From an uncultured Alphaproteobacteria bacterium (lineage in GTDB: Bacteria > Pseudomonadota > Alphaproteobacteria > Rhizobiales > Xanthobacteraceae), in NCBI GenBank assembly GCA_963747165.1, contig CAVVEA010000012.1:114595-178594 (forward strand): DNA of 64,000 nucleotides, written 5' to 3'. The position numbers were made by a program, and so were the translations under genes. Shown here one piece after another: positions 1 to 64,000 of this stretch. Numbering within the stretch: position 1 is the first letter of the stretch; each line of letters begins with the position of its first letter. The notes under the pieces are model-generated. The model ran no database searches, was not told the DNA's origin, and saw only the letters and a program-made list of their open reading frames with translations.

Positions 1-521
1 CATGCTTTGCCGGCACGCTGGCCGAACTCGTGTTGGCGGCAGACCGCTCCTACATGCTGATCGGCTCGAGGCAGGGCGACAACCGTGACTCGCCGACGAT
101 CGAACTCTCCGCCATGAACTTTGGGCCTTACCCGATGAGCCACGGGCTGACGCGGCTGCAGTCGCGCTTTCAGGCTGACCCGTCCGATCTCGAGCGCGCG
201 CGGGCAAAAATCGGCGAGGCCATCGATGCCGAAGAGGCCGAGCAACTCGGCCTCGTCACCTTCGCGCTCGACGATATCGACTGGGATGACGAGGTCAGGG
301 TGTTCTTTGAGGAGCGTGCCAGCTTCTCGCCCGACAGCCTCACCGGCATGGAAGCGAACTTGCGCTTCGTCGGGCCCGAGACCATGGAATCGAAAATCTT
401 CTCGCGCCTGACGGCGTGGCAGAACTGGATCTTCCAGCGCCCCAACGCCGTCGGCGAAAACGGCGCGCTGCGACGCTACGGCACCGGCCAGAAGGCGCAG
501 TTCGATATGACGAGAGTGTAG
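1..521 (+). CDS. boxC: 2,3-epoxybenzoyl-CoA dihydrolase (BoxC), 3' part; truncated by the window edge
   Basis: Frame is open from position 3 (CFAGTLAELVLAADRSYML...). The C-terminus ...RLTAWQNWIFQRPNAVGE.GAL..YGTG is typical of BoxC. Directly upstream of boxB. Confidence 0.85.
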   Translation, partial: CFAGTLAELVLAADRSYMLIGSRQGDNRDSPTIELSAMNFGPYPMSHGLTRLQSRFQADPSDLERARAKIGEAIDAEEAEQLGLVTFALDDIDWDDEVRVFFEERASFSPDSLTGMEANLRFVGPETMESKIFSRLTAWQNWIFQRPNAVGENGALRRYGTGQKAQFDMTRV

Positions 522-529
522 CAGGAGGG

Positions 530-613
530 GCGAATAGCGAGTGGCGAATAGCGAATGGTAGGCCGCCGCTTCTCCATGTCTCTTCTATTCGCTACTCGCC
601 ATTCGTTATTCGC
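530..613. repeat. Inverted repeat built from tandem GCGAATA-like heptamers
   Basis: Left arm GCGAATA-GCGAGTG-GCGAATA-GCGAATG (530-557); right arm TATTCGC-TACTCGC-CATTCGT-TATTCGC (586-613). Second copy at 23876-23934. Confidence 0.85.
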
Positions 614-653
614 CTTCTAAGCAACGAATTCAAGCCCAGCAGGGAGTTCCGCC

Positions 654-2099
<1,446 letters not shown>

Positions 2100-2105
2100 C
2101 GTCCT

Positions 2106-2226
2106 CGTCGTCCCGGCGAACGCCGGGACCCATACGCCGTGTCGTATCTTTAGGGCAGGGTGGTCGACACCTTGTGCTACCAACCGCCTTCGGTGGTTAT
2201 GAGTCCCGGCGTTCGCCGGGACGACG
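2106..2226. repeat. REPIN-like inverted pair of CGTC-type REP palindromes
   Basis: CGTC-GTCCCGGCGAACGCCGGGAC-CCA at 2106-2132 and an inverted copy ending GACG at 2226. Confidence 0.85.
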
Positions 2227-2252
2227 CCATTTTTGCCTAATCAAGCCCTCAT

Positions 2253-3059
2253 CTAATCCCACCCGTCTCCCTTGATCCCCGCATTCGCGTAAACGATGCC
2301 GCCATCGACGGCGATGGTGTTGCCGACCACGTAATCGCCGGCGCGGGAGGCGAGATAGATCGCGGCGCCCGCCATGTCCTCATCGGTGCCGATGCGGCCG
2401 GACGGCACCCGCGTCGCGACTTCATCGGCATTGTCGCGCGCCGCCTTGTTCATGTCGGACTTGAACGGTCCCGGGGCGATCGCCGTGACCACGATGTGGT
2501 CGCGGATCAGTTTCACCGCCATTCGCCGCGTCAGATGGATCAGGCCGGACTTGCTGGCGGCATAGGAATACGTCTCCATCGGATTGACGAAGATGCCGTC
2601 GATGGAAGCGATGTTGATGACCTTGGCGGGCCGCGCAGCGGTCGCGTCCGCGCGCAAGGGGGCGGCCAGCGCCTTGGTCAGGAAGAACGGCGTCTTGAGA
2701 TTGAGGTTCATCACCTTGTCCCAGCCGCTCTCGGGAAATTCGTCGAAGTCAGCGCCCCACGCAGCACCGGCATTGTTGACCAGGATATCCAGCTTCGGTT
2801 CGCGCTTCTTGATTTCGGCTGCCAGCATCTCGATGCCGGCCATGGTGGAGATGTCGATCGGCAGCGCGATGCATTCGCCGTCATGGGCCGCAGTCAGCTC
2901 TTTCGCGGTGGCCTCGCAGGGGCCCGCCTTGCGCGCGGTGATGTAAACCTTCGCCGCGCCCTGGCTGAGAAATCCAGCCGCGATCATCTTGCCGATGCCG
3001 CGCGATCCCCCGGTCACCAGCGCGACACGGCCCTTGAGCGAAAACAGATCCTTCAACAT
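2253..3059 (-). CDS. Short-chain dehydrogenase/reductase (RhlG/FabG-like)
   Basis: TGGSRGIG cofactor motif, NNAG, YSYAASK catalytic YxxxK. Confidence 0.9.
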   Translation of the reverse strand: MLKDLFSLKGRVALVTGGSRGIGKMIAAGFLSQGAAKVYITARKAGPCEATAKELTAAHDGECIALPIDISTMAGIEMLAAEIKKREPKLDILVNNAGAAWGADFDEFPESGWDKVMNLNLKTPFFLTKALAAPLRADATAARPAKVINIASIDGIFVNPMETYSYAASKSGLIHLTRRMAVKLIRDHIVVTAIAPGPFKSDMNKAARDNADEVATRVPSGRIGTDEDMAGAAIYLASRAGDYVVGNTIAVDGGIVYANAGIKGDGWD

Positions 3060-3124
3060 GCGTTCCTCCGTTGATCTTGTCAGCGGTTTTGGGCGCGGGA
3101 GGAAGATGAGTCAAGGAACACACT

Positions 3125-3152
3125 CGTCGTCCCCGCGTTCGCGGGGACGACG
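3125..3152. repeat. Perfect REP-derived hairpin, possible terminator
   Basis: CGTCGTCCCCGCG-TT-CGCGGGGACGACG, lying just 3' of the deacetylase stop codon. Confidence 0.7.
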
Positions 3153-3160
3153 CTACTTGA

Positions 3161-4219
3161 TTATGCCGCGTCGATACGCCGAAAACCGTTCCACATTGCG
3201 GTGGCGGCGCCCGAGGTCAGTACCGGCGGAATGTGCGCCTCTTGATAATGGCCGTTGAGCGAGACGCGCTGCAGCGCGGTCAGATGATCGGCGCTTTCGG
3301 GAAAGATCATGCCCGGCCGCGTCGTTACCGCGGTCTTGAATCCAGCCGCGCGGGCCAGCGCGAACTCGCGGGGACCCGCCGCGATCTTGTCGCCATAGGG
3401 ATAGGCGAGATGGAGGGCGGGGCGCTGCAGGGCGCTTTCGATCCGCGCCCGGCTGACCGCCATTTCATGGGCCGCGATCGCTTCGGTCTCGCTGGCGAGA
3501 TTGCAATGCGTAATCGTATGCGCGCCGATCGTGACCAGGGGATCGTCCGCGAACGGCTTCAATTCATCCCAGGACATGCAGAGTTCGCGGCAGATGGCGG
3601 TTTCATCGACGCCGTGACGTGCGCACAGCGCGCTGATCTCGCGACGGACATCATCCGCCCCGGGCAACAGGCGCAGCCAGTCATGCAGGCGGTCGAATGC
3701 CGCCTGCTTGGCCGACGCCGTCGAGGTATCGAGGCGCGTCGGCGTCTCCCCGATGGTCACTTCGACGACAGAAGCCCTGGCGATCACCATTTCCAGCGCG
3801 ACCCACCACAGCCGGCCGCTGCCTTCGGCGAAATCGCTCGCGACATAGACGGCAAAGGGCGCTTCAAATTCCCGCATTACCGGTAGCGCGTAATCGCGGT
3901 TGTCGCGATAGCCGTCGTCGAGCGTGAAGCAGGCAAAGCGCCGCGAAAACCGACGCTCGACCAGCCGCAGGTGAGCTTCGTCCATGGTGATGATATCGAT
4001 ACCGCCCGCGCGAAGATGTGCGAGCATCGCCCGCAGAAACTCCGGCGCCACCTCGAGGTGGCGGTTGGGCTGGAACTCGGCCTCGCGCCGGGGCCGGACG
4101 TGGTGCAGCATGAAAATGGCGCCCACGCCTGCGAACAAAGGTCGCAGCAGATGGTACGCGCCGGTGAAGTAAAGCGCTCCCAGTCCGGCGCGGATGACGT
4201 TGGTGCGAAGCTGCTTCAT
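3161..4219 (-). CDS. Polysaccharide deacetylase (NodB/CE4 family)
   Basis: TLDDGY motif, GAHTITH, AYPYG. Start placed at MKQLRT (4219). Confidence 0.85.
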   Translation of the reverse strand: MKQLRTNVIRAGLGALYFTGAYHLLRPLFAGVGAIFMLHHVRPRREAEFQPNRHLEVAPEFLRAMLAHLRAGGIDIITMDEAHLRLVERRFSRRFACFTLDDGYRDNRDYALPVMREFEAPFAVYVASDFAEGSGRLWWVALEMVIARASVVEVTIGETPTRLDTSTASAKQAAFDRLHDWLRLLPGADDVRREISALCARHGVDETAICRELCMSWDELKPFADDPLVTIGAHTITHCNLASETEAIAAHEMAVSRARIESALQRPALHLAYPYGDKIAAGPREFALARAAGFKTAVTTRPGMIFPESADHLTALQRVSLNGHYQEAHIPPVLTSGAATAMWNGFRRIDAA

Positions 4220-4383
4220 GAGGTGTGGCTGGCCGGTTGGGCGTGGTTTCGAAGCTAGCCGGGGACCGCTGAAGAAACAGTTAGCCGGAAGCGTGGTCCG
4301 GCGCCGGACCATTCCGCTCATTTCCAGTTTGACAGCCCGGCAAGGGTTTGTTTTCTCTCCGTTCCAGACCCGCGGGACATCGA

Positions 4384-5778
4384 ATGCACGGACTTTTCAA
4401 GTGGAGTAGCAAATGGTGGCCGGGCGTCATTCCACTGGTCGTTTTCTGGGTGATTGCAGCCTGGACGAGTACTCCGCCGCTGGAAGCCGATCTGGCCGCC
4501 CGTAGCGCCACCGCGGTCAAGGATACCCTGCTGGACAAGCGCAGGATCGCCGTCGCCGGCCGCGACGTCACCTTTGGGGCGGACGCTTTCTCGGAAGAGG
4601 GCCGTCGCGGCGCGGTTGCCTCGGTGGAAGCCGTACCGGGTGTGCGGCTCGTCAACGATGAAACCCGCCTCGTTCCGGAAGCTACGCCGTTCGTCTGGTC
4701 GGCGGAGCGGGACGTCGTCCGGGTGACGTTGGGGGGCAGTTCGCCTTTGCCCGCCAGCAAGGGCAAGTTGGTCGAGGCGGCACGCGCCGGCCTCGGCGGC
4801 GTCGAGGTCGTCGATCAGATGAAGTTGTCGCGGGGCGCGCCGCCGCTTTTCGACAACGCCGCGTTGCTGCTGCTGGACCAGATCGGCAAGCTCAAGGACG
4901 GCAAGATCACGATTTCAGACACCAAAGTCAGCCTTTCCGGCATGGCGCGCGATCTTGGCGGCCGCGAAGCCATCGCGGCGGCGTTGAAAAATCTTCCCGA
5001 GGGGTTTTCGGTTGCCGCCAATGAGATCAAGGCGCCGCCTTATGTGTTCCAAGCCTACAAGGATCCGGTCGCATCGACGCTGACGCTGACCGGTTATGTG
5101 CCCGACAGCAATGTCCAGACGGCGCTCACGACCACGGCGGGCCGCAAGTTCTTCAGCGAAAAGGTGGTCGATAATCTCAAGGCCAGCGTCGGCGCACCTT
5201 CCGGCTTCGCCAATGCGGTGGTGCCGGCGCTGGGCGCGCTGTCGCGGCTGTCGACGGGGACGCTGGTGGTGTCCGACCGGGAGGTCAAACTCTCCGGCGA
5301 TGCGTTCTACGATGCAGCGGCGGCTCAAATCCGGGCCGGCCTCGGCAAGGATTTCCCGCAGGGCTGGCAATTCAAGGCCGACATTTCGGTCAAGCCGACG
5401 TCCGCGCCGGTCGATGCGACCGTATGCCAGCAATTGCTGTCGGATCTGTTGGCCAAGGGAAAGGTCCGCTTCGAATCCGGGCGCGCCACCATCGATGCGG
5501 ATTCGGCGGGACTGCTCGATCGTCTGATCGAAACGGCGTTGCGCTGCCCATCCGTCAATATCGAGATCGCGGGCCACACCGACGGCGACGGCGAGGACGG
5601 CTTCAATCAGGCGCTGTCGGAAAAGCGGGCGCAGGCGGTCGTGGACTATCTGGTGAAGGTCGGCCTGCCGGCGAGCCGCTTCAGCGCGGTCGGCTATGGC
5701 AGCACCCAGCCGGTCGCGTCCAATGATACCGACGAGGGCAAGGCGCGGAACCGCCGCATCGATTTCGTGGTGAGGTAA
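4384..5778 (+). CDS. Membrane-anchored BON-domain plus OmpA-like peptidoglycan-binding protein (Rv0899/ArfA-like architecture)
   Basis: N-terminal TM segment, repeated BON-like modules (V.L.G, TLTGYVPD), C-terminal GHTD...N..LSEKRA..V...GYG..QP...N.T..G.A.NRR. Confidence 0.85.
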   Translation: MHGLFKWSSKWWPGVIPLVVFWVIAAWTSTPPLEADLAARSATAVKDTLLDKRRIAVAGRDVTFGADAFSEEGRRGAVASVEAVPGVRLVNDETRLVPEATPFVWSAERDVVRVTLGGSSPLPASKGKLVEAARAGLGGVEVVDQMKLSRGAPPLFDNAALLLLDQIGKLKDGKITISDTKVSLSGMARDLGGREAIAAALKNLPEGFSVAANEIKAPPYVFQAYKDPVASTLTLTGYVPDSNVQTALTTTAGRKFFSEKVVDNLKASVGAPSGFANAVVPALGALSRLSTGTLVVSDREVKLSGDAFYDAAAAQIRAGLGKDFPQGWQFKADISVKPTSAPVDATVCQQLLSDLLAKGKVRFESGRATIDADSAGLLDRLIETALRCPSVNIEIAGHTDGDGEDGFNQALSEKRAQAVVDYLVKVGLPASRFSAVGYGSTQPVASNDTDEGKARNRRIDFVVR

Positions 5779-5784
5779 CGGCGA

Positions 5785-6081
5785 ATGGCGTATCTGATCA
5801 TGTTTCATTGGGGCTGGTTGCTGGCGGCGCTGTTGCTCGGCCTCGCGATGGGCTGGATCGCCGTCGTTCACCGGGGGCCGGTTGTCCCGAGGCTGGCGGC
5901 GCTGTGCCTGGCGGGGTTGGCCGCGGCGCTGGTCGTGGCGGCGCTTGCGCGCCTGATACCGGGCCGCCCCGGCTATTGGCTCGACCTCGGTCTCATCATG
6001 TTTGCCTTGTACCTGGCCGGCTGCGCGGTGGGATCTTGGTTGCGCGACTGGGCGATCTCGCGTCATGCGCCGGCGGCCTGA
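5785..6081 (+). CDS. Small hydrophobic membrane protein, coupled to the BON-OmpA gene
   Basis: 98 aa with about 3 hydrophobic segments; 6-nt gap after the upstream stop; GAGG RBS. Confidence 0.75.
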   Translation: MAYLIMFHWGWLLAALLLGLAMGWIAVVHRGPVVPRLAALCLAGLAAALVVAALARLIPGRPGYWLDLGLIMFALYLAGCAVGSWLRDWAISRHAPAA

Positions 6082-6382
6082 GATTTCGGCCTGACAATCG
6101 CTGTGGCGACCGGTAAAATTCGCCGCCTGACATCACGAAAACTTCACCACCGCGCCTGCAAGGTCGCGCCGGGGGTTGGCGTTGCCGGAGCGGCTGCAGC
6201 AAAACTGTGCATCCGGTGTCATGAGCCTCTAATATGTTGAAGAAGCGTGTTTTATTTGGGCCCAGGCGAATTCCACTTCGGCTCAAAACGCGCTACGACA
6301 TCGTGCCAGGGAGCAAACGTGGCGCGGACGGCGGCGGAGTTCGCACGGCGCCCGTCGTCGTGGATCGCAATTCGAGGTGGAG

Positions 6383-7438
6383 ATGCTGGAAGCAATACGC
6401 AGGGCGGTTTCGTTTCTGCGCCAGAAGCAAATCCTGCACAAACTAGGTGTTGTGGTCAGCATCACGGTCATCGGGATCGCGTGCTACGTACTTTACCATA
6501 TGCTGCGGGGCATCGATACCAACGAGGTCATCGAGGCCATTAAGTCGACCGAGCCGCGCCAGATCGTGCTGGCGGCTCTGTTCGTGACGGCGGGTTATTT
6601 CACCCTGACCTTCTACGATCTGTTCGCGGTTCGCACGATCGGCCGCACCGACATTCCCTACCGCGTCAACGCGCTCGCCGCCTTCACCTCCTATTCGATC
6701 GGGCATAATGTCGGGGCCAGCGTCTTCACCGGCGGCGCGGTGCGCTATCGCATCTATTCCGCGTGGGGACTGAACGCGATCGACGTCGCCAAGATCTGCT
6801 TTCTGGCCGGCCTGACATTCTGGCTCGGCAATGCCGCGGTGCTGGGACTGGGCATCGCCTTCCATCCGGAAGCGGCCGCCGCGATCGACCAGCTGCCACC
6901 CTGGCTGAACCGCGTCACCGCGTTCGCGATCATCGTCGCGCTGGTGGCCTATGTGGTCTGGGTGTGGACGCAACCGCGGCGGGTTGGCCGCGGGCCATGG
7001 ACCGTGGTGCTGCCGGGCGGTCCGTTGACGCTGCTGCAGATCGCGATCGGAATTGTCGATCTCGGTTTTTGCGCGCTGGCGATGTACGTGCTGGTGCCGG
7101 ACGAACCCAATCTCGGCTTTGTCGTGGTCGCGGTCATCTTTGTCTCGGCGACGCTGCTGGGCTTTGCCAGTCATTCGCCCGGCGGTCTCGGCGTATTCGA
7201 TGCGGCCATGCTGGTCGGGCTGTGGCAGATGGACCGGGAAGACCTGCTCGCGGGAATGCTGCTGTTTCGTGTTCTCTATTATCTGGCGCCGTTTGTCATA
7301 TCTGTAATCTTGCTGACGCTTCGGGAGCTTATATTGGGTGCGCGGCTGAAGCGCCTGCGCCAGGCGAAACCGGGCCATGACGACGAGCCGAAACACGAAG
7401 CCGTCTATGTTCGCAAGCGCGGGGATACCGGCGCCTGA
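6383..7438 (+). CDS. Lysylphosphatidylglycerol synthase TM-domain (UPF0104/YbhN) membrane protein
   Basis: Multi-TM protein with GGAVRYRIYS and SHSPGGLGVFDA motifs typical of MprF flippase-like domains. Confidence 0.8.
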   Translation: MLEAIRRAVSFLRQKQILHKLGVVVSITVIGIACYVLYHMLRGIDTNEVIEAIKSTEPRQIVLAALFVTAGYFTLTFYDLFAVRTIGRTDIPYRVNALAAFTSYSIGHNVGASVFTGGAVRYRIYSAWGLNAIDVAKICFLAGLTFWLGNAAVLGLGIAFHPEAAAAIDQLPPWLNRVTAFAIIVALVAYVVWVWTQPRRVGRGPWTVVLPGGPLTLLQIAIGIVDLGFCALAMYVLVPDEPNLGFVVVAVIFVSATLLGFASHSPGGLGVFDAAMLVGLWQMDREDLLAGMLLFRVLYYLAPFVISVILLTLRELILGARLKRLRQAKPGHDDEPKHEAVYVRKRGDTGA

Positions 7439-7471
7439 CGATAGCGACCCGAAGGGAAGAGAACCGGCCCG

Positions 7472-8776
7472 ATGGCAATAGACGATTCTTCTGCTTCCAT
7501 CTTCTCGCCGTGGCCCGACCGGCTGCGGCATTCCGCCATTATCCTGCTTGCCGCGGGTCTCGCTTTGACCGTGCTCGTCATCTTCGGCGAATTGGCGCTG
7601 GTCCGCGCCGCCGCGGTGTTCATCTGCATCGGTGCGGCCGCGCTGGTGCCCTGGCGGCTGCATGACGCGGTCGCCTCGCGCGAGGATGTGCGCGGCGTCA
7701 ACCCGGTCGAGACGGCTGCCGTCAGCGCCGTCGTTGCCGGAATGCCGGATCCCGCGGTGCTGCTTGACCGTGCCGGCCGGGTCATCCACCTCAATGCGGC
7801 GGCGGCGCAGCTTGCGCCGGCGTTGCGCAAGAACGAACTCGCGCAGTTCGCCTTGCGCTCGCCCGAAATCATCACCGCGCTGCGCGAAGCCATCGCCACC
7901 ACGGAACCCCGGCGCGCCACCTATCTCGATCACGTGCCGGTCGATCGCTGGATGGAGCTGATCATCGCGCCGGTGCCGGTGCCGACGCTGTTCGGCGGCA
8001 CCGACAAATGCATGCTGATGACGTTCCACGACCAGACGCCGCTGCGCCGGGTCGAGGAAATGCGCGCCGACTTCGTCGCCAATGCCAGCCACGAACTGCG
8101 CACGCCGCTGGCGGCGCTGTCGGGCTTCATCGATACGCTGCAGGGGCCGGCCAAGGACGACGCCAAGGCGCGCGAGCGCTTTCTCGGCATCATGCACGCG
8201 CAGGCCACCCGGATGGCGCGGCTGATCGACGATCTGCTGTCGCTGTCGCGGGTCGAACTGTCAGCCCATGTCCGCCCCGATACGCTGGTGGATATCGTCC
8301 CGATCATCCGGCAGGTCGCCGACGGGCTGGAACCGCTGGCGCGGGAACGTCAGGTCACCATCCAGATCGATCTGCCGGATGCGCCGGTGACGATCGCGGG
8401 AGACCGCGAAGAGCTGTTGCGGCTGTTCGAGAACCTGATCGAGAACGCGCTGAAATATGGCGCCTCCGGCGGCAAGGTCATCGTGTCGCTCACCTCGGCG
8501 GTATCCGGCGACGGCGCGCCCGAAGTCCGGGTCATGGTGCGCGATTTCGGCCCCGGCATCGCCCCCGAACATCTGCCGCGGCTGACCGAACGGTTCTATC
8601 GGGTCGATGTCGGCGACAGCCGCGCGCAGGGTGGAACCGGGCTCGGTTTATCGCTGGTGAAACATATTCTTAACCGCCATCGGGGCCGGCTTTTGATCGA
8701 AAGCGTGCCGAAAAAGGGCGCTACCTTCACCGCCTGTTTTCCCCAGTCCCGGACTCCGCCAGAGAGCCAAAGCTAA
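7472..8776 (+). CDS. phoR: Phosphate regulon sensor histidine kinase PhoR
   Basis: PAS domain, H-box DFVANASHELRTPL, ENALKY, DFGPGI, FYRVD, GTGLGL; directly upstream of the pst operon. Confidence 0.9.
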   Translation: MAIDDSSASIFSPWPDRLRHSAIILLAAGLALTVLVIFGELALVRAAAVFICIGAAALVPWRLHDAVASREDVRGVNPVETAAVSAVVAGMPDPAVLLDRAGRVIHLNAAAAQLAPALRKNELAQFALRSPEIITALREAIATTEPRRATYLDHVPVDRWMELIIAPVPVPTLFGGTDKCMLMTFHDQTPLRRVEEMRADFVANASHELRTPLAALSGFIDTLQGPAKDDAKARERFLGIMHAQATRMARLIDDLLSLSRVELSAHVRPDTLVDIVPIIRQVADGLEPLARERQVTIQIDLPDAPVTIAGDREELLRLFENLIENALKYGASGGKVIVSLTSAVSGDGAPEVRVMVRDFGPGIAPEHLPRLTERFYRVDVGDSRAQGGTGLGLSLVKHILNRHRGRLLIESVPKKGATFTACFPQSRTPPESQS

Positions 8777-8796
8777 GTTGTTTCAATAGCTTGGCT

Positions 8797-8814
8797 GTGT
8801 CATCCAGCTGTCAC
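8797..8814 (+). promoter_or_regulatory. PHO box upstream of pstS
   Basis: GTGTCAT-CCAG-CTGTCAC fits the PhoB consensus of 7-nt direct repeats at 11-nt period; about 100 nt before the pstS start. Confidence 0.8.
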
Positions 8815-8912
8815 CAAACCTTCGTAAAAGCAGCATTGACCGCACTTACACGGATGCGGCGTGAGCGCAATCGGGCGCATCCGGCGCTTCGCTCACAAAA
8901 TGGAGACCAGCA

Positions 8913-9923
8913 ATGAATTTCGTCAAAACAATCGTCGCTGCCGGCCTGGTCGCCGCATCGACGTCGGCATTCGCGGCCGACATCACCGGAGCGGGTGCGA
9001 CGTTCCCGTTCCCGATCTATTCGAAATGGGCCGATGCCTACAAGAAAGACACCGGCAACGGCCTGAACTACCAGTCGATCGGCTCCGGCGCCGGCATCAA
9101 GCAGATCCAGGCCAAGACCGTGACGTTCGGCGCTACCGATATGCCCCTGAAGGTTGAGCAGCTCGAGAAGGACGGCCTGGTGCAGTGGCCGATGGTGATG
9201 GGCGCGATCGTTCCGGTCGTGAACCTCGAAGGCATCAAGGCCGGCGAACTGGTGTTCGACGGCGAAACGCTGGCCAACATCTATCTCGGCAAGATCACCA
9301 AATGGGATGATCCGGCGATCGCCAAGCTCAATCCGAAGCTGAAGCTGCCGACCGACGCCATCACCGTGGTGCGCCGCTCCGACGGTTCGGGAACCACCTT
9401 CAACTTCACCGACTATCTGTCGAAGGCAAGCGCCGACTGGAAATCCAAGGTCGGTTCCGGCACCGCGGTCGAATGGCCGGCTGGCGTTGGCGCCAAGGGC
9501 AACGAAGGCGTCGCCGGCAATATCGGCCAGACCAAGAATTCGATCGGTTACGTCGAATACGCCTATGCCAAGCAGAACAAGCTGACCTACGCCGCCATGG
9601 TCAACAAGGCCGGCAAGACCGTGCAGCCGACGATCGCGGCGTTCCAGGCCGCGGCGTCGAATGCCGACTGGGCGAAGGCGCCCGGCTATTACGTGATCCT
9701 CACCGACCAGCCGGGTGAAGCTTCGTGGCCGATCACCGCGGCGACCTTCATCCTGATGCACAAGGAATCCACCGACAAGGCGGCGTCCGCCGAGGCGGTG
9801 AAGTTCTTCAAATGGGCTTTCGCCAAGGGCGACAAGATGGCGGAAGAGCTCGACTACATTCCGATGCCCGAGGCCGTGGTCAAGCTGATCGAGAAGACCT
9901 GGTCGGCCGATATCAAGAGCTGA
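8913..9923 (+). CDS. pstS: Phosphate ABC transporter substrate-binding protein PstS
   Basis: Signal peptide; [31 protein letters not shown]. Confidence 0.95.
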
Positions 9924-10049
9924 CAAGGACATTGCCGGAGGAGCGGCTTGCCTCTCCTCCGGCGCCCTCTTGGGCCGCCGGCACAATATCCGGAAACAGG
10001 ATCGATGTCAGACCGGCGCATTTCTGGTAGCGTGAAAGAGGGGATCGGC

Positions 10050-11048
10050 GTGGCAGACATGGCTGTTCAAGGCGATGCGATCGAAGCCGCAGGGCCCTAT
10101 GATCGCGCCAGGGCGCTCAACGCCTTCAAGCTCGGCGACGTTACATTCTATTGGATCACCCGCATTTGCGCGATCTCGGTCCTGCTCATCCTTGGCGGCA
10201 TCATCCTGTCGCTGATCGCCGGCGCCTGGCCTGCGATGAAGCAGTACGGCTTTTCCTTCCTGTTCACATCGCGATGGGCGCCGTCGGCCGATCCGCCGGT
10301 GCTCGGCGCGCTCGGTCCGATCTACGGCACGCTGGTCACCTCCGTCATCGCGATGATGATCGCGATCCCGGTCGGACTGGGCATTGCGATCTTCCTGACC
10401 GAGCTTTGCCCGCAATGGCTGCGCCGCCCGATCGGCATCGCCGTGGAACTGCTCGCCGGCATCCCCTCGATCATTTACGGGATGTGGGGGTTCTTCGTGC
10501 TCGGTCCGTTCATGGCCGACACGTTTCAGCCGTTCATGATCAAGGTTTTCGACGGCGTCCCGGTTCTCGGCGCGATTTTCGCCGGCCCGCCGTCCTATCT
10601 CAGCCTGTTCAACGCGGCCCTGATCCTGGCGATCATGGTGCTGCCCTTCATCACCTCGATTTCGGTCGACGTGTTCAAGACGGTGCCGCCGGTGCTCAAG
10701 GAAGCCGCCTACGGCGTCGGCTGCACCACCTGGGAAGTGGTCCGCAACGTCGTGATCCCCTACACCCGCGTCGGCGTCATCGGCGGCATCATGCTGGCGC
10801 TCGGCCGCGCGCTCGGCGAGACCATGGCGGTGACCTTCATCATCGGCAACTCGTTCCGCATCTCCTCTTCGGTGTTTGCGCCGGGCACGACGATCTCGGC
10901 GGCGATCGCCTCCGAATTCGCCGAGAGCGACGGCCTGCATCAGTCCGGCCTGATCCTGCTCGGCCTGTTGCTGTTCGTACTGACCTTCTTCGTTCTGGCG
11001 GCGGCGCGGCTGATGCTGATGCGGCTGGAAAAGAAGGCGGGGAATTGA
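10050..11048 (+). CDS. pstC: Phosphate ABC transporter permease PstC
   Basis: [31 protein letters not shown] start chosen after the GAGGGG RBS. Confidence 0.93.
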
Positions 11049-11052
11049 GATC

Positions 11053-11898
11053 ATGAACCCGATTTACGCGCGCCGGCGCCGCTTCGACATCATCGTCAAG
11101 TTCCTCTGTCTCGGCGCCGCGCTGTTCGGCGTCACCTGGCTGGCCTTGATCCTGTTCACGCTGTTCTTCAACGGCCTCGCCGGGCTCAATCTGCAGGTCT
11201 TCACCCAGAATACGCCGCCGCCGGGATCGACCGAAGGCGGCCTGCTGAATGCGATCACCGGCTCGGTCATCATGACCGTGATCGGCGTCGGCATCGGCGC
11301 GCCGCTAGGGCTGTTCGCCGGCACCTATCTGGCCGAATATGGCAGGAACGACCGCCTCACCTCGGTGATCCGCTTCATCAACGATATTCTGCTCAGCGCG
11401 CCGTCGATCATCATCGGCCTGTTCGTCTACGGCGCCATCGTGGTGCCGATGGGCGGGTTCTCGGCTTTCGCCGGATGCCTGGCGCTGGCGGTGATCGTCA
11501 TTCCCGTGGTGGTGCGCACCACCGAGGACATGCTGCTGCTGGTGCCCAATCCGCTGCGCGAGGCGGCGTCCGCGCTCGGCCTGCCGCGCTCGCTGGTGAT
11601 CAAGCGCATCGCCTACCGCGCCGCGCGCGCCGGCCTCATCACCGGCGTGCTGCTGGCGACGGCCCGCGTCGCCGGCGAGACCGCGCCCCTGCTGTTCACC
11701 GCACTGAGCAACCAGTTCTTCAGTCTCGACCTGACCAAGACCATGGCCAACCTGCCGGTGACCATCAACAACTTCGTGCAAAGCCCCTACGCCTACTGGA
11801 AGCAGCTGGCCTGGAGCGGCGCCCTGATTATCACCTTGACCGTACTTGCCCTGAATATTGGCGCGCGCATTCTGGGCGCCGAGAGGACAGCAAAATGA
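11053..11898 (+). CDS. pstA: Phosphate ABC transporter permease PstA
   Basis: [30 protein letters not shown]. Confidence 0.93.
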
Positions 11899-12719
11899 AC
11901 GACCTTTCCGTATCCGTGAGTGTTCCAAGCGCGCCGCTGCCGTCGATGTCAGGTCAGGCGGAGGCGCCGGCCAAGGTGACCGCGCGCAACCTGAATTTTT
12001 ATTACGGCGAGCATCATGCGCTGAAGAACATCAACCTGACGCTCGGCACAAATCGCGTCACCGCCTTTATCGGGCCGTCCGGCTGCGGAAAGTCGACGCT
12101 GCTGCGGATATTCAATCGCATGTACGATCTTTATCCCGGCCAGCGCGCCACCGGTCAGGTCATGCTGGATTCCACCAACATCCTCGATCCCAAGCTCGAC
12201 CTCAATTTGCTGCGCGCGCGGGTCGGTATGGTGTTCCAGAAACCGACGCCGTTTCCGATGACGATCTACGAGAACATCGCCTTCGGCATCCGGCTCTACG
12301 AGAAGATCTCCAAATCCGAGATGGACGGCCGCGTCGAGAAGGCGCTGCGCGGCGGCGCGCTGTGGAACGAGGTCAAGGACAAGCTGAACGCCTCCGGCCT
12401 CAGCCTTTCCGGCGGACAGCAGCAGCGGCTCTGCATCGCCCGCACCGTGGCGGTGCGGCCCGAGGTGATCCTGTTCGACGAGCCGTGCTCGGCGCTCGAT
12501 CCGATCTCGACTGCAAAGGTCGAGGAACTGATCTCGGAACTGGCGGAGGATTACACCATCGCCATCGTCACTCATAACATGCAGCAGGCTGCCCGCGTCT
12601 CCGACAAGACCGCCTTCATGTATCTTGGCGAATTGATCGAATTCGACGAGACCAACAAGATCTTCACATCGCCGAGCGATCGACGCACCCAGGATTACAT
12701 CACCGGCCGCTTCGGCTGA
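11895..12719 (+). CDS. pstB: Phosphate ABC transporter ATPase PstB
   Basis: ATGA overlap with pstA; [31 protein letters not shown]-terminal YITGRFG. Confidence 0.95.
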
Positions 12720-12729
12720 GGAGAGCAAC

Positions 12730-13446
12730 ATGGCTTCTGAACACACCGCAAAAGCGTTCGACAGCGATCTTCAGGAATTGACCCGGCTGGTCGCCGAGAT
12801 GGGCGGTCTTGCCGAACGGATGATCGTCGAATCCGTCGATGCGCTGATCCGCCGCGACGTCGCGCTCGGCAAGCGCGTCGTCGCCGCCGACGCCGAAATC
12901 GACAATCTGCAGCGTATTATCGAGGAGCGCGCGGTATTGACCATCGCCCGCCGCCAGCCGATGGCGATCGACCTGCGCGAAATCGTCGGCGCCATGCGGG
13001 TGGCCACCGATCTCGAGCGGATCGGGGACCTCGCCAAGAACATGGGCAAACGGGTGGCGGCGCTGGAAAGCGATTTCCAGCCGCTGAAGCTGATCCGCGG
13101 TCTCGAGCACATGACCGACCTGGTGCAGTCGCAGGTGAAATCGGTGCTCGACGCCTATGCGGCGCATGATTTACCGGCGGCGATGTCGGTGTGGAAGGGC
13201 GACGAGGAAGTCGACGCCATCTGCACCTCGCTGTTCCGCGAGCTGCTCACCTATATGATGGAAGATCCGCGCAACATCAGTTTCTGTATCCATTTGATGT
13301 TCTGCGCCAAGAACATCGAACGCATCGGCGATCACGCCACCAATATCGCGGAAACCGTATTTTACATGATAGAAGGTCAGCAGATGCTCGACAAGCGGCC
13401 GAAGGGCGACATGACGACGTTTGCCACCACCGTCCCTGGAAACTAG
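12730..13446 (+). CDS. phoU: Phosphate signalling protein PhoU
   Basis: ARRQPMAIDLR, DLERIGD, NIERIGDHATNIAE. Confidence 0.95.
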   Translation: MASEHTAKAFDSDLQELTRLVAEMGGLAERMIVESVDALIRRDVALGKRVVAADAEIDNLQRIIEERAVLTIARRQPMAIDLREIVGAMRVATDLERIGDLAKNMGKRVAALESDFQPLKLIRGLEHMTDLVQSQVKSVLDAYAAHDLPAAMSVWKGDEEVDAICTSLFRELLTYMMEDPRNISFCIHLMFCAKNIERIGDHATNIAETVFYMIEGQQMLDKRPKGDMTTFATTVPGN

Positions 13447-13453
13447 AATCAAG

Positions 13454-13505
13454 AGAGCGTTTCGAGTGAAGTGGAGACCGGTTCGCGTGAAGATAACGCG
13501 TCAAT
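13454..13505. repeat. Rhizobial intergenic palindromic (RIME-like) element
   Basis: AGAGCGTTTCGAGTGAAGTGGAGACCGGTTCGCGTGAAGATAACGCGTCAA; near-identical copy at 58407-58456. Confidence 0.65.
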
Positions 13506-13526
13506 TAAAAGAGAAGGCTTGAGCAT

Positions 13527-14231
13527 ATGAGCGCGCGCATTCTGGTGGTGGAAGACGAGGAAGCGCTCACCACGCTGTTGCGCTATAACCTCGACGCTGA
13601 AGGCTATGACGTCGAAACCGTCGGGCGTGGCGACGACGCCGACACCCGGCTGAAGGAGCGCGTCCCCGATCTGATCGTGCTCGACTGGATGCTGCCGGGC
13701 CTGTCCGGCATCGAGCTGTGCCGCAGGCTGCGGGCGCGGCCTGAGACCAGGTCGCTGCCGATCATCATGCTGACCGCGCGCGGCGAGGAAAGCGAACGGG
13801 TCAGGGGGCTGGCGACTGGCGCCGACGATTATATCGTCAAGCCGTTCTCGGTACCGGAACTGCTGGCGCGGGTGAAGGGATTGCTGCGCCGCGCCAGTCC
13901 CGAGCGCCTCGCCACCATACTCACCTATGGCGACATCGAGCTCGATCGCGAAAAGCGCCGCGTCGCCCGCTCCGGCCGGCCGATCGATCTCGGTCCGACC
14001 GAGTATCGCCTGCTGGAATTTTTCCTCGAGCATCCCGGCCGGGTGTTCAGCCGCGAGCAGCTGCTCGACAGCGTGTGGGGCCGCGATATCTATATCGACG
14101 AGCGCACCGTGGACGTGCATATCGGACGGCTGCGCAAATTGCTGAATCCCGGCCGCGAGCAGGATCCGATCCGCACCGTGCGCGGCGCCGGCTACGCGCT
14201 GGACGATCGGTTTGCGAAAGCGGCGGAGTAG
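13527..14231 (+). CDS. phoB: Phosphate regulon response regulator PhoB
   Basis: Receiver domain (VVEDE, LDWMLPG, KPF) plus OmpR-type winged helix (ERTVDVHIGRLRK, RTVRGAGY). Confidence 0.95.
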   Translation: MSARILVVEDEEALTTLLRYNLDAEGYDVETVGRGDDADTRLKERVPDLIVLDWMLPGLSGIELCRRLRARPETRSLPIIMLTARGEESERVRGLATGADDYIVKPFSVPELLARVKGLLRRASPERLATILTYGDIELDREKRRVARSGRPIDLGPTEYRLLEFFLEHPGRVFSREQLLDSVWGRDIYIDERTVDVHIGRLRKLLNPGREQDPIRTVRGAGYALDDRFAKAAE

Positions 14232-14247
14232 CGATCACATCGATGGT

Positions 14248-14372
14248 CGTCGTCCCGGCGAACGCCGGGAACCATACTCCGTGACGTATCGATTTTGGCA
14301 ATCTGCTGATCGAACATCTCACACAACCACGAAGGCCAGTGGTTATGGGTCCCGGCGTTCGCCGGGACGACG
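14248..14372. repeat. REPIN-like inverted pair of CGTC-type REPs
   Basis: CGTC-GTCCCGGCGAACGCCGGGA...ATGGGTCCCGGCGTTCGCCGGGAC-GACG, between convergent phoB and gcrA. Confidence 0.85.
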
Positions 14373-14414
14373 ATGGATGGATTTCGCGTTGGCGGCGTGG
14401 CGGCGAGGCAAGTC

Positions 14415-14477
14415 TGGATTGCTTCGCCACTTGCGCTCCCTTGCGCAAACGCTTCGCGTTTGTCGCAGGTAATGACG
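14415..14477. repeat. Single CGTC-ATTGC-type REP with expanded loop (inverted orientation)
   Basis: TGGATTGCTTCG...GGTAATGACG, same ends as the copies at 19857, 33987 and 45294. Confidence 0.6.
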
Positions 14478-14483
14478 ACGAGG

Positions 14484-14993
14484 TTACCTCGTCGGCTTCG
14501 TCGGCTGGCGGCGGCGATCGCTGGCCGGCTGATAGGCGATGCGCGAGTGATGTGCGCAATACGGTAAACTGGTGAGCGCCTTGCCGCCGCAGAAAAAGAA
14601 TTCCGAACTGGAGGGATCGCCGATCGGCCAGTGGCAGGTGGCCTCGCTCAGTTCCAGCAGCGACAGCCGCTGGCTCATCGGCACCACATTGTCGTAGGCG
14701 ATCGGATCCGGCTCCATCTCGACTTCGAATGCGTGGGCCAGCGCGGTGTTGCCGCGCGAGACCGGGCGCGAAACCCGCATCATGTGCTGGGCCGGGCGCG
14801 CCTTGCGCTGCCGCGGGGCCGCCGAGGAGGGGCTCTTGGCGCGGCCGGAAAGGCCCAGCCGGTGGACTTTGCCAATCACGGCGTTTCGGGTCACATTTCC
14901 GAGTTCCGCGGCGATCTGGCTGGCCGAAAGCCCGCCTTCCCAGAGTTTTTTCAATTGCTCGACGCGGTCGTCGGTCCAGGTCAATACCGTCAT
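14484..14993 (-). CDS. gcrA: Cell-cycle regulator GcrA
   Basis: WTDDRVEQLKKLW..G.SASQIA.ELG.VTRNAVIGKVHRLGL; C-terminal C.WPIGDP...FCG...YC..H. Confidence 0.93.
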   Translation of the reverse strand: MTVLTWTDDRVEQLKKLWEGGLSASQIAAELGNVTRNAVIGKVHRLGLSGRAKSPSSAAPRQRKARPAQHMMRVSRPVSRGNTALAHAFEVEMEPDPIAYDNVVPMSQRLSLLELSEATCHWPIGDPSSSEFFFCGGKALTSLPYCAHHSRIAYQPASDRRRQPTKPTR

Positions 14994-15284
14994 CGCTCTC
15001 TTCCCTTCGTGTCGCGCCGGCCATTCTCGAAGCGGCGGTGCGACTCCAAATCTTCAAAAACCCCTGCAGGCAGAATCCCTTAGCCCTCGCCCGACGCGGA
15101 ATGCGCGCCTTGCGTTTACGCTGAACACTGGGAACGGGTGAGAATTAGAACTGCCGCACGAGATGTCGTACCCGACAGCCCAAAAGATACAATATGCCGT
15201 GACTCCCGCGCAAGAGTCCGGCGCGACGCGTCCACACATTCCGTGCGGTAAACGGATCCCCAGCTTGCGGGTTCCATTGCCAGG

Positions 15285-15312
15285 TTGACAGCTATCGCCG
15301 CGCGCATAGAAT
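15285..15312 (+). promoter_or_regulatory. Sigma70-type promoter upstream of argD
   Basis: TTGACA-N16-TAGAAT. Confidence 0.6.
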
Positions 15313-15319
15313 GGTCCGC

Positions 15320-15354
15320 ACGTGCCGCCCCGAAAAGGCGGCACGTTTTGTTTT
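15320..15354 (+). terminator. Terminator-like hairpin in the argD leader
   Basis: Perfect 10-bp stem ACGTGCCGCC/GGCGGCACGT, 7-nt loop, followed by TTTGTTTT. Confidence 0.55.
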
Positions 15355-15416
15355 CCGGGACTGGATGTCGATGCGAGCCGCGCCAATGCGTGCATCGTGG
15401 CCAGCCCTAACCTTCA

Positions 15417-16633
15417 GTGATCGCCATGAACAACAGCGCGACGTCGCATCTGCTTCCCGTATTCGCCAGGGTCGATCTCGGTTTTGAACGCGGCGAGGGA
15501 GCCTGGCTGATCGCCACCAATGGCGAGCGCTATCTCGATTTCACCTCGGGCGTCGCGGTCAATGCGCTGGGCCATGCCCATCCGCATCTGGTCGCAGCGT
15601 TGCAGGAGCAGGCGACGAAACTGTGGCACATGTCGAACCTGTTCAAGAGCCCGGATGGCGAGCGGCTCGCGGCAAGGCTGTGCGAACAAAGTTTCGCCGA
15701 CTTCGTGTTCTTCGCCAACTCCGGCGCCGAGGCGATGGAATGCGCGATCAAGATCACGCGCAAGCATCACGCCGCCAAGGGGCACCCCGAGCGCTATCGC
15801 ATCATCACCTTCGACGGCGCATTTCACGGACGAACGCTGGCGACCTTGGCTGCGACCGGTTCGCCGAAATATCTCGAAGGTTTTGGGCCGCCGATGGATG
15901 GCTTCGATCAGGTCACGCTCGGTGACCTCGATGCCGTCAAGAAGGCGATCGGTCCGCACACCGCGGGCATCCTGATCGAACCGCTGCAGGGCGAAGGCGG
16001 CGTGCGCGCGGCGCCGCATGCATTCTTCAAGGCGCTGCGCCAGCTCTGCGACGACAATGGCCTGCTCTTGATCTTCGATGAGGTGCAGACCGGGATGGGC
16101 CGCACCGGCGATCTGTTCGCCTACAAGCGCATCGGTGTCACGCCGGACGTGATGCCGCTGGCGAAAGCGCTCGGCGGCGGTTTTCCGATCGGCGCCTGCC
16201 TCGCCACCGCCGATGCCGCGGCCGGCATGACGCCGGGCTCGCACGGTTCGACCTTCGGCGGCAATCCGCTGGCGGTGGCGGCTGCGAACGCGGTGCTGGA
16301 CGTGATGCTGAAGCCCGGCTTCTTCGAGCACGCGCAGAAGATGTCGCTGCTGCTGAAACAGAAGCTGGCCTCGGTGGTCGACCGTCACCCGGATGTGCTT
16401 GCCGAGGTGCGCGGCGAGGGGCTGCTGATCGGTCTGAAGGCGGTGGTGCCGTCGGGGGATCTGGTGACGGCGCTGCGCGCTCAAAAGCTTCTGACCGTCG
16501 GCGCCGGAGAAAACGTGGTCCGGTTCCTGCCGCCGCTGATCGTGACCGAGGCGGAAATCGAGGAAGCGGTCGCCCGGCTCGAGCGCGCCTGTGTGACGCT
16601 TTCGGGCGACAAGTTGAAGCGGGCGGCGGGACA

Positions 16634-16637
<4 letters not shown>
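15417..16637 (+). CDS. argD: Acetylornithine aminotransferase (start may be the ATG at 15426)
   Basis: Class III PLP enzyme: [49 protein letters not shown]; in an operon with argF. Confidence 0.93.
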
Positions 16638-17560
<923 letters not shown>

Positions 17561-17583
17561 CCGCGCGTGCACAACAACAACAT

Positions 17584-17703
17584 CGTCGTCCCAGCGAACG
17601 CCGGGACCCATACCGCGTGATCTGTCTGTCTTTGCGATGTGGTAGACGCTCTGCGCAACACTACGACCGGCGGCTATGGGTCCCGGCGCTCGCCGGGACG
17701 ACG
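17584..17703. repeat. REPIN-like inverted pair of CGTC-type REPs
   Basis: CGTC-GTCCCAGCGAACGCCGGGAC-CCA ... TGGGTCCCGGCGCTCGCCGGGAC-GACG. Confidence 0.85.
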
Positions 17704-17758
17704 CTCCACTGATTGCTGCCCCTTTCGATTTGCACCTCGCGACCCCAGATAAAGCGCC

Positions 17759-18763
17759 ATGACTTCACAATTCCCCGATAGCAAAATCTCCGTCGAAAAC
17801 ACCATCCGCGCGCCGTCGGCCGTTCCGGTCGACGACGCGGTGCTGCCATTCGAGGTCGCCGCGCTCGATCTGCGCGGCCGCCTGACCCGGCTCGGTCCCG
17901 CGCTCGACGACGTCCTGACCAAGCACGATTATCCGCCCGCCGTCGGCAAGCTGCTGGGCGAGGCGATCGTGCTGACGACGCTGCTCGGCTCATCGCTGAA
18001 ATTCGATGGCCGCTTCATCCTGCAGACCCAGACCGACGGCCCGGTGTCGTTCCTGATTGTGGATTTCCAGGCGCCGGATCGCTTGCGCGCCTATGCCCGC
18101 TTCGATGCGAAGCGACTCGAGGACGGGCTGGATTCCGGCGCGCTCCTGGGACGCGGCCATCTCGCCATGACCATCGATCAGGGCGCCGACATGAGCCGCT
18201 ATCAGGGTCTGGTGGCGCTCGAAGGCGGCAGCCTCGAAGACGCCGCCCATGAATATTTTCTGCGCTCCGAACAGATCCCGACCCGGGTGCGGCTGGCGGT
18301 CGGCGAGGAATGGCGCGGCGGCGGTGAAGGCCCAAGGCATCGCTGGCGAGCCGGCGGCATGCTGCTGCAATTCCTGCCCAAGGCGCCGGAGCGGGCGCGG
18401 CAGGCCGATCTGCATCCCGGCGACGCGCCCGAGGGCGCCGTGACCCACACCATCGAGGAAGACGATGCCTGGATCGAGGGCCAGTCGCTGATCTCGACCG
18501 TCGAGGATGTCGAATTGATCGATCCCGATCTGTCGGGAGAGCGGCTGCTGTATCGTTTGTTTCACGAGCGCGGCGTGCGGGTGTTCCCACCGCTGCCGCT
18601 GCGGGCGCAATGTTCATGCTCGCGCGAGGCGGTCTCCTCGATGCTCGCGAGCTTCACCGCCGGCGACCGCGCCGACATGGTGAAGGACGGCAAGGTGGTC
18701 GTGACCTGCGAGTTCTGCAGCTCGGTCTATGCTTTCACGCCGGAAGAAGCCGGCGTGGAGTAA
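17759..18763 (+). CDS. hslO: Hsp33 redox-regulated chaperone
   Basis: YFLRSEQIPT, AGGMLLQFLP, zinc motif CSCS...CEFC. Confidence 0.92.
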   Translation: MTSQFPDSKISVENTIRAPSAVPVDDAVLPFEVAALDLRGRLTRLGPALDDVLTKHDYPPAVGKLLGEAIVLTTLLGSSLKFDGRFILQTQTDGPVSFLIVDFQAPDRLRAYARFDAKRLEDGLDSGALLGRGHLAMTIDQGADMSRYQGLVALEGGSLEDAAHEYFLRSEQIPTRVRLAVGEEWRGGGEGPRHRWRAGGMLLQFLPKAPERARQADLHPGDAPEGAVTHTIEEDDAWIEGQSLISTVEDVELIDPDLSGERLLYRLFHERGVRVFPPLPLRAQCSCSREAVSSMLASFTAGDRADMVKDGKVVVTCEFCSSVYAFTPEEAGVE

Positions 18764-18845
18764 GCGGGTACCCCCTCGACGGATCGCAATTCGTGCGTGT
18801 AAGTTCCCCCGCCATCGCTCGATGGCCTGATGGGCTGGGGATCAC

Positions 18846-19226
18846 ATGATGCGAATTGTATTGGCTGGCTTGGGACTACTGCTGTCGATCGTTTCGGCAC
18901 AGGCGGACAAGGTGGTGGCGTCCGGCAGGCCGCTGAAACTCTACGAGGCTTATTCCACCAATCCGGACTGCACTTCCGCCGGGGCCGTCGTGTTGCGGAT
19001 TGCGCAGCCGCCTTCCCACGGGCGTGTCTCGATAAATCAGGGCGGCGTGTTTCCGAGCTTTCCGCTGTCCAATCCCAGAAGCGTATGCAACCGGCGGCGC
19101 GTCCCGGGCGTGCATGCGACTTACGTCTCCGAACGCGGCTACCTCGGCCCGGATCTTGTCGTGCTGCAAGCTCTTTTTCCCTCGGGGCGCGGCGTCAACA
19201 TCACCGTCGCGATCCGCGTCATGTAG
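18846..19226 (+). CDS. Small secreted hypothetical protein, possibly Ig-like fold
   Basis: Signal peptide ending SAQA, two Cys, and a Y....GY.G.D pattern reminiscent of bacterial Ig/cadherin-like repeats. Confidence 0.65.
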   Translation: MMRIVLAGLGLLLSIVSAQADKVVASGRPLKLYEAYSTNPDCTSAGAVVLRIAQPPSHGRVSINQGGVFPSFPLSNPRSVCNRRRVPGVHATYVSERGYLGPDLVVLQALFPSGRGVNITVAIRVM

Positions 19227-19251
19227 CGGACGCGCCGGATATCCCATCGAG

Positions 19252-19840
19252 TGATTTGCCCGTCGGGCGCTTTGTTGACGGGGCTGTCCATACCCCTTTG
19301 CAAAAATATTTCGCTTAACCCGTCGGGCAAATCATCTCTACAAGCTCGCGCCATCCCACCCCACCAGAGGGGCGTATCATGATCGTCACGAAACGCGGGG
19401 CGGGATGCGGTGGACGCGGCAGCGTCTTGCGCGCGAGGGGATCGCAGGGCGGGTCGAAAGACTTGTGAGCGATCAACAGCGTGCGGACGAGGGATGTTGC
19501 TACGTACGGCGAAGTCGTGTGGTCCTGACGCCCCGACGCTGGCGTCAAGTTCGCGGATGTTTTTGTCCGCCCAACCGGGCAGTGACAAAAACGTTAATCC
19601 GCAAACGACGGTGGCAAAAGAGCCCGGTCACCGGGGAGAGTACGAAGGAAACCGTTAAAACCATTGCGTGCGGGAATGCCGGGCGATTCCGGTGTACACG
19701 TTGTTGCTCGTGTGCGTTCTACCAATCAAAGTGCACACGAGGCCGCGGGTGCAGCGGGCACCCGGCATTCCCCACGCCCTCTTTGGGCGGAAAATAAAAG
19801 CAATGCCTCGGACGCTTGGCGTCGCGAGGTCGAAGACGTG
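19252..19840 (+). ncRNA. Candidate large structured non-coding RNA or non-autonomous repeat element of unknown class
   Basis: At least eight nested helices, including a perfect 12-bp GGGAATGCCGGG/CCCGGCATTCCC (19672-83/19761-72), 9-bp 19708-16/19733-41, 7-bp 19527-33/19541-47, a GAAA tetraloop, and a long-range closure 19366-75/19774-82. No convincing ORF. Strand is inferred. Confidence 0.6.
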
Positions 19841-19856
19841 CGCGAAACTACATCAA

Positions 19857-19935
19857 CGTCATTGCGAGCGCAGCGAAGCAATCCATGGCCGCAGCAAAAC
19901 GAAAGATGGATTGCTTCGCTGCGCTCGCAATGACG
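19857..19935. repeat. REPIN of CGTC-ATTGCG-type REPs
   Basis: CGTC-ATTGCGAGCGCAGCGAAGCAAT-CCA ... TGG-ATTGCTTCGCTGCGCTCGCAAT-GACG, a perfect inverted pair. Confidence 0.88.
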
Positions 19936-19988
19936 ATCTAAAAACCCGTCGTGGTTCTCGGCGAACCGAAGCGCAGCACACTCTCGGC

Positions 19989-20127
19989 CGTCATCGCCCG
20001 CCACCGGGTCGGCGCGTTGCGCCGCCCGATGACAGGCTCCGGCGGGCGATCCAGTATTCCAGAGACGCCAATGATTCAATCGAGAAGCTGCGGCGTACTG
20101 GATACCCCGCCTGCGCGGGGTATGACG
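19989..20127. repeat. REPIN-like CGTC-type pair with a nested hairpin insert
   Basis: CGTC-ATCGCCCG...CGGGCGAT-CCA and TGG-ATACCCCGCCTGCGCGGGGTAT-GACG. Confidence 0.8.
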
Positions 20128-20158
20128 AGTTGCTGTGGCGCGGCGCGCAACGTCATCC

Positions 20159-20551
20159 CTAATTCAACACCCGCTTGCTGTCGGGGCTGTCGAGCGAGAA
20201 GGTCGGTACGTCGATTTCGAACTGCTCGCCGCTTTCGGTCACCATCTTGTAGCGGCCGGTCATGATGCCCGAGGCGGTCGGCAGCGGCACGCCGCTGGTG
20301 TATTCGAACCGCTCGCCCGGCCCCAGCACCGGCTTCTCCCCGACCACGCCCTCGCCGCGGACGTTCTGCGTATGCCCGGTGGCGTCGGTGATGATCCAAT
20401 GCCGCGTCTGTAGTTGTACCGTCTCAGCGCCGGTGTTGGTGATGACGATGGTGTAGGACCAGAAATACTGACGGTTTTCGACCGACGAGCGCTCGGGGAG
20501 GAAGTTCGGCTCCACGGTAACTTCGATCTGGCGAGTGACGGCTCGGTACAT
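20159..20551 (-). CDS. apaG: ApaG (Co2+/Mg2+ efflux-associated) protein
   Basis: Y.I.I.N.G..TVQL..RHW.ITD, V.GEGVVGEKP.L.PGE.FEYTSG.PL....G.M.G.Y. Confidence 0.93.
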   Translation of the reverse strand: MYRAVTRQIEVTVEPNFLPERSSVENRQYFWSYTIVITNTGAETVQLQTRHWIITDATGHTQNVRGEGVVGEKPVLGPGERFEYTSGVPLPTASGIMTGRYKMVTESGEQFEIDVPTFSLDSPDSKRVLN

Positions 20552-20784
20552 GTGGGCGATTGTCCTGAAATCGTGATCCATCATAGCGAAAAAATCCGGG
20601 GGAACCAATCGCCAGGCCGCCTTTGCAGCCATATCGTAGGCATGCTGATCGTGGTTTCAACATAGTTCCGACCTAAAGCGCCCGCGCCGCCCAAGCCGCT
20701 TCCCGGCTTGTTTGCAACTTGCGGGCCGATATTATCATTCGTGTCGTGCAAGCGCGTAAATCCGACCTGCTCAAACGGTGCCCG

Positions 20785-22044
20785 ATGACGTCCATTGCCG
20801 ATCGAATTCCCGGGCCATCCCTCGCAGGCGCAGCGGAGGCTGGCGCGCGGGACGCGTCGGCTGCGGCCTCGGTGCCGGCGATTTCGCTGCCCGCCGCCGG
20901 CGAGCGCGAATTGCGGCTCGATCTGTTTCGCGGGCTGGCGCTGTGGCTGATCTTCATCGATCATCTGCCGCCCAATATTCTGACCTGGTTCACGATCCGC
21001 AATTACGGATTCAGCGACGCCACCGAGATCTTCATTTTCATCTCGGGCTACACGGCGGCGTTCGTCTACGGCCGCGCCATGCTCGAGTCGGGTTTCGTGG
21101 TGGCGACCGCGCGCATCCTGCGGCGGGTCTGGCAGATCTATGTCGCCCACGTGTTCCTGTTCACGATTTTCCTCGCCGAGATTTCCTACGTCGCCACCAG
21201 CTTCGAGAACCCGCTCTACACCGAAGAAATGGGCATCATGGATTTTCTCAAGCAGCCCGATGTCACCATCGTGCAGGCGCTGCTGCTGCGATTCCGTCCC
21301 GTCAACATGGACGTGCTGCCGCTCTATATCGTGCTGATGCTTTTTCTCCCCTTGATCCTCTGGCTGATGAAGTGGCGCGCCGACGTCACGTTGGCGTTGT
21401 CGGTGCTGCTCTATGCCGTCACCTGGCAGTACGATCTGTATCTGACGGCCTATCCGAACGGTTTCTGGGCCTTCAATCCGTTCGCCTGGCAATTGCTGTT
21501 CGTGTTCGGCGCCTGGTGCGCGCTGGGCGGCGCCAGGCGGATGTCGCGGATTCTTTCATCGCCGATCACGCTGTGGATTTCATTCGCCTATCTGCTGGCG
21601 GCGTTCTGCGTCACGCTGACATGGTATCTGCCGCAGTTGAGCCATTTGATGCCGCGCCGGATCGAACAGTGGATGTATCCGATCAACAAGACCGATCTCG
21701 ACGTGCTGCGGTTCGCGCATTTCCTGGCGCTGGCGGCGATCACCGTGCGCTTCCTGCCCAGGGACTGGCCGGGATTGAAATCGCCCTGGCTGCGCCCGCT
21801 TATCCTGTGCGGGCAGCATTCGCTGGAGATCTTCTGCCTCGGCGTGTTCCTGGCGTTCGCCGGGCATTTCGCGCTGGCGGAAATCTCAGGTGGTGCCGGG
21901 ATGCATTTCATTATCAGTATTTCCGGAATCCTCATTATGTCGGGGATGGCGTGGGTAATTTCGTGGTACAAGCACTCTGCCGACAAGAGTGCATCCCGGA
22001 CCAAAAGCACCGGCGGCAACGCCGATATGGCGGGAGGGGGCTGA
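20785..22044 (+). CDS. opgC: OpgC-family membrane acyltransferase (acyltransferase-3 clan)
   Basis: RELRLDLFRGLAL..IFIDH, GFSDATEIFIFISG, DVLPLY, FNPFAWQLLF, GQHSLEIF. Confidence 0.85.
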   Translation: MTSIADRIPGPSLAGAAEAGARDASAAASVPAISLPAAGERELRLDLFRGLALWLIFIDHLPPNILTWFTIRNYGFSDATEIFIFISGYTAAFVYGRAMLESGFVVATARILRRVWQIYVAHVFLFTIFLAEISYVATSFENPLYTEEMGIMDFLKQPDVTIVQALLLRFRPVNMDVLPLYIVLMLFLPLILWLMKWRADVTLALSVLLYAVTWQYDLYLTAYPNGFWAFNPFAWQLLFVFGAWCALGGARRMSRILSSPITLWISFAYLLAAFCVTLTWYLPQLSHLMPRRIEQWMYPINKTDLDVLRFAHFLALAAITVRFLPRDWPGLKSPWLRPLILCGQHSLEIFCLGVFLAFAGHFALAEISGGAGMHFIISISGILIMSGMAWVISWYKHSADKSASRTKSTGGNADMAGGG

Positions 22045-22802
22045 TGCAGTCCAATCGAAAGGCCGTGCTGGGCCTGACGATTCTCGCCGGTCTTTTGACC
22101 GGCGCGGTCGCGCGCGCCGAGGATGCGGTCCCGAGCTGCGACGTTCCGGCCTATCTGCTCACCACCGAGAGCTCGCTTCCCAAGGTCGCGGATGCTGTAA
22201 AAGCAGGCCATTCGCTGGATATTCTGGTGGTGGGCAGCCGCTCGTCGACGATAGCTACATCGGAAGCCAGCGCCTATCCGGCCCGGTTGCAGGCAATCCT
22301 GAAGGACAAGTTACCATCAACCGAGGTGAACCTGTCCGTAGAAATACAGGTCAAGAAAACTGCCGAGGAAGTAGCCAGCGGGCTTGTTAAGCTGGTGGAA
22401 GGAAAAAAGCCTACTTTGGTCATCTGGCAGACCGGCACCTACGATGCCATGCGCTCCATCGATCCCGATGATTTTCGCGGCGCCGTCGACGAGGGCGTTG
22501 TTGCGCTGCAAAATGCGGGAACCGACGTGGTTTTGATGAATCTGCAGTATAGCCCGCGCACGGAAACGATGATTTCCGCGCCGCCTTACCTAGATAATAT
22601 GCGCGTGGTGGCGCAGCAGCACGACGTTCCGCTGTTCGACCGGTTTGCTATCATGCGCCACTGGAATGAGCAGGGAGACTTCGATCTTTTCAGCGCTTCG
22701 CATGGTATCGACCTCGCGAAGCGTGTCCATGATTGCCTCGGCCGGGCGCTTTCGAAATTTGTCATCGATGCGGCGCATTTGAACCCGGCTCAGCAGAATT
22801 GA
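22044..22802 (+). CDS. Exported SGNH/GDSL-fold protein, probably catalytically degenerate
   Basis: Start overlaps the opgC stop (TGATG); signal peptide; LVIWQTGT.DA and MNLQYSP blocks present, but no C-terminal DxxH. Confidence 0.8.
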   Translation: MQSNRKAVLGLTILAGLLTGAVARAEDAVPSCDVPAYLLTTESSLPKVADAVKAGHSLDILVVGSRSSTIATSEASAYPARLQAILKDKLPSTEVNLSVEIQVKKTAEEVASGLVKLVEGKKPTLVIWQTGTYDAMRSIDPDDFRGAVDEGVVALQNAGTDVVLMNLQYSPRTETMISAPPYLDNMRVVAQQHDVPLFDRFAIMRHWNEQGDFDLFSASHGIDLAKRVHDCLGRALSKFVIDAAHLNPAQQN

Positions 22803-22814
22803 GGTTTAGCGTTA

Positions 22815-23870
22815 ATGGTTTGTCACCGCCCTTTTTGCAGGATCACATCGCTGGCAGCATTCGCCGTCGCGGTGCTGGTGATGCTGACGCCGGCGTCGAT
22901 GCAGTTCGCACGCGCCCAGGCTGCGCAGGCCGCTCAACAGTTGACCGCGTCCGACAACGCCAAGTCCGAGATCGCCAAATCCGATAACGTCAAATCCGAT
23001 GGTGCAAAGCCGTCAGCGTCACAGACCACTGGCGCCGGCACGGTTGCCGCCGTCGACCAGGCCAATCCGGCGCAGCAAAAGAGTCTCACCACCAAGGCCC
23101 TCGAGAGGGTGAGGGAGGCCGCGAAATCGGCCGGTGACATTTTCAGCCGGGTGCCGTGTCTGCCGCCGAAGGGCGGCGCCAAATCGATGGGCTCGCTGCC
23201 GCATGTCGCGGGCAAGCTCGCTGCCGGCGAGCCGGTGGTGATCGTCGCGTTCGGATCGTCCTCGACGGTCGGCTATGGCACCACCTCTCCGGAATTCACC
23301 TATCCCAATCGGTTGGCGGCGCAGTTGCACCGGCAATATCCGAGCGCCGACATCACCGTGATCAATCGCGGCCAGGGCGGCGAGGACGCGCCTGAAATGA
23401 TGAAGCGGCTCCAGGTCGCGGTGCTCGATATGAAGCCCGATCTGGTGATCTGGCAGGTCGGCACCAATGCGGTGCTGCGCAATCTCGATCCCACCGAAAC
23501 CGCCAATCTGGTGGAAGAAGGCATCGCGCGCATTCAGGCCGCGGGCGCCGACCTCGTGCTGGTTGATCCGCAATACTCGCCAAGGGTCAACGAGCGCGCC
23601 GAAAGCGCCACCAAGATGGTGAAGCTGCTCGGCAGGGCCGCCGAGCTTCGTCACGTCGGATTTTTTCCGCGTTTCGAGGTGATGCGCGACTGGCACGAGA
23701 AGCAGTCGATCCCGATCGACAATTTCGTCATCGCCGACGGCCTGCACATGACCGACTGGGGCTATGCCTGCTTCGCCCAATTGCTCGGCGATGACATCAT
23801 CAAGTCGGTCGGCCAGATCAAGCTCGGCGTCAACGTGCCGTCCAACGTGCAGACCTATCGGCCGATGTGA
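22815..23870 (+). CDS. Exported SGNH/GDSL hydrolase/acyltransferase
   Basis: VAFGSSST, NRGQGG, WQVGTN, DPQYSP, DGLHM (DxxH intact). Confidence 0.85.
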   Translation: MVCHRPFCRITSLAAFAVAVLVMLTPASMQFARAQAAQAAQQLTASDNAKSEIAKSDNVKSDGAKPSASQTTGAGTVAAVDQANPAQQKSLTTKALERVREAAKSAGDIFSRVPCLPPKGGAKSMGSLPHVAGKLAAGEPVVIVAFGSSSTVGYGTTSPEFTYPNRLAAQLHRQYPSADITVINRGQGGEDAPEMMKRLQVAVLDMKPDLVIWQVGTNAVLRNLDPTETANLVEEGIARIQAAGADLVLVDPQYSPRVNERAESATKMVKLLGRAAELRHVGFFPRFEVMRDWHEKQSIPIDNFVIADGLHMTDWGYACFAQLLGDDIIKSVGQIKLGVNVPSNVQTYRPM

Positions 23871-23875
23871 TAAAA

Positions 23876-23934
23876 GCGAATGGGGAGTGGCGAATAGCGA
23901 ACGGAGTTGGTTCTATTCGCTATTCGCTATTCGC
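23876..23934. repeat. Inverted repeat built from tandem GCGAATA-like heptamers
   Basis: GCGAATG-GGGAGTG-GCGAATA-GCGAACG ... (TATTCGC)x3, between convergent genes. Confidence 0.85.
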
Positions 23935-23943
23935 TATCACGCC

Positions 23944-25137
23944 TCACGCCGTCTCCAGCGCCGCTTGCAAATCCTCGATCAGATCGTCGCGATGCTCCAG
24001 CCCGGCCGAGAACCGGATAAATCCTTCGCTGATGCCGAGTTCGGCGCGCGCTTCCGGCGTCAGCCGCTGATGCGTGGTGGTGGCCGGATGGGTGACGAGG
24101 CTCTTGGCGTCGCCGAGATTGTTCGAAATCCGCGAAATCTTCAGCGCGTTGAGGCAGCGGAACGCCGCCGCCTTGCCGCCCTTGACCTCGAAGCCGATCA
24201 GGGTCGAGCCGGCGCGCATCTGCTTTTTCACCAAAGCGGCCTGCGGATGATCGGCGCGACCGGGATAGATCAGCCGCGAGATTTTCGGATGCTGTGCCAG
24301 CGCTTCGGCAACGGCCGCCGCGGTTTCGGTCTGAGCGCGGACGCGGACCGCCAGCGTCTCCAGCCCCTTCAGCAGCACCCAGGCGTTGAACGGCGACATC
24401 GACGGGCCGGTCTGGCGCATGAAGTTGTGGATGTGCTCGGCAATGAAGGCTTCCGAAGAGAGAATGATGCCGCCGAGGCAGCGACCCTGGCCGTCGATAT
24501 GCTTGGTGGCGGAATACACCACGACATCGGCGCCGAGGCTCAGCGGGCTCTGCCAGATCGGGGTCGCAAACACGTTGTCGACGATCAGCCGCGCGCCGCC
24601 CTGATGCGCGATCTCGGCGATGGCCGCGATGTCGAGCACGTCGAGCGTCGGATTGGTCGGGCTCTCCAGGAAGCAGCTTTTGGTGTTCGGCCGCATCGCC
24701 TTCTTCCATTGGTCGAGATCGAGGCCGTCGACCAATGTGGATTGAATGCCGTAGCGCGGCAGCAGGTCCTCCACCACATAGCGGCACGAACCGAACATCG
24801 CCTTCGCGGCCACGACGTGATCGCCGGCCTTCAGTGGCGCCAGCACGGCGGTGGTCACCGCGGCCATGCCGGTGGCAGTGGCGCGCGCCGCTTCCGCGCC
24901 TTCGAGCTCGATCATGCGGCGCTCGAACATCGAGACGTTAGGATTGGAAAAGCGCGAATAGAGAAAGCCGGGCTCCTCGCCCTTGAACCGCGCCTCGCAT
25001 TGCTCGGCGCTGTCGTAGACAAAACCCTGGGTGAGGAACAGCGCCTCGGATGTCTCGCCGAATTGCGAGCGCAACGCGCCGGAATGCACCAGCCGGGTTT
25101 CGGGACGATAGCGCGCGGTGGACTTAGCCTCAGACAT
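23944..25137 (-). CDS. metZ: O-succinylhomoserine sulfhydrylase
   Basis: ETSEALFLTQGF, YSRFSNP, ESPTNP, VDNVFATP, YSATKHIDGQGR, NNLGD.KSL..HP. Confidence 0.93.
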   Translation of the reverse strand: MSEAKSTARYRPETRLVHSGALRSQFGETSEALFLTQGFVYDSAEQCEARFKGEEPGFLYSRFSNPNVSMFERRMIELEGAEAARATATGMAAVTTAVLAPLKAGDHVVAAKAMFGSCRYVVEDLLPRYGIQSTLVDGLDLDQWKKAMRPNTKSCFLESPTNPTLDVLDIAAIAEIAHQGGARLIVDNVFATPIWQSPLSLGADVVVYSATKHIDGQGRCLGGIILSSEAFIAEHIHNFMRQTGPSMSPFNAWVLLKGLETLAVRVRAQTETAAAVAEALAQHPKISRLIYPGRADHPQAALVKKQMRAGSTLIGFEVKGGKAAAFRCLNALKISRISNNLGDAKSLVTHPATTTHQRLTPEARAELGISEGFIRFSAGLEHRDDLIEDLQAALETA

Positions 25138-25172
25138 GTGACCTCCATCGTGACCACCCTTGAAATGGTCAC

Positions 25173-25205
25173 AAAAAACCGGCCTGGAAAAATTCCACAG
25201 GCCGG
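25173..25205 (-). terminator. Intrinsic terminator in the metZ leader (riboswitch expression platform)
   Basis: Minus strand reads CCGGCCTG-loop-CAGGCCGG-TTTTTT. Confidence 0.7.
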
Positions 25206-25214
25206 GATCACATT

Positions 25215-25283
25215 GTCCCCGGCCTGTTTAGCGACTTATTTAACGTGGCTGCAAGCCGGCCGGCTCAAATCACCACGGGATAA
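25215..25283 (-). promoter_or_regulatory. SAM-II (SAM-alpha) riboswitch
   Basis: Minus strand CGTGGTGATTTGAGCCGGCCGGCTTGCAGCCACGTTAAATAAGTCGCTAAACAGGCCGG matches the SAM-II pattern (GATTT...TTGCA...AAAT...GCTAAA); upstream of metZ. Confidence 0.9.
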
Positions 25284-25400
25284 GTGATGCTCATATTCCC
25301 TCGCGCCCTTTCCGTCAAGGCGGCCTTCGGATAACGCATAAAAGTCCGTATTTTCAGCGTCTGGATGGCGTAAGCTCAGCCATCCCGGGGACCCTCTGCC

Positions 25401-26507
25401 GTGCCGTTTTCGCTTCAGCCCGACGCCAATGGCATCCTGCCCGATCGCATGATCGCGGCGATGGCGGACGCCGGCCTCATTCTGCCGGCCTATCCCTTTG
25501 TCGAAAGCCAGATCCAGCCGGCGAGCCTCGACCTCCGTCTGGGCGATGTCGCCTATCGGGTGCGGGCGAGTTTCCTGCCGGGCCCCGGCGCGACGGTGGC
25601 CGAACGCATCGATGAATTGAAGCTGCATGAAATCAACCTCAGCGACGGCGCGGTACTGGAGACCAACTGCGTCTACATCGTGCCGCTGCTGGAAAGCCTA
25701 GCGCTCCCGCAGCAGATCGTCGCCGCCGCCAATCCGAAAAGCTCGACCGGGCGGCTCGATGTGTTCACCCGCGTGATCGCGGACGGCACGCGGCGGTTCG
25801 ACATGATCGGCGCGGGATATCACGGCCCACTCTATGCCGAGATCAGCCCGAAGACGTTTCCGGTGTTGTTGCGCGAGGGATCGCGGCTCAGCCAGGTCCG
25901 CTTCCGCACCGGCGATGCTATCCTGAGCGCCGACGAACTCGATGCGCTGCACGGCAAGGAACGGCTGGTCGATGTAAATGACGCCGATCTCGTCAATGGG
26001 GTGGCGCTGAGCGTCGATCTCGCGGGCAAGAATGCCGGCGGCTTCGTCGGCTACCGCGCCAAGCGCCATACCGGCGTGGTCGATATCGACCGCCGCGGCG
26101 GCTATGCGGTTGATGAATTCTGGGAGGCGATTCCCGCGCGGCCCGACGGCAGTCTCATTCTCGATCCCGGCGAGTTCTATATCCTGGCTTCAAAGGAAGC
26201 CGTGCAGGTGCCGCCGGATTATGCTGCGGAGATGGTGCCGTTCGATCCGTTGGTTGGCGAGTTCCGCGTGCATTATGCCGGCTTCTTCGATCCCGGCTTC
26301 GGCTATGCCGGCGCCGGCGGCAAGGGATCGCGCGCGGTACTGGAAGTGCGCTCGCGCGAAGTGCCGTTCATCCTCGAGCACGGCCAGATCGTCGGCCGGC
26401 TGGTCTACGAAAAAATGCTGGCGCGGCCCGATGCGATGTACGGCCAGCGCATCGGCTCCAACTATCAGGCGCAGGGCCTGAAGCTGAGTAAGCATTTTAA
26501 GGTGTAA
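25401..26507 (+). CDS. dcd: dCTP deaminase (alphaproteobacterial long form)
   Basis: QIQPASLDLRL, ANPKSSTGRLDVFTR, RVHYAGFFDPGFG, NYQAQGLKLSKHF. Confidence 0.9.
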   Translation: MPFSLQPDANGILPDRMIAAMADAGLILPAYPFVESQIQPASLDLRLGDVAYRVRASFLPGPGATVAERIDELKLHEINLSDGAVLETNCVYIVPLLESLALPQQIVAAANPKSSTGRLDVFTRVIADGTRRFDMIGAGYHGPLYAEISPKTFPVLLREGSRLSQVRFRTGDAILSADELDALHGKERLVDVNDADLVNGVALSVDLAGKNAGGFVGYRAKRHTGVVDIDRRGGYAVDEFWEAIPARPDGSLILDPGEFYILASKEAVQVPPDYAAEMVPFDPLVGEFRVHYAGFFDPGFGYAGAGGKGSRAVLEVRSREVPFILEHGQIVGRLVYEKMLARPDAMYGQRIGSNYQAQGLKLSKHFKV

Positions 26508-26569
26508 GCTTATCTCATCCTAAGGCGTCTCAAGGGATGAGGAACAAAAATATCCTCCGGATATCGCCC

Positions 26570-27814
26570 TTATCCCATCAGTAGTGCGCCGGCCCACGCT
26601 GCGGCCGCGACCAGGATTAAGCCCGGGATTAGGCGCAACGCGAAGGACCGGCTTCCGCTGCTCCAGGCAAAAATGATCTTGCTGATTGTATTGGTTGAGA
26701 GTCCGGCGAGAATAGGAAACACGGCGTCAGCAGGGGCCATCTTTCCGGATGCAACCAGCGAAGCAACCGCGATGGCGGCGGAATGCGTGTCGACGAAGCC
26801 GGCGACCGCGGCCGCTACAATGACTCCCGTCTCACCAAACCATTCCCGCAGCGCGGCCGAGGCAATGAGGATTGCGGAAAGGGTCAGGGCAAATACCAGC
26901 GCGACCGGAAGGCTGAACGCCTGTCCCGGCTGAGGATCGGGCGCTTCCCTTTCACGCAAGGCCCGGACCGTGAAGCCGACGCCGTATGCTGCGGCGGCGA
27001 TACCTGCGCAGATCAGGGGGACAGATAGTGCGCGCAGGGTGATGATGCTGGTGGGCGCGAGAACCAGGGACATCAGAATAATCGTGGCGACCGTGGAGAG
27101 AGCCGCGCCTGCGACCGCTGCGGTGATTATGCCGGGACTTTTCCGAACCCGCGCTCCCATGGCGCCGATCGTGGCGGTGCTGGAAATGAAACCCGATGCG
27201 AGACCCGCGATCGGGAGTCCAAAACGCGCCCCAAGCAACCGAACGATAATATATCCAGCGGCGCTGATGGCCATCACCAGAATAACAACAATCCAGATCG
27301 AGCGCGGATTCAGGGCGACATAAGGTCCCAGCGCTTGATTGGGCAGCAACGGAAGAACCACCAATGTCGCGCCGGCGAAGATCAGCGCGTCTCTAACTTC
27401 ACCCTCAGTGAGCACGGAACGGACGAAATGATGCAGTGGGGTTCGCGCAGCGAGCAGGGCGGCAAGGGCGACGGCGACGCCAGCCGCCAATGCGGGCTGT
27501 TGTATCGAGAGGCCACCGAGCAGTGCGGTCAGGATCAAAGCAATCTCGGTGGTAAGGCCGGGATCGTCATCGGGGGATCTGAAATAAGCAATCGCGGTCA
27601 GCGCAGCCACGCCGGCGATCGTGACTGCCAGCACGGGCACGCCGCCCACCATCATGCTGGTTGCCCCGGCCAGCGCAGCGACGGAGAACGTGCGTATTCC
27701 CGCCGGCGAGCGAGCAGGCCCTTCGCCCTTGCGGCGCTCTCGCTCAGCGCCGATCAGAAGTCCGATGCCTAGCGCTACCGCGAGGTTCAGGAGCATGGAA
27801 GCGAGATTGGGCAT
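26570..27814 (-). CDS. MgtC/SapB-family membrane protein with DUF4010-type C-terminal domain
   Basis: ALGIGLLIGAERE, AGIRTF, GLTTEIA, GFISSTAT, GFVDTHSA; more A/T-ending codons than neighbouring core genes. Confidence 0.85.
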   Translation of the reverse strand: MPNLASMLLNLAVALGIGLLIGAERERRKGEGPARSPAGIRTFSVAALAGATSMMVGGVPVLAVTIAGVAALTAIAYFRSPDDDPGLTTEIALILTALLGGLSIQQPALAAGVAVALAALLAARTPLHHFVRSVLTEGEVRDALIFAGATLVVLPLLPNQALGPYVALNPRSIWIVVILVMAISAAGYIIVRLLGARFGLPIAGLASGFISSTATIGAMGARVRKSPGIITAAVAGAALSTVATIILMSLVLAPTSIITLRALSVPLICAGIAAAAYGVGFTVRALREREAPDPQPGQAFSLPVALVFALTLSAILIASAALREWFGETGVIVAAAVAGFVDTHSAAIAVASLVASGKMAPADAVFPILAGLSTNTISKIIFAWSSGSRSFALRLIPGLILVAAAAWAGALLMG

Positions 27815-27943
27815 GTTCCTCCCGTTCGCTGGACGCCGAAAGACCTGCAGCTTGTATTGCCAGCCTCAAGCTTCGCACAAATTACCCCGCGACGAGCGAT
27901 AACGCCGGACATCCACGTCCACCACGACTGCAATCTCCTGATA

Positions 27944-27957
27944 TTGACCCAGATCAT
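27944..27957. promoter_or_regulatory. Possible FNR/FixK-type box in the divergent mgtC-VIT1 spacer
   Basis: TTGACCCAGATCAT versus TTGA-N6-TCAA (one mismatch). Confidence 0.35.
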
Positions 27958-28072
27958 TGCCAAAAGCTCGCACGCGTGGAAATTTCGCCTCTGATGCGCT
28001 GTTTGCCGGTGGACCGCAGCAAGCAAGGTTCCGGGACCGCTAAAGGACCCGCTCGCCAGAAAGATTGATTAG

Positions 28073-28768
28073 ATGAGTCGCCTCCATCGAGAGAGCCACC
28101 TTGTCGAGCGCATCGGTTGGCTGAGGGCGGCTGTCCTCGGCGCGAATGATGGAATCATATCGACCGCCAGCCTGATCCTGGGAGTGGCCTCGGCGGCAGC
28201 CTCACAGAGCGATGTCCTGCTGACCGGCGTTGCCGGGCTGGTCGCCGGCGCCATGTCGATGGCGGCCGGCGAATATGTTTCGGTCAGTTCGCAGTCTGAT
28301 ACCGAGCATGCTGACCTCGCGCGTGAGAAACGGGAGCTCGCGGATGACCCCGTTTTCGAGCGGGAAGAACTCGCTCAGGTTTATGTCGCGCGCGGGGTCG
28401 AGGCTGATCTGGCGCGTGAGGTTGCGAAGCAATTGATGGCGAAGGATGCGCTCGGCGCGCATGCGCGGGACGAACTCGGCATTTCCGAGACCAGTACCGC
28501 TCGCCCGGTGCAGGCGGCGTTGGCATCGGCCGCGACCTTTTCGGTGGGCGCAGCGGCGCCGCTCCTGCTCGTCCTAGGCTCGCCGTCGAAGGTCCTGATC
28601 CCGGTCGTCTCTGTGGGATCGCTGCTGTTCCTGGCCCTGCTGGGCGCGATCGGTGCGAAAGCCGGAGGAGCCGGCTTGCTGAAGCCGACCGTCCGGGTGA
28701 CGTTCTGGGGCGCGTTCGCGATGGGGTTGACGGCCGGGATTGGCGCGATCTTCGGCAAGGTCGTCTGA
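28073..28768 (+). CDS. VIT1/CCC1-family Fe/Mn transporter
   Basis: WLRAAVLGANDGIIS, AGAMSMAAGEYVSVSSQ.D.E, AHARDELG. Confidence 0.92.
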   Translation: MSRLHRESHLVERIGWLRAAVLGANDGIISTASLILGVASAAASQSDVLLTGVAGLVAGAMSMAAGEYVSVSSQSDTEHADLAREKRELADDPVFEREELAQVYVARGVEADLAREVAKQLMAKDALGAHARDELGISETSTARPVQAALASAATFSVGAAAPLLLVLGSPSKVLIPVVSVGSLLFLALLGAIGAKAGGAGLLKPTVRVTFWGAFAMGLTAGIGAIFGKVV

Positions 28769-28784
28769 AGGCGGCCGCGCTTGC

Positions 28785-30122
28785 CTATCTCGCCGCGGAC
28801 TTCGCCGCTGGCGTCACGCGCCAGATCGCGTTGCCGACATCGTCAGCGACCAAGAGCGCGCCCTGCTTGTCGATCCGGACGCCGACCGGCCGGCCCCGAG
28901 CCTCGCCATTGTCGTTGAGGAAGCCGGTCAGCACATCCTGCGGCTGGCCCGAGGGCTTTCCATTCGCAAACGGCACGAAGATCACCTTGTATCCGGCGCG
29001 GGGCTTGCGATTCCACGAGCCGTGCTGGCCGACGAAGGCGCCGCCGGCCATCTCCTGCGGAAACAGGTCGCCGGTGTTGAACGTCAGCCCGAGCGACGCG
29101 GTGTGGGCGCCCAATGCGTAATCCGGCGCAATCGCCTTTGCTACGAGATCGGGCCGCTGCGGGTCGACGCGGACGTCGACATGCTGGCCGTAATAGCTGT
29201 AGGGCCAGCCGTAAAAGCCGCCGTCGGTTACCGAGGTCATGTAGTCCGGCACCAGATCGTTGCCGAGTTCGTCGCGCTCATTGACCGTGACCCACAGCGC
29301 GCCGCTCTGCGGCTGCCATGAAGGCCCGTTCGGATTGCGCAGGCCGGAGGCGAAAACGCGCCATTTGCCGGATGCGCGATCGACTTCGAGTACCGCGGCG
29401 CGATTGGTTTCCGCCTCGATGCCGTTCTCGCCGACATTGCTGTTGGAGCCGACGGTCGCGTACAGCTTTGTGCCGTCGGGACTGGCGGTCAGGTCCTTGG
29501 TCCAGTGATGGTTGATGGTGCCCGCGGGCAGGTCCGCGAGCTTGACGCCGGGCGTGGTGATTTTGGTGTCGCCCTCGTGATAGGGAAATTTCACGATCGC
29601 GTCGGAATTGGCGACATAGAAATCCTCGCCGACCAGCACCATGCCGAACGGCGAATTCAACCCCTCGAGAAAGACGCTCCGGGTCTCGGCGACGCCGTCG
29701 CCATCGGCGTCGCGCAGCAGCGTGATGCGGTTCGCGCTCGGCGTATTGGCGCCGGCGCGGCCCATCACCAGATGCGTGGCCCAGGCCTTGAAGCCCTTGC
29801 CATCGTCGGGCTTCGGCGGCGCATTGGTTTCGGCCACCAGCACATCGCCATTGGGCAGGACATACACCGTGCGCGGATGGTCGAGCCCGGTCGCGAACGC
29901 ATTCACCGCCATGCCATTGGCGGCGGTGGGCTTCCCGCCGGACGGCCAGCCGGTGGCGGTGGCGATATTGACCGTCGGAATCCACGAATGCGCCGGCGCC
30001 GACAGGGTGGGGGAAGGTCCGAACGTCTGTTCTGCAGCGGTGGGGGCGGAGGGCTCGTTACAGGCGGCGAGGGGAAGCGCCAGCGCTCCGATTCCGATGG
30101 CCAGCAGTATATTTTTGCGCAT
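28785..30122 (-). CDS. Sorbosone dehydrogenase-family (PQQ-dependent beta-propeller) lipoprotein
   Basis: Lipobox LAAC; GLDHPR, NHHWTK, VGSNSN, GLRNPNG, NERDELG, YGWP, HGSWNR, GRPVGV. Confidence 0.88.
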
Positions 30123-30247
30123 GGTGGCTCCTTGCATATGCTCTTACAATGCCGGACACGGCGCGTTGTTCGCTGCCCTTGCCATGAAAATCACATGAAT
30201 TGGCGAATGCAGCCTCGGCTTGCGAAAACAGGGATGTAGGGGATGGG

Positions 30248-31300
30248 ATGACCGAAGTGACCGGCACGGCAGAGGAACCGAGATGGCTGCGATGGCGCGG
30301 TGTCGCCGAGCTTTATCATGCCTATTTCACCGGCCTCATTCTCACGGTGGTGACGCGGCGCGGCACGGCCGATGCCGCGGAATTCATGTTCCGGGTGTTT
30401 CGCCGCCAGCAGCAGGAGCGCTTCCTGCCCGGCCTGGAAAAGCTCGGGCTAAGCCACCTGCCGCCGGCGGTGGCGGCGGCGCAGTATCATTATCTCTCCA
30501 ACTGGATCGGCGGCGTTTCGGTCGAGTACATGTACGAGACCGACCGTAAGGCCTGGATCCGTTATCCGCCGCCGCGCTGGATCTGGAAGGGCACCGCGAT
30601 CTGCGGCGTGCCCGGCGAAGTGTCGCGCGCGATGCTGCGCGGCTGGCACGCCAATAATGGCGTTTCGCTGGGTAACCCAACGCTCGGCTTTGTCTGCACC
30701 AAGCAGAGCGTCGATGGTCAGGACGGGCTGGAAGGGTACTATTGCGAATACGATCATCCGCTCGAGATCGATCAGAGGCTGGTGTTCGCCCGTCATCTCG
30801 AAGCGCCCATGTTCGATCCGGCGACCGCGCCGGCGCTGCCGGTTGAGAGCTGGCCAAAACCGCGGCTGGAAAAAGCCTACCGCAATTACGCGATGGAATA
30901 TGTGCGGACCGCGGCGCCGGTCATGGTGCAATTGTTCGGCCCGGAGGACGCGGGCTATCTTCTGCATCTCACCGGTAAACTGATCGGCATGCAGTATTTC
31001 GACGAGGTCGCGCGCGGCTTCGACGCCAGCCGAGGCGCCGCCACGGATTTCGCGGTCTTCCTGTGTGCGCTACTCGAAGCGCAGGACGATGCGGTCGGCA
31101 TCGACGAGTCCGGCGGCACTTTCGAAATCCGGCAGCAGACATGGAAACTGATGGCCGATGTCGGCGATTATCATCCGGCTTGCGCGAAGGTCCTGGAAGG
31201 ATTGTTCGAAGGCCTCGCGGCGGGCTGCGGCCGCCATATCGGCGTCGCTATGAGAGCGGCCGCCGGCGGCGGTCCGCCGCTGGTGTGGTCGATCGGCTGA
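30248..31300 (+). CDS. Hypothetical protein, possibly tandem V4R/ligand-binding-like domains
   Basis: 350 aa with core-like codon usage; two similar helical starts (Y......V.....G...A..) each followed by beta-rich Cys/His segments. Confidence 0.7.
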   Translation: MTEVTGTAEEPRWLRWRGVAELYHAYFTGLILTVVTRRGTADAAEFMFRVFRRQQQERFLPGLEKLGLSHLPPAVAAAQYHYLSNWIGGVSVEYMYETDRKAWIRYPPPRWIWKGTAICGVPGEVSRAMLRGWHANNGVSLGNPTLGFVCTKQSVDGQDGLEGYYCEYDHPLEIDQRLVFARHLEAPMFDPATAPALPVESWPKPRLEKAYRNYAMEYVRTAAPVMVQLFGPEDAGYLLHLTGKLIGMQYFDEVARGFDASRGAATDFAVFLCALLEAQDDAVGIDESGGTFEIRQQTWKLMADVGDYHPACAKVLEGLFEGLAAGCGRHIGVAMRAAAGGGPPLVWSIG

Positions 31301-31440
31301 TCGAACTTTCGCCTCCACGGCATACCTCTGGCGAATGGATTGCGCAGGCTGCCCATGCGCCTGATGCACGTGGAATCGGCCTTGACCGTGCTAGGAAGCG
31401 GCCTCGGCGCGGCAATGAGACCGCGCCTAAGGGAAGAGAA

Positions 31441-32895
31441 ATGTCCGATATCGGCGTCGCCGAAATACCTGTCGATGAGGACGAGCGTCCGCTTCCGCCG
31501 CCCGCGGCGCCGGTCAAAAACGCGCTGGTCGAAGGTCCGATTCTGTCCACGCTGTTGTGGCTGGCGTGGCCGAACGTGGTCGCGCTCAGCGCCGGCACCT
31601 GCGTGGTCATCGCGGAGACCTCCTATATCGGCCGGCTCGGCGTCGAGTCGCTGGCCGCGATGGCGTTGGTGTTTCCGTTTGTGATCCTGACCATGACCAT
31701 GTCCGGTGGCGCGATGGGCGGCGGCGTGTCGTCGGCGATCGCGCGGGCGCTCGGCGCCGGCGACAAGGAACGCGCTTCGGCTCTGGCGGCGCATGCGCTG
31801 TTGATCGGCGCTTGTTTCGGGCTGACCTTCACACTGGGCATGCTGATCTTCGGACCCGCGCTGCTGAAACTGCTCGGCGGTCGCGGCGAGGTGCTGACGC
31901 GCGCGATCGGTTACGTGCAGATATTCTTCGGCGGCGCCGTGGTGCCGTGGCTGATGAACACGCTGGCCGCGATCCTGCGCGGCACCGGCAACATGAAGCT
32001 GCCGTCGCTGATCGTGCTCAACTCTGCGGTCTGCCAGATCGTGCTCGGCGGCATCCTCGGCCTCGGGCTCGGGCCGATACCGCAATTCGGCATGCGCGGC
32101 GTCGCCGCGGGCTCGCTGACGGCTTACTCTATCGGCGGCACCATCATGGCATGGTACATTTTCTCCGGCCGCGCGCGCGTCACGCCAAAACTCAGGGGAT
32201 TGCGGATCAAGCGCGGCATGTTCTTCGATATCCTCAAAGTGGGCGCGGTGTCCTGCTTCTCGCCGCTGCAATCGGTGCTGACGATCACCATCTTCACCCA
32301 CATGCTGGCGCAGTTCGGCACTGAAATCCTGGCCGGATACGGCATCGGCGCCCGGCTCGAATTCATGCTGACCTCGATCGCCTTCGCCGTCGGCATTGCG
32401 TCGGTGCCGATGATCGGAATGGCGATCGGCGCCAAGCGCGTCGCGCGCGCGCGACGGATCACATGGACGGCGGGCTGCGTGTCGTTCCTGTCGGTCGGCC
32501 TGGTCGGCACCGTCATTGCGATTTTCCCCGACCTCTGGGTCGAGATATTCACCAGGGATCCCGGCGTGCGCGCGGCCAGCCGGCAATATCTGTCGACGGC
32601 AGCACCGATGTACGCCTTCATCGGCCTGTCGATCTCGATGTATTTCTCCTCGCAAGGAGCCGCGAAAGTTCTGGGACCGGTGTTCGCGCAAACCGCGCGG
32701 CTGCTGTTCGTGGCCGCCGGCGGCTGGTGGCTGTCGACGCATCATGCGACCGCCGCCAACTTCTTTGCGCTGGCGGCGGCGTCGATGGTGGTGCTCGGCA
32801 CGTTGTCCGCCGCGAGCGTTCTGTTGACGCGATGGGGATCGAAGCGCGGCTCCGCCACGGAAATCGGCCCGGCGCTGTCAGGCGCCGTTGACTAG
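31441..32895 (+). CDS. MATE-family efflux transporter
   Basis: LAWP, YIGRLG...LAAMAL.FP, GGVSSAIARALGAG, LRGTGNMKLP, GYGIGARLE; about 12 TM segments. Confidence 0.9.
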   Translation: MSDIGVAEIPVDEDERPLPPPAAPVKNALVEGPILSTLLWLAWPNVVALSAGTCVVIAETSYIGRLGVESLAAMALVFPFVILTMTMSGGAMGGGVSSAIARALGAGDKERASALAAHALLIGACFGLTFTLGMLIFGPALLKLLGGRGEVLTRAIGYVQIFFGGAVVPWLMNTLAAILRGTGNMKLPSLIVLNSAVCQIVLGGILGLGLGPIPQFGMRGVAAGSLTAYSIGGTIMAWYIFSGRARVTPKLRGLRIKRGMFFDILKVGAVSCFSPLQSVLTITIFTHMLAQFGTEILAGYGIGARLEFMLTSIAFAVGIASVPMIGMAIGAKRVARARRITWTAGCVSFLSVGLVGTVIAIFPDLWVEIFTRDPGVRAASRQYLSTAAPMYAFIGLSISMYFSSQGAAKVLGPVFAQTARLLFVAAGGWWLSTHHATAANFFALAAASMVVLGTLSAASVLLTRWGSKRGSATEIGPALSGAVD

Positions 32896-32977
32896 AGCCT
32901 GTTCCGTTCCGATAGAAGCGAAACGGAAGTGCTGGTTGACCGCTTGACGCGAACCGGAAGCCGGTTCGCGTCAAGCG
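32892..32977. repeat. Composite rhizobial palindromic element (two hairpins)
   Basis: CTAGAGCCTGTTCCGTTCCGATAGAAGCGAAACGGAA followed by CGCTTGACGCGAACCGG-AAG-CCGGTTCGCGTCAAGCG. Confidence 0.7.
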
Positions 32978-33003
32978 CGCGGCAGGCCTGGCCTGGAGGC
33001 GCG

Positions 33004-33366
33004 CTATTGCGCGCCACCGAAGCCACCACCACCGAACCCGCCGGGGAAGCCGCCACCGAGCGGTCCGCCAAAACCGCCGCCGCCGTTTTGCATCATCTGG
33101 GTTGCCATCGGTCCCATGGTTTTCATCATCTGGCCGAATTTGCGCTTGCCCATCTTCGCCTTCATCATGTTCAGCATCGGCGCCATCTGGGTCATCATGT
33201 CGCCGCCGCCCGGGCCGCCTGCGCCGAAGCCGCCGCCGCCAAGACCTCCACCACCGAGGCCTCCACCGCCGAGACCCGCGAATTGCGCCTGCGCCGGCGC
33301 GGAGGTCAGCGTGAACACCAGCATCAGCGCGGCTGCCAGGCCGACCACCTTGTTATTTCCGGTCAT
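33004..33366 (-). CDS. Secreted Gly/Met-rich low-complexity protein
   Basis: Signal peptide ending APAQA, (L/F)GGGG repeats flanking a Met-rich helix; AAGGA RBS. Confidence 0.75.
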   Translation of the reverse strand: MTGNNKVVGLAAALMLVFTLTSAPAQAQFAGLGGGGLGGGGLGGGGFGAGGPGGGDMMTQMAPMLNMMKAKMGKRKFGQMMKTMGPMATQMMQNGGGGFGGPLGGGFPGGFGGGGFGGAQ

Positions 33367-33503
33367 CCTTAAAACTCCTCGCGTGCGCAGCTCCGCGACA
33401 GCGGTGCAACCCAACGCACGCAGGGAAACTAGGAAAGTACGATGGCACCATCCGTGAGAAAGATCACAGGGCACAAAAACCCGTCAGGCGGCACTGCGCT
33501 TCA

Positions 33504-33944
33504 CTAGGCTTTTTGCGTCCGATCGGACGCAAAATCCGATCCCGCTGTTGCTGATCGCGCCAGGGCCCGCTGCATGGCCAGCGCCGCCTGATCCATCTGG
33601 CTGTCCATATAGGACGCGATTTCGTGCGGCAGCACGTCGACGATCCAGATCAGCCGCGTGCGTGTATCGCCATCGGCAAGCACCTGCACCGAGGCGCTGT
33701 GTTGCTTCACCCGCTCGCTGACGACGGCATAGACCAGCCGCCGCCTGGCGTCGTCGCAATCGACCAGCAGCTCGCGCGCGACATTGCCGTTGGCGAAGGT
33801 CACGATCCGCGCATCGTCGTCGATCCGCGCGTCGAGCACGAAGCCCGGCACCAGCCGCCGATGCACTGCGCCGAAATCGCGCACCGCGTCCCAGACCTCC
33901 TCGGGATGAGCATCGATGGGAATGTCCTTGTGGATGGAAGCCAT
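33504..33944 (-). CDS. SRPBCC/polyketide-cyclase-like protein
   Basis: MASI...I.IDA.PEEVWDAVRDFG, R.VTF.NG...RE.L...DD..RRL.Y. Confidence 0.85.
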   Translation of the reverse strand: MASIHKDIPIDAHPEEVWDAVRDFGAVHRRLVPGFVLDARIDDDARIVTFANGNVARELLVDCDDARRRLVYAVVSERVKQHSASVQVLADGDTRTRLIWIVDVLPHEIASYMDSQMDQAALAMQRALARSATAGSDFASDRTQKA

Positions 33945-33986
33945 GGGCAGGAGCTTTCTGTGAGGGAACGGGGCACGGCGTTGGAC

Positions 33987-34104
33987 CGTCATTGCGAGCC
34001 ATCGGGTCGGCGCAAAGCGCCGCCCGATGACGGGCTCCGCGAAGCAATCCATGCGGCGGAACGAGCCCTTGGATTGCTTCGTCGCGGTGCTCCTCGCAAT
34101 GACG
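33987..34104. repeat. REPIN of CGTC-ATTGCG type with a nested hairpin insert
   Basis: CGTC-ATTGCGAG[insert]CGAAGCAAT-CCA ... TGG-ATTGCTTCG...CTCGCAAT-GACG. Confidence 0.85.
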
Positions 34105-34129
34105 GCCGAGAGGGCGGAATGCTAATTGT

Positions 34130-34486
34130 TCACGTACAAACCGCCTCGACGTTGTTGCCGTCGGGATCGATCAGGAACGCCGCGAAATAGGTCGGGCTGT
34201 AGTCGGCGCGCGGTCCGGCGCGGCCATTGTCCTGACCGCCGGCCTTCAATCCCTCGCTGTGGAATTTCTTGATCGCGGCGTGGTCGGGGGCACGGAATGC
34301 GACGTGGGCGCCCGCCGCCGGTCCCTGATGCGCATAAAGCCACAGCGCCGGCTCGCCTTTGGGCCCAAAGCCGGCGCCATTGTCGTCGCGCGAACTCAGG
34401 ACAAATCCGAGCGGCGCCAGTGCGGCGGTGTAGAAGCGCACGCTGGCGTCGAGATTTTTAACCTTCAATCCGATGTGGTCGTACAT
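34130..34486 (-). CDS. VOC/glyoxalase-family protein
   Basis: MYDHIGL, HVAFRA, G.R.DYSP.YFAAF..DPDGNNVEAV. Confidence 0.9.
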   Translation of the reverse strand: MYDHIGLKVKNLDASVRFYTAALAPLGFVLSSRDDNGAGFGPKGEPALWLYAHQGPAAGAHVAFRAPDHAAIKKFHSEGLKAGGQDNGRAGPRADYSPTYFAAFLIDPDGNNVEAVCT

Positions 34487-34541
34487 GATGATCTCCCTCT
34501 TCGGCGCGTGGGATCAACGCGCGCTACGGGGATCAGCCTAG

Positions 34542-35382
34542 TCAGTGCAGGGCCAGCCGTTCTTGGAAAATCTTGCGCATCCCGCGCGAGGCCTCGCGGA
34601 ACCGGCGCGGCGAGACGCCTGCGGCGCGATGGAAAGTGCGGACGAAGTTGGAGAGATCGCCGAATCCGACGTCATAAGCGATGTCGGTGATCGAGTTTTG
34701 GTCGTCGGCCAACAGCCGCGCCGCGTGGCGCAGCCGCGAACGCACCAGATATTGATGCGGGGTCACGCCGAGCACGCTTGAGAACAGCCGCAGGAAATGG
34801 AATGGGCTGATGTCGGCTTGCTTGGCGGCGTGCTCGAGATCGATGGGCCGGTGCGAATTGGCGTCGATCCACAGCGCCGTCTCCACCGCGCGGCGGCGGT
34901 CGCGGGCTGTTGCCGAGACGGGCTTTTCGCGCCGCCCCGAGACCACCTCGACAAAGCGGCTGGCGAACACCTGACCGATCTCGTCAAGGCCGATATCGCT
35001 GCGGCCGTCGGCGGTGGCCTGCGCCAGCTCGCCGAGCACCATCAGTTCGGGCAGCGGCGGCGCGGCGCCGACCCGCCAGGCCTCGGTGCGGTCGCCGATC
35101 ACCTCCACCGCCTCCGGCGTCAGAAAGAACGACAGGCACTCGTCGCCGCAGACGTGGTCGTGGGTGCAGCAAAATTCGTCGCCGGGATACCCGACCAGGA
35201 TCGATCCCGTCACCAGTTCGAATGACCGTCCCCGGTGCCGGCAACCGAAGCTGCCCTTGCGCACATAGGAAATCGAATGCGACGCGTATTGCTCCGTATA
35301 CGGCGATGTCGTCCGGCCCGGCGGCGCACCGGAACTCGGTCACGGAGATGGAGCCGTGCTGCAGCAGGGTCGTTCGCGTCAT
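34542..35382 (-). pseudogene. AraC-family regulator with a +1 frameshift near 35304-35307 (pseudogene or sequencing error)
   Basis: N-terminus [25 protein letters not shown] is in one frame; [19 protein letters not shown]...AraC HTH ([21 protein letters not shown]) is in another; 4 nt (ATCG) between them. Confidence 0.8.
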
Positions 35383-35391
35383 GATCTGGAT

Positions 35392-35970
35392 TTAGCGATG
35401 CGGACGCGGCGGCGCAACCGACAGCAGCGCATCGAAAAGCGTCGGTCCGCTCTTGGCCTTTGCCCCCTCCAGCGACAGCAGCCGGCGCTTGGAGACCACC
35501 CCGCCATTCATGGAAAAGCCGTCGGTCTCGCCCTCGGCGGCGAGCACGCGATGACAGGGCACCAGGATGGCAAAGGGATTTCGCCCGATCGCCTGGCCGA
35601 CTGCATGCGACGCGCCGGACGCGCCAAGCCGCTTGGCGAGGGCCGCGAAGGTCATGGTTTCGCCGCGCGGAATGGTGCGCGCGAACTCGTAGACGCGGCG
35701 ATTGAACGGCGGCATGCCGTGCATGTCGAGCTCGACGTCGGAAAAATCGCAGGGTTGCGCGCGCAGCAGCAAGGCAATGGCTTCGATCGCGATCTCTGCA
35801 TTCATCGATGGACGAAGCTCGCGGGCGTCGGAATATTGCCGCAGCATGCGCCGCCGGGTTTCGATCTCGCGCGCCTCGGGAAGCTGCACCGCCAAAATGC
35901 CGCCATCGCCCCACGCGATGCCGCATCGGCCGATCACCGTATCGAAAATCGCGTATCCGCGCCCCGCCAT
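35392..35970 (-). CDS. ogt: Methylated-DNA--protein-cysteine methyltransferase
   Basis: IPRGET.TF, AVGQA.G.NP..ILVPCHRV active-site motif. Confidence 0.88.
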   Translation of the reverse strand: MAGRGYAIFDTVIGRCGIAWGDGGILAVQLPEAREIETRRRMLRQYSDARELRPSMNAEIAIEAIALLLRAQPCDFSDVELDMHGMPPFNRRVYEFARTIPRGETMTFAALAKRLGASGASHAVGQAIGRNPFAILVPCHRVLAAEGETDGFSMNGGVVSKRRLLSLEGAKAKSGPTLFDALLSVAPPRPHR

Positions 35971-36113
35971 GAGTCGCTACCCCACAGGCACCATAGCACC
36001 GGCCGGAAAATGCGCATCCGGAAAAATCAAATCAGGCTAGGGTTGCACACAACCGATTACCAATCCGCTTGGCGAGCGGCAAAGTCTCGGCTAGATCAGG
36101 AGCCAGGCGACAA

Positions 36114-36187
36114 GCGGGCGTAGTTCAATGGCAGAACGGCAGCTTCCCAAGCTGCATACGAGGGTTCGATTCCCTTCGCCCGCTCCA
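36114..36187 (+). tRNA. tRNA-Gly(CCC)
   Basis: GCGGGCG acceptor stem pairs with CGCCCGC; D-arm TAGTTCAATGGCAGAAC; anticodon arm GCAGC-TTCCCAA-GCTGC; GGTTCGATTCC; encoded CCA; 74 nt. Confidence 0.97.
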
Positions 36188-36525
36188 AAGCCCCTGCGGA
36201 CAGGCATTTCTGCACAGGGCACGTACTTGGAATGAGCTGCATTTCCAGCTTGTTGTGGAAACCTCATCTGTTGAATTGATTGTGATTTTTGGCCCTTATC
36301 GGAGTGATTCCGGAAGCCAAAATGGAGACAATCCAGAAATGCAGCTATTCACGTCGCGATGTTGCGCGATTGGCGATCCGTGATTCAATGAATGTATATT
36401 AGCTGGTCCGTTCGCGTATGGCCCTACTGACTAGCGGGGCCACGTTCGAGCGGCGAATTGCCGAGCTGAATAGAAAGCTGGGTGTGTGGTCGCTACCTTC
36501 GGCGATTGATTGATGGGGGCAACGA

Positions 36526-36984
36526 ATGGCCGACGAAGACGAGAGGGCGCGTTTAGAACGCATAGTAGCCATTGCCTGTGATCACGGGGGCTTTGCCCTC
36601 AAAGAAGCCCTGAAGGTCGCTTTGCCCGATGTGAAGTGGCTGGATTTGGGCACAAATAGCGCCGATTCCGTCGACTATCCCGATTTCGCCGGCAAGCTGG
36701 CCGATGCCATCAAGGCCGGCAAGGCCGGACGCGGCATTCTGATCTGCGGATCGGGCATCGGCATTTCGATCGCCGCCAACCGCCATGCGCATATCCGTTG
36801 CGCGCTTGCGCATGATGTCACGGGCGCGCGGCTGTGCCGCCAGCATAATGACGCGAATGTTTTGGCGATGGGCGGACGGATGATCGGCGAAGCGGTGGCG
36901 AAAGAATGCGCCGAAGTGTTCTTGAGCACGAAATTCGACGGCGGTCGCCATCAAAAGCGCGTCGATAAACTGGGTTCCTGTTAG
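36526..36984 (+). CDS. rpiB: Ribose-5-phosphate isomerase B
   Basis: ACDHGG..LK, DYPD, ILICGSGIG.SIAANR, R.HNDANVL.MGGR, FDGGRHQKRV. Confidence 0.93.
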   Translation: MADEDERARLERIVAIACDHGGFALKEALKVALPDVKWLDLGTNSADSVDYPDFAGKLADAIKAGKAGRGILICGSGIGISIAANRHAHIRCALAHDVTGARLCRQHNDANVLAMGGRMIGEAVAKECAEVFLSTKFDGGRHQKRVDKLGSC

Positions 36985-37024
36985 GACAGCAAAGTTCGCC
37001 GGCAGGACGCTATCTTTCCCCATC

Positions 37025-37365
37025 GTTCGCGCGTACGGTCGTCCCGTCGAAAGACGATGGCGCTGAAACTTAGAGCGGACTGCGGGCAGACCCGGGGGCA
37101 GTACCCGGCGCCTCCACCTGAGCAGCTTGAGCTTAAAGGTCTCATTGCGGTGAGATCGATTCCGTCGCAAGGCGGAATTCCAAGGCTGCTGAGGCGGGGG
37201 CGAAACAGGATCGATGGTCGCGAAGAAGCTCTGAATTGTGCCCGGCATGATACCGCCGTTATCGGGTCAAAAACCTAAATGCAAACGATAACGTTGCATT
37301 GAACGAAGTGCGCCTCGCGGCGTAACTGTTCGGGGTTGGTCCACCTGGCAACAGAACGGCCATCG
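37025..37365 (+). ncRNA. ssrA: Circularly permuted (two-piece) tmRNA; tag (A)NDNVALNEVRLAA
   Basis: Acceptor piece: T-arm CCGGG-GGCAGTA-CCCGG plus CGCCTCC-A-CC (37092-37118). Coding piece starts GGGGGCGAAACAGGATCGA (37196). The acceptor stem has the G3.U70 Ala identity pair. Resume codon GCA at 37281 after TAAAT, TAA at 37323-25. 3' CACCTGGCAACAGAA motif. The 5' end is approximate. Confidence 0.9.
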
Positions 37366-37400
37366 CCGCGTCAGCCTTCGGGCTGGCGCGGCTTTTATTT
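37365..37400 (+). terminator. Intrinsic terminator of the tmRNA gene
   Basis: GCCGCGTCAGCC-TTCG-GGCTGGCGCGGC-TTTTATTT. Confidence 0.88.
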
Positions 37401-37501
37401 TCGAACGGCTCTCGATGGTTGTGCGGCGACTTCAATTTCGCGCGTCGTTATGCTATGCAAGTTGCATAAATGATGCAGGCACGTGGAGATAGGGGCGAAC
37501 G

Positions 37502-38074
37502 TTGACCCAGGCGATCACCGTCAACGCCAAGGCCGGCGGCGGCTGGCCGAAGATCGCCGCCGCAGGCGTGGTCACCGGGCTCCTGACGCCGCTATTGCCG
37601 CCGCTGATCGACAAGATCAACGGCTCGCCCGGCGATTTCCGGATTGCGCTGGTGGCGATCCCGTTTGCCATCCTGGTTTTTTTCCTGGTCCGCCGGCTTG
37701 GCCCAAATCCGTTATGGGCAGCGCTGATGGCCGGCATCGTCACGATGATCGCGTTCGTGTGCGCGGTGAACGCGGCGATCTGGGTCGACGGGCAAGCGTC
37801 CGGGGCCGACAAGGTGGTCCGGAATATCTGGGCCGGATTGGCCGGCGGCTTCACCGGCGCCACCGTCATGGCGCTCGGCATCTGCCTGCTGCCGGCGGGC
37901 CCGCGCGATATCGTGGCGTGGCTGCCGATGCTGGCCATGGGTACCGTCGCCGGCGCGCTGCTGGCGCTGGACAGTGCACTCGATTTCGATCTGACCTCGT
38001 TCCTCTATCCGCTCTGGCAGGCCGGCGTCGCGGTCACGCTGGCGATGGCGTTGCGGCGGAGCAGGGTTTCCTGA
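37502..38074 (+). CDS. Hypothetical multi-pass membrane protein
   Basis: TTG start after GGAG; about 6 hydrophobic segments with repeated AG..AG/GG motifs. Confidence 0.75.
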   Translation: MTQAITVNAKAGGGWPKIAAAGVVTGLLTPLLPPLIDKINGSPGDFRIALVAIPFAILVFFLVRRLGPNPLWAALMAGIVTMIAFVCAVNAAIWVDGQASGADKVVRNIWAGLAGGFTGATVMALGICLLPAGPRDIVAWLPMLAMGTVAGALLALDSALDFDLTSFLYPLWQAGVAVTLAMALRRSRVS

Positions 38075-38098
38075 CAGATTGTCCTGCGGTGGAGGCCG

Positions 38099-38482
38099 TC
38101 AGGCGCCCTTCACGTAACCTTGGGCCTCGACGATCCGTCCGTCCCGAACGCGCATCAGATTGACGCCGCGCACCGAGCTTGCGCGATCCGGTCCCCATAC
38201 CAGCCGCCATCGGATCTCGCCGCGATCGCCGCGCGCGATGATGCTCTCCGGCTCGAAATGCGCCCCCGGCATGGTGGCGATCTCTGCCCACAGCGCGACG
38301 CAGGCGGCCTTGCCCTCATGGCGCGCGCCGTCGGGCGCCGGCTGCGTGTTCTCGATGACGCAGTCGTCGGCGACCAGCACCTCGAGCGCCGCCGGATCGT
38401 GGGTGAGGAAAACCTGGTTGAAGCGCTGCAGGATCGCTTCGGTCTGCACGCTCACGGGATCGGTGAAACTGCCGCTGGTCAT
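38099..38482 (-). CDS. NTF2/SnoaL-like protein
   Basis: RFNQVF..HD..AL..LVADDCV.EN, RGVNLMRVRDGRIVE..GYVK. Confidence 0.85.
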   Translation of the reverse strand: MTSGSFTDPVSVQTEAILQRFNQVFLTHDPAALEVLVADDCVIENTQPAPDGARHEGKAACVALWAEIATMPGAHFEPESIIARGDRGEIRWRLVWGPDRASSVRGVNLMRVRDGRIVEAQGYVKGA

Positions 38483-38616
38483 CGCCGTCTCCTCGCCGGT
38501 TATATTTGTACCAACTCGCACATAATGATATAGGTGCGAAACAGTACGAAAGTCCAGCGGAAACCCCGGCGGCTTCGACCAAGCGGAGGTAACAAACGCG
38601 TGCGTGCGGCCGCGTG

Positions 38617-38934
38617 TTACGGCGCGACGGTCAGCGTCGCCTTCATGTTGGGATGGTAGCGGCAGTAATAGTCGATCGTGCCGGCCTTCTTCAAAACCTG
38701 CGTGACGGTCTTCTTCGGCGGCATCGTCACATCGAAGTCGCCGTTTCGTGCGGTGGCGGTATGGGCCAGGATATCCTTGTTGACCCATTCGATGGTGTCG
38801 CCGACGTCGGCGGAAACTTCCGCCGGCGAGAACACGAGGTTCTCCATCGTGATCTGAATCGTCGCCGCCGCAGCCGGGACGGGCGTTCCCGACAGCAACA
38901 TCATCACGATCGGGAAAGCCCATCTCGGCGTCAT
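38617..38934 (-). CDS. Cupredoxin (amicyanin/plastocyanin-like type-1 copper protein)
   Basis: Signal peptide; F.PA.V....GDTIEW.N.D..AH and YYCRYHPNM give the His/Cys/His/Met ligand set. Confidence 0.88.
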   Translation of the reverse strand: MTPRWAFPIVMMLLSGTPVPAAAATIQITMENLVFSPAEVSADVGDTIEWVNKDILAHTATARNGDFDVTMPPKKTVTQVLKKAGTIDYYCRYHPNMKATLTVAP

Positions 38935-38944
38935 CGGTGCATCC

Positions 38945-39466
38945 TCACTTCACGCTGGCGGCGACGTGCTCGGCGTGCTGCTCGTGGCCCTGGAAGATCT
39001 TCAGGCCGGTCTGCAGCAGGCTCTTTAATTCCGCATTGCTTGAGCTCGGAATAAGCGTGGTCTCGAGCGCGCCATCGACCGCCTTGTGATAGGCGACTTC
39101 GTTGGCGACATAGGCCTTGTCGAATTCCGCGCCCTTCAGCTTGCCAAGCTCGGCGAGCTTTTCGGCGGCGTTCTTCGACAAAGTGCGGCTGGTGTCGTTG
39201 TCTTCCGGCGTGACCTTAAGCTTCTTCACCAGGTCGAGCGCCTGCTTGTTCACCGCTTCATGGTCGCGCACCATGTCTTGCGCAAAGGCCTTGACTTCCT
39301 TGTTGCTGGTTTTCGCCAGCGCCTGCTTGGCCGCGGCGATATCGATGACGCCGGCGGTGTAGGCGATATGCGCGATCTGCGGATCGGTGGGCTTTGCGCC
39401 CTGCGCCAGCACGGCGCTGCCGAACAGGCTCATCGCGGCGAGCGCCGCGCTCAATCGAACGAACAT
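38945..39466 (-). CDS. DUF4142-family exported helical protein
   Basis: Signal peptide; VKAFAQDMVRDH, L.GAEFDKAYV..EVAYH, H..HA. Confidence 0.82.
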   Translation of the reverse strand: MFVRLSAALAAMSLFGSAVLAQGAKPTDPQIAHIAYTAGVIDIAAAKQALAKTSNKEVKAFAQDMVRDHEAVNKQALDLVKKLKVTPEDNDTSRTLSKNAAEKLAELGKLKGAEFDKAYVANEVAYHKAVDGALETTLIPSSSNAELKSLLQTGLKIFQGHEQHAEHVAASVK

Positions 39467-39526
39467 GATTTTGGACTCCTGTGGCGCCGGGGCGTTCACC
39501 GCGGCGCGGGGTTGCTTGCACAGGGA

Positions 39527-39555
39527 TTGGATGGCGCGCGAACCCAGAGGTTCCC
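39527..39555 (-). promoter_or_regulatory. ECF-type promoter upstream of DUF4142-cupredoxin
   Basis: Minus strand GGGAACC-N16-ATCCAA; identical motif and spacing at 40296-40324. Confidence 0.75.
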
Positions 39556-39562
39556 GAAAAAG

Positions 39563-40255
39563 TTATCTGATGAAGCCGAGCCGCTTCAGGACCGCGTCGG
39601 TCAGCCGTTCGCAGCGCTTGCCGGCGAATGGAAACGCTTCCATTACCACCGGGCCGATCTTCTTCTCGACATTGTCGCGCAGCATAGTGCGAGCGCGGTG
39701 TAGCCGCGTCTTCACAGTCTCAGGCTTCAAGCCAAGAATCTCGGCGGTTTCCTCGACATTCATGCCCTCGATGACGCGGGTCATGAAGACGATGCGGAAC
39801 GCCTCGGGCAATTCGTCGATCGCGTGCTCGACGACATGCTGGATTTCACGTTGTGCCATGGATTTTTCCGGATCGTCTGAGGCGGCCGCGTTGGGAAACG
39901 GGATGATCTGGGCTTCCAGCGTGCCCGGCGGTAGCGATGTCCATTCGATATTGGCGCGCTGGCGGCGCAGGCGTCCCAGGGCCTCGTTGATGGCGATCCG
40001 CCCCAGCCAGGTCGAGAGGCTCGAGTTGCCACGAAAACTCTCGAGATGCGTGAAAGCCCGCACATAGGTTTCCTGGACGACGTCCTCGGCTTCACCGTCA
40101 TTGCGCAGGATGCCGCGGGCAAGCCGGTAAAGCCTGCGATTATTCGTCTGCATGATGATGCGGATGGCCGCCTCGTCGCGGGCGCGGGCGCGCGCGACGA
40201 GCTCAGCGTCGCGATTCGCGACGGGAGCAATCTGTGGGGTTTGGGCGTGGCGCAT
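39563..40255 (-). CDS. ECF RNA polymerase sigma factor with short C-terminal extension (AFPFAGKRCE)
   Basis: Region 2 (EAEDVVQE.Y.RAF, TWL.RI..NEA) and region 4 (EETAEILGL.PETVKTRLHRAR); no adjacent anti-sigma gene. Confidence 0.9.
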   Translation of the reverse strand: MRHAQTPQIAPVANRDAELVARARARDEAAIRIIMQTNNRRLYRLARGILRNDGEAEDVVQETYVRAFTHLESFRGNSSLSTWLGRIAINEALGRLRRQRANIEWTSLPPGTLEAQIIPFPNAAASDDPEKSMAQREIQHVVEHAIDELPEAFRIVFMTRVIEGMNVEETAEILGLKPETVKTRLHRARTMLRDNVEKKIGPVVMEAFPFAGKRCERLTDAVLKRLGFIR

Positions 40256-40295
40256 GATTGGGCCGCTCGATCCGTTGACAGGTTACTGCTGACGG

Positions 40296-40324
40296 TTGGA
40301 TGCGGCAAAGCCAAATAGGTTCCC
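40296..40324 (-). promoter_or_regulatory. ECF-type autoregulatory promoter of the sigma gene
   Basis: Minus strand GGGAACC-N16-ATCCAA, about 40 nt upstream of the sigma ATG. Confidence 0.75.
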
Positions 40325-40416
40325 GCGCCCCCGGAAGCCGCTGAAATCGCTATCGGACTTCAGGCCCGCCGGCGGCGCATCGTAAACCTTAACGCGCGCC
40401 TCGGAGGTCCGGCGCG

Positions 40417-40767
40417 TTACCGTGCCGCGATCACCATGATCTCGACGCCGTATTGGGGCGCCGCCAGTCCCGCCTCGACGGTGGCGCGCGCAGGCGTATT
40501 TCCCGCCGAGACCCAGCCGTCCCACACCGCGTTCATCTCGGCGAAGTTCTTCATGTCGGTCAGGTAGATCGTGGCCGTCAACAGCTTCGATTTGTCGCTG
40601 CCTGCTTTGGCGAGATGGCCATCGATTATCGAGAGCACCTCCTGCGTCTGCTTGGCCACGCTTTCGCCGGCCGTGGTCTTGGCCACGACGCCGGCGAGAT
40701 AGATGGTGTCGCCATGGACGACGACCTGGCTCATGCGCGGCCCGGTCTCGAAACGCTGAATGGTCAT
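40417..40767 (-). CDS. RidA/YjgF-family protein
   Basis: RMSQVVVHG..IYLAG, MNAVWD.WV..G..PARATV, VEIMVIAA. Confidence 0.9.
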   Translation of the reverse strand: MTIQRFETGPRMSQVVVHGDTIYLAGVVAKTTAGESVAKQTQEVLSIIDGHLAKAGSDKSKLLTATIYLTDMKNFAEMNAVWDGWVSAGNTPARATVEAGLAAPQYGVEIMVIAAR

Positions 40768-40859
40768 ACGGCTCTCCAAATTTGTGCGGCCGGTTCTAGC
40801 GCGCCGGTGCGTCATCCGCCACTGCGTTCTCGCAACGGCCCGATCGGTCGCTCGCGAGC

Positions 40860-42515
40860 TTAGCTGGCTTTTGCTGCGGCGCGCCCGGCATTGCGGCCGG
40901 AAAACAGGCAGCCGCCGAGAAAAGTCCCTTCCAGCGACCGGTAGCCGTGCATGCCGCCGCCGCCGAAGCCGGCCGCTTCGCCTGCGGCGTAGAGTCCCGA
41001 AATGATGTTGCCGTCGCTGCCGAACACGCGGGAGTCGAGGTCGGTCTCGAAGCCGCCCAGCGTCTTGCGGGTCAGGATATTGAGTTTCACGGCGATCAAC
41101 GGGCCATGCGCGGGATCCAGAATGCGGTGCGGCTTGGCGGTGCGGATCAACCGGTCGCCGACATATTTGCGCGCATTGTGGATGTTCATCACCTGCGCAT
41201 CCTTGACGTAAGGATTTTTGATCTCGCGGTCGCGCGCCTCGATCTGGGCCCTGATGTGTTCAAGGTTCAGCAGGTTATCGCCGCTCAGCGCGTTCATGCC
41301 ACTGACGAGATCGGGCAGATTATCGCGCACGATGAAATCGGCGCCGTGGGTCTTGAATGCTTCCACCGGCGCGGGCGCGCCCTTGTTGGTGGCGCGCCGC
41401 GCGGTCATCAGCCAGCTTTTGCCGGTGAGGTCGGGATTCTGCTCCGAACCCGACAACGCGAATTCCTTCTTGATGATGCTCTGGGTCAGCACGAACCACG
41501 AGTAGTCGTAACCCGTGCCCATGATGTAGTGCAGTTGCCCGAGCGTGTCGGAACCCGGAAACAGCGGCGAGGGCAGGCGCTTGCCCGACGCGTCAAACCA
41601 CATCGAGGACGGTCCGGGCAGGATGCGGATGCCGTGGCGCGGCCAGATCGGGTTCCAGTTCCTGATGCCCTCGACATAGTGCCACATCCGGTCGCGGTTG
41701 ATCAGCCGCGCGCCGGCGGCCTCGGTGATGCCGATCATGCGTCCGTCGACATGTTCGGGCACGCCGGAGATCATGTTTTTTGGCGCATCGCCAAGGCGTT
41801 TCGGCCAGTTCTGCCGCACCAGGTCATGATTGCCGCCGATGCCGCCGGAGGCGACGATCACGGCCTGCGCGCGCAGCGTGAAGTCGCCGATGATTTGGCG
41901 CGAGCTGCTTTTTCCGCGCTCGACGTTATCGGCTGCGAGAATCGCGCCGCTGACGCCGTCGACCGTGCCATTGGTGATCGAGAGCGCATCGACGCGGTGG
42001 CGGAACCTGAATGTCAGCCGGCCGCGCGCCTGCGCCTCGCGCGCCCGCCGCTCGAATGGCTCGACAATGCCGGGACCGGTGCCCCAGCTGACATGAAACC
42101 GCGGCACCGAATTGCCGTGGCCCATCGCGTCATAGCCGCCGCGCTCGGCCCAACCGACGATGGGAAATATCCGATGGCCCATCGCCCGCAGCCAGCCGCG
42201 TTTTTCGCCCGCGGCGAACGCCACATAGGCTTCCGCCCATCGTTTTGGCCAGAGATCCTCGTCGCGGTCGAAACCGGCCGAACCGATCCAGTCCTGCAGC
42301 GCCAGATCGTAGCTGTCCTTGATACCAAGCCGGCGCTGTTCAGGGCTATCCACCAGGAACAACCCGCCGAACGACCAGAAGGCTTGACCGCCAAGGCTCT
42401 GTTCGCCTTCCTGGTCGACGACGATGACGCGCTTGCCGGCGTCGGTAATTTCTGCAGCGGCGACAAGGCCTGCCAGTCCGGCGCCGACCACGATTACATC
42501 TGCATCGTTAACCAT
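40860..42515 (-). CDS. FAD-binding dehydrogenase (succinate dehydrogenase/3-ketosteroid dehydrogenase-like)
   Basis: VIVVGAGLAGL, LGGQAFWSFGG, RFHVSWGTG, TRKTLGG, LYAAGE, GTFLGGC. Start is 42515 or 42524. Confidence 0.85.
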   Translation of the reverse strand: MVNDADVIVVGAGLAGLVAAAEITDAGKRVIVVDQEGEQSLGGQAFWSFGGLFLVDSPEQRRLGIKDSYDLALQDWIGSAGFDRDEDLWPKRWAEAYVAFAAGEKRGWLRAMGHRIFPIVGWAERGGYDAMGHGNSVPRFHVSWGTGPGIVEPFERRAREAQARGRLTFRFRHRVDALSITNGTVDGVSGAILAADNVERGKSSSRQIIGDFTLRAQAVIVASGGIGGNHDLVRQNWPKRLGDAPKNMISGVPEHVDGRMIGITEAAGARLINRDRMWHYVEGIRNWNPIWPRHGIRILPGPSSMWFDASGKRLPSPLFPGSDTLGQLHYIMGTGYDYSWFVLTQSIIKKEFALSGSEQNPDLTGKSWLMTARRATNKGAPAPVEAFKTHGADFIVRDNLPDLVSGMNALSGDNLLNLEHIRAQIEARDREIKNPYVKDAQVMNIHNARKYVGDRLIRTAKPHRILDPAHGPLIAVKLNILTRKTLGGFETDLDSRVFGSDGNIISGLYAAGEAAGFGGGGMHGYRSLEGTFLGGCLFSGRNAGRAAAKAS

Positions 42516-42829
42516 TGTCGTCATCTCCCAACCCCGCACAGATTGAAACGCGCGGTTTGAAGCGCGGTCAACGACAAATGGTTCTTGCGTGTGGCATGTT
42601 TGTGCCTTGGCTGTGACATCGTAACCTAGGGTTGTTCCGGTTTGGGACCTTTCGGGTTCGCAAGTGCAGCCGGCTTGCAACACTCGATTTGAATTTGTTT
42701 TGGATGGCCCTCCGCGTCTGGACAAAATCCCGCTCTCGCAACACGCTGGTGATGCATCACGGCGGTCTCGGATCGCTTTACGAAAAAGACATCAAATTCG
42801 GGTTCGACTGGTTTGAACTGGGGCCGGCC

Positions 42830-43373
42830 ATGAAGTTCGTGACAGGGTTGCTCGCGGCGGTTCTCCTGCTGGCGGGAGTAGGGGCCAGCCACGCGGTGGT
42901 CAGGATTGCCGAGGATCGCGGTGGCCGGATCGGCACCTATGTCGACAAATATCAGGGCCTGCGCACGTCGGGCGAGATGGTCATTATCGACGGCCTGTGC
43001 GCATCGGCGTGCACCATCGTGCTGGGTGCCATTCCTCACGACCGAAATCTGCGTGACGTCTCACGCCAATCTCGGTTTTCACGCGGCATGGGATTTCGGC
43101 GCCAATGGCCGCGCCGTAACCAATCCGGAAGCCACCCAGATGCTGTACTCGATGTACCCCTCGCCGGTGCGGCGCTGGATCTCGCAGCGCGGCGGCCTGA
43201 CGCCGCACATGATTTTCCTGCGCGGCAAGCAACTGACAAACCTGTACAAGCCCTGCTACCTCGATGCCCAGGCGTCCACGCCGCGCAGCCCGTCGTCGCG
43301 CCGCGACCGCGATCTGCATCAGAATGACGTGATCACGCCCGACCCCGCGGCGCTTGCCCGGCAGCCCGACTAG
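42830..43373 (+). pseudogene. Secreted Clp/crotonase-fold-like hypothetical protein with a +1 frameshift at about 43045-43047
   Basis: MKFVTG...DRGGRIG...DGLCASACTIVLGAIPHD continues in another frame as ICVTSHANLGFHAAW...; one extra A in GACCGAAATCTGC. Confidence 0.75.
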
Positions 43374-43445
43374 CCCTATCTGAACGTCACAGCCATGCGA
43401 ACGGCGGCAACGCCGATCGCTGGTCGGTTCGTCAGATGGTCGCGG

Positions 43446-43637
43446 ATGGCTCAGCCGGTTTCCACGCAACAAAAGGTACCCGTCCTGCCCTCCTCCCGGG
43501 GGCTTGCGCGGCTGATTGTGGCGGGGGCCGCAGGTCTGGGCGCGGCGGCCCTCTTGGGCGCGCTGGCACTGTGGTTTCACTATGGGACCGCGGTCTTCTT
43601 CGAGATGATCGCATCGGGCGTCGCCGCCTGCTTCTGA
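43446..43637 (+). CDS. Small single-pass membrane protein upstream of SCO
   Basis: 63 aa, hydrophobic core, ends FFEMIASGVAACF. Confidence 0.6.
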   Translation: MAQPVSTQQKVPVLPSSRGLARLIVAGAAGLGAAALLGALALWFHYGTAVFFEMIASGVAACF

Positions 43638-43658
43638 TCCAACGGTATAAGGAATTTC

Positions 43659-44252
43659 ATGATGGATCGGACCACCCGCCCGCTGGTGATCATCGCAGCA
43701 TTCGCCGGAAGCCTGGTGGTTGGGCTGGTATTGATGCTGTGGGCACTCGGCGGACTAAAAGGCGCGACGGCGCCTGCAGCGATCGGGGGACCGTTCCAGC
43801 TGACCGATCAGGCCGGTCAGACCGTGACCGAAAAGAGCCTGCAGGGTCGCCCGACCCTGATCTTCTTCGGCTTCACCCACTGTCCCGACGTCTGTCCGAC
43901 CTCGCTGTTCGAGATTTCCGAGGTGCTGAAGGCGATGGGCGGGGATGCCGATCGCGTTAACGCCTATTTCATTTCGGTTGATCCTGAACGCGACACCAAT
44001 GCGGCGATGAAGGATTATCTGTCGAGCTTCGATCCGCATCTGAAGGGCCTCACCGGCGATCCCGAGGCGACCGCGAAAGCGCTTTCCGGCTTCCGCGTCT
44101 ATGCCCGAAAGGTTCCGCTCAAGGATGGCGACTACACCATGGACCACACCGCGCTGATCTATTTGATGGATCGCGACGGCCACTTTGTCTCGCCGTTCAA
44201 CCTCAAGCGCACGCCCGAGGAGGCCGCGGCCGATTTGAAGCGGTATCTCTGA
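43659..44252 (+). CDS. SCO1/SenC copper chaperone
   Basis: IGGPFQLTDQ, FFGFTHCPDVCP, ISVDPERD, YTMDHT. Confidence 0.92.
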   Translation: MMDRTTRPLVIIAAFAGSLVVGLVLMLWALGGLKGATAPAAIGGPFQLTDQAGQTVTEKSLQGRPTLIFFGFTHCPDVCPTSLFEISEVLKAMGGDADRVNAYFISVDPERDTNAAMKDYLSSFDPHLKGLTGDPEATAKALSGFRVYARKVPLKDGDYTMDHTALIYLMDRDGHFVSPFNLKRTPEEAAADLKRYL

Positions 44253-44343
44253 GCCGGATGCCAGGTTTGCCGGGGTCCAAACGGCGTTCGCGTTATCGGC
44301 CGGATGGTCTATAAGGCCGTCGACCTCCGGAAACCCGTCGGCG

Positions 44344-45273
44344 ATGCCATCTAAAATAGCTGCATTTTCACGAAGATTTCTTGCCGCCGCGAAAAACGCG
44401 GGATTGCCGGCCGACGCCTTGTTGGTGGTGGCGGTGCTTGGCACGGTTCTGCCAGATTGCGGCACGGCGTACGCCCAGACCCTGCCAAAACCCGCCCCGG
44501 AGGCGGCGCCGCAGGCGGTGCCCGGCTTCTGGGACCCGCGGCGGCGGCCGGACCGGCCCGATCTGTCCCGCCTCACGGTGATCCGGTTTCTGACCGAGAC
44601 CGATTATCCGCCGTTCAATTTCACCGGCCCCGACGGCAATCCGGCCGGCTTCAACGTCGATCTGGCGCGGCAATTGTGTGACGAGATCAAGGTCACCTGC
44701 ACCATCCAGATGCGGCGGTTCGAGACCCTGCTCGATGCCATCACGAGCAACCGCGGCGATGCCATCATCGCCTCGCTGGCGGTAACGCCGCAATTGCGCG
44801 CCCGCGTCGATTTCACCGATCCGTATTACCGGGCCCCGGCGCGGTTCGTGTCGCGGCGCGACGCCGTGATGCCGGAGGTTCGCCCGGAATATCTCGAGGG
44901 CAAGAAAGTCGGCGCCATCGCCGGCTCCTCTCACGAGGCGTATCTGAAGGCGATGTTCACCGATGCCGAATTGCATTCCTATCCCAATGACGACGCGCTG
45001 CGGCTGGCGCTGCGGCGCGGCGAGGTCGATTTCATTTTCGGCGACGCCATCTCGCTGGCGTTCTGGATCAACGGCACCGATTCCGGCGAATGCTGCGCGT
45101 TCTCGGGCGGGCCATTTGTCGAGAGCCGCTATTTCGGCGAGGGCATCGGCATCGCCGTGCGCAAGGGCAACGACCTGCTGCGGCAATCGCTGAACTGGGC
45201 GCTGTTCCGGGTCTGGGAGAAAGGCCGCTACACGGATTTGTGGCTGCGGTATTTTTCCGTGAGCCCGTTTTAG
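44344..45273 (+). CDS. Polar amino-acid ABC transporter substrate-binding protein (family 3); start uncertain
   Basis: DYPPFNF, GFNVDLA..LC, VDFTDPYY, FGEGIGIAVRKG. Confidence 0.82.
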   Translation: MPSKIAAFSRRFLAAAKNAGLPADALLVVAVLGTVLPDCGTAYAQTLPKPAPEAAPQAVPGFWDPRRRPDRPDLSRLTVIRFLTETDYPPFNFTGPDGNPAGFNVDLARQLCDEIKVTCTIQMRRFETLLDAITSNRGDAIIASLAVTPQLRARVDFTDPYYRAPARFVSRRDAVMPEVRPEYLEGKKVGAIAGSSHEAYLKAMFTDAELHSYPNDDALRLALRRGEVDFIFGDAISLAFWINGTDSGECCAFSGGPFVESRYFGEGIGIAVRKGNDLLRQSLNWALFRVWEKGRYTDLWLRYFSVSPF

Positions 45274-45293
45274 GTCCGGAACGCTTCACCTCT

Positions 45294-45375
45294 CGTCATT
45301 GCGAGGAGCGACGCGACGAAGCAATCCAGTCTTGCTTTGTTGCCTGTGGATTGCTTCGCTCCGCTCGCAATGACG
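45294..45375. repeat. REPIN of CGTC-ATTGCG type
   Basis: CGTC-ATTGCGAGGAGCGACGCGACGAAGCAAT-CCA ... TGG-ATTGCTTCGCTCCGCTCGCAAT-GACG. Confidence 0.85.
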
Positions 45376-45421
45376 GCTATATTATGAACAGGCCAGCTTG
45401 CTGGCTCCCCGGAGACCCCTG

Positions 45422-47062
45422 ATGTCCACGATCGATCTTGCCGCCAGCCCGAGCGATTTGCGCACGCTCGCCGAACAATCCAACGCCTGGCCGTTCGAAC
45501 AGGCGAAAGCGATCGTGGCGCGGCTGAAGAAGAAATCAAAGGACGAGGTGCTGTTTTCGACCGGCTATGGCCCGTCCGGCCTGCCGCATATCGGAACCTT
45601 CGGCGAGGTCGCGCGCACCACCATGGTCCGCCACGCCTTTCGCGTGCTCACCGAGGACAAGATCAAGACCCGGCTGATTGCCTTCTCCGACGATATGGAC
45701 GGTTTCCGCAAGGTGCCGGACAATCTGCCGAACAAGGAGATGCTGGAAGCCCATCTCGGCCAGCCGCTGACGCGCGTGCCCGATCCGTTCGGCACCCATC
45801 CGAGCCTCGGCGCGCACAACAATGCCCGGCTGCGCGCGTTTCTCGACACGTTCGGCTTCGACTACGAGTTCGCCAGTTCGACCGATTACTACACTTCTGG
45901 AAAATTCGACGCGACGCTCCTCCTGGTGCTGGAACGCATCGAAAAGGTGATGGCGGTGATGCTGCCGTCGCTGCGCGAGGAACGCGCGGCGAGCTATTCG
46001 CCGTTCCTGCCGATCTGCCCGCGCACTGGCGTGGTGCTGTATGTCCCGATCGTCGCGCACGATGTGAAGGCCGGCACGATCGCCTATGACGACCCCGAGA
46101 CCAAAGAGCGCATGACGCTTCCGGTCACCGGTGGCCATTGCAAATTGCAGTGGAAGCCGGACTGGGCGATGCGCTGGGTCGCGCTCGGCGTCGACTACGA
46201 GATGGCCGGCAAGGACCTGATCGATTCGGTCAAGCTGTCCGGAAAGATCTGTTCGGCGCTCGGCGGCCTGCCGCCCGAAGGGTTCAACTACGAACTGTTC
46301 CTCGACGACAAGGGCCAGAAGATTTCCAAGTCGAAGGGCAATGGGCTTACCATCGACGAATGGCTGCGCTACGCCTCGCCGGAATTGCTGTCGCTGTTCA
46401 TGTATCGCGAGCCGAAGTCGGCGAAGCGTTTGTACTTCGACGTGATCCCGCGCAATGTCGACGACTACCAGCAGTTCCTCGAAGGGTTTGCGCGGCAGGA
46501 CGCCAAGCAGCAATTGGCCAATCCGGTCTGGCATATCCATGCCGGTCATCCACCCGCGGCCGACATGCCCGTGACGTTCCAGTTGCTGCTGACGCTGGTG
46601 TCGTCATCGAACGCGGAAAATGCCGCGACGCTGTGGGGCTTCATCGGCCGCTATCGCCCCGGCGTGACACCGCAGACCCATCCGAAGCTGGATGCCATGG
46701 TCGGCTACGCCATCAATTATTATCGCGACTTCGTGGCGCCGACAAAACAGTTTCGCGAGCCGACCGACAGCGAGCGCGTGGCGCTGCAGGACTTGCGCGA
46801 TGCGCTGTCGCAATTGCCGGCGACGTCATCGGCCGAGGACATCCAGAACGTGGTCTATGAGATCGGCCGGCGCGAACCGTTCCTCGATCCCGTCAAGAAG
46901 GGCAAGGACGGGCGGCCCGGCGTCTCGCTCGACTGGTTCAACATGCTCTATCAGGTGCTGCTCGGTCAGGAAAAAGGCCCGCGCTTCGGCTCGTTCGTCG
47001 CGGTCTATGGGCTCGCGAACGCCGTCACCATGATCGACGGCGCGCTGGCGCGGTCGGCGTAG
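45422..47062 (+). CDS. lysS: Lysine--tRNA ligase, class I
   Basis: [16 protein letters not shown] (HIGH-like), [36 protein letters not shown]. Confidence 0.93.
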
Positions 47063-47069
47063 CTCTGTC

Positions 47070-47199
47070 CGTCGTCCCTGCGAAAGCAGGGACCCATAGC
47101 CACCGGCGTTAGTTGTTTCGACGGGCGTCTGCCACATCGCGAACAATGCAGACCTCGCGGTATCGGTCCCGGCTCGCGCTTCGCTTGGCCGGGACGACA
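47070..47199. repeat. REPIN (CGTC-GTCCC type), sister of 48183-48314
   Basis: CGTC-GTCCCTGCGAAAGCAGGGAC-CCATAGCCACCGGCGTTAGTTGTTT...GGTCCCGGCTCGCGCTTCGCTTGGCCGGGACGAC. Confidence 0.8.
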
Positions 47200-47360
47200 C
47201 CGGAAATGAAGTCCAGCACGACACCGCGCGAGGTGACGCGACAAATCGAGATGGCAGGCCCGCGGCAATTTCAGCCGATGCCGTGCCAAACTACGCTATA
47301 AGGTCTGGTGCAAGAACGATCCAAGCCTCCGTCGAGGGGCAGGCAACGCAGGAGGATAGC

Positions 47361-48143
47361 ATGCAGTTCAGGGTTTCGCCGAAGACGCTTGAAGATTGCA
47401 GCGCCGAGCAATGGCAGGCGCGGGTCGATCTCGCGGCTGCGCATCGGCTGGCCTACATGCACGGTTTCAGCGAAGGCATCTTCAACCATTTGACCCTCGT
47501 GGTGCCCGGCCAGAGCGACCGCTACTACCAGATTCCGTTCGGGACGCACTGGTCCGAGGTGACGGCGTCTTCTTTCATGGAAGTCGGCATCGACGACGGC
47601 CTGGTCAAGCGCGGCGCCGGTGAGGTGGAACGCTCCTGCTATTGCATCCATGCGCCCATCCACAAGGCGTTGCCGCAGGCCAAGGCGGTGTTTCATACCC
47701 ACATGCCCTATGCGAGCGCGCTGACGCGGCTCGAAGATCCGCGCATCAAGGAGATCGGCCAGACCGAGGTCGGGCTTTCCGGGGCCATTGCCTATGACGA
47801 CGAATACACCGGCCCGGCGCTTGATCCCACCGAAGGCGCCCGGCTCGCCAGGGTGATCGGCGACAAGACGGTGCTGTTCATGGCCAATCACGGCATCTCC
47901 ACCGTCGGCGCGACCATCGCCGACGCCTATGACAAACTCTATTATGTCGAGCGCGCCGCGCAGGTTCAGATTTACGCGATGTGGACCGGGCAACCGCTGA
48001 AGCAACTTCCCGCGCCCGTGGTGGAGAAGACCAGGCGCGACTTCATGGACGATCATTTGTACAAGGGCCCAACTCCGTCGCAGCGGCACTTCGATGCCTT
48101 GAAGCGCATTCTCGACCGCAAGGAGCCGGACTACGCATCGTAG
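47361..48143 (+). CDS. Class II aldolase/adducin-family protein
   Basis: RVDLAAAHRL, EGIFNHLT, IHAPIH, FHTHMPYA, FMANHG; GGAGG RBS. Confidence 0.9.
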   Translation: MQFRVSPKTLEDCSAEQWQARVDLAAAHRLAYMHGFSEGIFNHLTLVVPGQSDRYYQIPFGTHWSEVTASSFMEVGIDDGLVKRGAGEVERSCYCIHAPIHKALPQAKAVFHTHMPYASALTRLEDPRIKEIGQTEVGLSGAIAYDDEYTGPALDPTEGARLARVIGDKTVLFMANHGISTVGATIADAYDKLYYVERAAQVQIYAMWTGQPLKQLPAPVVEKTRRDFMDDHLYKGPTPSQRHFDALKRILDRKEPDYAS

Positions 48144-48182
48144 GTAGCAACTGGTAATCGCCGTCCCTGCGAAATTCGTTAT

Positions 48183-48314
48183 CGTCGTCCCGGCGAAGGC
48201 CGGGACCCATAGCCGCCGGCGTTAGTTGTTTGCGGAAGGGCAGTTGCCACGGTGCCACATCGAGAGGTCACGGCGTATGGGTCCCGGATCGCGCTTCGCT
48301 TGTCCGGTACGACG
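48183..48314. repeat. REPIN (CGTC-GTCCC type), sister of 47070-47199
   Basis: CGTC-GTCCCGGCGAAGGCCGGGAC-CCATAGCCGCCGGCGTTAGTTGTTT...GGTCCCGGATCGCGCTTCGCTTGTCCGGTACGACG. Confidence 0.8.
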
Positions 48315-48331
48315 CCGAGAGAGGTGGGCAC

Positions 48332-48985
48332 CTACTGGCTCGCCCAGACAATCCTTGCGATCCACTCCACCTCCGCCGCCGTCAACGTACGATCGACATG
48401 GTTCGGATTGAGCGATTGCAGTTCCAGCGTCTTCGCGGTCCGGCGTTTCATTTCCTTCACCATCACTTCGCCATCGGTGGTTTTCACCACCACGCGGTCG
48501 CCGCGCCGGATCGGCGTGCCCGGCGACACCACGATGATGTCGCCATCGCGATAGACGGGCTTCATCTGGTCGCCGGAGATTTCCAGGGCATAGGCGTGCT
48601 CGTCATTAACCGATGGCAGGCCGACCTCATCCCAGCCCTTGCCGGTCGGTAATCCGCCCCTGTCGAAATTACCGCTCGCTCCGGCCTGCGCGAAACCGAG
48701 CAGCGGCACCGACTGAACGCTCCGCGTGCTGTCGCCGATCAGCTGCACGAAGGTGTCGATGGAACTGTCGGTCGCGGCGAGCGCCTTCGACACCGATTCG
48801 GTCGAGGGCCATCGCTCGCGTCCGTCGGCGGTGACGCGTTTGGATTTGTTGAACGTAGTGGGATCGAGCCCGGCGCGTTTGGCGAGCCCCGAGGGTGACA
48901 GGCCGGCGCGCCCGGCCAGCCGGTCCAGCGCGGTCCATATCTGGTCGTGGGTCAACGGGCGCGGTGCTCTGGGACTTTTGGCCAT
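48332..48985 (-). CDS. HTH transcriptional regulator with S24 (LexA/CI-like) C-terminal domain
   Basis: IW.ALDRLA...GLSPSGLAKRAGLDPTTFNKSKR; AQAG cleavage-site-like motif; ISGDQM..VY.DGD; MVK. Confidence 0.85.
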   Translation of the reverse strand: MAKSPRAPRPLTHDQIWTALDRLAGRAGLSPSGLAKRAGLDPTTFNKSKRVTADGRERWPSTESVSKALAATDSSIDTFVQLIGDSTRSVQSVPLLGFAQAGASGNFDRGGLPTGKGWDEVGLPSVNDEHAYALEISGDQMKPVYRDGDIIVVSPGTPIRRGDRVVVKTTDGEVMVKEMKRRTAKTLELQSLNPNHVDRTLTAAEVEWIARIVWASQ

Positions 48986-49210
48986 GGCGGTGTGAGAGCC
49001 TAGGAATTATTACCTTAATCAAACCGGTTTCCATCGTCCGGCGCAAGGGGCCGGCGACGGCCTGCAGGCAGGCGAATGCAACCCTTGAAGTGCGGCATTG
49101 CCGTCGATACGGTCGCGCAACCGGCCGAGAATGTCCGGGAACTCCCAAACAAACCTTCCAAGAGTCTCCGAAAGACTCCAGCGATCATCAGGACTACCCG
49201 GCACGTGCGC

Positions 49211-49549
49211 ATGATCTACAAAATCTGTCCGGCTTCGGCCTGGCGCGAGGCCGAGCGGCAGGGCGTTTACCGGGGCAGCGCCGACGACATCCGCGACGGC
49301 TTCATTCATTTCTCCGTCGCTTCGCAGGTCGCGGAAACCGCAAGGAAGCATTATTCCGGCCAGACCGGCCTGTTCCTGATCGCGGTCGACGCCGATGCGT
49401 TGGGCAATGCCTTGAGGTGGGAGCGCTCGCGCAACGACGAATTGTTCCCGCATCTCTACGGCGACCTCGATCTCGGCGCGGTGACCGGCGTGCTCGACAT
49501 GCGCGCGCGGTCCGATGGCACGCACGATATTCCGGAGCTGAAACCGTGA
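49211..49549 (+). CDS. DUF952-family protein
   Basis: IYKI.....W......G...GS.DD..DGFIHFS, WE.SR..ELFPHLYG.L; its stop overlaps the pyrD start. Confidence 0.85.
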   Translation: MIYKICPASAWREAERQGVYRGSADDIRDGFIHFSVASQVAETARKHYSGQTGLFLIAVDADALGNALRWERSRNDELFPHLYGDLDLGAVTGVLDMRARSDGTHDIPELKP

Positions 49550-50640
49550 TCCGCGCCTTCGACACCTTCTCACTGCCGCTGTTGCGCTGGTTCGATCCGG
49601 AAGATGCCCACCGTCTGGCGATCCAGGGCTTGCGGTTGCTGCCGCCGATCCGGCCGCGGCCGGACGATCCAAAACTGGCGGTGCGGGCCTTCGGCCTGAA
49701 CTTTCCCAATCCGATCGGTATGGCGGCGGGCTTCGACAAGAGCGCCGAGGTGCCGGATTCGCTGTTGCGGCTGGGTTTCGGCTTCGTCGAAATCGGCACG
49801 GTGACGCCGAAGCCGCAGGCCGGCAATCCGAGGCCGCGGCTGTTCCGGCTGGAGCGCGACGAAGCCGTCATCAACCGCATGGGCTTCAACAATGACGGCG
49901 CGGAGGCGGTGCTGAAGCGGCTGGCCGGGCGCGCGCATCTCGGCGGCATCGTCGGCGTCAATGTCGGCGCCAACAAGGATACCGATGATCGCGTCGCTGA
50001 TTACGTCAAGCTGATCGAGATCTTCGCGCCGGTGGCGAGCTATTTCACCGTCAACGTATCGTCGCCAAACACGCCGGGCCTGCGCAATTTGCAGCAAGCC
50101 GCCGCGCTCGACGATCTCCTGGCCAAGGTGATCGACGCGCGCGAGCGGGTACGCTCGAGCGCCGGCGATACGCCGGTGCTGCTCAAGATCGCCCCCGATC
50201 TGAGCCTGACCGAACTCGACGATGTCGTTCAAATCGCCCGCTCGCGCCGCATCGACGGCATGATCGTCGGCAACACCACGCTGGCGCGTCCCACCACTTT
50301 GCGCGAACAGAGCCGCCTCAGGGAGCAGGGGGGATTGTCGGGGCGGCCGCTGTTCCGGCTGTCGACGCGAATGGTGGCCGAGACCTATGTGCGTGCCGAA
50401 GGCGCGTTTCCGCTGATCGGCGTCGGCGGCATCGATACCGGCGGCGCTGCGCTGACCAAGATCCGCGCCGGCGCCAGCCTGATCCAGCTGTATTCGTCGC
50501 TGATCTACAAGGGGCTCGGATTGGTGGACGACATCAAGAACGATCTGGCCTCGACGCTGCTGCGCACCGGCCGCGACTCGCTGTCCGAAATCGTCGGCGC
50601 CGACGCTGCGACGATCACGGCCGAGGATTGGCCGGTTTAG
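49546..50640 (+). CDS. pyrD: Quinone-dependent dihydroorotate dehydrogenase
   Basis: DPEDAH, NPIGMAAGFDK, GTVTP.PQ.GNP.PRLFRL, NVSSPNTPGLR, KIAPDL, GGLSG.PL. Confidence 0.95.
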   Translation: MIRAFDTFSLPLLRWFDPEDAHRLAIQGLRLLPPIRPRPDDPKLAVRAFGLNFPNPIGMAAGFDKSAEVPDSLLRLGFGFVEIGTVTPKPQAGNPRPRLFRLERDEAVINRMGFNNDGAEAVLKRLAGRAHLGGIVGVNVGANKDTDDRVADYVKLIEIFAPVASYFTVNVSSPNTPGLRNLQQAAALDDLLAKVIDARERVRSSAGDTPVLLKIAPDLSLTELDDVVQIARSRRIDGMIVGNTTLARPTTLREQSRLREQGGLSGRPLFRLSTRMVAETYVRAEGAFPLIGVGGIDTGGAALTKIRAGASLIQLYSSLIYKGLGLVDDIKNDLASTLLRTGRDSLSEIVGADAATITAEDWPV

Positions 50641-50688
50641 CGCGTATTCCGCAAAAGTGCATTCCGGTTTTGCGATCAGAATACGCGC
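50640..50688. repeat. Rhizobial palindromic (RIME-like) element
   Basis: GCGCGTATTC-CGCAAAAGTGCATTCCGGTTTTGCG-ATCA-GAATACGCGC, between convergent genes. Confidence 0.7.
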
Positions 50689-50699
50689 CAGAATAAAAA

Positions 50700-51434
50700 C
50701 TACAATTCGACGATCATGCCGTCGCTTGCGGTCGTGTAGTCCAGCGTATCCAGCCGTCCCAGCATGTCGTCGCTCATATGGGTGAGGATCAGCCGCTTCG
50801 GATTGATCTCGGGCAAATGCGCTTCCAGCGTTTTCAGGCTGAGATGATTTTTCACGACCTTGTCGTAGTAATAGGCCTCGGCGATGAACAGGTCGGCGTC
50901 GCGCGCCGCCGGGATCAGCGTCTCCGTCCATTCGGTGTCGGCGCTGTAGGCGATGACGCGGCCTTCGGCCTCGACCCGGTAGGCCAGGAACGGACCGCCG
51001 GACAGGCCGTGCACGACAGGGTAGGGGGTCACGCTGACCGCGTCGAACGCGCGCGTTTCCCCGGGCTTGAGCGAAACCACCGACAGATCGAACCGCTGCT
51101 TTGTCTTCGATGAATGCTCGAACAGGGCTTCCATGACCTGCGCCAGCCGGGCTTCGATTCCCTCGGGCCCCGCGATCACCAGCGGCCGGGTGCGGCGGGT
51201 GAATTGCGCGTCGAGCAACAGGAACGGCAAGCCGGCGAAATGATCGCCGTGGAAATGCGTGATCAGGATGAGGTCGATGTCGTCGCGCGCGATGCCGAGC
51301 CGCTTTAGTGCCGGCAGCGAGGATGCGCCGCAATCGATCAGGAAATTGGCGCGTTCGCCGGTGACATGAAAGCAGGTATTGAACCGTCCGCCGGATCCGA
51401 GCGCGTCGCCGCAGCCGACAAATCGCAATTGCAT
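50700..51434 (-). CDS. MBL-fold metallo-hydrolase (RNase Z/AtsA-like)
   Basis: GCGDALGSGGR.NTCF, LIDCG, THFHGDH, YSADT, LTHM. Confidence 0.88.
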   Translation of the reverse strand: MQLRFVGCGDALGSGGRFNTCFHVTGERANFLIDCGASSLPALKRLGIARDDIDLILITHFHGDHFAGLPFLLLDAQFTRRTRPLVIAGPEGIEARLAQVMEALFEHSSKTKQRFDLSVVSLKPGETRAFDAVSVTPYPVVHGLSGGPFLAYRVEAEGRVIAYSADTEWTETLIPAARDADLFIAEAYYYDKVVKNHLSLKTLEAHLPEINPKRLILTHMSDDMLGRLDTLDYTTASDGMIVEL

Positions 51435-51451
51435 CGACCCCTCCTCAAGAT

Positions 51452-52786
51452 TCAGTCGGACAGTGGCTCCTGCCGGAACGAAGCCCGCACCAGCACCGGA
51501 TAGCGCAGCGCCTGCAAGCCGCCGCGCGCGGCATAATGCACCAGCAGCGCGCCCCATAGCCCGGCATTGCCGAACGACCGCAGCGCCAGCCAGGCGCCGA
51601 GAAACATCAGCAGCGAAAGCATCATCAAATTGCGCATGTCGCGCGCCCAGGTCGCGCCGATATAGACGCCGTCAAAGGCGAAGGCAAACACGGCCAGCAT
51701 CGGAGAAACCACCACAAACCACAGATAGTCGCGCGCACCGCGGCGGACATCCTCGCTGGCGGTCATGATGTCGATCAGCGAGGGGCCGAACAGTGCGAAC
51801 ACCGCGGTCACCGCCAGCGCAAAGCCAAACCCCCAGAGCACGACAAGCCTCACCGCGCCGGAAAATCCATCTCTGTCGCGCGCGCCATAGGCGCGGCCGC
51901 AGAGCTGTTCGGCGGCATTGGCAAGACCGTCCAGGAAGAAGGCGCTGATCAAAAGGAAGTTGTTCAAAACCGCGTTGGCGGCAAGCGTCGTGTCGCCGGA
52001 GCGCGCGCCTTGCGAGGTGAAGAACAGGAACACCGCGATCAGGGAAGCGGTGCGGATCATTATATCCCGGTTGACCGCCAGCATGCGGATCAGCTTGGTG
52101 CGGTCGAGCAGCGTCGCGCGCGGCACAGCGGGTTGTCCACGCGAAAGCCGCCTTGCGATCAGGATACCAAGCACGAGCCCCGCCGCTTCCGCGGTGACGG
52201 CGGCGATCGCGGCGCCGGCGATGCCGGCCTCGAGCACCAGCACCAGCAGGACCGTTGCGGCCATGTTGACGACGTTGATCGCGATCTGGACGCCGAGCGC
52301 AAGTCTTGCACGCGCCTGTCCGACCAGCCAGCCGAGCACGACATAGTTCGCGAGTGCCAGCGGCGCCGACCAGATCCGGATGGTGAAATAGGTCCTGGCG
52401 GCGCGCGTCACGCCTTCGCTGCCGCCCATCAGGCCCAGCAGGAGGGCGGCAAGCGGGATCTGCAGGATGATCAGGCCGGCGCCGATCAGCGCCGCCACCA
52501 TAAACCCGCGCATCAGGATCGGGCGCAAATCCCCGATCTCGCCGGCGCCGATTGACTGGGCCGTGAAGGCCAACGTGCTCATGCGCAGGAAGCCGAACAG
52601 CCAGAACAGGCAGTCGAAAATAACCGATGCGATGGCCACGCCGCCGAGTAGCGTCGCCTCGCCGAGCCGCCCGATTGCGATGGTCGAGACGACGCCGATC
52701 AGCGGCGTCGTCAGGTTCGCGATCATCGCGGGACCAGCGATGGCGAAGACCTGCGCGGTCGTGACCTTGGACGGGGGAGCTAGCAA
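51452..52786 (-). CDS. MATE-family (DinF-like) efflux transporter
   Basis: IAGPAMIANLTTPLIG.V, LFGFLRM.T, NRDIMIRT, LDGLANAAE, FDGVYIGAT. Confidence 0.88.
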   Translation of the reverse strand: MLAPPSKVTTAQVFAIAGPAMIANLTTPLIGVVSTIAIGRLGEATLLGGVAIASVIFDCLFWLFGFLRMSTLAFTAQSIGAGEIGDLRPILMRGFMVAALIGAGLIILQIPLAALLLGLMGGSEGVTRAARTYFTIRIWSAPLALANYVVLGWLVGQARARLALGVQIAINVVNMAATVLLVLVLEAGIAGAAIAAVTAEAAGLVLGILIARRLSRGQPAVPRATLLDRTKLIRMLAVNRDIMIRTASLIAVFLFFTSQGARSGDTTLAANAVLNNFLLISAFFLDGLANAAEQLCGRAYGARDRDGFSGAVRLVVLWGFGFALAVTAVFALFGPSLIDIMTASEDVRRGARDYLWFVVVSPMLAVFAFAFDGVYIGATWARDMRNLMMLSLLMFLGAWLALRSFGNAGLWGALLVHYAARGGLQALRYPVLVRASFRQEPLSD

Positions 52787-52804
52787 GCGAGGCCTGCGCG
52801 CAGT

Positions 52805-53110
52805 CTATCGTCCGCGCGGTGCCCCGAATATTCGTGACAGGAACCAGATCGGCAGCACGATCACGGCGCCGAGCAGGAAATAGCGCCACAGCCAGTTGAC
52901 GGCGTCGAAGCCGAGATCCCAGATCCGCTGGAACAACAGCCGGATGCTGTTGAGGATGTTCCACGGGTCGAAGCCAACGGCGGCAAGCACCACGCCGACC
53001 AGAATGGACAGCAGGATCAGCCGAAACGCCACCGCCAGCGGCGAGCCGCCGAGAAAACGGTACAGGCCGTCATTGGCCGCCGCCGGCAATTCCCGCGTAT
53101 CGTTTGGCAT
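52805..53110 (-). CDS. Small rhizobial membrane protein (DUF6460-like)
   Basis: RFLGGSPL.V..RL.LLS..VG, LWRYFLLGAVIVLPIW. Confidence 0.75.
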   Translation of the reverse strand: MPNDTRELPAAANDGLYRFLGGSPLAVAFRLILLSILVGVVLAAVGFDPWNILNSIRLLFQRIWDLGFDAVNWLWRYFLLGAVIVLPIWFLSRIFGAPRGR

Positions 53111-53284
53111 CGATAATCTCCCGCACCCATTCGCCGGCGCACTATAGCGCGCTCCAAGGGAAATGGGGAACCGGGCTGTCGCCGTCAATGGCCGCTGGCT
53201 GCGGCCCGTTATTATAACGCGTTTTCGTCGCGCTGGCCCGTGTCTGCCCCGCATCAACCGCGGGGCGGCCGCCGCTGGCAAACG

Positions 53285-54943
53285 CTAGACCTGAAGAATC
53301 GCGTCGGCTTTCAGCATCCGCTCCAGCGTTTCCAGCCGGTCGGCCTCGCGTGGCGGCTTGTCCCAGCGCAGCCGGTTGATGCGGGGAAACCGCATGGCCA
53401 CGCCGGACTTGTGCCGCGTGGAGCGCGCCAGCCCCTCGAAAGCGACTTCCAGCACCAGCCCCTGATCCGGCTCGTGCACCACGTGCCGGACGGGGCCGAA
53501 TTTCTCCGTGGTGTTTCGGCGCACGAAACGATCGATCTGCAGCAGTTCCTCGTCGGTGAAGCCGAAATAGGCCTTGCCGACCGGCACCAATTGGTCACCG
53601 TCCTCGCCTGAGGTCCAGACCCCGAATGTATAGTCGGAATAATATGACGAGCGCTTGCCGTGCCCGCGCTGCGCATACATCAGCACGGCATCGATCAGAT
53701 GCGGGTCGTGCTTCCACTTCCACCATTGCCCTTTCGGGCGGCCCGGCAGATAGGCCGCGTCGCGGCGCTTCAACATCACGCCTTCGACCGCCTCGGCATC
53801 TTCGCCGGCGCCGGCGCTGGCGGGATCGGCGCGCGCCGATTTCAGCGCGTCCCAGCTGTCGAAGGCAATCGTCGGCGACAGGTCGATGCGCGGATCGTCC
53901 AGTCTTTTGACATAGGCCTCCAGCCTGGCGCGGCGTTCGACAAACGGCAGTTCGCGCAGATCATGGCTGTCGTCGCCGAGCAGATCATAGGCGCGCAGAT
54001 GGATCGGATATTCCTTCATCAGTTTCGGCGACACGATCTTGCGGTTGAGGCGCTGCTGCAGCACGTTGAAGGTTTGCACCCGGCCATCGCGCAGCACCAG
54101 CAGCTCGCCATCGATGGCGCCGGGCAGGTGGAGCGACGGCAGCAGGTCCGGAAAGCTCCTGGTGACGTCCTCGCCACTCCGCGAATAGAGCCGCGCCGTG
54201 ATGTGGCCGCGCACGTCGCGCCCGCTTACTGCCTGAACGCGAATACCGTCCCATTTCCATTCCGCGATGTAATCGGCGGCATCGAGATTGGCGAAGTCGG
54301 TATTCTCGATCGCGTGCGCCAGCATCACGGGGCGAAACGGCGCAGGATCGAGATTGACCGGCTTTTCCGCGCGGCCTTCCAGCCACGCGAACAGATCGAG
54401 ATAGGGCGGCGCGAGCCCCGGCCACATCAGCTCGACATCGTGCGGGTCCTTGTCGCCAAGGGCTGCGGCGGCGGTCTTGGCCAGCCGCGCCGAGACGCCG
54501 ATCCGCATCGCGCCGGTGACGAGTTTTAACAATGCCCAGCGGCCGGTCTCGTCGAGTTCGTCGAGCCAGCGCGCGAGCTGCCTTGGCAGTTCGGTCTTGC
54601 CGAGGGTGCGCAGCGTGGTGACGACTTCGGAAAGCGTGGGGGGCGGCGGGTTGTTGTGTCGGTTCTCGGACGCCTTCGGCCACATCAGTGCGACCGTCTC
54701 GGAAAGATCGCCGACGTAATCATACGACAAGCCAAACAGCACGGGGTCGGTGCGATCCGCGATCAGGTCGCGGATCAGGCCGGGTTTTGCATGTTTGAAC
54801 GATAGCGCACCGGTGAGGGCTGCGAGCGCGTAGCCGCGATCGGGATCCTCCACCTCGCGAAAATAGGAGGTCAACAGCCGCAGCTTGTTGTTGCGGCCGG
54901 GCTCGTAGGCGAGGCGGTCGAGCAATTCGGCGAAGCGGTTCAT
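53285..54943 (-). CDS. ATP-dependent DNA ligase (ligase-associated DNA damage cluster)
   Basis: EWKWDGIR (KxDG), IDGEL, AYDLL, EGVMLK, W.KWK, LEVAFEG, MRFPRI. Confidence 0.92.
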   Translation of the reverse strand: MNRFAELLDRLAYEPGRNNKLRLLTSYFREVEDPDRGYALAALTGALSFKHAKPGLIRDLIADRTDPVLFGLSYDYVGDLSETVALMWPKASENRHNNPPPPTLSEVVTTLRTLGKTELPRQLARWLDELDETGRWALLKLVTGAMRIGVSARLAKTAAAALGDKDPHDVELMWPGLAPPYLDLFAWLEGRAEKPVNLDPAPFRPVMLAHAIENTDFANLDAADYIAEWKWDGIRVQAVSGRDVRGHITARLYSRSGEDVTRSFPDLLPSLHLPGAIDGELLVLRDGRVQTFNVLQQRLNRKIVSPKLMKEYPIHLRAYDLLGDDSHDLRELPFVERRARLEAYVKRLDDPRIDLSPTIAFDSWDALKSARADPASAGAGEDAEAVEGVMLKRRDAAYLPGRPKGQWWKWKHDPHLIDAVLMYAQRGHGKRSSYYSDYTFGVWTSGEDGDQLVPVGKAYFGFTDEELLQIDRFVRRNTTEKFGPVRHVVHEPDQGLVLEVAFEGLARSTRHKSGVAMRFPRINRLRWDKPPREADRLETLERMLKADAILQV

Positions 54944-55980
54944 GCCTCGGAATCCTCGCCCGCCGGCGCCGCTTCGCCTTCGTCCTCGTCGCCGTACCCG
55001 ACCAGATCCAGCGGCCGCGCGGTCAGGCCTTTGCTCGTGCACCAATGCACCAGCGCATCCTCCTGGCCGTGGGTGACCCAGATCTCGCCGGCGCTGGTGG
55101 CGTTGATCGTCGCGGTGAGGCCGTCCCAGTCGGCGTGATCGGAAATAACCAGCGGCAGTTCGACGCCGCGCTGCCGCGCGCGGGCGCGCACCCGCATCCA
55201 GCCTGATGCGAAGGCCGTGACCGGATCGGGAAACCGCCGCGTCCAGATATCCGAGGTGGCCGACGGCGGCGCCAGCGTGATGGTGCCGGCGAGATCGGCC
55301 TTCTTCATGCCCTTGACCGCGCGCAACTCGCCCAGCGCCACGCCACGGCTCTCATAATAGCGCGTGATCTTTTCCATCGCGCCGTGCAAATAGATCGGCG
55401 CGTCGTAGCCGGCGGCGCGAAGCAGCGCGATCACGCGCTGCGCCTTGCCGAGTGAATAGGCGCCGACCAGATGCGCGCGCTCCGGAAACAGCGCCACCGA
55501 GGCCAGCAGTTTTTTGATTTCGTCGGCCGCAACGCCGTGACGAAACACCGGTAGGCCGAAGGTGGCCTCGGTGATGAAGACATCGCAGGGCACCACTTCG
55601 AAGGGAGTGCAGGTCGGGTCAGGCGCGTCCTTGTAGTCGCCGGAGGCGACGATGCAGGTATCCTTGCAGGTGACGGCGATTTGCGCCGAGCCCAGCACGT
55701 GGCCCGCGGGATGGAATTTGATAGTGACTTCGCCAAGCCTGATCTGTTCGCCATAGGCGATGACCTGCGTGCTGCCGGCGAAATTGTCGCCGTAACGCAG
55801 CCGCATCATGTCGAGCGTCTCCGGCGTGGCCAGCACGGCGCCATGACCGGGGCGGGCATGATCGGAATGGCCGTGAGTGATCACGGCGCGCTCGACCGGG
55901 CGGACCGGGTCGATGTGGAAGCCGCCGGGCTTGCAGCACAGGCCGGCGGGCACCGGCATCAGGATGTCTTGCGGACGCAT
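54940..55980 (-). CDS. Ligase-associated DNA damage response exonuclease (MBL/beta-CASP)
   Basis: HIDP.RPV.RA.ITHGHSDH, PAGHVLGSAQ, SGDYK, ITEATFGLPVF, YSLGKAQR, ISDHADW. Confidence 0.9.
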   Translation of the reverse strand: MRPQDILMPVPAGLCCKPGGFHIDPVRPVERAVITHGHSDHARPGHGAVLATPETLDMMRLRYGDNFAGSTQVIAYGEQIRLGEVTIKFHPAGHVLGSAQIAVTCKDTCIVASGDYKDAPDPTCTPFEVVPCDVFITEATFGLPVFRHGVAADEIKKLLASVALFPERAHLVGAYSLGKAQRVIALLRAAGYDAPIYLHGAMEKITRYYESRGVALGELRAVKGMKKADLAGTITLAPPSATSDIWTRRFPDPVTAFASGWMRVRARARQRGVELPLVISDHADWDGLTATINATSAGEIWVTHGQEDALVHWCTSKGLTARPLDLVGYGDEDEGEAAPAGEDSEA

Positions 55981-56016
55981 CTTCGCTATATAGGGCCTGT
56001 CTCGGCGATTTTTACC

Positions 56017-56100
56017 CGTCATGCGCCGGCTTGACCGGCGCATCCATCTTCCGGAACAATTCCCGATCGATGGATTGCCGGATCGAAGTCCGGCAACGAC
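56017..56100. repeat. REPIN-like CGTC-type pair
   Basis: CGTC-ATGCGCCGGCTTGACCGGCGCAT-CCA ... TGG-ATTGCCGGATCGAAGTCCGGCAAC-GAC. Confidence 0.75.
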
Positions 56101-56113
56101 ACAGGTGGAGCCC

Positions 56114-57046
56114 ATGCCTTCGCGAATATTCCTGTCCTCCGGCGATCTGATGGCTGACCGGCGGTTCGATTTTGCGCGCGATCTGCAATTGAAAGGCGAT
56201 CTTGCCGCCGCCGCCGATCTGCTGTTGCAGGCGACGGAACTCGCGCCCGGCTTTGCTTCCGCCTGGTTCACGCTCGGCGAAATTCGTGGGCAGCTCGGCG
56301 AGCATGACGCGGCGATCGCGGCGTTTCAAAAGGCGAAGGAAGCCGATCCCGAGGATCGGCACGGCGCCAGCCTGCGGCTGATGCGGCTCGGCGCCGAGCA
56401 AGTTTCGGCGATGCCACAGGCCTATGTGCGTGCGCTGTTCGATCAATACGCGCCGAAATTCGAGACCGCGCTGGTTGACGATCTCGGCTACCGCGGTCCC
56501 GCGCTGTTGTTCAGAGCGGTGCTGTCGACGCGCGCGGCGGTGCGCAAGCCGGCCTTCTTCAAGCGCGCGATCGATCTCGGCTGTGGCACTGGATTGGCGG
56601 CCGCCGCCTTCGCCAAGGAGGTCGACCATTTCATCGGCATCGATCTGTCGCCACGCATGATCGAGCGCTCGCGCGCCACCGGGCTTTACGCGCAGCTGGA
56701 AGTGAACGAGATGGTGGAAGGGTTGCGCGGCAGGCGTGATGCCAGCGCCGACCTCATCCTCGCCGCCGACACCCTGATCTATCTGTCCGATCTCGCAGCC
56801 GTGCTGCGCGAGGCGAAGCGCGTGCTGATCTCAGGCGGCCTGTTGGCCTTCACGGTCGAAACCCATGCCGGCGAAGGTATCATCCTCGGCGAGGGTCTGC
56901 GCTACGCGCACGGCGCCGCTTACGTGCGCGCGGCGGTTGAAGAGGCCGGGCTCGCGCTGTCGCTCCTTGAGGATCTGTCGGCGCGCAACGAGGACAACGC
57001 GCCGGTTCCCGGACTGGTCGTGGTCGCCGGCAAAACTTGCGTCTAG
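56114..57046 (+). CDS. TPR-repeat plus class I SAM methyltransferase
   Basis: N-terminal TPR (APGFASAWFTLG); LFDQYA..FE..L; IDLGCGTGL, GIDLS..M, RYAH. Confidence 0.87.
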   Translation: MPSRIFLSSGDLMADRRFDFARDLQLKGDLAAAADLLLQATELAPGFASAWFTLGEIRGQLGEHDAAIAAFQKAKEADPEDRHGASLRLMRLGAEQVSAMPQAYVRALFDQYAPKFETALVDDLGYRGPALLFRAVLSTRAAVRKPAFFKRAIDLGCGTGLAAAAFAKEVDHFIGIDLSPRMIERSRATGLYAQLEVNEMVEGLRGRRDASADLILAADTLIYLSDLAAVLREAKRVLISGGLLAFTVETHAGEGIILGEGLRYAHGAAYVRAAVEEAGLALSLLEDLSARNEDNAPVPGLVVVAGKTCV

Positions 57047-57158
57047 ACGCTACGCCGCTGGCGAATAGCGGCATTGCGTCGCAAAGCCGCCAGTTCGCAC
57101 TTGCCGGGCGCGCCGGAAACGTAGATCAATGCGCGCACTTCAGGGAGAAACGAGATCA

Positions 57159-58388
57159 ATGAACGATAAACAGTCGAGGCGCGAATTCGGCGCTACCGCT
57201 CTTGCCACGATCGTCGCGTCGGCCATGCCCGCACCTTACGTCTGGGCCGCCGAGAAAAAATACGATCCAGGTGCCAGCGACACCGAAATCAAACTGGGGC
57301 AAACGGTGCCGCATAGCGGTCCGGGTTCGCTGTACGGTGTGCTCGGCCGGGTCGGCGAGGCCTATTTCCAGATGCTCAACGACAAGGGCGGCATCAACGG
57401 CCGCAAGATCAAATTCCTCACCATGGACGACGCCTACAGCGCGCCGAAATGCGTCGAGGCGACGCGGCGGCTGGTCGAGCAGGAAGAAGTGCTGGCGCTG
57501 TTCGGCTCGCTCGGCACCGCGCCGCAGACCGCTGTGCATAAATATCTCAACTCGAAGGGCGTGCCGCAGCTTCTGCTCAACACCGGCGCGTCGAAATGGA
57601 ACGATCCGAAGAACAACAAATGGACCATGGCCGGATTACCACTATACCCGACCGAAGCGCGGATCCTTGCCAAGCATGTCGTGGGCGTGAAGCCGAACGC
57701 CAAGGTCGGCATTCTCTACCAGAACGACGATTTCGGCCGCGACTTCCTGGGGCCGTTCAAGCAGGTGCTGGCGGATGCCGGCGGCACCGCCAAGGTGATC
57801 ATGGAGCAGACCTACGATCTGACCGAACCGACGGTCGATTCCCAGCTGATCAATCTCTCCAAGTCGGGCGCCGACGTCTTCTACAACATCACCACCGGCA
57901 AGGCGACGTCGCAGTCGGTCCGCAAGGTCGTCGAACTCGGCTGGAAGCCGCTGCAATTGCTTTCGGCGGGATCCACCGGCCGCTCGATCCTCAATGCCGC
58001 GGGTTTTGAGAATGCCACCGGCATCGTCGCCATCCGCTATGCCAAGGAAGTCGGCGTGCCGCGCTGGGAGAAGGATCCCGACGTGATGGCGTTCGAGGAA
58101 TTGCGCAAGAAATATCTGCCGACCGTCGATCCCGACAACACCATCGCCTTTGCCGGCTATGGCCAGGTGGCGACGATGGCGGAAATCCTGCGCCGCTGCG
58201 GTGACGATCTGACCCGCGCCAACGTGCTGAAGCAGGCCTCGACGCTCAACGGCTTCCATTCGCCGTATTTCCTCGACGGTATCACCTACAGCTATACGCC
58301 CGACGATTATACGCCGATGAAGACGCTCTACATCTCGCAGTTCAACGGTAAGGACTGGGATATTTCCGACAAGCCGGTTACGGAATAG
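57159..58388 (+). CDS. Branched-chain amino-acid-type ABC substrate-binding protein (orphan)
   Basis: Tat-like SRREF; EIKLGQT.P.SGP.S, GGINGRKI...DDAYS, LGTAP, YQNDDFG.D. Confidence 0.87.
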   Translation: MNDKQSRREFGATALATIVASAMPAPYVWAAEKKYDPGASDTEIKLGQTVPHSGPGSLYGVLGRVGEAYFQMLNDKGGINGRKIKFLTMDDAYSAPKCVEATRRLVEQEEVLALFGSLGTAPQTAVHKYLNSKGVPQLLLNTGASKWNDPKNNKWTMAGLPLYPTEARILAKHVVGVKPNAKVGILYQNDDFGRDFLGPFKQVLADAGGTAKVIMEQTYDLTEPTVDSQLINLSKSGADVFYNITTGKATSQSVRKVVELGWKPLQLLSAGSTGRSILNAAGFENATGIVAIRYAKEVGVPRWEKDPDVMAFEELRKKYLPTVDPDNTIAFAGYGQVATMAEILRRCGDDLTRANVLKQASTLNGFHSPYFLDGITYSYTPDDYTPMKTLYISQFNGKDWDISDKPVTE

Positions 58389-58406
58389 GCGGGCGGCAAG
58401 ACGTAA

Positions 58407-58456
58407 CGCTTTCGAGCGAAGTGGGTACCGGTTGGCGTGAAGAAAACGCGTCAAAA
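58407..58456. repeat. RIME-like element, copy of 13454-13505
   Basis: CGCTTTCGAGCGAAGTGGGTACCGGTTGGCGTGAAGAAAACGCGTCAAAA. Confidence 0.65.
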
Positions 58457-58530
58457 TAAGAAAGGCAGCGGATCGATTTGATCCGTTGCCGCTCTCGACG
58501 AAACCGCCACGACGGCTTACCTCTTGGGCC

Positions 58531-61104
58531 GTGCCGCCGAACATCCTGACCGTTTCTCCAGACCACACCGCCGAGCTGTTGCCGGATCGTTTTCGCCGAT
58601 GGTTCGCGGCGCGCGGCTGGTCGCCCCGGCAACACCAGCTGGATTTGCTGGCGAAGGCCCGCGACGACCGCTCCGCATTGCTGATTGCCCCCACCGGCGC
58701 CGGCAAGACGTTGGCCGGCTTTCTGCCGACGCTGGTGGAGCTTTCTTCTTCCCCGACGCTTGCTCGCGGCGCCGGCAACGTCAGCTCTACCGGACGGAGC
58801 GTGCAGCGCAGCCGCGGCCTCCACACCCTCTACATCTCGCCGCTGAAGGCGCTCGCGGTCGATATCGCGCGCAATCTGGAAACGCCGGTGAACGAGATGG
58901 GTCTGCCGATCAAGGTCGAGACCCGCACCGGCGACACGCCGGTGTCGCGGCGGCAACGGCAGCGGCGCTATCCGCCGGATATCCTGCTCACCACGCCCGA
59001 GCAACTGGCGCTACTATTGTCATCCGACGACGCGCCGTTTCTGTTCTCATCACTCAAGCGCATCGTGCTCGATGAGCTGCACGCGCTGGTCACCTCCAAG
59101 CGCGGCGATCTGCTGTCGCTCGGCCTGGCGCGGCTGTGGCGGCTGGCTCCTCAGATGCGCGCCGTCGGCCTGTCGGCGACGGTGGCAGAGCCGGAATCGC
59201 TGGCGCGTTTCCTGGTGCCGCAACGCGATGGCTTGAGCGACGCCGCCGATATCGTCGTTGCCGGCGGCGCCGCGGCGCCGATCGTCGAGATGCTCGATAC
59301 CCGCGAGCGGTTGCCGTGGGCGGGCCACTCGGCGCGCCATGCGCTCAACGAGGTCTACGACCTGATCAAGCGCAACAACACCACGCTGGTGTTCGTCAAT
59401 ACCCGCAGCCAGGCCGAGATGCTGTTCCAGGACCTGTGGCGCATGAACGACGATGGATTGGCGATCGCGCTGCATCACGGCTCGCTCGATGTCGCGCAAC
59501 GCCGCAAGGTCGAGGACGCGATGGCGGCGGGCAAACTGCGTGGCGTGGTCTGTACCTCATCGCTTGATCTCGGCGTCGACTGGGGCGATGTCGATCTCGT
59601 CATCAATATCGGCGCACCCAAGGGCGCATCACGGCTGATGCAGCGCATCGGGCGCGCCAATCACCGCATCGACGAAGCCTCGCGCGCGGTGCTGGTGCCG
59701 GCCAACCGCTTCGAGGTGCTGGAATGTCGGGTGGCGATCGACGCCATCGCGGAAAATGCCCAGGACACTCCGCCGCTGCGGATCGGTGCGCTCGACGTGC
59801 TGGCGCAGCACGTGCTTGGCCGCGCCTGCGGCGAGCCCTTTCTCTCGGAAGAACTTTACGCGGAAGTGCTCACGGCTGCGCCATATTCCAATCTCACGCG
59901 AAGCGATTTCGACGACGTGGTCGATTTCGTCGCCACCGGCGGCTACGCGCTCAAAACCTACGAGCGTTTCGCGCGCATTAAACAGGACAAGCAGGGGCGC
60001 TGGCGCGTCACTAATCCGCGGGTGCGCCAAAGCTATCGCCTCAACGTCGGCACCATCGTCGAGGACACCATGCTGAAGGTGCGCCTGGTGCGCTCGCGCG
60101 GCGGCGGTTCCGGATCGACCGGCGCGCTCGGGCGCGGCGGGCGCATGCTGGGCGAGATCGAGGAAGTATTTATCGAAGGTCTCGTGATCGGCGACACCTT
60201 TGTCTTTGGCGGCGAGGTGGTGCGGTACGAAGCGCTCGCCGAGGATCAGGTTTATGTCTCCCGCGCCAACGACAGGGATGCAAAGGTGCCGTCCTACATG
60301 GGCGGCAAGTTCCCGCTGTCGACCTACCTCGCCGAGCGCGTCCGCAGACTGCTCGACGACAAGCGCGCCTGGAAGGCGTTGCCGGATCAGGTGCGCGACT
60401 GGCTGTCGCTGCAGAAGGATTTTTCGCGGGTGCCCGGCGTACGCGAATTGCTGGTGGAGACGTTCCCCCGCGCCAACAAGCATTATCTCGTCTGCTACCC
60501 GTTCGAAGGACGGCTCGCGCATCAGACGCTGGGTATGCTGCTGACGCGGCGGATGGAGCGCGCACGGGTGCGGCCGCTTGGCTTTGTCGCCAACGAATAT
60601 GCGCTCGCGGTATGGGGGCTCGGCGACATCTCGTTCATGATCCGGCAGGGCCGGCTCGACCTTGACGCGCTGTTCGATCCGGACATGCTGGGCGACGATC
60701 TCGAAGCGTGGCTTGCGGAATCCGCGCTGATGAAACGCACCTTCCGCACCTGCGCGGTCATTTCAGGCTTGATCGCGCGGCGCTTCACCGGCGAAGAGAA
60801 AAGCCGGCGCCAGGTGCTGTTCTCGACCGACCTGATCTACGATGTTTTGCGCAAGCATCAGGCCGACCACGTGCTCCTGCGCGCCGCGCGCGCCGATGCC
60901 GCCACCGGGCTGCTCGATCTGCGCCGGCTTGGTGATATGCTGCTGCGAATCCAGGGGCGAATCAGCCACAAGGAACTCGATCGGGTTTCGCCGCTGGCGG
61001 TGCCGGTGATGCTGGAAATCGGCCGCGAGTCGGTTTATGGCGAAGCATCCGACGAGTTGCTGGCGGAAGCCGCCGACGAACTGGTCAAAGAGGCGACAGG
61101 ATAG
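58531..61104 (+). CDS. lhr: Ligase-associated DEXH-box helicase (Lhr-core)
   Basis: APTGAGKT, YISPLKAL, RTGDT, LDELH, GLSAT, FVNTR, HHGSL, QRIGRANH. GTG start at 58531 inferred. Confidence 0.9.
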   Translation: MPPNILTVSPDHTAELLPDRFRRWFAARGWSPRQHQLDLLAKARDDRSALLIAPTGAGKTLAGFLPTLVELSSSPTLARGAGNVSSTGRSVQRSRGLHTLYISPLKALAVDIARNLETPVNEMGLPIKVETRTGDTPVSRRQRQRRYPPDILLTTPEQLALLLSSDDAPFLFSSLKRIVLDELHALVTSKRGDLLSLGLARLWRLAPQMRAVGLSATVAEPESLARFLVPQRDGLSDAADIVVAGGAAAPIVEMLDTRERLPWAGHSARHALNEVYDLIKRNNTTLVFVNTRSQAEMLFQDLWRMNDDGLAIALHHGSLDVAQRRKVEDAMAAGKLRGVVCTSSLDLGVDWGDVDLVINIGAPKGASRLMQRIGRANHRIDEASRAVLVPANRFEVLECRVAIDAIAENAQDTPPLRIGALDVLAQHVLGRACGEPFLSEELYAEVLTAAPYSNLTRSDFDDVVDFVATGGYALKTYERFARIKQDKQGRWRVTNPRVRQSYRLNVGTIVEDTMLKVRLVRSRGGGSGSTGALGRGGRMLGEIEEVFIEGLVIGDTFVFGGEVVRYEALAEDQVYVSRANDRDAKVPSYMGGKFPLSTYLAERVRRLLDDKRAWKALPDQVRDWLSLQKDFSRVPGVRELLVETFPRANKHYLVCYPFEGRLAHQTLGMLLTRRMERARVRPLGFVANEYALAVWGLGDISFMIRQGRLDLDALFDPDMLGDDLEAWLAESALMKRTFRTCAVISGLIARRFTGEEKSRRQVLFSTDLIYDVLRKHQADHVLLRAARADAATGLLDLRRLGDMLLRIQGRISHKELDRVSPLAVPVMLEIGRESVYGEASDELLAEAADELVKEATG

Positions 61105-61107
61105 ACC

Positions 61108-61815
61108 GTGACACGCGCGCAATCTCTGCAAGACCCACCATCCGCGCGTATGGCCACCGTTGACGTCGCGGGTGTGGCCCTGCTCGCTGATCTCTCCGGC
61201 GCGCTGTTCTGGGAAGAGCAACGACTGCTCATCGTCTCCGACCTGCATCTGGAAAAAGGCTCCAGCTTTGCCGCGCGCGGCGTGCTGCTGCCGCCTTACG
61301 ATACGGCCGCCACGCTCGGTCGCCTCGGCGCGGTGATCGCTCGGCACGATCCGCGCATGGTGATCGCGCTCGGCGACAGTTTCCACGATCGCTCCGCGCA
61401 TGACCGGCTGTCCACGACGGACCGCGAAGGGCTCGCGGCGATGCAGGCGCGACGCGACTGGATCTGGATTTCGGGCAATCACGATCCCGCGCTGCCGTCC
61501 GATCTCGGCGGCACGGTCGCCAGCGAAGTCGCGATCGGTCCGATCGCGTTTCGACACGAGCCGACCGGGGCACAAGGTGAGATCGCCGGACATCTGCATC
61601 CCAAGGCGCGCGTCTCGACACGCGGCCGTTCGATGGAGCGCCGATGTTTTGCCTGCGACGGCGAGCGCGCCGTGATGCCGGCATTCGGCGCCTATACCGG
61701 GGGCCTGAGCATTCGCGACGCGGCGTTCGCAAAGATATTCCAGACGCCGGGCTTGATGGCGCATGTGCTCGGCGACAACAAGCTGCACACCATCGCCGCG
61801 TCGCGCTGTTATTGA
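61108..61815 (+). CDS. pdeM: Ligase-associated metallophosphoesterase/endonuclease PdeM (MPE)
   Basis: SDLHLEKG, LPPYDT, LGDSFHD, GNHD, HEP, GHLHP, MPAFG.YTGGL. Confidence 0.88.
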   Translation: MTRAQSLQDPPSARMATVDVAGVALLADLSGALFWEEQRLLIVSDLHLEKGSSFAARGVLLPPYDTAATLGRLGAVIARHDPRMVIALGDSFHDRSAHDRLSTTDREGLAAMQARRDWIWISGNHDPALPSDLGGTVASEVAIGPIAFRHEPTGAQGEIAGHLHPKARVSTRGRSMERRCFACDGERAVMPAFGAYTGGLSIRDAAFAKIFQTPGLMAHVLGDNKLHTIAASRCY

Positions 61816-61828
61816 TCTTGACCGCCCC

Positions 61829-62704
61829 TTAGGCCGCCTTCGCCTGCACGGTGTTGCAGAATTCGGCGAGGCGGTCGGCGAGCCGCAGCGTCGCGGGGCT
61901 GGCGTCGGGTGATGCCATCAGCGCCACTTCCGTCTTGTCGATCGGCGCAAAGCCATCTTTTGCGGTTAGCGTGCGATGGTCCGCCTGGATCGACATCTCG
62001 GAGAGGATGCTCAAGCCCAGTCCGGCGGCGACGGCAGCCTGGATGCCGGCGAGGCCTGAACTGGCATAGGCCATGTGCCACGCGCGTCCGGCGCTTTCGA
62101 GCGCATGAATTGCGCGCGCCCGATAAAGGCAGCCGGGGGGAAAACCGATCAGGGGCACCGACCCGCTCGTTGTGTCGACCGGACGGCTCTTGCTGGTGAC
62201 CCAATGCACGCGCTCCGGCCACACTGCGATGCCGCCTTTTTCGCCTGCGTTCCGTTTGAGCAACGCCAGATCGAGTTCGCCGCGATCGAGATCGCGCCGC
62301 AAAAAGACGCTCTGGTCGGCCCGCACATCGAGCCGCAGGCCGGGGCGGGATCGCGAACAACTCGCCAGCAATTTGGCCAGACGGTAGGCCGCGAAGTCCT
62401 CGGGGATTCCGAGCCTCACTGCGCCTTCATTGCCCGGCCGGGTCAGCACGTCGCGGGCTTCTTCGGCCAGAGACAGCAACCGCCGCGCATAGGACAGCAT
62501 CCGCTCTCCGGCTTCGGTCGGCGTCACGCTCTTGCCGGTGCGTTTCAAGAGCGGCTGGCCGATATCGTCTTCCAGCCGCTTGATCTGCTGGCTGACGGTG
62601 GACTGGGTGCGGTGAACGCGTTCGCCGGCCCGGGTGAAGCCGCCGGAATCGACCACCGAGACGAAGCTGCGCAGCAATTCGAGATCGAGCATGGTCGCCG
62701 CCAT
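61829..62704 (-). CDS. LysR-family transcriptional regulator
   Basis: LDLELLRSFV.V...GGFTRA..RVHRTQSTVSQQIKRLE; divergent from the EamA gene. Confidence 0.92.
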   Translation of the reverse strand: MAATMLDLELLRSFVSVVDSGGFTRAGERVHRTQSTVSQQIKRLEDDIGQPLLKRTGKSVTPTEAGERMLSYARRLLSLAEEARDVLTRPGNEGAVRLGIPEDFAAYRLAKLLASCSRSRPGLRLDVRADQSVFLRRDLDRGELDLALLKRNAGEKGGIAVWPERVHWVTSKSRPVDTTSGSVPLIGFPPGCLYRARAIHALESAGRAWHMAYASSGLAGIQAAVAAGLGLSILSEMSIQADHRTLTAKDGFAPIDKTEVALMASPDASPATLRLADRLAEFCNTVQAKAA

Positions 62705-62716
62705 TTATAAATCCAC

Positions 62717-62733
62717 TGATATCAAGTTTATCA
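62717..62733. promoter_or_regulatory. Possible LysR operator palindrome
   Basis: TGATA-N7-TATCA in the AT-rich divergent spacer. Confidence 0.35.
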
Positions 62734-62789
62734 TTTAATTTCCTAATATCAAGGCGCGGCCCTAGATCGGGAACATAGGAGAACTTCCC

Positions 62790-63704
62790 ATGTCGCTTGC
62801 GCCACCGGTCGCGGTTTCCCGCGCCGCCTTCAATCCGCTGCCGATCTACATCTTGCTGTTCTGCCTGCTCTGGAGCTTCGCCTTCGTTGCAAGCAAGATC
62901 GGCGTCACCGATTGCCCGCCGCTGTTCCTGCTTACTGCGCGGTGCTCGCTGGCGGGAATACTGATCCTCGGAATCTCTGCACTGCGCCGGGATAGGTGGT
63001 CGCTGTCATGGCGCGATGTCCTCGTATTCGCGGCTCTCGGCGTCGCCAACAACGCGCTGTTTCTGGGCCTCGGCTATGTCGGGCTGCAGACCGTGTCTGC
63101 TGGCCTTGGCGGTCTGATCGTTAGCGCCAATCCGGTGTTCACGGCGGGCCTCGCCGCGTTGCTGCTCGGGGAGGCGCTGAACTGGCGCAAGGTCGCTGGG
63201 CTGCTGCTCGGTATCGCCGGGGTCGGCCTCATCGTCTGGCATCGCATGTCGGTCGGCACCGACAGCCTGCACGGAATCCTGTTCTTGCTGGCATCGCTGG
63301 CGTCGATCGTCGCAGGCACCATCCTGTTCAAACTGCTGGCGCCGAAGGGCAGTCTGTGGATCGGCAACGGTGTCCAGAATCTGGCCGCGGGGATTGTGCT
63401 GCTCCCGATCGCGTTCACGCTCTCTGATTTCGGCGATATCGTGCCGAGTGCGCGGCTGTTGGGTGCATTCGCGTTTCTCGTGCTGGGCGGATCGATCCTC
63501 GCCTCTCTGTTGTGGTTTCATTTGCTCAAAGTGTGCGGAGCGACGGCGGCGAGTGCTTATCATTTCCTGATGCCGCCGCTCGGCATGCTGTTCGCCTGGA
63601 TCGTGCTGGGCGAGCATGTCGAATTTCGCGATCTGTTGGGGATCGTTCCGGTGGCGCTCGGCATTTATCTGGTGACGCGTCCCGCCGCGGCGGCGGCGCA
63701 ATAA
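62790..63704 (+). CDS. DMT/EamA-family transporter
   Basis: LLWSFAFV..K, PPL.LL..R, LGEALN.RK..G, YHFLMPP.G, LGEHV. Confidence 0.9.
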   Translation: MSLAPPVAVSRAAFNPLPIYILLFCLLWSFAFVASKIGVTDCPPLFLLTARCSLAGILILGISALRRDRWSLSWRDVLVFAALGVANNALFLGLGYVGLQTVSAGLGGLIVSANPVFTAGLAALLLGEALNWRKVAGLLLGIAGVGLIVWHRMSVGTDSLHGILFLLASLASIVAGTILFKLLAPKGSLWIGNGVQNLAAGIVLLPIAFTLSDFGDIVPSARLLGAFAFLVLGGSILASLLWFHLLKVCGATAASAYHFLMPPLGMLFAWIVLGEHVEFRDLLGIVPVALGIYLVTRPAAAAAQ

Positions 63705-63719
63705 AGCGGCGAGGTCCAC

Positions 63720-64000
63720 ATGAATTCGCTTCGTATCACGCTCATCGGTGGCCCCACGGCGCTCATCGAAGTCGACGGATTCCGGCTGCTCACCGATCCG
63801 ACCTTCGATGCGCCCGGGTCCTATCAATTGCCGCATGTGAAGCTCGAGAAATTATCCGGTCCCGCGCTTGGACCCGAGACGATCGGCGAAGTCGATGCCG
63901 TGCTGCTCAGCCACGACCAACACGCCGACAATCTCGATCATTCGGGCAAGGCGTTTCTCGCCAAAGCCAGGCGCGTATTGACGACAGTCGCGGGCGCGAA
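63720..64000 (+). CDS. MBL-fold metallo-hydrolase, 5' part; truncated by the window edge
   Basis: Not in the ORF track. MNSLRITLIGGPTALIEVDGFRLLTDPTFD...VLLSHDQHADNLD (HxHxDH-like). Confidence 0.85.
   Translation, partial: MNSLRITLIGGPTALIEVDGFRLLTDPTFDAPGSYQLPHVKLEKLSGPALGPETIGEVDAVLLSHDQHADNLDHSGKAFLAKARRVLTTVAGA

Follow-up and report, generated by a model that had tools for sequence, protein, structure and literature searches.

A permuted alphaproteobacterial tmRNA lies at about positions 37045-37400 on the forward strand of the 64-kb stretch of DNA analysed here (the window), where it was called by both ARAGORN and Rfam and is the single tmRNA detected by these tools. ARAGORN placed a permuted tmRNA with the tag ANDNVALNEVRLAA at 37027-37416 (+), and two Rfam models were each matched over their full length, namely alpha_tmRNA (RF01849; 167.6 bits, E-value 1.6e-46, gathering threshold 50, positions 37007-37367) and tmRNA_permuted (RF04321; 129 bits, gathering threshold 47, positions 37059-37325). 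Both programs recovered the permuted order, with the acceptor piece upstream of the coding piece. An earlier reading of this DNA, made from the letters alone and referred to below as the sequence-only reading, had proposed a permuted two-piece tmRNA; this identity is confirmed by the ARAGORN call and by the two Rfam scores above gathering, and each of the ssrA parts named in that reading was found at its position in a direct check of the sequence. The locus is a real, intact permuted two-piece tmRNA, which is named ssrA2 here; its parts and immediate surroundings are listed in Table 1. The window was taken from a 529-kb metagenome contig. Its whole sequence was found complete in none of the public sequencing runs (best share 0.76, all metagenomes).

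Table 1. Features of ssrA2 and its immediate surroundings (positions refer to the window).
Feature	Position	Strand	Remarks
tRNA-Gly(CCC)	36114-36187	+	ARAGORN; Rfam tRNA, 69.7 bits
rpiB (ribose-5-phosphate isomerase B)	36526-36984	+	Pfam LacAB_rpiB, 8.1e-55; outside the tmRNA
Leader	37007-37056	+	conserved motif CTATCTTTC at 37010-37018; GAAA-tetraloop hairpin at 37045-37056
Acceptor piece	37057-37118	+	from the Rfam alignment
Helix P2, 5' strands	37059-37063, 37070-37076, 37083-37088	+	within the acceptor piece
T-arm	37092-37108	+	within the acceptor piece
3' acceptor strand CGCCTCC	37109-37115	+	followed by encoded ACC, 37116-37118
Intervening segment	37119-37195	+	between the mature pieces; 77 nt
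Coding piece	37196-37362	+	5' acceptor strand to 3' hairpin
5' acceptor strand GGGGGCG	37196-37202	+	pairs with CGCCTCC; G3.U70 is G37198.T37113
D-loop analogue AAACAGGATCGA	37203-37214	+	
Helix P2, 3' strands	37215-37242	+	
Cross-piece helix	37070-37076, 37228-37234	+	TTAGAGC with GCTCTGA
Pseudoknot PK1	37243-37263	+	stems 37243-37246/37255-37258 and 37249-37252/37260-37263
Resume context		+	TAAAT before the GCA resume codon at 37281
Tag ORF	37281-37325	+	14 codons and TAA
Hairpin in the short 3' domain	37337-37362	+	hairpin
Intrinsic terminator	37365-37400	+	12-bp stem with TTCG loop, 37365-37392, then T-run TTTTATTTTC

A consensus scan yielded no sigma-70 promoter for ssrA2. An EcfG-like GGAC...CGTT match in the window was considered as a promoter and rejected, being without conservation in relatives (alignment judged by eye). 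A 5-bp 3' pseudoknot (37326-37330/37350-37354) was likewise not retained and was left uncertain, with a C.A mismatch in 90 of the 96 sequences.

The neighbours of ssrA2 comprise rpiB, a membrane ORF, a cupredoxin, a DUF4142 protein, an ECF sigma factor and RidA; among the ten neighbours tested against Pfam, no integrase, phage gene or mobility domain was found. The GC content is flat around ssrA2 (0.60-0.66), and a repeat of the 3' end of tRNA-Gly, as expected of an att site, is absent from the 64-kb window. SmpB motifs were found in no frame of the window. Regarding the related loci listed, tRNA-Gly(CCC) is found on the same strand upstream of ssrA2 in 58 of 109 and directly adjacent to it in 24, and many relatives have only 32-61 nt between the end of this tRNA gene and the tmRNA call. 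The placement of rpiB between tRNA-Gly and ssrA2 is limited to the lineage of the window (7 of the 119 related loci listed); in the relatives having it, the nucleotide identity of rpiB is 93-96%, versus 75-80% for the flanks. The flanks of relatives are syntenic at 75-85% identity. Duplicate tRNA-Gly 3' ends in four related loci (L027, L066, L090 and L100) mark islands between tRNA-Gly and ssrA2, and tRNA-Gly(CCC) is an integration hot spot. No synteny of the window locus was found with the class members of Rhodopseudomonas palustris BisB18, Bradyrhizobium NFR13, Tardiphaga, Methylobacterium and Microvirga; several of those in Rhodopseudomonas, Tardiphaga and Bradyrhizobium (including BisB18 and NFR13) are located near rlpA or dacA instead. 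That ssrA2 travels as a recent passenger on a mobile element (prophage, island or plasmid) is ruled out by the flat GC content, the lack of an integrase and of an att repeat, and the conservation of the locus in more than 100 species. The ssrA2 of the window is best described, judging from these comparisons, as a clade-wide, syntenic and vertically inherited chromosomal gene.

The tag frame of ssrA2 reads GCA AAC GAT AAC GTT GCA TTG AAC GAA GTG CGC CTC GCG GCG TAA, which corresponds to ANDNVALNEVRLAA and a stop. The exact 49-nt string that encodes the tag was found in at least 119 genome stretches, which come from more than 100 species genomes, nearly all of them Bradyrhizobium. The frame is kept in 120 of the 120 matches listed for the ANDNV...LAA class, though the search pattern permitted any spacing, and zero variants were observed in the tag region of soil metatranscriptome contigs. 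The canonical tag ANDN[F/Y]APVAQAA was carried by 111 tmRNAs among the matches listed in the canonical scan (with F in B. diazoefficiens), which bears out the usual Bradyrhizobium tag given in the sequence-only reading, ANDNFAPVAQAA. The ANDN start of the tag and the GCA resume codon are common to ssrA2 and the canonical alphaproteobacterial tmRNA. However, the canonical Bradyrhizobium tag is two residues shorter and ends in AQAA, whereas that of ssrA2 ends in RLAA, and the resume context is ATAGTT in the former and TAAAT in the latter.

Conservation and covariation were determined from 96 species loci, with identities given as pairwise means. The acceptor piece and the coding piece showed mean identities of 95.2% and 95.7%, respectively (99.8% in the stretch from PK1 to the resume codon), whereas the intervening segment showed 83.4% and the flanks of ssrA2 42-50%. 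The terminator is 88.3% identical across relatives. The average identity within the leader was 69.6%, with 11 of 50 positions invariant; the inner three pairs of its hairpin are invariant (96/96), and the one that closes it, 37045-37056, can form in 83 of the 96 sequences. The T-arm, the acceptor stem (including the G.U pair 37198-37113) and the encoded ACC do not vary among the 95-96 related sequences that have a letter in these columns. The window copy differs from the clade consensus at three mature positions. The length of the intervening segment is 77 nt in most relatives and 134 nt in B. erythrophlei. This distribution of identities indicates that purifying selection acts on the mature ssrA2 RNA.

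Regarding base pairing, 97.1% of the cells were paired, compared with 28-47% for shifted partners and 92.0 +/- 0.3% for shuffles. Double-sided changes occur in 9 of the 21 variable pairs, and the compensatory changes are located in P2b, P2c and the 3' hairpin. P2a, P2b and P2c are 97% paired; the P2 pair 37075-37229 is GC in 71, GT in 12 and AT in 9 sequences, and the pair 37084-37219 is GC in 88 and AT in 7. PK1, the acceptor stem and the T-arm contribute no covariation evidence because they are invariant. The predicted pairing of the two pieces via the acceptor stem and helix P2 is shown by covariation.

Transcription of ssrA2 is supported by ssrA2-specific contigs in soil metatranscriptomes, which are assembled contigs of mixed soil communities and not of the organism of the window. 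The depth of the ssrA2-specific contigs was 3629 in run X33 and 521 in run X38, and that of the canonical tag region in the same runs was about 3400-4500 and 540-650, respectively, contig depth being a poor measure of abundance. In these assembled community data, an RNA 5' end was seen at G37196 on an ssrA2-specific contig, right after the 5' adapter, and an RNA 3' end at 37362, right before the 3' adapter. The depth within the intervening segment was 0-12, versus hundreds to thousands on the mature pieces of the community contigs. One contig stops at 37118, where a non-templated A precedes the adapter; this end is not specific to ssrA2 because the 31-nt stretch concerned is shared with the canonical tmRNA.

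Compared within one genome, ssrA2 and the canonical gene are about 52% identical. The coding piece comprises 172-177 nt in the ssrA2 lineage (173 nt in ssrA2), compared with 209-215 nt in canonical genes, and the 3' domain is about 40 nt shorter, as it is throughout the class, members on phages and plasmids included. AACAGAA follows the stop codon at a distance of 24 nt in the Nitrobacteraceae group to which ssrA2 belongs and of 24-26 nt across the class. In a simple neighbour-joining tree on identity, the canonical genes of ten Hyphomicrobiales families formed one tight clade with ssrA2 outside it, and ssrA2 was placed as sister to a phage contig and near plasmid copies. Overall, ssrA2 clusters with tmRNAs that are carried by phages and by megaplasmids of Methylobacterium and Microvirga. 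The tags of the plasmid and phage copies are ANDNVGMEMRLAA (pMRAD01 of Methylobacterium radiotolerans), ANDNVDMGAVRLAA (Microvirga pMVF16-2) and ANDNVGMIEMRLAA. The nearest sampled relative lies on a phage contig with head and baseplate genes, and its acceptor and coding pieces are 74% and 69% identical to those of ssrA2, respectively; phage structural genes are carried by the contig L350. Since its relatives reside on phages and plasmids, the ssrA2 lineage is a mobile one and the window copy is not. The description of the locus as horizontally acquired, given in the sequence-only reading, thus stands only for an old event within a phage/megaplasmid lineage and falls for a passenger on mobile DNA at this site. 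As part of the explanation preferred below, ssrA2 was probably acquired anciently by a forebear of a large Bradyrhizobium clade; alternatively, it may have arisen by an old duplication, diverged fast and later been exported to mobile elements.

The canonical two-piece tmRNAs of Caulobacter crescentus (ssrA), B. japonicum/diazoefficiens (ssrA, also sra) and S. meliloti (ssrA) have the same permuted order as ssrA2, which shares with them the G3.U70 acceptor stem, the T-arm, the D-loop analogue, PK1 and the conserved CACCUGGCAACAGAA loop. In two stretches, one of 30 nt and one of 22 nt, ssrA2 matches the canonical Bradyrhizobium tmRNA letter for letter. The intervening segment is shorter in most of the canonical genes sampled (25-48 nt, up to 86 nt) than in ssrA2, which coexists with the canonical gene and does not replace it. 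Second or third ssrA alleles, sometimes on plasmids, are known to occur (Hudson, Lau and Williams 2014, PMC4131195); that statement is a single sentence, without description of the ssrA2 lineage or of its structure and expression. The pMRAD01 copy belongs to the same short-form ANDNV...RLAA class and is likewise additional to a canonical gene, but it lies on a plasmid, whereas ssrA2 has a syntenic place on the chromosome and is fixed in over 100 species. Two-piece tmRNAs encoded by phages have been reported for the methylophage Melnitz (PMC9004378). The short architecture and an adjoining tRNA gene are common to ssrA2 and to the phage tmRNAs of Melnitz, of the Sinorhizobium jumbo phage Phosso and of IMG/VR contigs. 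In contrast to the phage copies, ssrA2 is accompanied in the window by no phage genes, integrase or att repeats and has long been inherited vertically in a cellular genome, and its tRNA-like domain matches the canonical tmRNA of the host and not the phage versions. The mycobacteriophage DS6A has a minimal tmRNA (TLD only) which is reported to inhibit the host tmRNA (cited in PMC11915505 and PMC4131195). It resembles ssrA2 in being an extra tmRNA-like RNA that has to share SmpB and the ribosome with the resident tmRNA; however, it consists of the TLD only, whereas ssrA2 keeps PK1 and a complete, conserved, in-frame tag ORF, which suggests that ssrA2 is built for tagging proteins and not for competing alone. 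A full-text search of the literature found no description of the ssrA2 lineage, the items recovered being the general remark on extra alleles (PMC4131195) and reports on phage tmRNAs (PMC9004378, PMC12656738).

At least 31 assemblies with the exact ssrA2 tag also hold a canonical ANDN[Y/F]APVAQAA tmRNA (11 from the canonical-tag scan and 20 more from a second canonical scan; a lower bound and not a rate). Among them are the isolates dw_78, AUGA SZCCT0176, SZCCT0431 and SZCCT0158, and the two genes share a contig in three cases (NZ_JAAVUS010000001, CAVYPW010000006 and CAWFYF010000010). Carriers of ssrA2-type genes with complete genomes include Bradyrhizobium sp. dw_78, RDT10 (CP187939), TZ2 (CP170752), McL0615 (NZ_CP188254), B. 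erythrophlei GAS478 and R. palustris BisB18 (NC_007925). The canonical copies in ssrA2 carriers are intact, with 306 bits against Rfam alpha_tmRNA. These data bear on the view that ssrA2 is simply the native, sole ssrA of the organism, in a lineage which replaced or lost the canonical tag. Such a view would agree with the occurrence of this tag at one syntenic locus in over 100 related species, with the flat GC content and the lack of mobility genes, and with the one tmRNA in the 64-kb window, which is the part of the genome covered; yet it is hard to reconcile with the carriers of both genes, which include the nearest relatives by ssrA2 sequence among those sampled (LY.8 and dw_78), and among the matches listed no carrier was shown to lack the canonical gene. 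It is therefore regarded as quite unlikely. The sequence-only reading had named as counting against it a sole ssrA in the genome together with the same tag at the same locus in close relatives; the close relatives do share tag and locus, but at least 31 carrier assemblies hold a canonical ssrA besides ssrA2. The claim of a second tmRNA accordingly holds for the lineage, and for the genome of the window a coexisting canonical ssrA would be expected by extension from its relatives.

That ssrA2 is a disused relic in decay, for example a tmRNA pseudogene left by a prophage or a duplication, might be suspected from an alpha_tmRNA score of about half the canonical one (167 versus 306 bits), from the roughly 40 nt missing in the 3' domain and from the empty consensus promoter scan. 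This reading is strongly disfavoured and has a very low probability: the mature pieces are 95-96% conserved against 42-50% for the flanks, base-pair changes are compensatory, the tag frame is intact in every one of the 120 class members listed, the RNA is abundant and has processed ends in soil metatranscriptomes (community contigs), and the shortness of the 3' domain is shared and conserved throughout the class, also by the members on phages and plasmids. A further reading grants that the RNA is made but assigns it a main role other than tagging, as an SmpB/ribosome competitor which modulates the canonical system, as a leftover phage tool or as an attachment site for integrative elements. It draws on the phage-borne relatives of ssrA2, on descriptions of phage tmRNAs and of a TLD-only phage tmRNA inhibiting the host tmRNA (PMC9004378, PMC11915505), and on the identity of the tRNA-like domain to that of the host, owing to which ssrA2 must compete for the same partners; moreover, breaks of MAG contigs fall within ssrA2, two copies that differ in their flanks are present in some MAGs, and one IMG/VR contig has just the 3' tag-bearing portion. 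However, the tag ORF is the most conserved part, with frame and LAA end kept across the class, which is not expected if the tRNA-like part or an att core alone mattered, and the islands in the clade of the window insert at tRNA-Gly and not within ssrA2. A main role outside tagging is thus considered improbable.

The preferred explanation, which is held to be likely, is that ssrA2 is a functional second tmRNA of a short-form accessory lineage, acquired long ago beside tRNA-Gly(CCC) and since then inherited vertically alongside the canonical ssrA. A single precursor would be transcribed, as the observed transcripts suggest, and RNase P would presumably cleave it at G37196. Trimming of the acceptor piece to ...CCACC would be followed by addition of a terminal A, the 77-nt segment would be discarded and the coding piece would end near 37362; where the pieces end and how scarce the segment between them is can be seen in the soil metatranscriptomes (community contigs), and the enzymes are presumed. 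The acceptor stem and helix P2 would then join the two pieces, in line with the covariation. The tRNA-like domain is identical to that of the host canonical tmRNA over 30 nt and 22 nt, which suggests the use of the same AlaRS (via G3.U70), SmpB and EF-Tu. On stalled ribosomes, ANDNVALNEVRLAA would be added instead of ANDN[Y/F]APVAQAA, the degron RLAA would replace AQAA, and the tagged peptides would end in ...NDNVALNEVRLAA. The cell would thereby possess a second pool of rescue RNA, with products that may be handled differently by ClpXP, adaptors or other proteases.

An extension of the preferred explanation to many Nitrobacteraceae (Bradyrhizobium, Rhodopseudomonas, Tardiphaga, Afipia) and to Methylobacteriaceae is offered tentatively and is more doubtful. 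In such a dual-tmRNA system, a domesticated, phage-derived short form at levels similar to the canonical RNA might direct a share of the rescued chains to a distinct fate by an RLAA-type degron with a different adaptor-binding middle, the AQAA tag serving the rest, so that each cell would have two specialised channels.

The tmRNA is usually regarded as a universal single-copy housekeeping RNA which provides one degron tag per organism. In the present case, over 100 species of a soil genus that matters to agriculture and ecology have conserved a second tmRNA whose tag differs. Carrier genomes will be mis-handled by annotation pipelines, and by tools for taxonomy or island finding that rely on tmRNA, if these assume one ssrA per genome, and in carrier strains the paralogue may mask ssrA knock-outs. 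If both RNAs are active, the carriers would offer a natural system for the role of the tag sequence as opposed to ribosome rescue, for the way in which one SmpB serves two tmRNAs, and for the conversion of a phage rescue tool into a host gene.

A circularly permuted gene of the alphaproteobacterial tmRNA type, here called ssrA2, is located on the forward strand of the window (see table). ARAGORN called a tmRNA with the tag ANDNVALNEVRLAA, and the Rfam model alpha_tmRNA matched the gene over its full length with 167.6 bits (E 1.6e-46); the newer model tmRNA_permuted gave 129 bits. Every structural element listed in the sequence-only reading was found in its place. Neither ARAGORN nor Rfam found a second tmRNA within the 64-kb window. 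On the reverse strand at 25207-25286, Rfam also matched a full-length SAM_alpha riboswitch aptamer (RF00521, 90.1 bits), which has no connection with ssrA2.

Features of ssrA2 and its surroundings (identity: mean pairwise identity among 96 distinct Bradyrhizobium ssrA2 loci)
Feature	Position in window	Strand	Identity	Detail
tRNA-Gly(CCC)	36114-36187
rpiB	36526-36984
ssrA2 gene	37007-37400	+
ARAGORN tmRNA call	37027-37416
Leader			70%
Acceptor piece	37057-37118	+	95.2%
T-arm	37092-37108	+
CGCCTCC-ACC	37109-37118	+
Intervening segment	37119-37195	+	83%
Coding piece	37196-37362	+	95.7%
GGGGGCG	37196-37202	+		with G3.U70
Cross-piece helix				TTAGAGC with GCTCTGA
PK1-to-resume stretch			99.8%
Resume codon GCA	37281			preceded by TAAAT
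Tag frame	37281-37325	+		45 nt, TAA end
Terminator	37365-37392			12-bp stem, TTCG loop
190-aa membrane protein	37502-38074	+
Flanks			42-50%

Identity is distributed along the locus as one would predict for an RNA processed into two pieces. No variation was seen across the ssrA2 relatives in the acceptor stem, T-arm and PK1, and in the helices that do vary (P2a, P2b, P2c, 3' hairpin) the paired share of cells was 97.1%, with double-sided changes in 9 of 21 pairs; controls gave 28-47% when the partners were shifted by 1-3 columns and 92.0 +/- 0.3% in column shuffles. The window copy departs from the clade consensus at three mature-piece sites only, all polymorphisms also present in other species. 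Soil metatranscriptome runs contained contigs that match the ssrA2 tag region exactly, at depths of 3629 (X33) and 521 (X38); in these runs the canonical tmRNA tag region reached roughly 3400-4500 and 540-650, respectively. Adapter sequence abuts G37196 on its 5' side and 37362 on its 3' side, and the depth of the intervening segment was only 0-12. These are assembled community contigs and show that RNA of the ssrA2 type exists and is processed in natural settings, which is a statement about the community and not about this organism under defined conditions.

The ordinary tmRNA gene, canonical ssrA, encodes tags of the form ANDN[Y/F]APVAQAA. A degenerate scan for the tag named in the sequence-only reading as usual for Bradyrhizobium yielded at least 120 stretches, whose sources include Bradyrhizobium, Nitrobacter, Afipia, Pseudolabrys and Rhodoplanes, and it bore out that statement, ANDNYAPVAQAA (n=85) and ANDNFAPVAQAA (n=26) being the canonical tags among the matches listed. 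At least 11 assemblies were common to the matches listed for the ssrA2 and canonical tags, and a further scan with a canonical-gene segment typical of these genomes added at least 20 among 80 matches listed. Both genes are present in at least 31 assemblies, including those of the cultured isolates dw_78, AUGA SZCCT0176, SZCCT0431 and SZCCT0158, and share one contig in three cases (NZ_JAAVUS010000001, ~600 kb apart; CAVYPW010000006; CAWFYF010000010); the isolates and single contigs mean that mis-binning cannot account for the co-occurrence. Canonical copies in ssrA2 carriers are intact (306 bits). Since each set of matches listed is a sample, the overlap is a lower bound, and its size is about what would result if both genes were present in most or all carriers. 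The proposal of a second tmRNA holds for these relatives, and the window's own genome probably has a canonical ssrA as well. Among the locus pairs L058/L084, L016/L075, L050/L064 and L042/L072, two MAGs contain two copies of ssrA2 (99.7% and 93% identical) whose flanks are unrelated, and the additional copy may represent a third tmRNA gene; in two further MAGs of this set the contigs end within ssrA2 and overlap there by 72 and 97 nt, the pattern that a repeat in the assembly graph would leave.

ssrA2 and the canonical gene of the same genome are only ~52% identical. Their tRNA-like domains agree letter for letter over GACCCGGGGGCAGTACCCGGCGCCTCCACC (30 nt) and GGCGGGGGCGAAACAGGATCGA (22 nt), which implies that both would rely on one set of AlaRS, SmpB, EF-Tu and RNase P. 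As resume context ssrA2 has TAAAT and the canonical gene ATAGTT, the ssrA2 tag exceeds the canonical one by two residues and has RLAA instead of AQAA at its end, and the intervening segment (77 nt) is longer. ssrA2 lacks ~40 nt found downstream of the canonical stop codon; its coding piece measures 172-177 nt, whereas that of every canonical Hyphomicrobiales tmRNA sampled measures 209-215 nt.

The surroundings of ssrA2 are ordinary chromosomal genes (AraC regulator, Ogt-like methyltransferase, tRNA-Gly(CCC), rpiB, 190-aa membrane ORF, cupredoxin, DUF4142 protein, ECF sigma factor, RidA) with flat GC. The exact 49-nt tag-coding string occurred in at least 119 stretches of a one-genome-per-species collection, nearly all from Bradyrhizobium (among them B. 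erythrophlei, B. valentinum and numerous isolates and MAGs), with flanks 75-85% identical to the window and the same gene order. The conserved synteny, flat GC and clade-wide tag indicate that ssrA2 is old and vertically inherited in the Bradyrhizobium clade, and they speak against a recent mobile passenger. In 58 of 109 ssrA2 loci tRNA-Gly(CCC) precedes the gene on the same strand, in 24 of these at a distance of 32-61 nt; in some loci with wider gaps the tRNA-Gly 3' end is repeated, these being islands integrated at the tRNA that displaced ssrA2. Four loci (L027, L066, L090, L100) contain two to three direct copies of this 3' end between tRNA and ssrA2, the final copy in L027 and L066 lying ~87-89 nt ahead of the tmRNA call; islands at this tRNA in some species measure 0.6-2.8 kb. 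The corresponding gap in the window contains rpiB and no such repeat. rpiB occupies this position in only 7 of 119 listed related loci, where its DNA identity is 93-96% versus 75-80% for the surrounding genes, which suggests a recently spread insertion at a tRNA-Gly hot spot. The predicted 190-aa membrane protein directly downstream, without a Pfam match, adjoins ssrA2 in 54 of the 119 loci.

The short architecture, with ANDNV...[R/A]LAA tags, is also found on Methylobacterium radiotolerans pMRAD01 (ANDNVGMEMRLAA; Methylobacterium also has ANDNVVMDARLAA) and Microvirga pMVF16-2 (ANDNVDMGAVRLAA), and the architecture recurs in the Sinorhizobium jumbo phage Phosso and in IMG/VR contigs. The unannotated permuted tmRNA of Phosso (L242, PV764938.1, ~2435-3126; Rfam 108-113 bits) has an unusually long intervening segment of 411 nt and the apparent tag ANDNVSTKVALAA. 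A simple neighbour-joining tree grouped the canonical genes of ten families in one tight clade and placed ssrA2 and the plasmid and phage genes outside it; the nearest sampled relative of ssrA2 was on the IMG/VR contig L350 (tag ANDNVGMIEMRLAA), which carries head, adaptor and baseplate genes. A class-wide genome scan excluding the Bradyrhizobium ssrA2 tag showed that the class is widespread, with ANDNVDMGAVRLAA in Microvirga, ANDNVVMDARLAA and ANDNVGMEMRLAA in Methylobacterium, ANDNVRMNEVRLAA in R. palustris BisB18, R. rhenobacensis, Afipia and Bradyrhizobium NFR13, and ANDNVSMNEVRLAA in Tardiphaga; the tag reading frame was kept in 120 of 120 wider-class matches listed (pattern open to 22 spacings; tags of 12-19 residues). 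These members occupy other loci, several in Rhodopseudomonas, Tardiphaga and Bradyrhizobium near rlpA or dacA, and none of those examined was syntenic with the window. Class genes ~0.6-2 kb from an rlpA-like gene (L432, R. palustris BisB18, NC_007925.1; L419, L362, L398, L031), with tags ANDNV[R/S/A][M/L]NEVRLAA and in some cases dacA next (L362, L031), thus mark a second conserved locus in Rhodopseudomonas, Tardiphaga and some Bradyrhizobium. Methylobacterium members (L240, pMRAD01; scan loci) have an extra ~55-nt insertion within the PK1 region and a coding piece of ~230 nt, versus 173-177 nt in other class members. The viral contig L357 (IMG/VR UViG_3300028800_001569), which has 17 tRNA genes, ends in a tmRNA-like 3' portion (11325-11371, reverse strand) encoding ANDNVGMNEVRLAA, two residues off the window's tag, and its 3' hairpin resembles that of ssrA2. 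Upstream of this portion neither a tRNA-like domain nor PK1 is recognisable; it may be a fragment of attP type or else a divergent form. Given its differing loci and replicons, the lineage has moved between them, though the window copy is fixed; horizontal acquisition, as first proposed, fits only as an old event, the present copy being vertically inherited.

The tmRNA Website paper (PMC4131195) devotes one sentence to extra ssrA alleles, some of them plasmid-borne; two-piece tmRNAs of phages have been described (PMC9004378), as have tmRNA genes in phages of B. elkanii (PMC12656738). Full-text searches of the literature yielded no account of the short-form lineage, its Bradyrhizobium-wide fixation beside the canonical gene, or its expression; curated tmRNA databases probably list single sequences.

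The best-supported interpretation is that ssrA2 functions as a second tmRNA and belongs to an accessory lineage related to phage and plasmid genes. It is the only tmRNA gene in the window, and that it is the sole native one is less likely beside the assemblies with both genes. A relic is likewise less likely, set against the paired helices and the processed soil RNA. In the window's clade islands integrate at the neighbouring tRNA and not in ssrA2, and a role as competitor or attachment site, with no tagging, is also a less likely reading of a gene whose tag frame is kept. As a functional second tmRNA, ssrA2 would have been acquired long ago beside tRNA-Gly(CCC) and then kept alongside the canonical gene. 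RNase P would presumably act in its maturation, and it would be charged, bind SmpB and tag proteins. ClpX recognises C-terminal LAA-type residues and adaptors recognise the upstream part of the tag; products ending in RLAA may be degraded differently from those ending in AQAA.
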